A stretch of DNA of 64,000 nt from Octopus sinensis (lineage: Eukaryota). Positions 1-64,000 of the stretch are shown one piece after another. The translations under genes were made by a program, and so were the position numbers. The stretch spans positions 806,001 to 870,000 of the forward strand of contig NC_043008.1 in NCBI RefSeq assembly GCF_006345805.1, in the 5' to 3' direction. The notes under the pieces were generated by a model that was not told the DNA's origin, ran no database searches, and saw only the letters and a program-made list of their open reading frames with translations. Numbering within the stretch: the stretch's first letter is position 1; each line of letters starts with the position of its first letter.

Positions 1-103
1 AAACACACACAAGCACACACACACACACACACATATGTTTATATATATATAAACATATATACACATACATATATATATATATATACATATATACATATAT
101 ATA

Positions 104-134
<31 letters not shown>

Positions 135-178
135 TATATACACACACACGTGAATATATATATTATATATATATATAT

Positions 179-259
<81 letters not shown>

Positions 260-280
260 CACACATATGCGTATATATAT
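1..280. repeat. (CA)n/(TA)n compound microsatellite
   Basis: Direct inspection. Confidence 0.95.
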
Positions 281-448
281 CGGTATTGTATATCAGATTT
301 TCGAATGTAAATCATAATTAATGCTTCTTTACCTATGCGACACACAGGACATATGTATATATATAGTATGTTAATAGCGATATATACATAAGCATATACA
401 TATATGTATTTCTCTCTCTTCTCTCTGTCTCTCTCTCTTAAACACTCT

Positions 449-484
<36 letters not shown>

Positions 485-1244
485 CATACCACACATTAGT
501 TAACTAAACGTGCACATGACCGCGCCACCAACACCATGTGAGAATTGCTATAAGACAAAAATAACGTAATAAATTGAAGAAAACGCAAAAGATATTATTC
601 CAGGAAAAAAAAAGCAAAGTAATGCCACACAGAAAATAAATATAAGGTAATGTAAGAAAATAGAGTTTTCGTCAATGGATAAAATAAAATATAAAGAAGA
701 CTGGCAGGAAACCAATGTGAAAACAAACCTGTCAAAATGGCGAGGTGTCATGGAAGACAACTATTTTGCTAAGTTGAGGTTTGCAGACGCCTCTTTCCAA
801 TTTACTATTACAATACAAGTATCCGAGAGAGGAAGTTGGTCATTGTGAATTTATATCATCTCTTACTAAAAATCGGTCTATACTTTTCTGAATAATAAAT
901 TAACTAAAGACAAAAATAAGGAAAATAAATGAAGAATTGATATATAAAAGTAAAAATAACAAAAGTTGATAAGCAAGTACTTAACGACGTTCATTTTAGC
1001 TGCAATAGGAAAATCAAAATAAATTGAAGAAGTCTGTAGTGGCATACGAAATTATATTCGGGAAGAAATTAATAGAAACCGCCTTGCCTCGCTGCAATTA
1101 AAACAATGCATTGGAAACTGATACGTTGCTACGACACAGACACACAGACACACACACACACACACACACACGTACGCAAACTGGCACATGCAAACACGCA
1201 CATGCAGACACACAAATATCATATGTGCGTGAGTATATAAATGT

Positions 1245-1263
1245 GTGCGTATAATATATATAC

Positions 1264-1294
<31 letters not shown>

Positions 1295-1364
1295 CATATA
1301 TATATACACACACACATATATATATATACATACATACTACATACACACACATACATATATACAT

Positions 1365-1395
<31 letters not shown>

Positions 1396-1451
1396 ATACA
1401 TATATGTATGCTTATGTATGTATCGCTATTTACACATGTATATACACATGT

Positions 1452-1490
<39 letters not shown>

Positions 1491-1522
1491 TATGTACATA
1501 TATATATATACATATATATGTA

Positions 1523-1596
<74 letters not shown>

Positions 1597-1815
1597 TGTG
1601 CGTGTGCGTCTGTATAATTGTGTACGTACAGAATATAAATAAACTCAAAATAAACAACGACCTCATCAATGAGACGTATGCAGAAATAACAGGAACTGCA
1701 GCTATGAAAACACTGAATAAAAACAATAAAGATAACAGAAATAATAATAATATAAGTAGTAGTAGTAGTAGTAGTAGTAATAATAATAATAATAGCAATA
1801 ATAATAATAATAATG

Positions 1816-1846
<31 letters not shown>

Positions 1847-1878
1847 CAACAACAACTATAATAATAATAATAATGATA

Positions 1879-1946
<68 letters not shown>
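1245..1946. repeat. (TA)n/(GA)n followed by (TAA)n/(TAG)n/(GAT)n microsatellite cluster
   Basis: Direct inspection; source of the poly-I/YI/D/H ORFs in the track. Confidence 0.95.
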
Positions 1947-1947
<1 letters not shown>

Positions 1948-2126
1948 GTGGTGAGAATAACGACCAACAATAACAATAAATCTACTTGAAATCAGAAGCG
2001 AATACAAAATTCTAAACAGTAAGAAAAACATTGAGAAACAAACTTCGGAAAACCTGTTGAGACTATCGGTCATAAATCGTTAAAGAACGCAGCATAAGGA
2101 ATCAAAACAACAACAACAACAACAAC

Positions 2127-2159
<33 letters not shown>

Positions 2160-2559
2160 AAGAAGAAGCACAAAGACAACAAACATGTTAATTAATTGGT
2201 CTTATTTGGCATTAGAGTGTCTCGTAGTGTTCGCCAAATCGACGTAGCAATTAATGTTAATCTGATGGAAATGAGAGATATCCTTTATTTATTTATTTCT
2301 TGTATATTATTATTTATACTTTTTCTGTGTTTCTTTTTTTTCTATCTTTATATTTAAATTGTGTTTCATTCATTATTTTTTTGTTTTTGTCAGGGTTTGA
2401 GACGTGAGATGTAAACTTACAGACTGAAGCAACTCAAGAGACATTGATATAGGGTAATAATAGCTACAAGAAGATTTGATGAAGAGAATACGAACAAATA
2501 CCACTGCGATTTCCTTAACTGTAAGAAATGGCAGCGAAATCATGAAATATAAGAACTAA

Positions 2560-2607
<48 letters not shown>

Positions 2608-2770
2608 TGTGTGTGTGTATTGATAAAAATGGAGAGACAACCATATAAGGAAAGAGACCTCGATATTATGTAAATAGAGGAATTTATCTGTAAATGTAAT
2701 ATGTGACAATTATTCGGTAGCCATGATAAAACTCCGAGTTTCAGATGCTTTGTATGAATGTAGTTAAATA

Positions 2771-2986
2771 TTCTTTTCTACACTAAGCACAAGGCCCGAA
2801 ATTTTTGGGGTGGGAGCCAGTCGATTAGATCGATCCCAGTACAAAACTAGTACATATTTAATCGATTCCGAAAGGATGCAGAGCAAAGTCGACCTCGGCG
2901 GAATTTGAACTCAGAACGTAACGGCAGACGAAACACCGCTAAGTATTTTGCCCGGCGTGCTAATGTTTCTGCCAGCTTGCCGCCTT
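2771..2986 (-). mobile_element. tRNA-derived SINE family A, short-tail form
   Basis: Reverse complement reads ggcggcaagctggcagaaac (A-box-like) ... gagttcaaattcc (B box) ... gccttgtgcttagtgtagaaaagaa tail; more than 10 related copies in the window. Confidence 0.9.
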
Positions 2987-3202
2987 GAATGCAGTTAAAT
3001 ATTGATACTGATACAACCAGATGTAGCATAGATGCAAATGATAATATAAGTGCATACTAGTTGAAATAAAGCCAACCTCACTATGGATTAGATAAGAATT
3101 AAAATATAAACACATTCTTTGTTCATCATCGATATAGAAAGAGTTTAAATTTTAAATTATATTTAATCTAGAGTGACGCTTTATAATATTTTAGATTACT
3201 GT

Positions 3203-3476
3203 AAAGCGACGAGCTTGGCAGAATCGTAGCATTTCGTCTGTGTTTATGTTCTCAGTTCAAATTCCACCGAAGTTCACTTTGCCTTTTATCATTTCTGGGA
3301 CAAAAAAATAAATACCAGTTGAATACTAGGGTCTATGTAGGATTAGACTAGGGTTAGTGTTAGACACGCAAACACATTATGTATTTTATTTTCAGAGAGT
3401 TTTTAGTATTTACATAGCCTAACCCTTACGCACTTACCAAAAGTTACTGGCCTTGTGCCAAAACTTGAAACCAATG
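3203..3476 (+). mobile_element. SINE family A, degenerate and interrupted copy
   Basis: gcgacgagcttggcagaatcg...cagttcaaattccacc...; tail ggccttgtgccaaaacttgaaacc. Confidence 0.7.
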
Positions 3477-4147
3477 TACTAATGTAACCTTACAATTTTA
3501 TCATATGTTGTGCATGTGTACTATTATATATGATACGGTTGTACTGGGTTGTTAGATAAACTCTATCGATTCTATTCATTGCTATTGAAATTAATACGGA
3601 AGATAAATCTGTCGTAGTGGTTAATGGTCTTGTTTTGAAGTTTTATTTCCCTCAACAAATTTCGTTTCTCTGTTTTGAAATTTTAATAGATTTTTCTACA
3701 CATTTGACATATGACGATAGAGAGCCAAGTTAAAAACAAAAATAAAAAGCAAATAAACAAAGAAAAAAAACCGAACATTTTTGGACATCTGCTTCTCTTC
3801 GCTTTTAATTAAGGTTGAAATCTGATAAAACTGTTCCAGACAGTGTACAGAGGAGCTATTATTGACAAGAAAGCACAACTATTTTCACACTTCAAGGAAG
3901 GAGGGTGGGTGGGTAGAAATTCGGCTTCACACACACTCCGCATTCCGACCTACGAATGAGAATAGATTGAACTAGTTCATCCGCATCAAGCCACTAGCGC
4001 AATCCAAATGGAATGCTATGGCACCGGCACCGGTTACCTTCATTTGATGCGAAAGATATAGAAGCTCGGTGTATGGGAACTATATGCACTGAACGAAAGA
4101 AACATATACAATCACCGCTAGTTTGCTCTCCCGGCACTGGACTACAC

Positions 4148-4199
<52 letters not shown>

Positions 4200-4220
4200 A
4201 CACACACACACAAACACACA

Positions 4221-4261
<41 letters not shown>

Positions 4262-4304
4262 TAGCCATTTTATTTTCAATGAGTTTTTAGCATCTACATA
4301 GTCT

Positions 4305-4521
4305 AAGGCGGCGAGCTGGCAGAGACGTTAACGCGTCGATCGAAACGTTTAGCAGTATTTCGTCTGTCTTTACGTTCTGAGCTCAAATTCCGCAGACGTA
4401 GACTTTACCTTTCATCGTTTCAGGGTCAATAAATTAAGTACCAGTTCCGAACTAGGGTCGATCTAATCGACTGGCCTCTTCCCCCAAAATTTCGAGCCTT
4501 GTGCCTAAAATAGAAAAGAAT
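4305..4521 (+). mobile_element. SINE family A, short-tail form (a second head fragment follows at about 4536-4567)
   Basis: aaggcggcgagctggcagag...gagctcaaattccgc...ccccaaaatttcgagccttgtgcctaaaatagaaaagaat. Confidence 0.9.
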
Positions 4522-5211
4522 ATATTCTACAGATTAAGGCGGCGAGCTAGCAGAATCGTTTGCACGTAGAATGTAGATAAAGAATAGTATAGAGGCAATC
4601 AAGGCGTTTAAATATATTAGTTCTGCCATTAACGCTTGAGAGAAGCTGACTTCCAAGGAAAAGTCCCCGCATCAGACCTGGAACTTAATGGTTTTTGGTA
4701 AATCAGCCCACGATCTCATAAAACGACACTAAATTTCTGGAAAAAAGAGGACCAACTACATTGTTGTTCATACACAACTAAATTAGACGACAAACATCGC
4801 CGAACTATAGCGTAATAACAACCAAACACCTTTAGGCAGTAGGTGGCTGGTTGGTTCATATAGTTTAGACATAGTATGTCCGAAAGAGAGAGAGAGAGAG
4901 AGGGAGAGAGAAAAAAGTTCTCTGTTTAGGTCTGTAAATGATTTTGATCACAGATCTGTGAGATTAGGAGTGACCTGGCGTTAAAACAAAACAAAACCAA
5001 GACTAAATTCTAATTTATCGTCGACAGAATTTCCTTAAATTCTGATGCCAAGAAAAAAAATATTATAAAAAGGAAAGAAGCAATTTAGAAAATGCAACTT
5101 AATTTACAAGACAATTTGCATATTGGTTTCTTGTTTGACACTGTTTAGAATTTATTAGTACAGCAACATAGTATATATACATACATGCATACAAACATCC
5201 GTCCATATATA

Positions 5212-5259
<48 letters not shown>

Positions 5260-5306
5260 TATTTGGAATGGATAACTAGATAACTATACAATTCAGTAAA
5301 GAACAG

Positions 5307-5338
<32 letters not shown>

Positions 5339-5772
5339 AAATACATGTAGTTCTGTTGGAATGTAAGCCGGAAGATATACGAACATTTCGGCGACCATCC
5401 AAATAACCGTTCTTTTTTTTTCATTTAAGTTCCCCTGAGAGTTCGGTACACATCTGACCCAATGGTTCTGAGAAGCAATTAATGGCTGGCTCATAGGAGT
5501 GTCTGTTCATGTCCCTCGACTAAGAGTAGTAATCGTTAAAAAATTACACGCATGATTATCATAGTATATGAATTAAGAAAATCTAAAATGGAGGTTATAC
5601 CTAGAATGTTTGAAGCGTATGTTCTTTCTATAGAAGAACGCTTGATTTAAAATAATTCGAAAAGAACAGCGGATTTAAGTGCGGTAGAGCTGAGTTGAGT
5701 AAAATAGTGCAGAGGACGGAGAATGGGGAGTGAATCGGGGAGATACGAAATGTGAAAGAATTTTATGTAAAA

Positions 5773-6169
5773 CTAGCAGTATCGCCCGGCGTTGCTCGGG
5801 TTTGTAAGGGAAATAACTATATAAGCATTTTTAGAGAGTTATAGCAAAAAAATAGCAAAAAATGCATTAAAAATGGAAAAAAAATGATGGTAAATTTTTT
5901 TTTTAAATCGTTGACTCCTCGTAGACATTTTTAGAGAGTTACTTCCCTTATATAATAGCGAAAAAATGCATTAAAATGGAAAAAAATGATGGTAATCTTT
6001 TTTTAAATCGTAGACTCATCGTAGACGCGCGCTAATACCCAGAAGGGCTCGATATGAATCACGACTATAAGATACCCGGTTTTGGTTAAACTGCACCGCA
6101 AAATGTGGGAGTAGTTAGGAATCTAAATCGTAGGAGACAGACACAAAACTTCACTTTTATATATAAAGA
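5773..6169 (-). mobile_element. Non-autonomous Helitron
   Basis: On the minus strand it starts TC (TCtttatatataaaag) and ends with hairpin cccgagcaacgccggg then ...CTAG; it sits between host A and T with no TSD and has an internal ~100 bp tandem duplication. Confidence 0.85.
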
Positions 6170-6198
6170 TATGATAAGAGTATAATTTTTAAATGGAA

Positions 6199-6740
6199 GA
6201 AGGCGGTGAGCTGGCAGAAACGTTAGCACGCCGGGTGAAAGGCTTAGCGGCATTTCATCTGAGTTCAAATTCCGCCGAGGTTGATTTTGCCTTTCATCCT
6301 TTCGGAGTTAATTAAATAAGTACCAGTTACGCACTGGAGTCGATGTAATCGACTTAATTCGTTTATCTGTACTTGTTTGTCCTCTCTGTGTTAGCCCTTT
6401 GTGGTTAGTAAAGAAATAGGTATTTCGTCTGCCGCTACGTGCTGAGTTCAAATTCCGCTGAAGTCGACTTTGACTTTCATCCTTTCGAGGTCGATTAAAT
6501 GAGTACCAGTTACGCACTGATTCGATATAATCGACTTAATCCGTTAGTCTCTCCTAGTTTGTCCTCTCTGCGTTTAGCTCCTTGTGGGTAGTAAAAAAAT
6601 AAGTATTTCATCTGAGTTCAAATTCTGCCGCGGTCAACTTTACCTTTCATCCTTTCGGGGTCGATAAATTAAGTACCAGTTGCGTACTGGCTACCCCTCC
6701 CCCAAAATTTCGAGCCTTGTGCCTCGAGTAGAAAAGAATA
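6199..6740 (+). mobile_element. SINE family A head-to-tail trimer (two long tails, final short tail)
   Basis: Units at about 6199-6420, 6421-6603 and 6604-6740; whole array flanked by direct repeat tttaaatgga (6188-6197, 6741-6750). Confidence 0.9.
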
Positions 6741-6867
6741 TTTAAATGGAGAGAATTGAAGTGTAACGAAAGTGTAATTATGATATTTGAGAGGAGGAGG
6801 GAGAACAGAAATGCAACATGGCGGAATGTAAACTATGGTAGTGTAATATTTGGGTTGAGGTAAGGAG

Positions 6868-7041
6868 ATGAGCTGGATGAAACCACGCCGGGCAAAAAGC
6901 TTAGCAGCATTTTGTCCGTCATTACGTTCTGAGTTCAAGGTTGACTTAACCTTTCATCCTCTTGGGGTCGATAAAATAAGTACCATTTGAGCATCTACTC
7001 CCATGAAATTGCTGGCCTTGTGCCAAAATTTGAAAGCAATA
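6868..7041 (+). mobile_element. SINE family A, degenerate
   Basis: gagctgg...cacgccgggcaaaaagcttagc...ttctgagttcaa...ggccttgtgccaaaatttgaaa. Confidence 0.8.
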
Positions 7042-7084
7042 TTTGGGTTAAGAGAAGGAGGAAGGATTGAAACATAACGACGCC

Positions 7085-7560
7085 GCTTCATTCTCAATCC
7101 CCCCACCTCCACTCACCCACATTCTCATTCCTACTCATTAATACTCCACTTCGCACCATTTCATCTTTTCCTCAATCCATCTCGCTCTACTGACCTCATC
7201 CGCAACTTCACTCCATTCCGACTCACCTCACCTTTACTCAAGCTCACCATTCTTTTTCACTGCTACTACACATCACTCTACTCCACTTCATTCTCAGTCC
7301 AACTCATCTCTACTCCGCTTCCCTTTCACTCCACTTCACCTTTACTCCACTTCCGCCCTACTCCATTGCACCCAGACAACCTTTCTTCCCTCTACCTCAC
7401 TTTCACTCCTCCACATCCTCTACTCCGCCTCACACCTCTATCTCACCCATACTCCACTCTACTGTTACGTTATTATACTCCATCTCACGCTACATCACTC
7501 CACTCCATCCATTTTACAACACACATCTCTTCACCTCCACTCACCACACTACACTGTTGC
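7085..7560. repeat. Degenerate (CACTC/CTCCA)n G-poor low-complexity tract
   Basis: Near-absence of G with recurring ctccac/actca units. Confidence 0.75.
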
Positions 7561-7569
7561 ATTACTATA

Positions 7570-7778
7570 TATTTCTTTACTACCAACAAGGGGCTAAACA
7601 CAGAGGGGACAAACAAGGACAGACAAACGGATTAAGTCGATTATATCGACCCCAGTGCATAACTGGTACTTAATTTATCGAATCCGAAACGATGAAAGGC
7701 AAAGTCGACCTCGGCGGAATTTGAACGCAGAACGTAACGTCTACGCATTTCGCCCGGCGTGCTAACGTTTCTGCCAGC
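7570..7778 (-). mobile_element. SINE family A, long-tail form
   Basis: Reverse complement ends ...tctgtgtttagccccttgttggtagtaaagaaat. Confidence 0.9.
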
Positions 7779-8862
7779 AGTACTACATGCTATCTTCTCT
7801 TTCTAACTCGTAAAATTTCTCTACTACACCATTATATTCCACTGCAGCCTACCAAACTCAACCCGCAACACATCCAAATATATTCCATTCGCTTCCATAC
7901 CCTTTCAGTCTCCTTTAGCCTTCCATACACACCAAAACACTACTCCACTCCACTTTACGAGATCACTGCTGTCATATATAATATTACAGTAGAAACCAAG
8001 GTGAATTAAAACTTCACAATAAACAGTTTTAAACTTTACAATAAAGTATATTTTCTTATCTTTTCTTATTCGACATTTTGCTTTCTCATATTTTTTCCTT
8101 AACAAAAAATAAATTCTATTTATCGAATTCTTGATTTCATTTTCGTGTGTTGAATACCTCTTTGTTTGTTTCTGTATGTTTTATATTTCATAAAATATTT
8201 TTTTAATATTATTATATTATATTTACGTGGCTTCCTATATTTTTATCACAATTCTGGTTGTTTTTTTTACGTATTTTTATCTACTATTGATTTTGAGGCA
8301 ATATAAAAAAAAACCAAATAAATAAACAAAAAAAAAATCAGCAAAAAATCGAAAATCAAATACGACTCTCCCTAAAAGCGCAATCTGAACGAAGAATAGA
8401 AGTTTAACTGTGGCTTATTATATTCTCAAATGTAAATAGATTTATTGATCTGCAAGCTACATCTTAACCTATTTTGAAATTCATGGAATCTGGCTCTTTT
8501 ATACGACTTATTCTGTGAGTGTCACATACAATAGAGCAATAGATTTTTGGAAGATTGACATGTGGCTGCATGGGCTGCGACGAAAATATAAAGCATAATC
8601 CCAAGAAGTGAACAATTATGTTGCATGGAATAAACAAAATGGTATTTTTGAAAAAAATGAATACGCAAGAAGGCAGGACACATAGATATGTATGCGAGTA
8701 TGTATGCGCATATGTATATATAAGTATTCATATATATATATATATATATATTACATATATATATATATATGAATATATATATATATACATATATATACAT
8801 ATATATGAATATATATATATATATATATACATACATATATATGAATATATATATATATACAT

Positions 8863-8917
<55 letters not shown>

Positions 8918-9412
8918 TATATGTATATATGCATCCACATACACAGGCACACAAATATATATATAACGCACTCATATATAACTAAGTATACACAAAACTA
9001 AATTATAGCGAAGAAAGGAGGGAAAAGATGGAAGCTATTGTGACGAACTAACAAAGACGTTCATTACAAATGGTTTATAGTGGTTGTAGACGGAATAAGA
9101 GGCGAACCAGAAAGAGAAGAATTTTGAAACAATGATACAAAGCATCAATACACATTCAGGTACTCAAAGACATACAGGCGCATGTATGTATACTTGACAA
9201 ATATTTATACTCGTACATACACATATGTCTTTACTGTATTGATTGATAAACAGCATACATTTCCTTACATATTTGCAAATTTAAGCATATGTACAGCATT
9301 CGTACATAATACGTGCACACACGATCGCGCTCACGAACACAGAGAAACGCACATACATACACACAAATATATACACGCACATAATAGGTAGAGAGACAAA
9401 CAAACTGTCATG

Positions 9413-9479
<67 letters not shown>

Positions 9480-9527
9480 CGCGTGTGCGTGTGTACGTAT
9501 ACATATACATATACTTATATATACATA

Positions 9528-9942
9528 CAGGTATGGCTGCGTGGTAAGAAGCTTGCTTCTCAACAGCATACTTCTGAGTTCAGTCCCACTGCGTGGAACC
9601 TTGGCCAAGTGTTTTCTGCTATAGCCTCGGGCCGACCAAGGCCCAGTGAAGTGAATTTGGCAGATGGAAACTGAAAGAAGCCCGTCGTATATATGTATGT
9701 GTGTGAGTGTGTGTGTGTGTGTATGTCTCATTGTGTCTGTGTTTGTCCTCCCACCACCGATTGACAACCGATGCCGGTGTGTTTACGTCCCCGTAACTTA
9801 ACTGTTTGGCAAAAGAGACCGATAGAATACGTATCAGGCTTATAAAATAGATAATAAATACTGATGTCGATCCATTCGGCTACTAATTCTTCTAGGTGGT
9901 GCCCCAGTAGGGCCGCAGTCTGAAGCACGCAAAAGGTAAAAG
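9528..9942 (+). mobile_element. tRNA-derived CORE-type SINE family B, near full length
   Basis: tggctgcgtggtaagaag (A box) ... gagttcagtccc (B box) ... accttggccaagtg (CORE-like); internal (TG)n; tail ggtggtgccccagtagggccgcagtc. Confidence 0.85.
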
Positions 9943-10111
9943 TCTGTCTTTCTCTCTGTCTGTTTCTCTCTCTCTATCTCTCTATCTTATCTATCTATCT
10001 ATCCATCTAAGTGTATGCATTTAAATATGTATATGTATTTATACATTTTGTGTGCGTATATTTGTTTCCTTGTATAACGTCTCCTTGCACCCATCTTTTT
10101 ACAACTTTGAA

Positions 10112-10279
10112 AGCATACTGTCTGTCTTTACGTTCAGAGTTCGAATTCCATTGAGATTGACTTTGCCTTTCATTCTTTCGAGATCGATAAAATAAATAAC
10201 AGACGATTGGTGGGGTCGATGCAATCGTCTTACTCCATCTGCCGAAATTACTGGCCCTGTGCCTAAATTTAAAAGTAAT
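10112..10279 (+). mobile_element. SINE family A, 5'-truncated
   Basis: tctgtctttacgttcagagttcgaattcc...gactttgcctttcat...ggccctgtgcctaaa. Confidence 0.75.
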
Positions 10280-10303
10280 ATTTTTAATAAGCCATTCCAT
10301 TAA

Positions 10304-10580
10304 CTTGGCTGTAAGTCTTGAGTTCATTCCCCAATTTGTTCCTAATTGTCTCCACAATCCTTAAGGGCTAGCTGTGCATGCAAAAAATAAAGGGAACACA
10401 AAGCATATCTTATCATTTCGCTTACAGACAGAAGTTATTGGCTGTAAACCTTGAGTTCATTCCACAATTTGTCCTTAATTGTCTCCACAATCTTTAAGGG
10501 CTAACCTTGACTATAAAAAGTAAAGGGAACACAAAGCATAACTTATCATTTCACTAATAGACAGAAGGTATTGGTTGTAG
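10304..10580. repeat. Tandem duplication, ~133 bp unit, about 2.1 copies
   Basis: ttggctgtaa...cttgagttcatt...taagggcta...aaagggaacacaaagcata...acagaag starts at about 10304 and 10437. Confidence 0.9.
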
Positions 10581-11822
10581 ACGTTAACTTAACATTTCAC
10601 TAATAGAAGTTATACAACTAACTATATTATTTAAAATTTTTTAAAAGAGCTTTTTATACTTAATTAAAGTTTGCTACTGTACAGTTGAGTTTGGATGCTG
10701 CTAAGATCCGATCTATCTGATCTGATCATTCTCCTGTCCCTGGCTTACATTTTTACAGCAATGTCAATTAAATGGCTTCAGTTGTTTCTTTCTTTACTGA
10801 GAAGTAAAACATCTTTTGATAAGTGAAAAATGTCGACAGGTAGGATATAAAGTGAAATAAAGCTTAGAAACCACATATTTGATAAAAAAAAAGCGAAAAT
10901 AAGGTAAAATGAAAACGTGAGATGTAGAGATATAGAAGGTGAGAAAGATTAGAAAGAGATTCAATTAAAAATAAGTAGACAGTAAAATGATAACGGAACT
11001 GTTAATGGAGAAATTTTATGATGGCGTTCCCTGTGCCTGGCTAGAAAATAGAATTTGCTTTGAAATATATCAACACGAAAAGGAAAACTAAAAAGAAAAA
11101 ATACTACTATTAATGCAATGTTAAATATGAATCCATAAACACACAAGGGATAATTTTCAGGTAATCAAATCCGACATTTAAAACTCGAGTGGAAAGATAA
11201 TGTAGGTGAAACCATATGCTGCAAATAATGTAAGAATTAATTTAGTACCCGACAAACAGATATAATAACAGCTTGCTCGGTGACAGTTTTGAAGTATAGT
11301 AATCTTTGAGCGCAATAAACTATGGTATCGTTATGTTGTCAATAAACACAAGGAAAGAAAACTTTTATAAAAGGCTGACGAAAAGAAAAAAGAAAACACA
11401 GAAAGAAATGAAAGGGAAAAAGGAAAAATATCTTACACTGCAAACGTTAAAGGAAGACATTTCGTTTTTTTTTTCCTCCCTCAGAAAATTAAAACTTCTC
11501 CATAGATGTGACAGCGAATATTTTTATTTCGGAAAATAAAGTTTTATTAAAGAGTCCTTCATTAATCCCTGTTTCAGTATTTTAAAAGGAAAGAGTTTAG
11601 ATTCTGACAGATCCTATGGAGGAGATGCCTGGAGACTCTAACTCCTCATCCCTCACAGGAAGAATAAGTCACACGATGAACGGATTGAAGGTGCATTAAT
11701 ACAACGCATTCCATAAGTGAAGAAAATATTTATTTTTAAATAATACATACATATCATGTATGTCTATACATATATATTCACAAACAAAACTCACACACAC
11801 ACACACACACATACGTACATAC

Positions 11823-11857
<35 letters not shown>

Positions 11858-11861
11858 TAGG

Positions 11862-12033
11862 TAGCCACTCGACACATTTTTTCTCTCCTTGTTTCTTTCT
11901 GTGTTCCTTTATGTGGAAGGGTGTAGGCTCGAAACGTAAAATACTTTTTCAATTCCTGAGCGTTATACTAATACATCTGTTTGTTTTCTATACAACCTGT
12001 CTTCGCCTTTTGTTTTTACGTGAATTCTCCCCA

Positions 12034-12035
<2 letters not shown>
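11862..12035 (+). mobile_element. Short Penelope-pLTR-like element with decayed hammerhead-like motif, inside (TA)n
   Basis: tttATGTGGAagggtgtaggctcGAAACGTAaaa followed by ttcctgagcgt..aatac; related to copies at about 35880, 39480 and 57190. Confidence 0.6.
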
Positions 12036-12094
<59 letters not shown>

Positions 12095-12304
12095 GTATAA
12101 TATAATATAAAGTATCTTGCATTTTTTGCATAGTAACAAACTAACCTTCATAATTTTATTGAATTAGGTCCATATTTTGTCATAAAAGGTAAAAATGTTA
12201 CTATTGATCTATTTTATTCAGGGTTGGCAGTGTCTTACTTGTCTACCCAGGCAGCACATCATCTGCTTATACAATATTTACAAAAATGGTAAAACAGTCG
12301 AGCA

Positions 12305-12915
12305 CCCGCCACTTCTCGACTTTCTACTGAGCATCACAGGAAGAGAGGAAAACCAATTTTGATTTCTACGTGAAAGCAGTCAGCATTGACCTAGGCATAC
12401 TTTACGTCACCCCTTTCTATCTGTGCCAAAACTAGATACATGCGTAAGGAAATCGCCCATATCCAAGACAAGTGCAGTAATACCAGGAAGCGGATTACCC
12501 ACTCACCACCATTACTCAGAAGCATTGAGAATCAATTTTTATCAGGCCGAGGTCAAGGCTCCGTAACATGAAGACGAAGCTCATCTTACAAATCGGCGAG
12601 CAATTACTTCTTGAAGACACACACTTCAATGAAGAGGCAACCGCTGATACGTGCAGCTCTATTTACAGAGGACTCGACGTACGTTTTGCCGTTTCAGAAA
12701 TATCTACCGACAAACCACCCCCGCAGCGACTGCTATCGAAGCATATTGATCAACAGCTCCATCCGTGACACAATCAATTGGCGATGCATAGATGTTGTCT
12801 ACCTGAAACAATGTAACAAGTGTGGCGATTATTATGCTTGCGACACAGTTCGAGCTTTGCACATCCGGTTGAAGCAGTATTTCACAATATGAGCATTTTC
12901 TTGTTGGAAACACAA
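12305..12915 (+). pseudogene. Decayed Penelope-like retroelement fragment (RT C-terminus plus GIY-YIG endonuclease)
   Basis: Frameshifted PLLDFLLSI / FDFYVKA / YFTSPLSICAKTRYMRKEIAHIQDKCS, then TINWRCIDVVYLKQCNKCGDYYACDTVRALHIRLKQ, matching the PLE GIY-YIG pattern VVY-x2-CxxC-x2-YIGETxRxLxxRxxEH. Confidence 0.75.
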
Positions 12916-13173
12916 AGAAATTCTACAACAACAACAATACTATATCCGCTTCCATCCTAGAAACACGGCGTAAGCAATTTGCAGCTCAAGAAAAAAAAAT
13001 AAAAACAAGACAAAACAAAACAGAAAAGAAAAGAAGCATTCTCATTCTAAACACAAAGATTTTCGAGATCAGAGTGGAGTCAATGGCTGGCATAATCTGT
13101 TACCATGGATACCACTGTTGCTCTCATGACAGCCGCTGGCAATGTTTCTGTTGCTACTGTAATTATTAGCGCA

Positions 13174-13312
13174 GAAGGCGGCGATATAGCAGAATCGTTA
13201 AGATGCCGGACAATATACTTAGCGGTATTTCTTCCGAATCAATTCGTTCTGAGTTCAAATGCGACCGAGATCGACTTTGCCTTTTATTCTCTCAGGATCG
13301 ACAAAACAAGTT
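13174..13312 (+). mobile_element. SINE family A, degenerate
   Basis: aaggcggcgatatagcagaatcgtta...gttctgagttcaaatgcgaccgagatcgactttgcc. Confidence 0.8.
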
Positions 13313-14496
13313 ATGTATTTGAAACAGAGCAAGACTTGGGCTTAGCGTTTAGGGTTAAGCCTTGGGTTAAGTTTAAGAAGTGTTAGGGGTTAGTATTTAA
13401 ATTTACGGTTAGGAGCCGTATTTAGGGTTAGGTTTCTGACACAGGTATGAAAATGACCTGCAAAAACATTTTGAGTGCCAAACAGTTTCATTGTCGTTGA
13501 CCTCTTCTCTCTCTTTCATTTCCTTAATTTTAATTACATTTTCAATTACACATTTCAAGGTCATATAATATACTGGATTTTATTTCGATAGTTTTTTCAT
13601 CTTTACAGTGGTTTTATAATGCTTTTATTTTTTTGTTTAAATTTATGGATTTTCTTTGTTTAAAAAATCACTCAAGGTTTCGCAATGCCCTGATTTTCTT
13701 ATCATCTACACATGAAAATTGGACTTCATGTATGTCAAAAATGGTCTTTTCGATTGCTAAAATGTCAATCATTGAAGTTTGTAACCTTTTTATTACTTAT
13801 TTCTGTGGAAAATCAACGTGATTTTCATTTCGTCATTAGACTGCAAAATAACATAAATATAGAATATTTGAACAAAATTAGTCGGTACGAGCGAAACCAT
13901 GAATAAACGATAGTTGAAATAACCGAAATATATAATTAATAAATAATAAATTCTCTCTTCAGATTGTAATATGGTCCCCCCTATATTTCTTCATTGTTTT
14001 CTTATATCTCAAAACAAGCAAAATATCACGGTGTGTTGATGGTGTCTAGACACATGACTAATAAAACAGTCTAATTTTCAAATATCCACTTTGTCTGCTT
14101 TTTATCTTTTAGTATTTGTTTATTTATTTGTAGATGTAACATGTCTAGAACTAAAAATCATTTTATGACAGCAGTACGGTGATATATATTTCGCTAATGA
14201 CATCTTTGAATTTATTTTACTCTTTTTGTTTTCCTCATTAATTTGGTCTGGAGGAAGTATCCGGGTCTTCGCTGGCCCTCCAGAGTCGGTGAAGCACGAT
14301 GCTATTTATGCTGCTGTAAAGCCATTGGAAATCGAGGGCAGCATGACGAAGCACATGCAAGAGGGAATTCAAAGAGGCCGACGAAAGAGAGTGAGGAGAA
14401 GAGAGAGAGAGAGAGAGAGAGAAGGAGTAAGGGAGAATGAGGGTGAAGATACAAGGAGGGTGAGACATTGAGGAAGAGAGGAGAGAGAGAGAGAGT

Positions 14497-14633
14497 CAAA
14501 ACTATTGAAAAGGTTGCAAGAGGCAACGAAAATTTTAGAAAAATAAAAAAAGAAATAAGTGGAAATTTTACAGGTGAGTTTGTTAAATTGTAAGGCACAA
14601 AAAGAAAATGACTCTCCCCAGAAACAATATAAT
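14497..14633 (+). mobile_element. Short element with hammerhead-like motif (U3-A8 core); second copy at 57708-57840
   Basis: cta TTGAAAA g gttgc aagag gcaac GAAA ATTT tag, followed by ~100 bp shared with the 57.7 kb copy. Confidence 0.7.
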
Positions 14634-15428
14634 ATGTGTATATGTTTATACACACACACACACACATATATTTATGAGCCCGTATGTGTGTGTGTATGTG
14701 CCTGTGTTTGCCCCTCACGAAAAACTATTTCGTAACTTAAAAACAAATAGTATATATCATATTTGATAATAAACAAGTTACATGCCGCAATTAATGCGAA
14801 ATGGAAAGGATCCTTCAAAATAATGCAGAATTTAAGCTACGTCCTCAATTATACTGAGTTATACTGAAGTTGATGTGAACATGTTTAATGCTTAAAATAT
14901 CAACAACAACAAAAAAATATTGTTCGGTAAATTAGAATTAATATCTTACATAAATTATTTTGTATTGTATTGAGTATTTCTGGAAAGTAAGGAGACAAGT
15001 TTCATTCTTAGATTTGGTCTTCAAGGCATCGACTGCACTTTGGCCGCGGAGGCAGCTACAACAAAAATCTCCTAAGAAAATATTTCGTTTTTTTTATTAT
15101 CAAGATTATAAAACTTCTCTTTGCTTAATCTCAGATCAGGTAGCATTCGAACGCAGTTAGTAACGGTTCTCCCTTACGCCTTTCATTTCACTATATCCTG
15201 TTTAGTGGTTTATGGCGCTGTTAAGTAAAGCCTAAATTTGCTACCGACCTATCGACAGTATGTCTCCGTTCATTTTCACTATTATGCTTGTCAACACAAA
15301 ATTGAAATTAATTTTTAAACGTACCGTAGAACATCAGCCAAAAATGAAGCAAATTCTTAACGGACGGTTTGTGACAGCGAAATGTAATTTGCCAATGATG
15401 TGCCGTTGCTGAGTGTCTATGTATATAA

Positions 15429-15460
<32 letters not shown>

Positions 15461-15982
15461 GAGAGCGTTCTTGTTAACTCGTAAGTATCTGAAAATGAAA
15501 TATGCATTAAAACTGGCCCATCTGAAAGGTTTTCCAAGGCTAATGTATTTGGCAGACTCGATAAAACCCAGTTGGCTTTCAGCCCTCAAACATTTAATTC
15601 AACTAACACAATATTGGCAGTCTGTGCATCAGGTAATTGCCCTAACAACATTTCAGAAAATAAAAATAAAGAAAAAAATCTTTATTTTTTTTCATTTAAT
15701 TCGATTCCTGTGTCAATGATTAACAGACTAGAATTGCACACCGGGAACTTACAGACTGAATGTCATAGCTCAACTTCGTATATTAAAGACTGTGATGGTT
15801 CATAAATATGTCTTCGGCATTTTCTATTTTCTTTGTCATCTTCAGCAAGCTAGTCACCCTTCCATCACCAATACACGTCGTTCTTTTTTTTATCATCCTA
15901 TAACTTAAATTTGTCTGCAGAAATTCAAATTATATGCTCGGTTGCTTTCTTTGTTCATCTCACTCTCCTCTCTCTCTGTATT

Positions 15983-16034
<52 letters not shown>

Positions 16035-16072
16035 CGTACACATATATTAGTGTGTGTGTGTGTTTTGTGTCT

Positions 16073-16260
16073 GGGGAACGGGTAGATAATTGAGTCGCCG
16101 CATCTCGTCTGGCAGAGTTAGTACGAATGTGTATAAATTGTGTTTGTGTAAGTACGAATGCATTTAATTCTGTGTACACCCATACACAAATACTGTTTAT
16201 CTAAAACTCGCACTAACTCTGTCAGACGAGATGCGACATCTCAATTATCTACCCCGCCCC
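16073..16260. mobile_element. MITE-like foldback element
   Basis: Inverted arms gggtagataattgag..gcatctcgtctggcagagttagt.. (about 16080-16149) and ..actaactctgtcagacgagatgc..ctcaattatctaccc (about 16182-16254). Confidence 0.75.
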
Positions 16261-16343
16261 ATTACTTTTTTATTTCTTCCATTTCTGTCAACTTAATCTC
16301 TCTGTATTAACTCATTTCCCCCGTCTCGTTTCTTAAATGAATA

Positions 16344-16374
<31 letters not shown>

Positions 16375-16401
16375 ATATATGTGTGTGTGTGTGTGTGTGT
16401 G

Positions 16402-16433
<32 letters not shown>

Positions 16434-16587
16434 GTGTATGTGTGTGTGTGTGTGTGTGTGTATGTGTTTGTGTATGTATGTATGTATGTATATGGCAATA
16501 TAAGTGTGTGTGTGTGTGTGTATATATTTATATATATATGTGTATGTAAATGCATGCCATGTATGTATGCATATATCTATCTACTGT

Positions 16588-16967
16588 GGAGGCGCATTGG
16601 TCTAGTGGTTAAGATAGCGGACTCGCGGTCATAGGATCGCGGTTTCGATTCCCAGAACGGGCATTGTGAGTGTTTATTAAGCGAAAACACCTAAAGTTCC
16701 ATGAGGCTCCGGCAGGGATTGATGACGAACCTTGCTGTACTCTTACGCCACAACTTTCTCTCACTCTTTCTTCCTGTTTCTGTTGTACCTGTATTTCAAG
16801 GGACCAGTCTTGTCACACTCTGTGTCATGCTGAATGTCCTCGAGAACTACGCTAATGATACACTTGCCTGTGGAGTGCTCAGCCACATGCACCTTAATTT
16901 CACGAGCAGGCTGTTCCGTTGATCTGATGAAGTAGAACCCTCGTCGTCGTAACCGACGGAGTGCCAC
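16588..16967 (+). mobile_element. tRNA-derived SINE family C, full length
   Basis: ggaggcgcattggtctagtggttaag (A box) ... ggtttcgattccc (B box) ... tail cgtcgtcgtaaccgacggagtgcc. Confidence 0.9.
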
Positions 16968-17673
16968 GATATCTCTGTCTGTCTCTGTCTGTCTCTCGCT
17001 ATATATATTATATATTTATATATGTATACACAGAGTGAAGGACGCATTTATGGACTATCTTGCAAATAGGGAATTCGTATCGGATATTTCTATACCGATG
17101 TGTGTGTGTTTTTGTGTATTATATGCATTCGTGTGTGTGTGTGCAATCATTAAATGGTATAGCATAGATTCATATTCTGGATACTTTTTCTCTATCTTTT
17201 GCTTCTGCTTGTTGTATCAAATCCTAGATATAAATGGATTTGATAAAACTAGTCTATAAATTAAAACAGACCCCATAAAAGACAGTAACAAGCAAAAATC
17301 TATAACAAGTCTTTCTTCCTGATACCTTAGTAGCTTCTAAGCTGAAGATAAGGCCACATGTTCTTTGTCTATCTTCTTAACTTCTTCGAGATTTTAGGTA
17401 AAATTATATTAATGTATTCATCTATTTTAATTTAATTAAGTTCTGTCTTTGTGCAGCTGAAGATTGTTTTGCATTTAAATTGATGTAATGATTGCATTGT
17501 TCAATTAAATGGAGTTGCGTGAAACGATCGTACTGCATTACCTCTGGATATACTTCTTGCTTATTTTGATTTTAATCACCTTATTTTAAGATTGTATGGA
17601 TAATACCGTAATAAATTCTGGTGCCTTAACTTAAGTACCATATACATCTGAACCTCTCTCTCTTAATATATAT

Positions 17674-17754
<81 letters not shown>

Positions 17755-17755
17755 C

Positions 17756-17910
17756 ACGGCGGACTTCTTTCACATTTCTTCTATCAAATTCACTCACAAG
17801 ACTTTGATTAGCAAGAGGCTATAGGAGTAGACACTGACCCAAGGTGTCACGCGGTGGTACAGAACCCGAGACAATGTGGTTGGGCAGTAAGCTTCTTACC
17901 ACACAACTAC
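17756..17910 (-). mobile_element. SINE family B, 5' half
   Basis: Reverse complement gtgtggtaagaagctt...accttgggtcagtgtctac. Confidence 0.75.
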
Positions 17911-17943
17911 ATTCATTATTTATTTATATACATATGTAATATA

Positions 17944-17986
<43 letters not shown>

Positions 17987-18041
17987 GGGCATTATATATA
18001 TTCGTATATCGCACACATGCCTATATATTTATATATGTATA

Positions 18042-18106
<65 letters not shown>

Positions 18107-18129
18107 TATAAATGTATATATACAATGAT

Positions 18130-18343
18130 ATGTGTCCATGTGTATGCTTGTCTTTATACTTTTCCTCTCACCGATTGGCAATCGGTGTTGGGTGGTTTAC
18201 ATCCATATAATGCAGGTTTTTGGCGAAAGCTTTGGATAAAATAATTAGATAAGGTGTTGGTTTCGATTTAGTTGACTAAATCCTTCAAGGTGGGGACGAG
18301 CATGGCTGCATTTTAATGGTGGAAAAATGGTAAAGAATAAAGG
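18130..18343 (+). mobile_element. SINE family B, degenerate 3' half
   Basis: caatcggtgttgggtggtttacatcc...cttcaaggtggggacgagcatggctgca. Confidence 0.65.
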
Positions 18344-19148
18344 AATATGTAATAGTCCTTTAAACGAAAGTCCTAAAGAAATGTCACAAGTTGTAATCCA
18401 TTCTTTTCAATTATTGCCCTTTCCTTGTTCTGAGAAATAATCCTGCATTTTGCTTGCTCGAATACATTTTCCTGCGTGACATATTTAAAAAATATACTTC
18501 AACCAAAATTCACCTAAAACCCAGGTATTGCACATTAGGAAAGTTCGCTAATACCATATCACACACTAATAAGGCAAAAAGAAATAATTCGATTCCTGAT
18601 AACCGAAATAATACAGCCAATTACGTATCTTGTTTCCATTCAATGGTAACTACTTCGAAAAAACTATTCCTATTCAAACCACTCTAACGTAAAACCTAAC
18701 GTTAACCCCGAATAGCAGAAATGTCTGCTTAACTGCAAGGCTATTAAAACTTATATAACACTTTCAGAAGTTTAGACAGAATATCCCCCACTTGTCATGC
18801 AATCTACTTTTGGTATCTGAAAACTCAATATCTTGCCTAGCAATATTCTATAGCATCTGTTATGCTAGAACAATTTTTACTAACAGTCAAAATTATTCTG
18901 AAATATTCGCGCTCGCAAAAACCCTTGATATAATTGTATCGTGCTAAAGCATTAAACAAACAGTGTAATGAACACCAGTTCAATACAGGCATTTCATTAA
19001 CTAGCACTTTGAATTAAAACCTGATCTTACAATAAAATGGCATCTTGAATAGCCATAATAGCGCACAACTGTCTTCACATTAATTCTAATACTAACCTTA
19101 TGTACTGTAAATTTTCATCCGATACATATACATACATACATACATACA

Positions 19149-19221
<73 letters not shown>

Positions 19222-19256
19222 GTATATATATGTATATGTATATATATGTATATACA

Positions 19257-19290
<34 letters not shown>

Positions 19291-19377
19291 CATACATACG
19301 CGTATACATTCATATGCACATATATTTGTATATATATATACATATATATGTGTATATCAATGTATACTTGTAAGTAT

Positions 19378-19570
19378 GTTGGTGGACCCCTACCTCCACC
19401 CGGAATTCTTCACTGTACTTGTTGCCAACCCTCACCTTACTAACAGCGTCCCTGTACATGGCTCGCACAGCTCTCACTAGCCATTCATCTATCCCTAGTT
19501 TCATCATTGACCACCAGATAAGGGATCCGGGGACCCTGTCGAAGGCTTTCTCAATGTCAACGAAAGCCAG
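19378..19570 (-). pseudogene. RTE-clade LINE reverse transcriptase fragment
   Basis: [64 protein letters not shown] (RT motifs AFD and GVxQG). Confidence 0.9.
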
Positions 19571-20089
19571 TGAAAGCTAATTCCCTTCCGTTCTACAACA
19601 TCCGAAAGACAATGTTAGTAGCTAATCCCTTATTGAACCTCCTGTAGGCAAACTTAATGCTTTTCTAGTACCCTTTATTTATTACGACATTAATCTCCAT
19701 GTAATTCTAGGAAGATAAACCTAATCCATTCTGCCGTTATATAATTAATGCTACATGAAATCTTTAAACCTTAAAAGGTTGCTTCCTAATGTATCTCTGT
19801 AGGAGATAATCCATCCTGTGGTCATAAACCCGTTAAATACCCTGTCAGATTGTACGCTGCAATATATCACTCTTTCAGAAGCTGGTAAGTTGGCGAAAGT
19901 GTGCAGGTAATGACACCTCGCTAACTACGTCTTAATTAGTATACACTGCAGCACTAATTAGCAGAAATATATTTAATGCAGCATGTCAGTTTCTACGCCA
20001 AGGACACTCAAATCCGCCTCGTCATCAACATCGACCAAACCAATAACTAATCTTCATCGTCCTCGCACCTCCTTTCACTATTCACCTTC

Positions 20090-20243
20090 GTTCGCCCCCT
20101 CTTTCTCCTCCTCCTCCTCATTATTGTCATCACCGTCGTTATCATCATCGTCATCTTCGGTATCACCATCATCTTAATCTTCATTATCCTCGTCACCACC
20201 GTCTTCATCATCATCATCATCATCATCATCATTGTCGTCGTCG

Positions 20244-20274
<31 letters not shown>

Positions 20275-20315
20275 TAACATCATCATCATCATCATCATCA
20301 TCATCATTGTCGTCG

Positions 20316-20355
<40 letters not shown>

Positions 20356-20430
20356 TCTCATCGTCGTTGTCATCCTCCTCAGCATCGTCATCGTCGTCGT
20401 CGTCATCATCATCATCATCATCATCATCAC
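20090..20430. repeat. (CAT/CGT)n trinucleotide tract
   Basis: Direct inspection. Confidence 0.9.
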
Positions 20431-20880
20431 CGGCTTCTGCTCCCATCGCTGCTGCTGCAGCTGGTGCCGCTGCTACTAAGGTAGCAAGTTTATTGATTTC
20501 TGAAAAGTATCTCATTAAGTACCGCTTCTCGTAATGGTCTGCAGTGAAATGGCTGACCACTTCATTAAAACCATCTCTTAAGGGAACACGCACCGATATT
20601 TCACGCACGTCTTCATAAACAATCACACACAATGCACAATATACGCACACACACAAAAACAACACACATATAAAACATACACAGATCACACAAACCACGC
20701 ACAAACACACATTTACACACGTATAGCGCTCCTATATACTCTTATATGTTCAGCGCCCGCATACCTCTAATATAAAGAAGAATTACACACTCTCTACTTG
20801 TATTACAATAATAAACGCGTATAATTAAACATACCTGAATGAGTGAATACATGTATGTATGTCTGTATGTCTGTATGTAT

Positions 20881-21231
20881 TAGAATGAAGGATAGCAGGA
20901 TCCCCAAGCAGATGCTATATGGAGAACTTGTGAATGGAAGGAGACCCCGGCAGAGACCAAGGCTGCGATTTAAGGACTGTGTCAAATCCTCATTAAAGGC
21001 CTGTGATATGCAGGAGACTGGCTGGGAGAGCAATGCCTGTCATCGCCACAGAAGGAGGAAGCAGGTTAAGAAGGGGGTCGACACCTTTAAGGGAGCACGT
21101 ATTCAGCATGAAGAACTTAAGCGTGCTGCTCGAAAGCGCGCTGCTGGTGTAGTGAATGGTGAAAAAACTTGGTTCCTGAATGTTCCTGAAGGTCAGCAAT
21201 GGTCATCCTCAGTCACGAGTGGACGGACATC
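20881..21231 (+). pseudogene. RTE-clade (BovB-like) LINE 3' end, flanked by (ATGT)n
   Basis: RMKDSRIPKQMLYGELVNGRRPRQRPRLRFKDCVKSSLKAC...W, the characteristic RTE C-terminus; short 3' UTR ending ggacggacatc then (ATGT)n. Confidence 0.9.
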
Positions 21232-21389
21232 ATGTATGTATGTATGTATGTATGTATGTATGTATGTATGAATGTATGTATGTATGTATGTATGTATGTA
21301 TGTATGTATGTATGTATGTATGTATGAATGTATGTATGTATGTATGTATGCATGTATGTATGTATGCATGTATGTATGTATGTATGTAT

Positions 21390-21507
21390 GCAGCTGTTGC
21401 TATGTGGTAGGAAATTCCCCTTCCAAAAATGGGGCCTTAGGTTCAACCTCACAGCGTAGGAACATGGGCGAATGTTTTCAACTATAACCTTTGGTCGAAC
21501 AGACCTA
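21390..21507 (+). mobile_element. SINE family B head, degenerate
   Basis: gctatgtggtaggaa...ggttcaacctcacagcgt...catgggcgaatgttttcaactata. Confidence 0.6.
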
Positions 21508-22696
21508 GGGTTATATATATATATATATAGTATATGTATACGATATATATATATAGATTTATGGACACATATACTCATGCTTATATATATGTATACATAG
21601 ACACACATACATATATTTTCGTTATTCATTATATTTCAAATCCATAAGACACAAGCACCGCCACCTGTTAAATTGTATTGTATTCTCAGGTATATAATAT
21701 TTCGCTGATATATATTTAAAAAATGTGAAATTGCGCACCGCTGATGTTCGTGCGACGATGTGTCTGTGTGTCCGATTTTGAGAGAGTGTTACTACACATA
21801 CGTACATACATACATTCATCCATCCATCCATCCATCCATCCATCCATGCAAACATACTTGCATACATACATACATACATACATACATACAACCATGCATA
21901 CATACATACACGTACATACATACATATACATACACGCATGTATGCATAGATAGATGCATACCACTATTCTCCACATTGTGATTCCTCAGCCAGCCCAAGT
22001 ATTGGTTTAATAAGTCATGCTCATATCCATATTGCTTTTGGTGGCCCGAGGGCTCACATGCGGTGTCACCAGGTGAAGTCAGTGAATCGTAAGCATTGTT
22101 GAATAGTAGTAATAATATTATGTGTTATTGATTGTCTATTTGGTTCGATGTGTGTGTGTGTTTTTTGTTGTTATCTCGCTGAAGACTCATACGTTGACGG
22201 GAGAGTCAGTTACGTAAATACATAGACAACAATAACACAAACGTATAGAGACATACAAGGAAATATAGTCCGTATGCACATTCACAGAACCATATATAGA
22301 TATATGCACACATAAGCATAGAACTACCCATACATAAACTTATGTAAACTTATTCAAATTAACCTGTGCTGTCAAGCATCAGATATAGAATCTCTGGTGT
22401 TAGACACTTTTATATCACGATAGCATTCAATTCGTCGGTTTTATATATCTATCAGCTTATATATTTATTTATATAAATATAGATGTAAGATCCAAGGATC
22501 GAGGTGTAGGAAGAAGGTTAGCTTCAAGTAAACCGTAGAAAATATAAAACAACAATTTTCAGGAACAGTAAAGTTTTATTGAGGTGGAAGGTCGTAGATT
22601 TTTTCTGTATCGGAGTATGGTCAGCTCAAAAAAAAAAAAAAGAAAAACAGTTTTATATTTCACAGTAAGCGGGCAGGGCTGCCAGGTATGCGATTA

Positions 22697-23105
22697 AAAT
22701 ACAAGAATTAAGGAATGGAGTAAATCATATCCGGGATATATATGTTTCACAGCGAGCGGAACCTCGGAGGTGGTAAATATCCAAGCGACGTGTAAACTGG
22801 AGACTATTCTTCAGGCCAAGCGTATCTTCATCAAATGAAATTTACAATGTCTTAAGGGAGTACATGTTAACACACGGACGATTCGATCAGAATGCGAACA
22901 CACAGACGATTCTGATTGAATCTTCCGTGTGTTGACATGTACCTCCTTACGAGGTACTCCTTTCATTTAATCAAGATACCATTGGCCTGTAAAGTAGCCT
23001 GCGGTATACATTTCGCTTGGATATTCATCACTGCCGAGGTTCCGTTCGCTATGAAACATATGTAGCCCGGATCTTATCTACTCAATTCCTTGACTCTTGC
23101 ATTCT
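22697..23105. mobile_element. ~400 bp imperfect palindrome (MITE/foldback)
   Basis: Arms about 22697-22894 and 22909-23105 are reverse complements, e.g. catgttaacacacgga/tccgtgtgttgacatg, ggaacctcgg/ccgaggttcc, atatccaagcga/tcgcttggatat. Confidence 0.85.
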
Positions 23106-23167
23106 TATTCACATACACACTCGCATGTACACACACACACACATGCACACACACACATATGTGTATA

Positions 23168-23460
23168 TATACATAATAATCAAGGGGTTGCGGTGTGGGG
23201 AGTTAGGTGCTCAGACGTTAGGGGTGATGTGGTCGCAGATATTGTCTGACAGCCATGACTGGCTTCTCCTGTTTGTGTGACATGGTCCAGAGTCCTGTTG
23301 TCAGGCACAGAGTCTTCCAGCAGCCATTCTTTTGACCAAGAGCCACACTACCGCCCCAGGCATTTGATGTAGGCCTCCATGTTGAGTCTGAGGCCACGTG
23401 GGAAGAAGGATGGAGGCATAACGTCGCCATCATTAGTGATTACTCCAAGTACCATGATGC
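23168..23460 (-). pseudogene. Tc1/mariner maT-type (DD37D) transposase fragment
   Basis: IMVLGVITNDGDVMPP..GLRLNMEAYIKCL/..QQDSGPCHTNRRSQSWLSDNICDHITPNV*APNSPHRNPLDYY; 37 residues between the second and third catalytic D. Confidence 0.9.
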
Positions 23461-23477
23461 TTCTTTCTTTTCTTTCA

Positions 23478-23880
23478 CTCTTTCTTTTATTTGTTTCAGT
23501 CATTTGACAGTGGCCATGCTGGAGCACCGCCTTTAGTCGAGCAAATCGACCCCAGGACTTATTCTTTGTAAGCCTTGTACTTATTTTATCGGTCTCTTTT
23601 GCCGAACCGCTAAGTTACGGGGGCGTAAACACACCAGCATCGGTTGTCAAGCGATGTTGGGGGGACAAACACAGATACACAACCATATACACACACATAC
23701 ATATATATATATACATATATGCGTCGGGCTTCTTTCAGTTTCCGTCTACCAAATTCACTCACAAGGCTTTGGTCGGCCCGAGGCTATAGTAGAATACACT
23801 TGCCCAAGGTGCCACGCAGTGGGACTGAATCCGGAACCATGTGGTTCGTAAGCAAGCTACTTATCACACAGCCACTCCTA
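23478..23880 (-). mobile_element. SINE family B, full length
   Basis: Reverse complement ggagtggctgtgtgataag...gattcagtcccactgcgtggcaccttgggcaagtg...ggtgctccagcatggcc...tgactgaaacaaataaaag. Confidence 0.9.
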
Positions 23881-24093
23881 CTCCTTGACTGGATTTTTTA
23901 TATTTAACACTCTCAGTACGTGTTTTAGGGACATCGCAAGGCAACGGTCGTTCGCTGTGTTCCTCATTTGTTCGTACTGGAGCTTCCGGCGAGAATGCCA
24001 AGCAATTTAGCATGTCGTCGCCAAACTTCTGGCAGAGTGAATTGTGTCATGTGTGTGTGTGTGTTTGGGTCTATCTGTGCGTGTATCTGTGTG

Positions 24094-24124
<31 letters not shown>

Positions 24125-24624
24125 TATTTATATTATAATAATCAAGAGATTTTAACTTAAACGTGAAATTCGACGAAGATAAAACTACAAAACAGTTTGT
24201 AAATAGGGAGCTATTTCGATAGAAAGAGTTTGAGGCTGTCCGTGGGACACGAACCCACATCTTGTGTAAATATGACAGCTGTTCAGCTATTATACGGAAG
24301 AAATCTTTCAAATATCCCTTTTTAGATGCTCGCCTGAAAAAAAAAAAGAAAATGTCTACTGGAAAATGTTTTTGTAATTTAATGCATAATCTGAAACCGT
24401 TCATTTTCTTTTTAGTTATCAGAGAAATATATGAATGAGCTTCGAGATTGTTTTGGTAGCTATATAGTTGTTAGACTAATATGAATGCTATCGTGGGTAA
24501 ATGATGTTTTTAGGTGAATGACACAAATACGTACCTTAAATGCGTAATTAAGCCGAAATTATCTCTGTAGTGAGATAATTTAAGAAAATATATCTAACGA
24601 AGTAGTTTCATTACATTCTAAGAA

Positions 24625-24789
24625 CACCTTGAACATTGTCTTGTCTGTAATTAAGGAAAGAGCACATGTTTTTTTCTAATTAATCTCTACAGCTTATTAA
24701 TACACATCGGTTCCCCTTTACATATATGTGTCTGTATATATATATATATGTATGTATATCTATCTATCTAACTATATATATATATATAT

Positions 24790-24822
<33 letters not shown>

Positions 24823-24875
24823 AGTTAGATAGATAGATATACATAGATATATAATATATATAATATATATATAAA

Positions 24876-24945
<70 letters not shown>

Positions 24946-25037
24946 ATATATATATAATATATATATATATTATATATATATTATATGCAGACACACATTC
25001 GTATTATAAATATATATAATATATATATAAATATATG

Positions 25038-25086
<49 letters not shown>

Positions 25087-25102
25087 TAATATTATATATA
25101 AT

Positions 25103-25133
<31 letters not shown>

Positions 25134-25417
25134 ATTTATATGCAGACACACATTCGTATTTAGATCTTGTTATCATAATCCTGGTAAAACTAATCAAGTA
25201 TCATTTCCCCCAAACACTTTAATCTCTGTTCTGGATCGATGATGATCCAACGCGAGTAGATTAAAAACTGTACGACTGTATTTTCAGCTGATGCTTATAG
25301 TTATTACATAGTTAACTATGTTTGAAAGGGAACCGATGTGTATTAATAAGCTGTAGGGATTAATTAGGAAAAAAACATGTGCTGTTTCCTTAATTACAGA
25401 CAAGACGTAACAAGGTG
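24625..25417. repeat. ~95 bp inverted repeat arms (24625-24719, 25325-25417) enclosing (TA)n and a decayed hammerhead-like motif
   Basis: gtcttgtctgtaattaaggaa...acagcttattaatacacatcggttccc and its reverse complement. Confidence 0.85.
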
Positions 25418-25529
25418 AACATTACTTACGTGAGCAGCCATTAATTTCTACCGATGACGATAATGGCAACTGGAAGATCAATTAGTGCAAAGCGTTTAGC
25501 ATTGCTTATGATAAGATATACTAAGCTAT

Positions 25530-26050
25530 GGTATGTATGTATATATGTATGAATGCATGCATGCATGATGCATGTATGAATGTATGTCTGTATGTACGTA
25601 AATACGTACATACGAATTTATGTATGTATGTATGTATGTGTGTATGTATGTATGAATGAATGTGTGTATGTATGTATGCATGCATGTATGTATGTATGCA
25701 AGTATGTATGTATGCATGTATGTATGTATGTATGTATGTATGTCTGTATGTATGAATGAATGTGTGTATGTATGTATGTATGTCTGTATGTATGTATGTA
25801 TGTATGTATGTAGTATGCATGTATGCATGCATGTATGTATGAATGAATGTGTGTATGTATGTATGAATGTATGTATGAATGTATGTATGTATGTATGTAT
25901 GTATGTATGTATGCATGTATGCATGCATGTATGTATGTATGAATGAATGAATGTGTGTATGTATGTATGTATTTATGTATGTATGTGTGTGTGCATGTAT
26001 GTATGAATGTATGCATGAATGTATGTAAGTATACATGCATGTATGAATGA
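25530..26050. repeat. (ATGT)n/(ATGC)n/(ATGA)n tetranucleotide tract
   Basis: Direct inspection. Confidence 0.95.
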
Positions 26051-26059
26051 AGGAAAGTA

Positions 26060-26400
26060 TCTTGATTTAACCGCCATCCTTAAAATCTTCAGATCTTGCA
26101 GTCTTTTATAGACTCAGATATCGGGATCCTTTGTAGCGTATTGGTTAAAGAATTGTATTCTCTCCCCAGGAGTCCAATTTTAATCGCATTTGTCCTGTTA
26201 CTCCAATAATAATTTTCATAAAGCTGAAAGTGCGTCTCGGGTCCTGGATTTGCAAACTCTTTATCAGTAATCCATAGATGTCATCATTCTCTTCAGCCAC
26301 CTCGGCTGAATTTGAACTGTGAAGAGCTTGAACTAATAACGCAGGATATTTTTTCCGACCTTAATAATCCTGAAGAGACTTACGCAGATGGTAACAAAGT
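26060..26400 (-). pseudogene. Possible decayed REL-endonuclease C-terminus of an R2-group non-LTR retrotransposon
   Basis: AEENDDIYGLLIKSLQIQDPRRTFSFMKIIIGVTGQ resembles K..KY..L...L......IPIIIGALG. Confidence 0.4.
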
Positions 26401-27081
26401 TATATAAGAGAATTGATTGAGCATAAAAATATAGAAGCTTATGTTGTCTTATGGTATGCATGAAGTTTAATTTGGTAAAGTTAAGGATGAAATGTATTGT
26501 AAATACTTTATAAAGTAGAATTGATGGGTGTTTGAGAGACAATTGATGTGTAATTATGTTTATATTAATTTTTAATATTTTCTAGTTAGTTATTGGTGCA
26601 TTTATGAATAGATTTTCTATTTGAGAATACACTTAAGATTTTGTAGTGAAACTACAGCAGATTGGAAGTAGGAGAACAAACATTGGGGAATGAGAGATGT
26701 AAGGTGGCTATCTAATGCAAAATTTAAGGGGATTGTTTACGTGTTTCTCAAAATATAATTGAAGGATAATTGTCCTATGCGTTAGATGATGTGTATCAAT
26801 GGTCACATGAGTGAGAAATACTGGAAAATATATGAAGTAATATTGAAAGTGCAATTAGGTGAACAAATGTGTGTAGACACTAAACATTTGTTATATTGGA
26901 AAGCATAATGTGAGTTAGGTTTTCGAATTAATTTCAAGTTATAATTTTAAGGATACTTAATGAATTATTGTTGATGTGTTTATATCGCTGGGAAAAGATC
27001 AGACGATGCAAGGTAATATCTAAGTAGAGAGGAGGAAAAGTACATAAAGTTGTATTGAGTAAACATATGAATGACTATACA

Positions 27082-27569
27082 CAGTAATCCCTCACCATTT
27101 CGCGGTTCACCTATCGCGCACTCAGTATATCGTGGACTTTTTTGGTTAATATATGTATATTTGAATCGCGGACTCCGCAGAATATCGCGTGTTTCTGCTG
27201 CCGATGGGTACTTATATTGTTTTAGATGTTAATTATTTCTGTGGTAAAATAAGGATTTTCACGCCTAAAAGTTAATAAATGAAAATGGAGTACAGTACTG
27301 TAGTGTATCACACATTAATTAAAATATATTAAAAGAAAATACGGAGTGTACCGTAGATGAATAAACAAAGAATCGCACACACTGTATGGAAAATGAAACT
27401 TGGGAATCGAGTGTGTGGTGTTGTTTTGCATTTATAATAAAATAAATATATAGAAATTATAAAAGTGATAAAACTATATATACAGTACAGTACTGTTTCT
27501 ACTTCGCGGACTTTCACCTATCGCGGGAGGTTTTGGAACGTAACACTCAAGATAGTCAAAGGATTACTG
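27082..27569. mobile_element. Tigger/pogo-type MITE
   Basis: Termini cagtaatccctc ... aaggattactg, followed by TA on the right (left flank reads CA); subterminal repeats ttcacctatcgcg. Confidence 0.8.
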
Positions 27570-28321
27570 TAATAGCTATATTATGTATATATGTACGTGT
27601 GTTTCAGTTTGCTGAAGCTTATATTAATTTATATGCTACGTATACATGTGGGTATATATATATATATATATATATATATTCAGAAAGGACATATATTGAA
27701 ATCCCTGGCTGCTTGCTACATTAAATCATAAAACTAAAATTCTTGATTTCGCGAGAAGAGAATTTTCAGAAAATTTTAAATATAAATTCAAATTACAACA
27801 ATTCTTGAAAGAAACAAAATAAAAAAAAATCGAAACAACCACAAGAGAAATGACCAAATTCCTAAAGTTTGTTCTTAATTAAAATTCAATTAAATATTGA
27901 TTGCCAGGTTAGAACGATTCAGTCTAATGTCTGCAGTGATAGTGAGACAATTCTTCAATGTTAAGGTCTATTGAGAATGAAATTGCTTCAAATTTGTGAA
28001 TCCAATATCCATTTTTTATTAGGTTATACATTGTTTTCGTCAATTAAATTGCTGTAGTTATTTTCACCGGCTGTTCGTTTTTCGGAATAAATAATCTAGA
28101 TAATGATTCGTTTTCCTTGATACGTGTGTGATTATATTTAGTTATAATTCTTTATTTTGCTACATTACGTATGCTAGCATTTACTATGCTAATTTAATGC
28201 ATGAATATGTAAACATATTTATATATGTATCTATGTTTATATATATATATTTCGCTCTGTCTCTCGCCACAGACATACATATGTGTGTGTTTATACATAT
28301 ACAAACTTATATCGAGACCTA

Positions 28322-29215
28322 AATGCAATATACATGTAGACTGTAGAAAACAACATGCAGTTTAATGTCGGAAAAATTTTAAACACTGCGCTATCATGTC
28401 ACAAATGCATCACAACCTGCATACGAAGGACCCGAAGTCACTGAAATCCCAGAATCACAGACAGTGGTAGACTTGCGGGGATCAGTAATGATGTATCATT
28501 TCGTAGGCACATTGTCAGCATGACGTCAACGTGCAGACAATTGACAGGGTTGCTACTAAGGCCCTGAAAAAGCAAAGATAAAAAGTTATGTTGACCTTGT
28601 GGGGGACATTTGTTCTCAGCCTGAACAACTGCTCTCAGATGTGACCTACACATAGCGCCAAACTAAGAACGGAGCTTGAACGGATCTAATGTCACTGTAC
28701 GATAAACATTGCAACAGATGAACTTCGGAGGAAGCTGAAAGAATTACGACTTTACTCCCTGAAGAGAAGACGTGAAAGATATGTAGTAATCTACATATAG
28801 AAAACTCTGGAAAGACTAGAAGTTAATTTTGACATCGAGTGTTCTACAAATGACTGGGATGGACGCTGTTGCATTGTCACAACGGTGCTATGAACCCTAT
28901 CGAAAATCAGGACCAGGTACTGCAATAATTTAGGGTCCAAAGGTACACATCTCTTCAATGTCCTACCAAAACAATTTTAAAAGATACACAATGTAGACGT
29001 GAATATCTTCAAAAGGAAACGGGACCTTTACCTACCAACGTTAGGGAATAAACCATAAGACTAGCACGAGGAACAGATGAGGACAGCAGTGTTAAGTCCA
29101 TCATACGGCAAATTGGGGCCGGAAACCACAGGCAAAAGCACATGCAGGAATGATGATATGAAATGCCACCACCCTGAAGAAATCACCAACAAAATAAGAA
29201 TATGCAGAAGTATAA
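28322..29215 (+). pseudogene. Decayed CR1-clade LINE ORF2 3' region
   Basis: ENNMQFNVGK...LKELRLYSLKRRRERYVVIYI*K...GTHLFNVLPK...VNIFKRKRDLYL, with stops and frameshifts. Confidence 0.85.
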
Positions 29216-29407
29216 AATCACAGTTTATGCTCCAGCATGACCACAGTACCGTGGCTAGAAATGAATAAAAGAATACAAGAATATACACTCATATATATAT
29301 ATATGTATATATATATATGTATGTATATATATTTATGTATATATATATATATACATACACACACACATATACATATCTATATATAAATATATATAGATGC
29401 GCGCATT

Positions 29408-29501
<94 letters not shown>

Positions 29502-29535
29502 AATCTATCTGTCTATCCGTTTATCTATCTATCTG
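29408..29535. repeat. (ATCT)n microsatellite
   Basis: Direct inspection. Confidence 0.95.
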
Positions 29536-30370
29536 TCAGACTATCTCCCTCTCTCACCCCGTCTCTCTTTCTCACTATATATATATATATAGTGAGAAAG
29601 ACATACGCAAATTGCACATTTATTTCTTTATACATATATGGATATGCGCAAATATGAATACAGACATACACACTCACGCACAGAGACGACGCTCACACTC
29701 ATACAGATACGCATACACAGGGGCCCATACACATAATATTATATTCACACATTTCATGTTGTTGCTTTTTTTTTTGTAATTTTTTAATTGAACAAAACTT
29801 TAATGAAATAATGCACACACAAACTCCACCGATAAAAAACACTCAAAAATCCGGCCACCAAACCAGCCGGAACAAACAAACATTATGAAATAAATTTAAG
29901 TGTTAAATTCCTTGTCGTTAATGTATTGGTTTGTGTGTGTCTGCGTTGGGGGAGATAATATGAATGTTTAAGTTTATCAACACGTTTTGCCGCTTGTCGC
30001 ATATGAAGTAGTTCCCAAGTAGAATCTTATAGAAGTATAACACTCAACAAACCCTTCAGCCTCATGCGCCTCCCTGTCTCTCTGAAATTACCATAACTAA
30101 CTTCGTAATCTCCAGTAGATGCCAACCCTTCTTTCTCATTATCTGTCCCTTTCGTTCTTTCTGTTTCTTTCTTTCTTTGCAGCTATATCGCGAGCTCTCG
30201 TTTTTATTAAAAAAAAAACAGAAACATAATTGATCTTGAGAATGATAAAATAACTAGGAAGGGAATTATTAGTAAATTTTGCTCAAGTAGCCTTCTTGAA
30301 AAGTATTGTAGAAAGGGAAGTAGTAAGGGTGGATGGACGGAACGAGAGAGAGAAAAAGAGGGAGAGATAG

Positions 30371-30434
<64 letters not shown>

Positions 30435-30566
30435 CTGCGTGTTTTTTGTGTCACTGACTGTATGTTTGTTTATTCATATTCCTAATGTTGATCTTTTAAT
30501 GAACGCATTCAGACACGGTGTTTCAGACATACACGTACGTGCCCTTGTAGTGAATAAACACACACA

Positions 30567-30611
<45 letters not shown>

Positions 30612-31536
30612 CTCACTCACACACACACACACACACGCACACGCACACGCACGCACACACACACACACACATACACAAACATAGACATAATATATATTAC
30701 ATTTATATATATATATATATTATTATGTAGTTATTTAAATAAAATACATTTATATAAAACAACGTATAATGTAACTAACTGTACAGGTATTTATTTGAAT
30801 GTTTTCGCTGTAAAGGCTAAGATGTGAAAATATCTTACTGTTCTTTTGAATAAACTGTAAAATAATTGGCAATCTCCTTACAGATCTGTATCTCGATAAT
30901 TATCCATCAACGTCGATGTAAAACGCCTCAGCTACTCCGAGAGTGCATTGCAGTTAAATCACTATATATAAATAGTAATAGTTTCTCAGGAACATCTAAG
31001 GCACTGTACTGGATGTGGACTGTACCTGACCTTCGGAGAATGTAAATAATTATTGTTAGAGAGACAAGGAATTTTCTAGATTTGTTGGAGGACCAGTCTT
31101 CGAGGTGCATTGCTAGCAACGTCTCAGATGTACCTTCAGAAAAGATCCTCAGTCATAAAGAAACCAATCATTTGGAACAGCCGTGGAACAGGTGTGAAGC
31201 TTTTAGATGAAATGTAATTGAACAGAATTGGGTTGAGAAGCGATGATATTTTCTAGATACGAGAAGCTTTTAGTAATTTTGAAGTCACAGATATCCAAAA
31301 AGAGTCTTAGCCAGGGTTGGAACGCTTTTCACCATGATTGTTTTTGCTCAGAGTGGAAACCTAAGGCTAAACAACATCAATAATCGAGCGACAGAATCTC
31401 TAAGTCCTCGCAAGACTCGCTAGAAGTAATAATCATACAACAACCATACTAACTTAGAAAACGGATGGGGTGGTGAGAATAATTTTGGTCGTCGGTCATC
31501 TTGATCGGGTTTCATCTTTGATTAAATATCAACAAC

Positions 31537-31686
31537 ACAGGCGCAGATGAGTGGTAAGAAGTTAGTTTTATAACCTCGTGGATTTTGGTTCAGTCCCACT
31601 GCGTGTTAACTTGGGCCAGAGTCTCACACACTAGTCTCAACTGACCTGAGGTTTGTGAGTGGACAGTAAGTGAAAGAAGCCTGTCA
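31537..31686 (+). mobile_element. SINE family B, 5' half
   Basis: gagtggtaagaag...ggttcagtcccactgcgtg...cttgggcc...gaaagaagcctgtc. Confidence 0.7.
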
Positions 31687-32155
31687 TAATCACACACACA
31701 GGCCACACACAAGCCACAGGCGAAACAAAGATGAAAATGAGAAACCATCTGCTGTGCAGGTTTTTGTTTAAATGAACTTATCTTGTAGAGGAAAGAATTT
31801 CTAACATAAACTAGGGGTCTTGTAAACCTAGTTGTCGATATGCTAATTAACCCATAAGTGGGACCCTAACAGGTGCTACTACTTTGAGCCGAAGTTGACC
31901 TGGGAGCTGATAGCTGTGAAGTGATGATTCCACGCTCCTCAAAAGCAATTTACTTACGAAGTTGCTGTACTTGCTGAGAGATTGTGCGAGAGATATATTG
32001 AGAGGTATGTATGTAGAGAGAGAGAGAGAGAGAGAGAAAGGAAGAGAGAGTGAGAGTGAGGGAGAGAGAGTGAGAGAGAGAGAGAGAGAAAGTGAATGAG
32101 TGAGAGAGTGAGTGGGGGAGTGATAGTCAGAGAGAGTGAGGGAGAGAGAGAGAGA

Positions 32156-32186
<31 letters not shown>

Positions 32187-32383
32187 AAGAATGAAGTAAG
32201 AGAAAAATCCGAGGCGTGAACGATTAATGTATCATGTGTCCATTAGTAAAACAGCAATTACAAAACAGAGAGAAGAAAATTGTTAAACTAATGGTGTACA
32301 TAGGAAAGCAGGTAGCCGATATGCCTCTCCGTATATCACACAACGATCATATATATATGTGTGTGTGTGTATGTGTGTGTATG

Positions 32384-32420
<37 letters not shown>

Positions 32421-32498
32421 AGATGTGTATATATACATACATGCATGCAGATATACATATATACATACATATATACGTATATATACACACACACAGAC

Positions 32499-32529
<31 letters not shown>

Positions 32530-32687
32530 TGCATATACATATATATCTATATATACATATGTATACGTACATACATATCTATATCTATATCTATCTATCT
32601 CTCTCTCTCTATATATATATGTACACTTCCCACACACCCGCACACACAAGTATGTGTATATATTCACATACATATATACATATATAT

Positions 32688-32820
<133 letters not shown>

Positions 32821-32838
32821 ATAAATATATTATATATA

Positions 32839-32888
<50 letters not shown>

Positions 32889-33331
32889 TATGTGCGAACA
32901 TGTTTGTGTATGTGTGTATATGGTTCATCGGTATAAGGAAAGGTATGATGATACGTGAGTTAATTAAAATTAGATATTGAACAAAAGGTTTTTGCCAACA
33001 GATTTACTAATTCATGCTGGGATTCCTACTCATCTCCACTCCAATATATGTGCAAAAATCTATATTTTAGAAGTAATAGAAGCTCTCACTGTCTTCCTTC
33101 TTCGTGGGAGTAAATATGGATACAGGTACACGTGTGCGCTCCAAAGTAAATCTATATTACTCGAGCTGTGATGCATGCGTGTGTGTGTGTGTCTGTGTGT
33201 CTTGGCATTCTGTTGTATAAAGTATTATGCTTCTACAGAAGCGTCTTCCCACCCTGCACATGTTTCTAAGTACTATGACTCTATCTCCCTCTCTCTCTCT
33301 CTTGCACGCATTATGCATATATATGTGCATA

Positions 33332-33383
<52 letters not shown>

Positions 33384-33509
33384 GGTGCTCCAGCATGGCC
33401 GCAGTCAAATGACTGAAACAAGTAAAAGAGTAAGAGTAAAGATATATGTATGTATATATATATATATATATAACTATCTATCTATCTATATCATCTATCT
33501 ATCTATCTA

Positions 33510-33556
<47 letters not shown>

Positions 33557-33677
33557 AGTACGTATACATGCATATATATGTACATACATTCAAGTATATA
33601 CACAACCATATACGCACGTGTTTCACTGCTCATATACAATATTCCTATATATATATACATGACACACACATATGAAT

Positions 33678-33742
<65 letters not shown>

Positions 33743-34195
33743 TATATAATATATATATATATATACATACATGCATATAAACGTACATATATACATGCAT
33801 ATATATGTATATATATACGGCAATATAGAGATACATGCATGCATCCATCCATCCATCCATCCATCCATCCATACATACATACATACATACATACATACAT
33901 ACAAATACATTCTCAAACGTATACACGCAGATAGTGAGGGTAGGCTATTGATTTCGAAGACGCACACGCACACACATACACACACACAGACTTTTAGCAT
34001 CTCATTCTGAAATCGCTATATGCACTCACCCATCGGCATAAGAATGCGTGTGTTTTTATTTTGTGTTGTGTACTTATGTGTATGTGTGTATAACGCATTA
34101 TATATGTATGTGCATGTGTAGATATATCTATACATGCACATACATATGTAATGCGTTATACACACATACACACACACACATACACATACATATAC

Positions 34196-34242
<47 letters not shown>

Positions 34243-34712
34243 TATGCATATATATATATTTACATATATATGCTTATACGCACCTACAATTGTGTGTGTG
34301 TGTGTGTCTGCTTGTATGTGTGTTACTATCATATCGTTTGAGCACTTGGCTGTCTATGTGTTGTGTTGTACTTTGTGAGTATATGTGGGTTATGGGAATG
34401 CGCTCCCGCTTTCCGTTGCATATAGCATTATTGAATTATTGAATTCTAACTTTGGCCAAAGGTCGGGGTATTTCACTGCGATATGTAAAATCACAGATAG
34501 AAGTGGAAAGTCTGAGAATGTGAGAGAAGAGAGAGAGAGGGTTCTAATTTCTTCAATATATACAAATATGATACTAGCATTATTTTTTCCTGTTATTGAA
34601 AGGTGTCGGGTTTGATCCACGTACCGAGTTCAGTGTAACCGACAGGCATTTTCCGCACATATTTCAAGGCTTAGATTCTATAGTAAAAAGAATTATCATT
34701 CTCTGTGTAAGG

Positions 34713-35160
34713 GTGGCAAGCTATCGCAAGTGTTATTTTTTTTTTATTTGGTCGATGCCAAAATGCTTATCTGTGTTTCTTCCGGCTTTATGTTGAGTTC
34801 AAACCCCACTAGGGCCGATTTTGCCTTTCGTCCTTCCGATAAAAGGACTCTCATCCAAGCAATGCGGTTGATGTCACCTTGCCTTCTCCCACAAAATTCC
34901 TAGGCCGTGTGGCTAAAATAGAAAGAAATATTATTATTTTCGTTACACATGCGGGGAGCCGACAGAATCGTTAGCATGGAAGACAACAAGCTTATGGAAT
35001 TTCTTTTTTTAGTGCAGAATTCAAATTCCTCCGATGTCAATATTCCATTTAATCTTTTCGGGGTCGATAAACTAAGTACAAGTCAAATAATGGGGTCCAT
35101 GTAAGCGATTCACACCCCTCCCTAGATTTCAGGCATTGTGCTTAGAGTAGAAAAAAAATA
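34713..35160 (+). mobile_element. Two adjacent degenerate SINE family A copies (about 34713-34930 and 34951-35160)
   Basis: gagttcaaacccc...ttttgcctttcg and gaattcaaattcc...ttcggggtcgataaactaagtac...gcattgtgcttagagtagaaa. Confidence 0.7.
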
Positions 35161-36122
35161 TTATTCTCCAATTGAAACGGTTCGCAAGGTATTCAAACAG
35201 AAAACACTGAAAGATCGAATTCAGTAAGGAATTAAAAGCAACGCTTGTGCTATAACCATTATCGATCACATGTTCTCAATGTATGTGGTTTGTCATTGAC
35301 AGGTGACTTAACCCGCCTCGGTTGGCTGCGGCAAAGCGACTGAAGGACAACTCCCTCATTGCACAGGGTGTTAAAAATAAACACCGGTGAACAAACGAAA
35401 AGATATAATTCCATTATTTCAAAATGCATGTAGTCCGGCACGTTACTGATTCTATCACTGATGGAGAAATCCAAAGACTAAGTAGACATCTTACAGAAAA
35501 TCTAAATGTGGTGTTAGTACTTCGCATATTCCCAGTGGCAGAAGGAGGTGTAGACATTCCTTGCAGCACACTATCTCACTCTGTTGCTCTTCCCACGTCA
35601 CTCTCTGTTTGTTCTACGACGAAGGACAAATACATACGAAACGCTGAACAATACCTTCACCCATTCATTTACGTTAAAACTAATACAATATCTTCGCGTG
35701 TAATGAATTGTTTGTATAATTTATATATGTACTGGTGCCCCAGCATGACCACAGTTACTGCGATATGTAAAATCACAGATAGAAGCGGAAAGTCTGAGAA
35801 TGTGAGAGAAGAGAGAGGGTTCTAATTTCTGAAACAATTTAAAGATTTAAAGATTTATATACAAGAACGCAGATATATTTATCTTCTCTCCTTTTTTTTC
35901 CTTCTTTGTCCTTTCTGTGAGAAGAGTGAACAGTCGAGAGGTAAGGAATATATTTTTGTTATTTCCTAACCAAATTCTTGAGCATCAACCTAATACGTTG
36001 TGCGTTTGTTGTTTAACCTCGTCTTTGTTTTATATATATATATATATTATTACGTAGATGCACTTGCATAGCAAGTGAGCTGATCTGAGATCGTGTGCTG
36101 AAAGAAAAACAATTGCAGCATG

Positions 36123-36360
36123 GAAGGTGTTTATAAACCATTTGAAACATACAAAAACCGTAAGATGCACTTCAACATTTAAATTTAATTTGTGAAAAAA
36201 GTTTCGTCGCTTTGAGACCGTGACCTGTTCACTACACGGAAGGTAGTCAGTGAACAGGTCGCGGTCTCAAAGCAACGAAAATATTTTCACAAATTAAATT
36301 TAAGTGCTGAAGCGTATATAACGGTTTTTGTGTGTTTTCAAATGGTTTATAAACACCTTC
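36123..36360. mobile_element. Inverted-duplicated short element, each arm with a hammerhead-like motif (G3-C8 core)
   Basis: Arms 36123-36233 and 36249-36360; right arm reads gtca GTGAACA g gtcgc ggtctcaaa gcaac GAAA ATAT TT (left arm has gcgac, giving a perfect stem II). Confidence 0.75.
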
Positions 36361-36361
36361 T

Positions 36362-36622
36362 ACTCAGAACGTAGCGGCAAACGAAATACCTGTTTTTTTA
36401 CTACCCACAAGGGGCTAAACACAGAGAGGACAAACAAGGACAGACAAACGGATTAAGTCGATTATATCGACCCCAGTGCGTAGCTGGTACTTAATTTATC
36501 GATCCCGAAAGGATGAAAGGAAAAGTCGACCTCGGCGGAATTTGAACTCAGAACGTAACGGCAAACGAAATACCGCGAAGCATTTCGCCCGGCGTGCTAA
36601 CGTTTCTGCCAGCTCGCCACCC
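36362..36622 (-). mobile_element. SINE family A long-tail form plus start of a second unit
   Basis: Reverse complement ...gtgggtagtaaaaaaacaggtatttcgtttgccgctacgttctgagt. Confidence 0.9.
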
Positions 36623-37874
36623 TTTGCCGTTAAAATATTGTGAAACTACTGCTGAAGAATTTATGGAGAGAGATTGAGTTGGAAGTTTAAGAACATTGGG
36701 TAACGGCGAAACGTGAGTCTAGAAATTAATGACACATAGTAACCCACATATATCCACATACAAAAAAGTATCTACCCACACACATGTATATATACAGATA
36801 CAATATGAAAATAACTTATATATATATTTCCTTACTATTATAAGGACAAAAAAGTTTCTTGCATTTTCTTATATTTTAAAATTCAATGTTTTCCAAGAAA
36901 GAGGGTATAAAGTTTCAGCGCAGAGCATTAACACGGAAAACGCATTACCAGGTGGAAGGATTAGACTTGATGGCGTATCTGAAATCCTAAGGTTTCTGAG
37001 TAGGTCTCTAAAATTTCGAAGTAAAGGTCAACAATCGGTTATCATTAAAGGAGATAAAAAATATTAACAAGTTTCGTGAAAAATATTTGCTAAGCGAATG
37101 CAATGAACCACTAACTGTATGTATATGGGTACATGTGCGTGTGTGTGTGAGTATACATATATATTTGTATATATCTATATTTGTGTGTATATATACATAT
37201 ATATATGTATATATATATATATATATATGTATATGTATATATAAAATGTATATGTCTTTAAGTGTGTTTAGCTTTGCCAGTTTCTATACATTTATGTATA
37301 CATACAGAGGCTATATACATACAAACACAGACAAATACACACACAAATATAAACATACATACACACATAAATATATATATATACATATATGTATGTATAA
37401 ATACATACACACATATATATATACGTGCATATGTATACGTGTATATATATATATATATATATATACATATATGATATATGTTGGAGCATGCCTTTGCTTG
37501 CATATGTATTCATGTATGTATGTATGCATGCATGCATGCATGCATGTATGTATGTATGTATATATATATATAATATCTATCTATATAGGCTTATACGTAT
37601 ATCTGACTATAAGCAAAGATATGTTACCGTGTGCATGTATAGAAGCACGCGCGAATTGCTAGATGGAATGGTACGATTAAAGAATGATTTATAATCCATC
37701 AATCAAGCGATGACTCTATCACTATACTTAACATTCGACAAGTACATATCTAGATACATACACTCATACGTGCATAAATTTATGCCTAAGACATAATATA
37801 CATTACATACAGAGATACTTACATACATACCGTATATTATCATACATAGATATGTGTGTGTGAGTGTATATATC

Positions 37875-37915
<41 letters not shown>

Positions 37916-38261
37916 ATGTATATATATATATATGTAGTCACATATTCGTATACGAGTTTATTGGCATGGTTGAGATGTCGAATATACGCAATTATATTTT
38001 GAGATTATCGAAGACCAAACGAAGATGGAGTGAGAAGTGTTTAGACATACTGGTGCCGAACTGTGAAACATTGAATGAGGCCATCGAATGGGTATTAATA
38101 TAATATGTGATAACATCGATCTCGCTGACAGTGTTACGGCAATGATGAATGTCTTGCTGAAGGTTTCATCTTGCACTTGTATGTGTATATACTTATACAC
38201 ATAAACATGCACAAGCACATATACACACCTCTACATTCATATATACATACAAACATATATA

Positions 38262-38294
<33 letters not shown>

Positions 38295-38689
38295 CATGCG
38301 TGTACGTATATCAATATATATATTGATAGATGTATGCCTGGAGATACACACGTATACATGCATAGCAACAGAAAGTTACGCACATATCTACACTTAAGGA
38401 GCGAATGGCCGCCCTCCAGGCACTCCTCCTTTAGTCCTTATTTGGCTTACTGTTGCTATAGTAGTATAATATACTGTGTTGCCAGTGACCCGAGCTGCAT
38501 GTCTCATTTCCTTGACACTGTTGTAAAGATTCTAATGATTGCAGTTTCACTGATGTTGTCATGTGTACTAATATTGATGAGAGTATAGGAACGTACCAAG
38601 AAAGCTCATGCACATACTACGCATATTCAATTATCTACATGCGTGCTTACCACGCATACACACACACTCAGATGCATGCTGGTATAGCT

Positions 38690-38878
38690 GGCATTCTGTT
38701 GGTTACGACGTCGAGGTTTCTAATTGATGAGATCAACGGAACAGGCAGCGCGTAAAATTAAAGTTGAAGTGGCTGAGTGCTCCAGAGACACGCGTACCCT
38801 TAACGTTAATCTGAGAGAAGTTCAACGCGGCACGATCTTGATCTGAAAACCCTACCCACTGAGCCACGTCCCTTCACA
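38690..38878 (-). mobile_element. SINE family C, internally deleted
   Basis: ggttacgacg...gatcaacggaacag...gtggctgagtgctccagagacacgcgtacccttaacgt. Confidence 0.75.
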
Positions 38879-38939
38879 TGCATACATACACGCCTTACAT
38901 ACATACATATATACATACACACAAAGCAGTTAAATTCAC

Positions 38940-39225
38940 CTTGTTCTGTGGCCCTTCGACACCGGACATGACTAGATTAGCAGCTTTACTCTCCGTGATT
39001 CTTGAGGTGCCTCATTAAACAGATATTGACATAAAATCCACGTTTACAGAGGGGACACGTAATAGCAGAGTTAGGGCCCATTCTTTCAGTTTCTCTGATC
39101 ATTTCTGATTCTGAGTGGTGTATTCCAGATTTGAAAACCACGCTGCGTGGCAGATAGTTTTCTCCAGCTGGATGCTCCCAAGTAAACTGCTCCTATAGAC
39201 TTTCCAAGGTTGCCTTGTGAGTATC
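38940..39225 (-). pseudogene. Decayed RTE LINE 3' end
   Basis: WEHPA...SGIHHSESE...ITCPLCKRGFYVNICLMRHLKNH (terminal C2H2-like motif), then short 3' UTR gtcatgtccggtgtcgaagggcc. Confidence 0.6.
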
Positions 39226-39479
39226 TTTGTATTAAAAATCATCAACTTATTTTTATCTCTATTGTATACTATAATTTAGTAAGTCGGATGTCTGTCTTAT
39301 TTTCATATCATTGGTGAAGTTTAGGCCAGACCATATTTTATATCGTGTGTAGTCATATTTTGTGTGATTTTCACATGTTTGTTACATAGTTGAAAACGGT
39401 GGTATAAAAACCACATAAAAATCCATACATGCGTTAATGTACATACATTGGCCACCAGAACAAACGCACATCCCTGTTT

Positions 39480-39655
39480 GTATATATGCACGTGGACAGT
39501 TGGCGGTTTTTCCCTTCTTTTTCCAATTCTTTTGAACTTTCCTGTCTCCTCTTCCGGAGAAGGGCTATGCTCGAAACGTAAAACAACCACTATTTTCCTT
39601 CTCTGAGCGTCTCATTAATACTTTGCATGTGTTTCTTTTTATCGTGTTTTAAAAA
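39480..39655 (+). mobile_element. Short element with hammerhead-like motif (same group as 11862 and 57190)
   Basis: ctt CCGGAGA a gggc tat gctc GAAACGTA aaa ... ctgagcgt..aatac. Confidence 0.6.
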
Positions 39656-39677
39656 GTATATATATAATATATATATA

Positions 39678-39726
<49 letters not shown>

Positions 39727-39959
39727 CTCTGTGTGTGTTATGTGTCTGTATCGTATTTAATGGTTAAACTCAAAGTAGATAAAGCTATAAATAACATTAT
39801 AACATTAGATTAAAAATCCACCTTCGGTAGGAATGGTCGAAGGTTGATTGTAATTATCTTTTGCAGTATCATTTGCTGATTTATGCTAAAGCCGACCAGA
39901 TTAAAACTAAATTAATATACTCATGTAGTGCAATATTAAATGAAAACAATGGTGTGTAA

Positions 39960-40450
39960 GCCTATTTTGTAAATGAGATCCGTTTCTGCGGAGTTTCATG
40001 CGAAAAAAATTAAAACAACTACTTGTATGCATGAAAGCAATCATTATAAAACAAATGCAAATACGTAAATACTTTTGAAGAAAACCCTTTAAAGAATAAA
40101 CATGAAATACGTTTTCTCTTGCTTGAATGGGAATCGTGTTTATCGGAATTTTATGCCCACTCTGATCGTTGATCCACACATCAGGAGACTCTTCATGTTA
40201 TGCATTATTGTGGATCAATGAAGAAACAACGCCTTGCAAGTAATGGAGTAACTACTCGTGTACTTGAACTCATTTTACTTTTATCATCATGCATTTCTCT
40301 AACTTTGAGCTGTGCAAGCTTAAATGATCTTCAGTATGGCTAATATTTTCATTCTGCATAAAACATTTGTGAAACGTCGAACGTAATATCTCTAAGACTC
40401 CTTTCGCATTACTACCTTCACTTGCAGGTCAAACTTTCTTTATAGTTATA
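39960..40450 (-). pseudogene. Decayed Tigger/pogo transposase N-terminal (CENP-B-type HTH) fragment
   Basis: IMHNMKSLLM/VWINDQSGHKIPINTIPIQARENVF resembles the Tigger pattern MEKLLxxWIEDQxQxxIPLxxxxIQAKA. Confidence 0.5.
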
Positions 40451-41301
40451 TCCAATAATTGTAATACAGTACAATGGATGTCTTCTGCATCTGTAAATGT
40501 TAACACCCACAAATGGTAGTGTTACATATATAAAATACATGATACAAAAAAATACAAAATATATTACTTCCAAAAATATCACTCCCATGTCATGATTTAA
40601 AAAAAATTAAATTTTACTAGAGTTAAAATATAGATAATGGCGCGTACGTTCTTCTTACCAGAGGCAAGACTATAAAAATTTTACTAAGTGGAGTATGCCA
40701 TGACCAGATTTTCTGTAAAGTGGGTATTCCAGCATTGTAAAAGCTACCTGTGTTCGGCGTTGAAATAACAGTAATGTTCTACTTAACTGAATTACCAGAT
40801 TACAAAATAGGCTGCAGTTTTGCTTAATTCAAAGTTATTGTTTTTGATCCTCTCTAAAAGCCATCACGTTGAAAGCACTGAAATTTGCTCTGAAATTATG
40901 AGTCTAATGGCAAATTATTATCGGTCTAATAGACATCGGTCTAATAGACATCACGAATCAACAACTGATTTCTTTGTTAAATTTCATAAATAAGGGACCG
41001 AAAACTTGCTAAGAGTCATTGATGATTGGTTGTTTGACTAAAGAAGAGCAGCCAGGTCGAGAAAACAGTGAATTAAAAGTCGCATTGCGTCAATGAAACA
41101 AGCGTATTGTGAACTGGAAAAAGGTGTTCTCCGAAGAAGAAATAAAACAGCGATTATCACATTCATGTTCAAATCTACCAGAAAGTATTGATAATAAATG
41201 GATATGTCATGTTTTTTCATTCTCGTTCTTCACCATACACATGGTAAGTTATTATAAAGATATTAATATATAAACCCTCACGCCCTACTAACACTGCTGC
41301 T

Positions 41302-41384
<83 letters not shown>

Positions 41385-41393
41385 CATACATAA

Positions 41394-41433
<40 letters not shown>

Positions 41434-41709
41434 TATAATTGGAAAAGGATGCGTGGCATTCGATCATATAATAATATAAATAATATATAAATATATGCAT
41501 ATATACATATATATATATATAAGTACATACCTACATATATTTGTATATAAACATGCATATATAGGTACAAGACATGAAAAAAACGTAGACACAATGAGAA
41601 ACGAAAACATTAAAAAAAACATAGATGTCCTGTACCCAGATATGCTTGTATATATACATATATGCAGTTATGTACATATATGTAAGTATATATGCATATA
41701 TTCATATAT

Positions 41710-41740
<31 letters not shown>

Positions 41741-41966
41741 ATGTACTGTAAATTCATATATTTACAATATTCACATAATTATATATGTATTATGTACAAA
41801 ATATATAATTCTATGTATATGTGTGTTCGTTGCTTGCATGCATGTGTTGTGTTTGTGTGTGTGTATGTATATATTTGTGGGACATGTATATAAGCAATGT
41901 GAGGTGTAAAATTGTTATGACAGTATATAATATTTTGAAACTTTACATCAGAGTGTGCGGTATATA

Positions 41967-42007
<41 letters not shown>

Positions 42008-42124
42008 CTAATATATATATATAATAATTATATACATACAATATATATATACAGTATATATATATATATAGATAGATATATATATATATATACATAATTA
42101 TATTTACCCTTCATATTACGGATA

Positions 42125-42166
<42 letters not shown>

Positions 42167-42188
42167 ATATATATAATATATATATATA

Positions 42189-42246
<58 letters not shown>

Positions 42247-42256
42247 CATACATATA

Positions 42257-42294
<38 letters not shown>

Positions 42295-42579
42295 TATATA
42301 TATGTATATGTATATGCATATGTATATATATGTAATATCTACGTTTGAGCGTGTGTGTGTGTCTGTGTGTGGTTTATGTCTGAGAGTGTGTGTTTGTGTA
42401 TATGTGTGTGTGTGTGATGACGACAGCCATATATACGAATCGTGAACAATCCTACAATTTGGAAGGGAACATAATTCAATCCTCACCGTAGTTGTCATCG
42501 TCATCACCATCTTGATCATCATCTCGAGCGCGGCAAGAACGACGACGACGATGACAATATCGAACATCCTAATCATCAA

Positions 42580-42848
42580 TCATGCCTTCGCTGCAGATGA
42601 TGACGATGGGGAGACTGATGATGCTGGTGACTGCGCATGAGAAGTGGATCGGTGGTCATGGTTACGATGATGGTGATGATGATAGTAATGATCAAGATGG
42701 CGGTGACAGCGACGGTGATTGCAATATTGGTTGAAACATGAGGCTGCCAAGGAATGTAACATGCGATGGATGATGATGCTGACGATGATATTGAAGGTGA
42801 TGATGATGATGATAATGATGGGCCTGAGAGTGATGACGACGATGATGG

Positions 42849-42879
<31 letters not shown>

Positions 42880-43375
42880 ACTGATGACAATGACGCTGAT
42901 GACAATGACGACGACAACGATGAAGAAGAAGGAGAAAGAGAAGAAGTAATAGTAGTAGTAGTAGTAGAAGAAGAAGAAGAAGAAGAAGAAGAAGAAGAAG
43001 AAGAAGAAGGAGAAGTGGAAGAAGAAGAAGAAGGAGAAATGGAAGAAGGAGAAATGGAAAAAGAAGAAGTAGAAGAACTAGTAGAAGAAGAAGAAGATGA
43101 TGATGATGAAGGAGAAGTGGAAGAAGAAGAAGAAGAAGATGATGATGACGAAGAAGAAGAAGAAGAAGAAGAAGAAGAAGAAGAAGAAGAAGAAGATGTG
43201 GATGATGATCATGAAGTTAACAAGGCTCAGCAATAGGGTGGATAATGCTACTGATGATGATGATGCTGATGATGAAAATGATAAAGACGACTATGATGAT
43301 GTTGATGCAGGTGGTGGTGGTACTGTTGCAGGCGGTGATGATGATGATGACGACGACGACGGTGATGGTGACGGT
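42580..43375. repeat. (GAT)n/(GAA)n/(GTA)n trinucleotide low-complexity block
   Basis: Direct inspection. Confidence 0.9.
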
Positions 43376-43594
43376 TCCCGTTATATTTGTTGTTCTTGTT
43401 TCTGTTGGAAGCATTTGTGTATTTCATTAGCTTGCAGGCAATGGTTGATATTGTTGCGATCTGTCAATAAAATACGGAAGAACGGCTTCAATCAGCTTTC
43501 TGCAATGTTGCAGTTGTTAATTTCTTCACTAACCCAACCTGACGTATCCTTCTAATCGAGCTTAAATAGCTCCGGCACAGATACACCGCTATCC

Positions 43595-43611
43595 ATTCAT
43601 CCATCTATCTG

Positions 43612-43694
<83 letters not shown>

Positions 43695-43901
43695 CTGTAT
43701 CTATCTATCTATATATCTATCTATCTATCATCTAACTAACTATCTCTCTCTCTGTATCTATCTCTCTCTCTCTCACTCTCTCTCTATCTATCCATCTATC
43801 TATTTGTCAGTCTGTCTGTCTGTCTGTCAGGCCTGTCTGTCTGTCTCCGTATTTTCATCCGTTCATCCAACCATCCATCCATCCATTCATCCATCCAACT
43901 T

Positions 43902-43942
<41 letters not shown>

Positions 43943-43990
43943 CTGCCTGTCTGTCTGTCTGTTTGTCTATCTGTTTGTTTGTCTATCTCT
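43595..43990. repeat. (ATCT)n/(GTCT)n/(ATCC)n compound tract
   Basis: Direct inspection. Confidence 0.9.
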
Positions 43991-44474
43991 GTTTCCTTCT
44001 TCACTCGCATCTTTACATATATATATATATATGTATGTGCGTGTGCGTTTGTATGTATACGTGTATTTAAGTATCGTATGATCAGCACACAAAAGCGTTC
44101 ACGTCCACACACGCACACGCGATACAAAGCCTTATATTCTCACACTCACACGGCAGTGACCATCAACATCCTGTCCAAACTGTTGTCACTTCAATGTCGA
44201 TAATACTATGATAGCAACACCATGTCACTCGTGTTGGCCAAAAGCAGCCAAATTCCAGAAGCCATATTGGACCCTCTCCATTCGGATCTCTTCACTGGAG
44301 GAGTTAGGTTCGATGAGCGAGCCTCTGACTCTTGAATATGCATGGAGCTGAATCTAATTTCTACCTGATGGGTTGACTACCACGGTCTTTCGTTTGACCA
44401 CTCACTAGTATATACGTACATAATTATATACATATATGCGTGCGTGCGCGTGTATACATACAGCTAGCAAAAAT

Positions 44475-45037
44475 GAGTAGTACCTGTATTTCAAAGGGCC
44501 AGCCTTGTCACATTCTGTGTCACGATAAATACCCCTGACATCTACGTTAATGGTATCTGTGTCTGTGGCGAGCTGGCAGAAGCGTTAGCGCGCCGGGCGA
44601 AATGCTGAGCGGTATTTCGTCTGCCGTTACGTTGTGAGTTCAAATCCCGCCGAGGTCGACTTTGCCTTTCATCCTTTCGGGGTCGATTAAATAAGTACCA
44701 GTTACGCACTGGGGGTCGATATAGTCGACTTAATACCTATGTCTGTCCTTGTTTGTCCCCTCTGTGTTTAGCCCCTTGTGGGTAGTAAAGAAATAGGTAT
44801 TTCATCTGTCTCTACGTTCTGAGCTTAAGTACCTTTTACGCACTGGGGTCGATGTAATCGACTTAAGACCTATGCCTGTCCTTGTTTGTCTCCTCTATGT
44901 TTAACCCCTTGTGGGTAATAAAGAATAGGTATCTGTGTCTGTGGAGTACTCAGCCATTGGTACGTTAATTTCACGAGCAGGCTGTTCCGTTTATTGGATC
45001 AACCGGATCTCTCTTCGTCATAACCGGCAGAATGCCA
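44475..45037 (+). mobile_element. SINE family C 3' half interrupted by a SINE family A long-tail dimer (about 44569-44927)
   Basis: 17 bp target-site duplication ggtatctgtgtctgtgg at 44552-44568 and 44928-44944. Confidence 0.9.
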
Positions 45038-45693
45038 GTTTCATATATACATACATATATTTATATATATACACGCACATACATACACTCACATATACAT
45101 ATTCATATACATACACAGATATACGCGCACATAGGCACACATATAAATAAGCTTAATATATTATACTAATCGGGTAGAAGAAAATATCAAATTAGAGGAA
45201 ACATGTTCAACCGGACACAATTTTGTTTCTGCTAAACTGGTTTCATATAACGAGGCACAAACAGCACCATTTTTAGCCGAAAATATATGCGGATAATTCA
45301 AATTTACCCGATTATACAGACACTGCAGCAAATATTTCACTCGTAAATATTTGGAAATTTAAATACTTTAAAGTTTTCAAAGAATTCTAAATGCTTCTCA
45401 CCTGTTTTGTATTATCAAGAATACATACGATAAGCATAAAATTTGCATTTCTTTTATTTACTTCCGGTTGACTGCGGTTATGAACGTCTGTCTATGACCA
45501 GAGTCACATTTCAGAAATACAATTGTATCCCGGTATGACACACGTATGTTCTAATTCAATACATGTGCGTCGATTTCTCTCTCTCTCTCTCTTTTTTAAA
45601 TTGAGTGAATCGACTTGACAATATATCTCTCTCTGAAACCTCTGTATGAAACACACTTTTGCTTTTCTGTTTACGTACGCATTCCTGATTTAA

Positions 45694-45746
<53 letters not shown>

Positions 45747-45764
45747 ATATATATATATATATAT

Positions 45765-45965
45765 AAGGTAGGGAAAATAGTACTCGATTACCGAAGTTAG
45801 AGTAGTGCGCATTCTTATTAAAGCTAAAAAAAAAACATCATAAAACTTATTATTCAGAGTTTCACGTTCCCGTTCGTCGTACAGTCTTGATCACAACTGT
45901 CCAACGATCGGGAACGTGAAACTCAGAGTAACAGTTCTTGTGGTGTTTTTGCAGCTTTAATAAAA
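45765..45965. mobile_element. Inverted-duplicated short element, each arm with a hammerhead-like motif (consensus core CCGACGA)
   Basis: Arms 45815-45885 and 45896-45963; right arm reads aactgt CCAACGA tcg ggaa cgt GAAA CTC A GAG TA acagtt. Confidence 0.8.
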
Positions 45966-48269
45966 CTGTGTACATATATATAGATAAACATTCAAACACA
46001 TACTTACCCCCCCTCACACACGTAATTGGTGTTAAAGGATTAACAATGAGTACAGATCCAGAATATGCATTTAGTGACACTTAACATGGAATTTTCGGAA
46101 GGGACAATTTTATGAAACGAGCACGTATTGTCACGTAGCCGACTACCCCTGCTTAATAACTAACATCAAAATAGTGCCAAACCTGCCGGATTAAAGATTG
46201 TAAAGCCTTTAAGCCAAGAGTGTTTTTACCAGTTCACTGCTATGGTTTAGTGACTTTAGATTATCCGTCCTAGGAGAAAGTTTGATCTCCGTCGAATTTG
46301 GGGTGACAAACGCAACAGCTTGCTCATTATTCTAATGGCCCTGTCAATTGCCCTTCTTGATTCACCTGCATTCACAAATTATAACTGAATCTCAGTTGTA
46401 TATCAATTTGTGGAGACGTTTTTGAGATTTTATCCCATCTAAGCCAGTCTATTAATGGAGGCTTTCCAATGATATCTATTTTAACTAGCTTTTGTGTATA
46501 GATTATCAAGGAATGCAGAATCCAAGATATTTGTGTAACTTTAAATCCAACAGAGTGCCATATGGAAGAATATTGTGTGCTATTTCTAACAAATTCGATA
46601 ACCCCTAAGATGTTCTTCCCGCGTTAATGGAAGAGACATTTGCAATTATATATATAATATTTTCTCGCATATAAAACCTTCTAGAACATAGAATAAACCG
46701 CATTTTTCAAATGAATAAACAAATATGCAGATAAGTCTAATTTCTTTTTTTTCAGGCGAGATTGAATGCATAAATTTGTTATTACATACACAAATATTGC
46801 TCCACACATGTAACGGACAGTAAATCGAATTTATTCTCTTTATAATATGATTTTTACGGGAAAATTCTGCGGAGGGTTTAAAAGAAACGTTTCACTTAAA
46901 GAATCCAGTGCACGTGATGATAATTTTGCAAAAGTTGAATTTCTTGTGTACATATTCATTTCTTTCAATTTATAATTTTGTCATTTTCCAATCACTGCAA
47001 AATGTATCAGGCTCTTGACAGATTCTATGCAATCTTGTCGGCAGATGGCGCTGGTGGTAGAGTTGGTGGGTCTACTTAATATAATTATGACGTACTCAGT
47101 CGGTGAGTGGATTAGGAAAATTTAAATACTTAGTGACTTGTTAGAACTGATGTGAGGAGAAAGTGGAGAAGAAAGAGCGAAGAATTATTAGCAGAACTGC
47201 AGCTTCCACACCACCGTCATCATCTGCACATCACCAGCGGCTTCCTCATCGGCACACCACAAGCAGCTGCACTACTAAATGCACATCAGCAGCAGCAGTA
47301 ACCGCAGCCGAAGCAACAACAGCAGCACCATGTCGACGACGAAGACAACGACCACCACAACCATCACCATCACTAGCGCCACAACCACCATTACAAGCGC
47401 ATCCACTGTCACAAGTACCACCATCACCAATATCACCATCGGCACACAACCAACAGCATATTACCAGCAGCAACAACATTAGCATCACTACCACCATCTC
47501 CAGCACCAGCACCAGCAACAACAACAACAGCCAACAAACAAAAATCACAACAAAACAAAAGGAAAAATATTAAATGCAACAACAACAACAATATTGAAAG
47601 CCACAACAAAATCAGTGACTGCAAGATAAAAGCCCACACCAATGACAAGAGAAGCCACGGCAACAACAAAAGTAGGAATAACGGTAGCGTCATCATCATC
47701 AGCATCATCATCACCATCATAATCATCATCTGCAGCAGCAGCAGCAGCAACCGTTCAAGAATTTGGACCTGGAGATCTCCATTTCCAGCGACTTCGAGGG
47801 CCACCTCCCAGTGGTGTCGGGTGTCAACGAAGAGCCCTCGACTACAACAAGACGAGCAAAGTTTTTTTTCCTTTCAAGGTCTGGGGTCTCCCGCCCCTAA
47901 ACCCTAGACCATCACCTAATCACCCTTACCTGTCTTGTTGCTTAACAACAACAACAACAACAACAACAGTAGCAGCGACATCTGTGGTACAAACAATAGA
48001 AACAATATTAAAGATGTAGGAACAACCAAAGACAACGCGAACATCAGCAACAACAACAAACAACACTAGCCTTATTAAATAGCAACAAGAGTAAGAAGCC
48101 AGCGAGGGAGCATCTATGTGGTGACTTGACCTTCTAGAAATAGCAATTAAATTCTAGGAATATGATTGGATAAGGTGTTTCAGATGTTAATGATTCGGAA
48201 GAAGAGATAAGGAACTTGATGGAATGCCTCTGAGTGTTGCACTACTCATTAAGGTTTGACCTGTGGCTA

Positions 48270-48291
48270 AATAATAATAATAATAATAATG

Positions 48292-48373
<82 letters not shown>
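48270..48373. repeat. (TAA)n microsatellite
   Basis: Direct inspection. Confidence 0.95.
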
Positions 48374-48375
<2 letters not shown>

Positions 48376-48990
48376 CGCAGAAAGAGTACAAGCGTAAACA
48401 CGACAAAATAGCCCAAAACCTCCACTGGCTGCTATGCCGTAGGTATATAAGTTTAAGGGTGCTTGGTACCAACAAACACCTGAAAAGGTAATGAACGAAA
48501 AGGGGAAGGAAAAAATCTTCTCGGTCTTTGATTTCCAGACAGACATGGTGTTAGACCTCCGAAGGCCAGATATAGTAATCTTTAGGAGGGACAAACAAGA
48601 TTGCCTAATTAGTAATCGACGTGGCAGTGCCAGGAGATCAACAAATCGTCATGAAAGAAAGAGAAAAGGTTGATAAATATGGAGACCTGAGGATTGAAAA
48701 CGCTAAGACGTGGCAGCTACGAGAATCAAACATAAATGTTATCCCTATTGTCATCGGAGCAATCTGAAAAAGACATCTGAAAACCTTAGAAATACCCTAC
48801 AATCTAGATATATTGCAAAAGTCGGCATTACTTGGAATTGCACGCATATTGCAGAATGTACTGACTGTCTAAGGTCCTTATTGTGGCTTGACAAACTGTC
48901 CAAGGCCCGGCAAACACAATATCTTCAATCATCAACCTCACGATATTGTATACTGTGCGACGTCTATATTATTATTATTAATAATAATAA
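48374..48990 (+). pseudogene. 5'-truncated R4/Dong-like non-LTR retrotransposon (REL endonuclease domain) in (TAA)n
   Basis: AQKEYKRKHDKIAQNLHWLLC...FDFQTDMVLDLRRPDIVIF...IDVAVPGD...KVDKYGDLRIE...VIPIVIGA...LQKSALLGIARILQNVL*; RHD-like and PD..D motifs; frameshifted. Confidence 0.9.
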
Positions 48991-50164
48991 GTTTTTGAAG
49001 CCACCAAATTTCTTACGGATCTCAGTATACCTGCCGTCTTAACTTAGGAAAGAACTCATTGGACCTTCTAGAAAATGGTTAGATGGTCGTAGATGGAATG
49101 GATTTTACCAAACGTCTGCAAGAGCAGGGTTGATCTAGAACTAAACATAAACATCACCAAAAAATGCAATAGTTGCAGCAAACAACAACAAAAACAGCAG
49201 CAGTAGCAGCAGCAGAAGCCTCTATAGTTGTAGCAAGAAGACAACGGCAGCAAACAGCACCAAAAAAGCAAAAACAAACACAAGTAGAAGTTAGCAAAAG
49301 AAACCAGTAATCTAGAGAAATTTCCACCTCTACCTCCTCACCAATGCCCTACACACCTTTCCGAACCTTTCTGCCCCGCCTAAGTCTAACAACCACCACC
49401 ACCACCACCACCACCACCACCACCACCACAACAACAACAACAACAACAACAGCAGCAAAAGACATAAACACACAAGCAGTATGTTGCAAATAAAGTAACT
49501 GCGGAATACTCTAATCCGTTCCTCCTTTCTTCAAAACAACCACCAAGCTTCCTCCTCCTCCTCTTCCTCTGTCTCCGCCTCCTCCTCCTTCTCCTCCTCC
49601 TGCATAGTAGCCATCACCATCACCATCACCATCCGCAACGCATATATCTAATTGCATTTTCTTTTTAGTTAACAAACGAAGAGGAAGCCAAAGAAACAGC
49701 AAATTCCGAATAGAAGAATCTTGATGGAAATTTTCTCTAAAATAATGACATCGTTTCTTAATTGGATCTATTCATACATATTCATGTTTTAAACTGTTTA
49801 AACACTATATAAATTTATAGCTCTTATTTTATTATTAGCATCGTGACGTCGTATCGTCGACGCCGAACTAATTTGTTATGGCGGCGGACATGCATACTAT
49901 TTGCAATATTGTCGTTCTTGTTACTGTTGTTGTTGTTGTCATCGTTGTTTGTTGTTTTCCCCCCATTTTTGGTCTTTGCTGTTCTTGCCACTATTGTTGT
50001 TGTTCTTGCTGTTGTTGTTCTCGTTGTTTGTTGTTTTTCTCCCATTTTTGGTCATTGCTGTTCTTGCTACCATTCCTGTTGTTGTTCTTGTTCCTATTGC
50101 TCTGCTTGATGTTCCATCTGTTCAATTTTCACTTCTCAGTCACCCACCTCTCTCCCTCTCTCTC

Positions 50165-50205
<41 letters not shown>

Positions 50206-50217
50206 TATCTATCTATC

Positions 50218-50262
<45 letters not shown>

Positions 50263-50779
50263 TCTGTCTCTATTTCTCTATGCCTCTGTTTCCCTCAATG
50301 CGTGGATGTGTTTCACTTTTTTCACTGGGTCTAATTATACGTCTATCTTTCGCTGCATTTTTATATCTTGCCTCTCATCAGAAGTTTGTGTCTTTATATC
50401 TGACTATGTATGTGTGTGTGTGTGTGTGTGTATGTCTGTGTCTGTCTTCCTCCGAGTACATGTTCCACTCTTTCCTACACTTTTATGTGTGTATATCTCT
50501 CATACAGTGTGTGTATGTATGTATCTCTCTTCCTCTCACACTGCGTATATGTGTATCTCACTCACTCAATCACTCACTCAATCACTCACTCAAACTATGT
50601 GTTTTTCACTCTTTCTCATACTCTGTATATGAGTCGAGCTCTCTCACTTGTGTATGCTTGTCTCTCTCTGTCTATGTTTTTTGTATGTGTCTCTCTCATC
50701 CTCTTTCTCCTTTGCTGTGTGAATACGCATGCGCATGTTTCTCTCGCTCACAGAATGTATAACAATTTCTCTGGTCATT

Positions 50780-52118
50780 TTTCTTGATCTTACTCTCTCT
50801 CCCCTCCCTCCTTCTCCTTGTATCTATCCCCTCCTTCTCCTTGTCTCTCCCCCTCCCTCCTGCTCCTTGTCTGTATCCCTCCCCATGTCCTCTCCCTAAT
50901 ATCTCAATATATTTCCCTCATAATTTCTTACTATCCTCACTCTCCTCCCCTCTCTTACCAATCTGTCTTTCTCTCTACACCCATCTCCTGCATATCTCCT
51001 CTTTCTCCTCCCCCTTATGTCTGCTTCTCCTTCTCTATCATAGCCTCTTCCCCTTCTGCCAAACCGATTTCTCTCTCTGTCAGCTCCTCTCTTTCAAATA
51101 TGTCTATATTTTCCCCCTCTCTAATAGTTTCCTCTTAATCACTTCCCAACTCTCACACCATCCTCCTCTCTCTCTCTCTCTCTCTCATTGATATTTCACT
51201 GTTTATCACTCTCTATCTCCCTCTAAATTTAGTCTTTATATCTATCTCCCTATGTATATCTCTCCATCATACTTTCTTCAGATCCTTCACCCACTCCCTC
51301 TCTCTCGCTTCCAGTCCGTTTGACATCCCTTCTCCTAGTCTCTGACCCTTGTTTCCTCATATTTCTCCCACCCCATCCATCTATCTCTCTTATTTTTCTC
51401 TCTCATATCTCTATGCCTTTCTTTCCCTCATCCATACTTTATATTCTTTCCTTCTTTCTCCTCCTGATTTCCTGACTCCTATCTCTGTCTCTCTTCCTCC
51501 CTCTCTATCTTCATACTATATCAGCCTCATCTCTCTGTCTCTGTTATTTCTCTCTGATGCTCCTCCATGACTTTCTACCTCCCAACTTTATCTTCGTTTC
51601 TACCTCCCACCATTCTCTCAACGACTCTCTTTATGATTGTACTGCACTCCAAATGATCCACCCCCCTCTTATATGTTCTTTCCCACTACACACACACACA
51701 CACACATATATAAAACACACAGAGCCTCCTCCTATTCTTTTCCTCCTCCCTCTTCACCTTCCTCTTCTCTTTCTCCATCCCCCTCTTCCTCAGCTACTCA
51801 CCCCACCCCCACCATTCTAGTCACACAACTCATTTACTATGGTATCACAGAGAAATCTCTGTCAACAACTTAAATACCTAATTCTTACATCTGTATTCTT
51901 TTGATGTTCTCTCACTTAAATTTTACATTTATTCACGTTAATGTCTTGCTCTCCTTCTTCTAGTTTATTGTTATTATTATTTTTTGTTGTTTTCTTTTCA
52001 TTACACTTTTAATGCACATATATAGGCCTCTGTCTATTCTCACATAACATCCTCTCTTGCGCTCTCACTTCACCTCTCTCAGCATTTCTTAGCATCTCCT
52101 ATGTTTATCAAGCATACC

Positions 52119-52193
<75 letters not shown>

Positions 52194-53220
52194 TATATAT
52201 TTATATATATATGTATATATATATATATGTATGTATGTATGTATTATGCATGTGTGTGTGTACGGTACGTGTGTGTATGAAACGTATGTGTTTATATATG
52301 ATTGTGTATGATTAAATGTATATATATCGATGTGTGTGCATGTATGTATCTATCTATATACATACATACACACATGCACATATATATATTCTCTGTTTTC
52401 CTCTCACCTTTTCTCTTTCTTTGTCTCTCAGCATACCCCGCCTCTGTATTTATCTCATATTTTCCTTCTTCTTCTTCTTCTTCTTCTCTTCTTCTTTTTT
52501 TTTCGTTCTTTCTTCTTCTTCGTCTTCTCTTTCTTCATCTTCTTCTTCGTCTCTTCTTTTCTTTCTCCTTCTTCTCCTTCTTCTTCTTCTTCTTCTTCTT
52601 CTTCCCCCTCGCCCTCTCCTCCCTCTCTTTCCTGCAGTGTCTCTCATTATCACTCTCCTCTCTATTCATTATACACACCTATCCCTTCTCTCACATATCG
52701 TTTTCCTTCTCTCTTACTTTCCCTCTCATCATGTCTCATCATCTATCTTATTTACTCTCTCTCTCTTACTCTTTGCCTTTCCTTTACTCTCATACTCTGT
52801 CGCAATCTTATCTATCCACCAGAATTATTTCTCTTCCCACATACACCCTCTCTACACACGTCTCTCTCGCTCTTTCTCTCTCTCTCTCTCTCTCTCTCCC
52901 ACTCTCTCACCACCTCCCTCTATCTAACACAGCTTTTATATATCTCTTTACCCCTACCACTATATCTCCATCCTTCTCTCTCTCTCTCTCTCACTCTCTC
53001 GCTCTTCCTCTCTATTTCCTTCTAGCTACTTCTACATCTCTTCTTCTCTCTATGTTCTCACTATACTTTCTCATCATATGCTTTCTCCCCTCTCCTATCT
53101 CTACCTCTCACTATACCCCCTTCATGTAAACTACATTTTAATCACACATACTTCCTACTCATTCTCATCTACATCCTTTCAGTAACTCTCTATCCTCTAC
53201 CCTTCCCCCTGTCGACCACA
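50780..53220. repeat. ~2.4 kb pyrimidine-rich (CT/CTT) low-complexity domain
   Basis: Strong strand asymmetry with (CT)n and (CTT)n runs, interrupted by (TA)n near 52120-52260. Confidence 0.85.
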
Positions 53221-53289
53221 CTTGCCATTACTTCTCCTAAAATATATATTTATTTATTATAAAATGCGCTCTCCTAACAAACGCATCTG

Positions 53290-53338
<49 letters not shown>

Positions 53339-53339
53339 A

Positions 53340-53402
<63 letters not shown>

Positions 53403-53449
53403 TTGTCTGTCTGTCCGTCTGTCTGTCTGTCTGTCTCTCTGTTTGTTTG

Positions 53450-53507
<58 letters not shown>

Positions 53508-53545
53508 CATCTATCTATCTATCTGTCTGTTTGTCTGTCTATCTA
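53290..53545. repeat. (ATCT)n/(GTCT)n microsatellite
   Basis: Direct inspection. Confidence 0.95.
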
Positions 53546-53664
53546 TCAACGCACACAATCGAACGCACACAGACACAATTATATATCTATATATATTAGA
53601 ATAGGATGCTGTGATCGTTTTGGTTCGATATTTAATTCTCTTAAAAACGCGATTGCCCTACTGT

Positions 53665-53905
53665 AGAAGACGAAAAATCTGAAGAGGGTGCCAATTATTG
53701 TTGGAACCTTGGGACAGTGTCAGAGAGTATTGAGAGAAATGTAAAGCAAAATATGAACAGATTGCCCAGTAGAGCTTTTGCATATGTTTGCTTCCTTGAA
53801 GAGAACAAATGGTATGGTACCACTGGCTGCCGGTAGCGAGCCTGCTACTCATGTAAGACTCTTGGAGTGCCAGAGAATAATAAATAATAAACGAATAATA
53901 AATAA
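53665..53905 (+). pseudogene. Probable decayed R4-like REL C-terminal fragment ending in TAA repeats
   Basis: VPIIVGTLG/TVSESIERNVK.../ELLH, followed by aataataaataataa. Confidence 0.5.
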
Positions 53906-54377
53906 TATATTCACCCCCCCCCACACACCTTCATATATATATATAGCTTAATTTCAAATTGTTTTCGCCTTCAATAACTAGTAAAGATTATCATTTGCCT
54001 GGGGATCTAGGAGGTAATTCAACTGTATCGATAATATTGGTTACAAATCGTATTGATTATCTTTCTAGAATCCCAATAATAGATTAATGGAGAACACAAA
54101 CATTAACGAAGCATCCTAAACTTCCATCACACGCTCATATCGGTAACCTATACCAACCCTTCTGTAGTTTCGTTTCAAGATACATCTCATGGATTCTCTG
54201 GGATGCATTATCTGTGATATTTCTGGAATTTTAGGGGTTTTCGGGTCTTTCAACATCAGCCCCCTTCGTCCACCTGACCCAGCCAAGATTTATCAACACA
54301 CAACTGTTATCTCAGCTTCAGCGAACCACTGGCCCGTTCACTTTATCCAAAACCAGTCAAGGGTTTCTCTGCAATTT

Positions 54378-54764
54378 GGTGGAAGCACTCCGTCGGTTAC
54401 GACGATGAGGGTTCCGGTTGATCCGAATCAACGGAACAGCCAGCTCGTGAAATTAACGTGTACGTGGCTGAGCACTCCACAGACACGTGTACCCTTAACG
54501 TAGTTCTCGGGGATATTCAGCGTAACACAGAGAGTGACAAGGCCGGCCCTTTGAAATACAGGTACAACAGAAACAGGAAGTAAGAGTGAGAGAAAGTTGT
54601 GGTGAAAGAGTACAGCAGGGATCACCACCATCCCCTGCGGAGCCTCGTGGAGCTTTTATGTGTTTTCGCTCAATAAACACTCACAACGCCCGGTCTGGGA
54701 ATCGAAACCGCGATCCTATGACCGCGAGTCCTCTGCCCTAACCACTGGGCCATTGCGCCTCCAC
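54378..54764 (-). mobile_element. SINE family C, full length, with TSD
   Basis: 12 bp TSD tctctgcaattt at 54366-54377 and 54765-54776; intact A and B boxes. Confidence 0.95.
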
Positions 54765-55159
54765 TCTCTGCAATTTAAGATCCTCCTCTCTGCTGCATCA
54801 GAAGCGTCAAGCCCTCTCAGAGCTGTGCAGAATAAAAGACACAGCGGCCCCCTCGATTGCTCACAACATGCTTGTCAACCCTTTTCTGTGCTGTCCTATC
54901 GGCTCCATAAATGATTCCGGTATATCTACCATGTGGGGAACTGCCGAGCTGAATATGCAGAGATGAAACCGCGTCTAATAAGGAATTTATAAGAATTTAT
55001 AAGAATGTGCCAACATGATAAGAGAGGTAATTTTATTCAGTGCTTACGTTAAATAAAAGCGCAAAGAAAAGTTTTGAAAATATTGTAATAATAGAGGCAG
55101 GTGGATTATACCCTCGATATCGTAACAAATTTTGAAGAAAAAAAGAGTACAGAAAATAT

Positions 55160-55358
55160 AAATTTCAAATTTCAGCAAAAGTCCAGGACTTTCGCGGGAG
55201 GGGGTAATATCAATCACTTCGACTTCAGTGTTCAACTGCTACTTACTTTATCGATCACGAAAGGTAATGTCGTTCTCATCAGAATTTGAACTCGGAACCT
55301 AAAGATGGGCAAAATACCACTAAATCCTGTTTGCTAACGATTCTGTCACTTCTCAGCC
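55160..55358 (-). mobile_element. SINE family A, degenerate
   Basis: gaatttgaactc...gctaacgattctgtca. Confidence 0.6.
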
Positions 55359-55848
55359 ATATTTATGAAGAGAGAAAATATTAAAATTGCTAAAGCTAGC
55401 TCGTGAAAAGATGGGAAAATTTTTTTCATATCGTTTTAGCGTTATATTCGTAAATAACACTCCCAGTAGTGGAATAGATTATAGACGTAAGAAGGTTCTT
55501 TCAACAAATAATCTCAGTTTTAAATTAAAATAGAACAAAAAGAGGGGGGAAAAACCTTCGCTAGATCACCTGTAAACCCTAAACGTTTTATCAGTAAAAT
55601 GCAAAACGAAATATAAAAGTATACTGCAACAGCAGGCATCACCTCTAAATTAAACAACGTGGCTTAAAGGATTTAATATGCGAAGAAAGAAGATTGGGTA
55701 AAATTGAACAGAATCTATGTAGCAGAAAAGGCTTTAAGTTTAACTGTAATATTCTCTGAGCACAAAAAGATATTGAACAGAAACCAACATAAACATCTCG
55801 GTTAAATGAAGTGCTGTTGTTTCCACAAATCCTCATAATTCTTTCTTC

Positions 55849-56150
55849 TGGAGGCGCAACGGCTCATTGGTTAGGGTAGCAGACATGCGATTGTAGGGGG
55901 TGGTGGCGAAATCTGCTGTACTCTTTCACCACAACTTTCTCTCACTCTTTCTTCTTGTTTCTGTTGTAGCTATATTTCAAAGGGCCAGCCTTGTCACTCT
56001 CTGTGTCACGCTGAATCTCCACTGGAAAACTACGTTAAGGACACACGTGTCTGTGGAGTTCTCAGCCACTTGCACATTAATTTCACGAGCCGGCTGTTTC
56101 GTTGATCGGATCAACTGGAACACTCGTCGTCGTAACCGACGGAGTGCCAC
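55849..56150 (+). mobile_element. SINE family C with internal deletion
   Basis: ggaggcgcaacggctcattggttaggg...cgtcgtcgtaaccgacggagtgccac. Confidence 0.9.
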
Positions 56151-56558
56151 GATAATACTTATTTTATCGTCTCCAAAACAGTGAAAAACAATGTCGGCCT
56201 TAGCAGCATTTGAACTTATAGCGTAATTTGGCATTTGGACTCATAACGTAAACCCTGAAGAAATACCAATAATTCTGCCTGCTTACCGATATTATAATCA
56301 TTCTAACGCAATGCGAAGCAGCTTAGGTAATCATTTGCTACACCTGAGCATGGAGTAATTTTATTCGTATGTCGAAATAAGTTAATACCAACGTATTAAC
56401 ATTATGATGTGCATTTACATCTCATTACATCAGCTTTGGAAATATGCACACGAATCCGCTTAGACCTCAAAACGAAATGCATAAAATCAATCACAAACAC
56501 AGGTGCACATGATAATACATATATACACACACACACATGCACACACATACACATGATA

Positions 56559-56711
56559 AAAGGTGAGCTGGTAGAATTGTTAGTGCGTAGGCTAATGTGC
56601 TTAGCGGCATTTCGTCCGTCTTCACGTTCTGAGTTCAATTTCCGCCATGGTTGACTTTGCTTTTCATCCTTTCAGGGTCGATAAAATAAGGAACAGTTGG
56701 GTACTGGGGTA
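56559..56711 (+). mobile_element. SINE family A
   Basis: aaggtgagctggtagaattgttag...gttctgagttcaatttccgcc...tttcagggtcgataaaataag. Confidence 0.8.
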
Positions 56712-56740
56712 GAAATTTGAAATCAATATATATCACAATC

Positions 56741-56825
<85 letters not shown>

Positions 56826-56831
56826 GTATGT

Positions 56832-57160
56832 ATAAGGGTGAAAAGGAACACACGAATTGATATATATGAAAAAACAAGTCAAGATAGAAAATGCTAAAAT
56901 AATTTTATAAAGAACATTTCAGTACAGGTTTCGGTCGTTTGAGACCTTTTCAACTGTAACGATTAAATAATTAAATTTAGAAAAAGTTTTTTCAAAAGAA
57001 TATTTGTTTTTCCCTTATACCTATGTGAGTTATTTCTGAGTATGCATTGTCTGGGAGACTTTTCTTAAAGTAGAAGAAATAGCTAAATTTTTGGCTGCTA
57101 TTTCTAAATAGTTCGGTATGTGGTAAAGTAAAGTATTTTACTGAACCCTATTTTTATAAA
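56832..57160 (-). mobile_element. Short element with hammerhead-like motif (U3-A8 core; family unrelated to 14497)
   Basis: Reverse complement of 56918-56958 reads tacag TTGAAAA ggtc tcaaac gacc GAAA CCTG TA ctgaa; element boundaries set by flanking microsatellites. Confidence 0.65.
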
Positions 57161-57187
57161 GTAATATATATACATATATATATATAT

Positions 57188-57385
57188 AGTTAATCCAAAC
57201 CAGAAAGCAGAAAATAACACAACAACGCGAGGACGTGGAACAAATATGGAACGCTCAGGAAAGAAGGAAAGAAGGAGGGTGTAAAGTTTCGAGCGGAGCT
57301 CTTCGTCGGAAACATAGGAGAAGGAAATATCCAGAGAAGGGAAGACAGAGGGAAAAAAATCGCCAACGGTACACACGCGGTCACA
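57188..57385 (-). mobile_element. Short element with hammerhead-like motif (CCGACGA core) inside (TA)n/(CA)n
   Basis: Reverse complement of 57278-57316 reads tgttt CCGACGA a gagc tcc gctc GAAAC TT TA cac. Confidence 0.7.
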
Positions 57386-57413
57386 CACACACTCACACAC
57401 ATACATACACACG

Positions 57414-57500
<87 letters not shown>

Positions 57501-57638
57501 TACATACATACTTACATACATACATGCATAAATCAAAAGTTGAAAGCGTCTTAAACTGAGGTATTTGTCTCAAGAAAGTATTTCTTATACACGTATAAAA
57601 AAAAGAGTTTAGAAAAAAGAACAGGAAAATTATTCAGT

Positions 57639-57840
57639 ATATTGTTGTGTCTGGGGAGAGTCATTCTCTTTTGCTGCTTTATAATTAAACACACTCAACA
57701 GTAAAATCATTGAAAAGGTTGCAAGACGCAACGAAAATTTTAGAAAAATAAAAAAAGAAATAAGTGGAAATTTTACCGGTGAGTGTGTTAAATTATAAGG
57801 CACCAAAAGAAAATTACTCTCCCCAGACACAACAGAATAT
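57639..57840. mobile_element. Second copy of the 14497 element with an inverted duplication of its 3' part
   Basis: Arms 57639-57707 and 57770-57839; TTGAAAA-core motif in the loop at 57710-57744. Confidence 0.8.
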
Positions 57841-58431
57841 GCTTCAACACACGAACTCACATAAAGAATCTTGCAAACCAAATCCAAGAACGAAACATTT
57901 CGTATTTGATATATTCCTGTCTTTTTAATGCTATACGTGTATAAAAGACGCTTTTTCTCCAGACGAATGTCGCATCTTTGAAGGCTTTCAATAGAATATA
58001 TGTTCTAAGAATGATAAACAGATTAGTAATTTGAACTGATCTGCTTCTCTCAGTAATAAGAAATTGATATATAAGTTTAATTTGTTGCTTTGCCACTATA
58101 ATAGGTTTTAGAGCTTCATAATTCAGGTGTTATTAGCCGCTAGCTTTACTTAGTTCTGACAAAGTGTATTAAGATGCTATCTATATGTCTAGACATGATA
58201 TAGAACGGTCAAATTTCCAACAGCCACCTACAGAGTTTATAATTTAAGTGTATACAGTTCTCACTTTCTTTCCCTATTTCTATATTGCTTTTTGCAGTTT
58301 GTTTTCATTTTGAATCTTCAACCTATAAAAGCCTGTATCATATTAAAAGAAAAAAATAACAAAAACAACTTTCAGGTAAGAATTAATGACGCTGTTGTAG
58401 GATTGAATTTGTTTCTGTTCGTACAAACATA

Positions 58432-60724
<2,293 letters not shown>

Positions 60725-60970
60725 TATCTATCTGTCTGTCTGTCCGTCCGTCTGTCTGTCAGTCAGTCTGTCTGTCTGTCTGTCTGTCTGTCTGTGTGTC
60801 TGTCTGCTAGTCTATCTGTCTGCCTGCATGTCTGTATGTCTGTCTGTATGTCTGTCTGTATGTCTGTCTGTATGTCTGTCTGTATGTCTGTCTGTATGTC
60901 TGTCTGTATGTCTGTCTGTATGTCTGTCTGTATGTCTGTCTGTATGTCTGTCTGCCTCTCTATCTGTCTG

Positions 60971-61042
<72 letters not shown>
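60725..61042. repeat. (GTCT)n/(ATGTCTGT)n/(ATCT)n tract, 3' flank of Tx1
   Basis: Direct inspection. Confidence 0.95.
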
Positions 61043-61043
<1 letters not shown>

Positions 61044-64000
61044 TGACTGACACGATGTCGCATCGGCTCCGCAGGTAATTCATTTTTTTGACCTTTTATT
61101 GCACACATTTTGTTTCAGTTTTTGCACACAAGGTGTCTGAAGGACCTAGCTTTCGTTAGGGTGTGTTTCCAAGGGAGGAATTGACCCCTATGGGTAGTTT
61201 CAAACTAGTTACGTTTCTATTTTCTTCGATTTCCCTGCCATATTTCTAAACAAATATGGCTAAGCGAAACCATGAGGCCGACTTCCCGCCTCTACCAATG
61301 CTAGATATGAAAGAAGCTGAAAGGAAACCCGTTCCGCGTGAACGCACACAAGCCTTAGAAGGCACGAATGCTTCTGCTACTATAATCACTGCTTCCACCA
61401 CTGCTACCACATAACACATAACACACATAGCACACCGCAATCTCTCTATCCGGATGCAGTTGGGAGATTTCAAAAATATTTGTCCCAAAAACTATGGAAA
61501 AACCTTCTGGAAGAAATTCTGGTTTAGTTATTGTACATAAGTATAATGATATCACCAATTTGCAAGTATGGAGGATATTATACTAGCTTGAAGAGGTCTA
61601 ATAAACCCAAAACATGTCCAGTGGTTTCATCCGCACATACCTAAATCTTATTAAACTAGTGTTTACTTCTCAGATTATAAATATGAATCTTTAGTTAGAT
61701 TTCCCCTATCATTTCATTAAGTTGTCTTGTATTGATTTGATTTATAGCTTTCAAGCAGATGGCGCACCTGGATGGATAATTGGCATCAGTCAGTATGATA
61801 ATTTGTGACATCACTAATGTTGATTGTCAATTCATTATGCGTAAATATATTAGATCATCATCAAATGTCAGAACACTTATTGAGAACAGAAGACTGTTTT
61901 CTCTGATATATGTATTAGACAAGTCATGTTACATCCACTCGCACAGAAAGGATTCTACCACTTGTAACATTCAATCTTTCTATGAAATCTCTATGCATTT
62001 GTTCGGCCAGCAAATTTACAGCTAAATCTTCTTCAGATACTATATAATATCTTAAAAATGGTCTAATACTGAATATCAGCCGATATCGGACACAAGCCAG
62101 AATAGCAGTCGAAAGACTAAATTTCGATACACAAAAAATGTTTTCGCAGCACATAAAGATATCATAGAAAGATAGAAGTGAAATATCATCACTTAACGAA
62201 CCCTAATACCTGTCCAAAAGTAAGATTTCTTTAGCTGGTTTTCAAAACTCAGCAAACATTTACTGACGATTTAGAAATACAGATTTGTCTAACTTATGCA
62301 ATAAGGAAAAGAACACCGGCGAATCAAAATATTGAATGCTGTTTACGTCATCACAGACTTCGACAGACATCAGGAAAATATACACGCCTCTGGCTCACAA
62401 ATATACACACATGCACTAATATAAAGAAAATGAGCAAACATTACATTAGAAAGTCTAGAAATTCTTTAATACATCAGGAAACGTATTAAAAACACCTTCA
62501 GATAATTAAAAATATCGCACCCAATCTCTTCAGCAATAATGAAACATTCTTAAAACCACCACCAAAATACTTTCCATTATAAATCGCATCGTGTTTTGAC
62601 TAAACAGAGGCTTCCATGAGCGAGATAGTGTTATAATGACATATTAAATCTTCTATCCAATATATAAATATCACAACTAGTATACACGAAAAGAAAATGT
62701 ACGGATTAATACCAGATTCAAGATATAAATCAGTAAAATTCAGTACTTCAGGATAATGAGCTTTTGCATATCTCTACTGAGCGCACATAACTCCCCACAC
62801 CGGGTTACCTAACGGAATCTCCACACTTTGATAATCACACAAACACCTTGAGGGCGTTGGTTCATCGTAATTGAACATAATCTACTTTAAAAATGATCCG
62901 TACTGTAGCACGAGTCATACACACCACCAAGCCAAATGTAAGATAAACAAAAAGCACAAAGTACTTACTGTGAAATCACATTTTGCTTCACACGTCGAAG
63001 TACAAAAACAATTTGAAAAGTATTTTCTCAACTTTTCTCGGATCAGCATACTCGCATATGGATATAGAAAGCAAAAAAAGGAAACAAAAATTGATAAAGC
63101 GATATGGAACGCGTTTTAAACAATAAATACAATCAAAGTTTTTAAAAATAGAACAACAATCCAATCAACATCAGAGATACAACAATAAATAAATAGATGT
63201 AATGCAATTACAGATGCATCGAAAACCCACGCGCATATTATGGAAGGGGACGTAGGAAGGAAATGTGAGCTCATGGAAATAAACTGAACGTAGAAGTCTT
63301 AAACACGATACGTCAAAACGACGCCACACAAAATAAAACTCCGTTCCAAACGATTAAATAAGAAGGAAATAGATGAAATAACAGACGAATGACTTTCCTA
63401 TCCATACCCTAAAATATACTATGATATCTAATACTTCATATTGCTAAGCCAGACAATCCCTTTCCCCCCAAAATATGGGATTCAAATAATTACATTCATC
63501 CACACCGTTACACAGAAACCTCAGTGAAAACGTCATGGCTTCAAGAGCTGAGAAACCTACCGTTCAAAGGTTGCGACTCTGCTCGCTGCTATCAACATAT
63601 CGAAAGAAAAAGAACGAAAAACAAAAAGCTTAGAAAATTTATCTACCATTTTATGAAATTTCGTTAGGGTTACGTTAGATAGCAGACAATTTCCATGCCG
63701 GCAAATGCGTAATGTAACACAACACTTCCTAAAGCCGCAATTTACCGACATGTCATATCGTCTTGTGATTTCAACCTTTATCTATTTGAATTATCCAAAC
63801 GTCTATATAACCTTATGTAGATGTTTTTTGTCTCACATCATCCTAAATCATTCAAAATACCGCTGCACATCTACTCCGACCATATATAAAATCACAAGTC
63901 TAAGAATACTACGCTAGACTTGCTGTAACACCTTCAATTTTCTTGCAAAACGAGAGAAACACCAAACGAATGAAACAACATTAATTAACAACAGAATCAT

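Follow-up and report, generated by a model that had tools for sequence, protein, structure and literature searches.

Fixed-site self-insertion of a young octopus SINE and the probable in-place origin of its head-less multimers

In a 64,000-nucleotide stretch of the Octopus sinensis genome (contig NC_043008.1, positions 806,001 to 870,000; hereafter the window), copies of a tRNA-like SINE with long 3′ tails are followed by further units of the same element that lack a head and restart at one internal motif. The question raised by this locus is how such head-less multimers arise: by insertion of new copies into existing ones, by copying of multimeric RNAs, or by rearrangement of DNA.

The repeat presumably resembles octopus SINEs. 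A-box-like and B-box-like motifs are found in the head of the first unit of a trimer described below, for which ARAGORN returned 0 genes and Rfam 0 tRNA matches. An unselected sample of 160 10-kb stretches (1.6 Mb of the 2.72-Gb assembly) contained 391 SINE units in 354 elements, which are short, dispersed, and of high copy number; exact patterns were counted genome-wide. All positions within the element refer to a 234-nt long-tail consensus built from 65–66 full copies. Long-tail copies form a young family, 5–9% from the class consensus, and copies with short S2 or S3 tails are older (about 16%). Target-site duplications (TSDs) were detected in 26/42 young monomers versus 3/137 mismatched pairs; counts of TSDs and target flanks exclude TSDs of low complexity and elements whose tail was truncated or of unknown type.

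The trimer consists of the following features, in window coordinates:
6184–6197, + strand: left outer TSD of the whole trimer, a 13/14 match to 6737–6750
6200–6419, + strand: unit 1, with tRNA-like head, body, and long tail
6212–6224, + strand: A-box-like motif in unit 1
6263–6272, + strand: B-box-like motif in unit 1
6419–6425, + strand: junction motif GGTATTT (consensus 50–56), the insertion site, containing TATTT
6419–6601, + strand: unit 2, restarting at consensus 50, head-less, with a B box and no A box, a long tail, and no deletion
about 6602–6736, + strand: unit 3, restarting at 50, with a 13-nt deletion and a short S1 tail
6737–6750, + strand: right outer TSD of the trimer

The restart at the internal motif after a long tail, reported in a preliminary description of this DNA, was recovered in units 2 and 3 and in the copies at 36362 and 44797. 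The 13-nt deletion (TTTCATCTGAG) lies at 6253–6263 in unit 1 and at 6606–6616 in unit 3 and is absent from unit 2, as had been noted; the single TSD that brackets the entire trimer had escaped that first account. Among unselected copies the deletion is rare, occurring in 4/297 monomers, 1/84 first units (the trimer itself), and 0/144 later units, a count that excludes trimer unit 3, whose alignment begins at 72. These frequencies in first units and monomers led us to reject the deletion as a junction scar, an idea whose first-unit cases came from query-selected loci. In organism B, the trimer has both of its outer ends. At the trimer, searches for an empty allele among contigs of 4 runs at 97% were swamped by repeat copies and none bridged the element; contigs of 4 runs at 82% gave the same outcome at a second multimer, L281. 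Directly upstream of the trimer (about 5770–6170) lies a high-copy repeat, presumably Helitron-like, with high depth in other runs, and an old short-tail SINE copy is found 110 nt downstream (6862–7040).

Three further copies in the window bear on the question:
36362–36621, − strand: long-tail copy followed by a restart of 29 nt, the variant GTTTG being present in each
44552–44944, + strand: long–long dimer in a 17-nt TSD, inside another repeat family
44567–44927, + strand: the dimer proper, unit 2 internally deleted
7570–7778, − strand: long-tail monomer ending in unique DNA, a counter-example to strict self-targeting

GTTTG does occur in both motif copies of the 36362 element, as first described, yet the two copies diverge 6 nt later; the variant is probably truly shared (13.8% against a baseline of 3.4%). 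A MITE-like inverted-repeat element at 36127–36340 cuts off the second unit of this copy, leaving only 29 nt. The restart at 44797 is real, and no private variant is common to it and its head copy. One TSD (44552–44568 and 44928–44944, starting GGTATCTG), likewise overlooked at first, brackets the whole dimer. Long-tail multimers at window 44480–45040 and at L293 occupy one and the same GGTAT position in a different repeat family, which makes that position a second hotspot.

Genome-wide, the exact joint of tail to GGTATTTCGTCTG occurs 22,573 times and its reversed control 0 times, and the joint at position 50 is therefore not a product of chance. In the unselected sample, 108 long-tail ends (10 short fragments excluded) comprised 29 restarts at 50, 7 restarts at 17, and 72 ends in other DNA; 29 joints per 1.6 Mb extrapolate to about 49,000 in the genome. 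The sequence after long tails, which the preliminary description had singled out as a check, is far from random, and its notion of a self-amplifying safe harbor stands only in part, given the 72/108 tails that end elsewhere. The sites at which about two thirds of long tails end are unique and follow a loose GGTA/AGA/TATA pattern. These unique flanks begin with GGTA, GATA, AGA, AGTA, or TATA, and because the upstream TSD copy begins likewise, the start of the flank is derived from the target. The tail variant predicts the target: T-variant tails adjoin GG/GA in 27 cases and AG in 4, and C-variant tails in 2 and 15, respectively (p = 4e-7). Flanks of T-variant tails match the internal motif through GGTATTT (T in 28, 24, and 26 of 43), and the match is lost at the next base (C in 4/43). 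Another fixed joint lies within the A-box region at position 17 (AGAAACG) and is found mostly with C-variant tails (L008, L009, L029, and L145). Within the consensus, TATTT is the sole terminator-like run before the tail, and two TGTTT runs lie in the tail; in the mammalian tests described in PMC8466645, TATTT stopped 42–50% of transcripts and is a moderate Pol III terminator. Judged from sequence, the SINE RNA may end in GGUAU(UU) and pair with the target.

Direct traces of insertion were sought as a partial head that stops at the site and is followed by a second full head, a pattern with 80 matches genome-wide. The first 30 matches represent 21 distinct loci, sorted by the author's reading into 10 in which a young full copy interrupts an older host, 5 head duplications or arrays, and 6 ambiguous cases. 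At the 10 split-host loci, the host head is 77–92% identical to the consensus and the insert 92–96%, and the older remainder restarts at or just after 50. The SINE inserts into its own family at one fixed base, position 50, and the 10/21 loci read bear out the proposal that new copies enter existing ones at a fixed site. Visible events account for about 1% of joints when calibrated on an antisense site (205/674), the remainder being seamless or inherited. That antisense hotspot, GGTACTT at position 138, has 674 exact tail joints and 205 visible events, and insertion into a reversed copy was found in 10/10 loci read (L251–L260). Tandem arrays of a 65-nt head, up to 5 near-identical repeats, precede a full copy at L226, L228, L234, and L245; those at L226 and L228 lie inside one unique TSD.

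A LINE uses the same base. At L199, a LINE 3′ end is joined to SINE position 50, and 144 exact matches to this LINE tail were found, 127/144 with GTATTT within 3 nt, which supports the site-specific insertion originally suggested. In the loci read (3/3, one being the place of L199), ORF2 lies upstream and the SINE from 50 onward lies downstream. The SINE shares its 3′ tail with two LINE lineages: 36/50 columns are identical to the tail of the position-50 LINE, and the tail of a second LINE matches equally well (35/48 columns). For nicking and reverse transcription, the SINE likely relies on the enzyme of a Tx1-like LINE with which it has both the tail and the insertion base in common. Position 50 is G in 124/124 SINE joints, 74 of which came from G-selected searches, and C in about 60 of 100 LINE joints among the matches listed, a difference that favors pairing by the end of the SINE RNA. 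The GCCGTATTT variant was rejected as an escape allele for the LINE, which often lands there.

A related LINE, L128, encodes Exo_endo_phos (APE), RVT_1, and zf-RVT domains and has a tail in common with the SINE. This LINE mostly adjoins (TATC)n; its upstream 404-aa frame had no Pfam match and is assigned as ORF1 by position only. Among 120 homologues listed, 1 is named TX1 149 kDa (37%) and most are unnamed, and the best solved relative is L1 ORF2p. Architecture, target preference, and the one named homologue suggest membership in the Tx1 group, for which "Tx1-like" is used here. The window contains one such element:
58704–60722, + strand: 5′-truncated Tx1-like LINE, 94% identical to L128, in a (TATC)n/(TCTG)n tract

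About 45 nt of its 3′ tail are in common with the SINE. It is a microsatellite-targeting relative, other than the position-50 lineage. The (TATC)n LINE was also considered as the position-50 partner and is not supported: of 32 pattern matches, 5 were read, and none of these had a LINE upstream.

The model we favor, with a probability of roughly 0.7, is that young long-tail SINEs insert at position 50 (GGTATTT) of older copies with the enzyme of a Tx1-like LINE, the cDNA head annealing to the head of the host. Self-insertion at position 50, the presence of a tail-sharing LINE there, and landings at loose GGTA/AGA/TATA targets in other places are observed directly. SINE RNA would pass through its tail into GGTATTT and stop at TATTT about half the time; its 3′ end would pair with the nicked target, and each landing site would regenerate both the terminator and the aiming sequence. 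At the 5′ junction, annealing of the cDNA head would usually replace most of the host head and sometimes keep a TSD-like copy, and no second head would be added because the new head is annealed to that of the host. Arrays are then likely lengthened by tandem duplication at the DNA level, and read-through dimeric RNAs, as in the trimer, probably contribute as additional templates. Collapse of a 65-nt head duplication after insertion could also yield this product; the arrays at L228 and L245 show that such repeats are unstable. From the sequence, a loop of RNA tag and terminator is plausible. A wider reading, offered tentatively and on balance doubtful, closes the loop entirely: the Tx1-like LINE would parasitize the SINE head, the SINE would borrow that enzyme and thereby home to copies of its own kind, a single 7-nt target would serve as both terminator and aiming tag, and young heads would overwrite old ones through homology-directed 5′ joining, reactivating dead copies and seeding satellites.

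Applied to the trimer, insertion at position 50 most likely means that an S1-tailed host carrying the deletion was struck at 50 with at least 15 nt duplicated, and that, because unit 2 lacks the deletion, the template was a long–long dimeric RNA. The head of unit 1 would then derive from the host and its body and tail from the insert; unit 2 would have arrived on the same RNA as the tail of unit 1, or through later exchange; and unit 3 would be the rest of the host copy. Independent deletions between two TCTG repeats (about a 1% chance) or later exchange are possible alternatives. The idea that the shared deletion reflects a TSD is likely correct for the trimer, and at L241 the same deletion is duplicated on both sides of a visible insert; it does not extend to joints in general.

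Genome-wide, the base at position 60 before and after the tail is T/T in 20, T/C in 125, C/T in 220, and C/C in 6262 cases, so that post-tail GTTTG is mirrored before the insert in 20/240 (8%) against a baseline of 125/6387, which exceeds chance (odds ratio 4.6). Old-type post-tail motifs, read by eye, are mirrored in 6/128. In the unselected sample, first and last units share 4/26 rare variants in positions 52–66 and 12/304 in 67–168. The earlier equation of shared variants with TSDs is therefore not supported as a rule, applying to only about 5–15% of joints, and probably holds for the trimer. The accompanying claim that the new copy acquires the A box of its host is not supported by the data: the insert brings an A box with it, and most heads in old-host multimers are of the young type. 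The old allele at position 21 occurs in 47/128 old-host multimer heads versus 102/118 old monomers, and it is enriched with old-type last units (47/128 versus 14/86, p = 0.001). Roughly, these data imply host heads in about 30% at position 21 and host sequence past the nick in about 5%. The correlation of head with last unit (rho 0.34) is similar to that of body with last unit (0.32); in a first, smaller set it was 0.14 and not significant.

We consider it probable, at much the same level as the model itself, that most multimers form seamlessly in place. The competing view, that most are copies of multimeric RNAs originating from a few hundred visible insertions or from a dimeric master and read through a weak terminator, is unlikely, although it accounts for several observations. 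At 20 old-type joints, young first units (87–97%) are combined with last units that are old and diverse; last units of the L, S1, S2, and S3 types, at 74–94% identity, stand behind young first units, and the post-tail variant rate is 3.6% versus 2.2%. Tails at 19 independent old-type junctions are diverse (median pairwise identity 0.72), and the lack of an old unit common to them speaks against multimeric RNA. L269 was removed from this set as a local duplicate of L268, and pairs with L279 proved to be artefacts of a truncated unit in the tail comparison; L268 and L269, near-identical in multimer and flank, form an inverted duplicate about 7 kb apart. Also against RNA copying, a comparison of the old last units of two seamless loci, L271 and L274, with 40 candidates each yielded neither a source nor a sibling exceeding 75% and 82%, respectively, and no daughter copy of the visible L275 was found. 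Mismatch in the outer TSD is seen in 16/278 multimers with long and 30/277 with short last units (p = 0.03), and in 16/140 ending in S2 or S3 versus 17/129 old and 19/403 young monomers. Formation in place is favored because this mismatch varies with the type of last unit, the old last units of L271 and L274 are sourceless in that comparison, and the old head allele is enriched. Independently of age, however, short-tail ends may raise the number of mismatches counted.

Other observations pull toward RNA templates. TSDs were detected in 8/11 old-host multimers versus 8/25 old monomers, which points to younger TSDs and against in-place formation, and the 80 two-head events among 22,573 joints demand either seamless resolution in about 99% or inheritance of many joints. 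Heads are mostly young and insert-type, which read-through RNA predicts equally well, and trimer unit 2, lacking the deletion, is unexplained by insertion of one monomer. Dimers lie inside antisense hosts at L259 and L260 (2/10), and termination at TATTT is incomplete in mammalian tests (42–50%, PMC8466645). Whole multimers are bracketed by TSDs, but both models predict an outer TSD. Multimers ending in S1 may be in excess (9/26 in exact-joint loci versus 2/28 at random), compatible with a long–S1 dimeric master. A single dimeric master, which the preliminary description had raised together with rolling-circle copying, nonetheless fails, as does the latter, for most dimers, whose last units vary between 74% and 94% and whose long–long type shares 2/61 rare variants.

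DNA-level origins fare differently for long arrays and for dimers. In long arrays, inner neighbors share rare variants across the unit (15/76 and 11/45, null expectations 3.3 and 3.0), and the arrays L287–L289 carry repeated, homogenized variant patterns with first and last units unlike the inner ones. Because inner units share private variants, growth of long arrays by local duplication is likely. That multimers also begin as tandem duplications, between the internal GGTATT and a GGTA-like TSD after the tail, followed by unequal exchange, is improbable, even though unequal recombination was proposed for similar clam arrays (PMC11481361): long–long dimers share only 2/61 rare body variants (null 0.9), one monomer cannot yield long–short dimers, and visible insertions exist. 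Duplication is thus likely true for lengthening and, as the seed, largely refuted by the 2/61. Reverse transcription that runs repeatedly, or by a rolling-circle mechanism, around a single circular SINE RNA would explain the fixed joint, the identical tandem heads at L228 and L245, and the shared variants in some arrays; it is the least credible of these readings and very improbable, since dimer units differ in variants, tail type, and age, and the units at either end of an array are unlike those inside it.

By description, the repeat presumably resembles the octopus elements OR1 and OR2, with a tRNA-like head, a conserved body, and exchangeable tails. The retroelement R2 targets rDNA with a restriction-like endonuclease. 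At R2, homology upstream of the nick allows annealed cDNA to form a seamless 5′ junction without duplication, an annealing shown there by experiment and here only inferred (PMC11331408). In crocodilians, SINEU and Tx1-Mar likewise pair a SINE with a Tx1 LINE at one preferred site within a repeat, with sequential tandem insertions; in that system the elements land in a Mariner transposon and a TSD lies between tandem copies, whereas the octopus SINE is its own target and forms mostly head-less joints (PMC4494074). The Alu hotspot at position 133 is likewise a single-base, sense-biased site of insertion into the same family, with visible nested copies and a bias of about 2.6-fold compared with about 33-fold here (22,573 to 674, arrays included); in addition, a tail-sharing LINE here uses the same base as the SINE (PMC2836564). 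Arrays of the form TSD1-(SINE)n-TSD1 in the blood clam also have one head, head-truncated repeats, and one outer TSD; their inner units lack the tail end as well, the arrays account for about 3% of copies, and unequal recombination was proposed, whereas octopus units have full tails, the joints account for about a third of long-tail ends, and seeding would be by insertion (PMC11481361). Satellites derived from squamate SINEs are similarly tandem repeats of SINE parts, and the account in PMC10702118 describes, in its treatment of them, no fixed insertion-defined joint. OR1 and OR2 are named as CORE-SINEs in PMC4758252, PMC4824008, and PMC5804259, whose passages on them make no mention of multimers.

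Each ingredient thus has a precedent: a target-biased SINE mobilized by a Tx1 element, a self-insertion hotspot, one-head arrays, and annealed junctions. No account of their combination, or of self-insertion of the octopus type, was found in the openly accessible literature. To our knowledge, scarless RNA-templated insertion has so far been shown mainly for R2; if the model is correct, the octopus SINE would represent a natural, genome-scale case in which an APE-type LINE carries out such insertion at a homologous site. It would provide a concrete path from SINE to tandem array, and the division of target choice between the endonuclease and the RNA 3′ end becomes testable. Finally, because these multimers are chimaeric in age, dimer consensuses and divergence dating for this SINE family would mislead.
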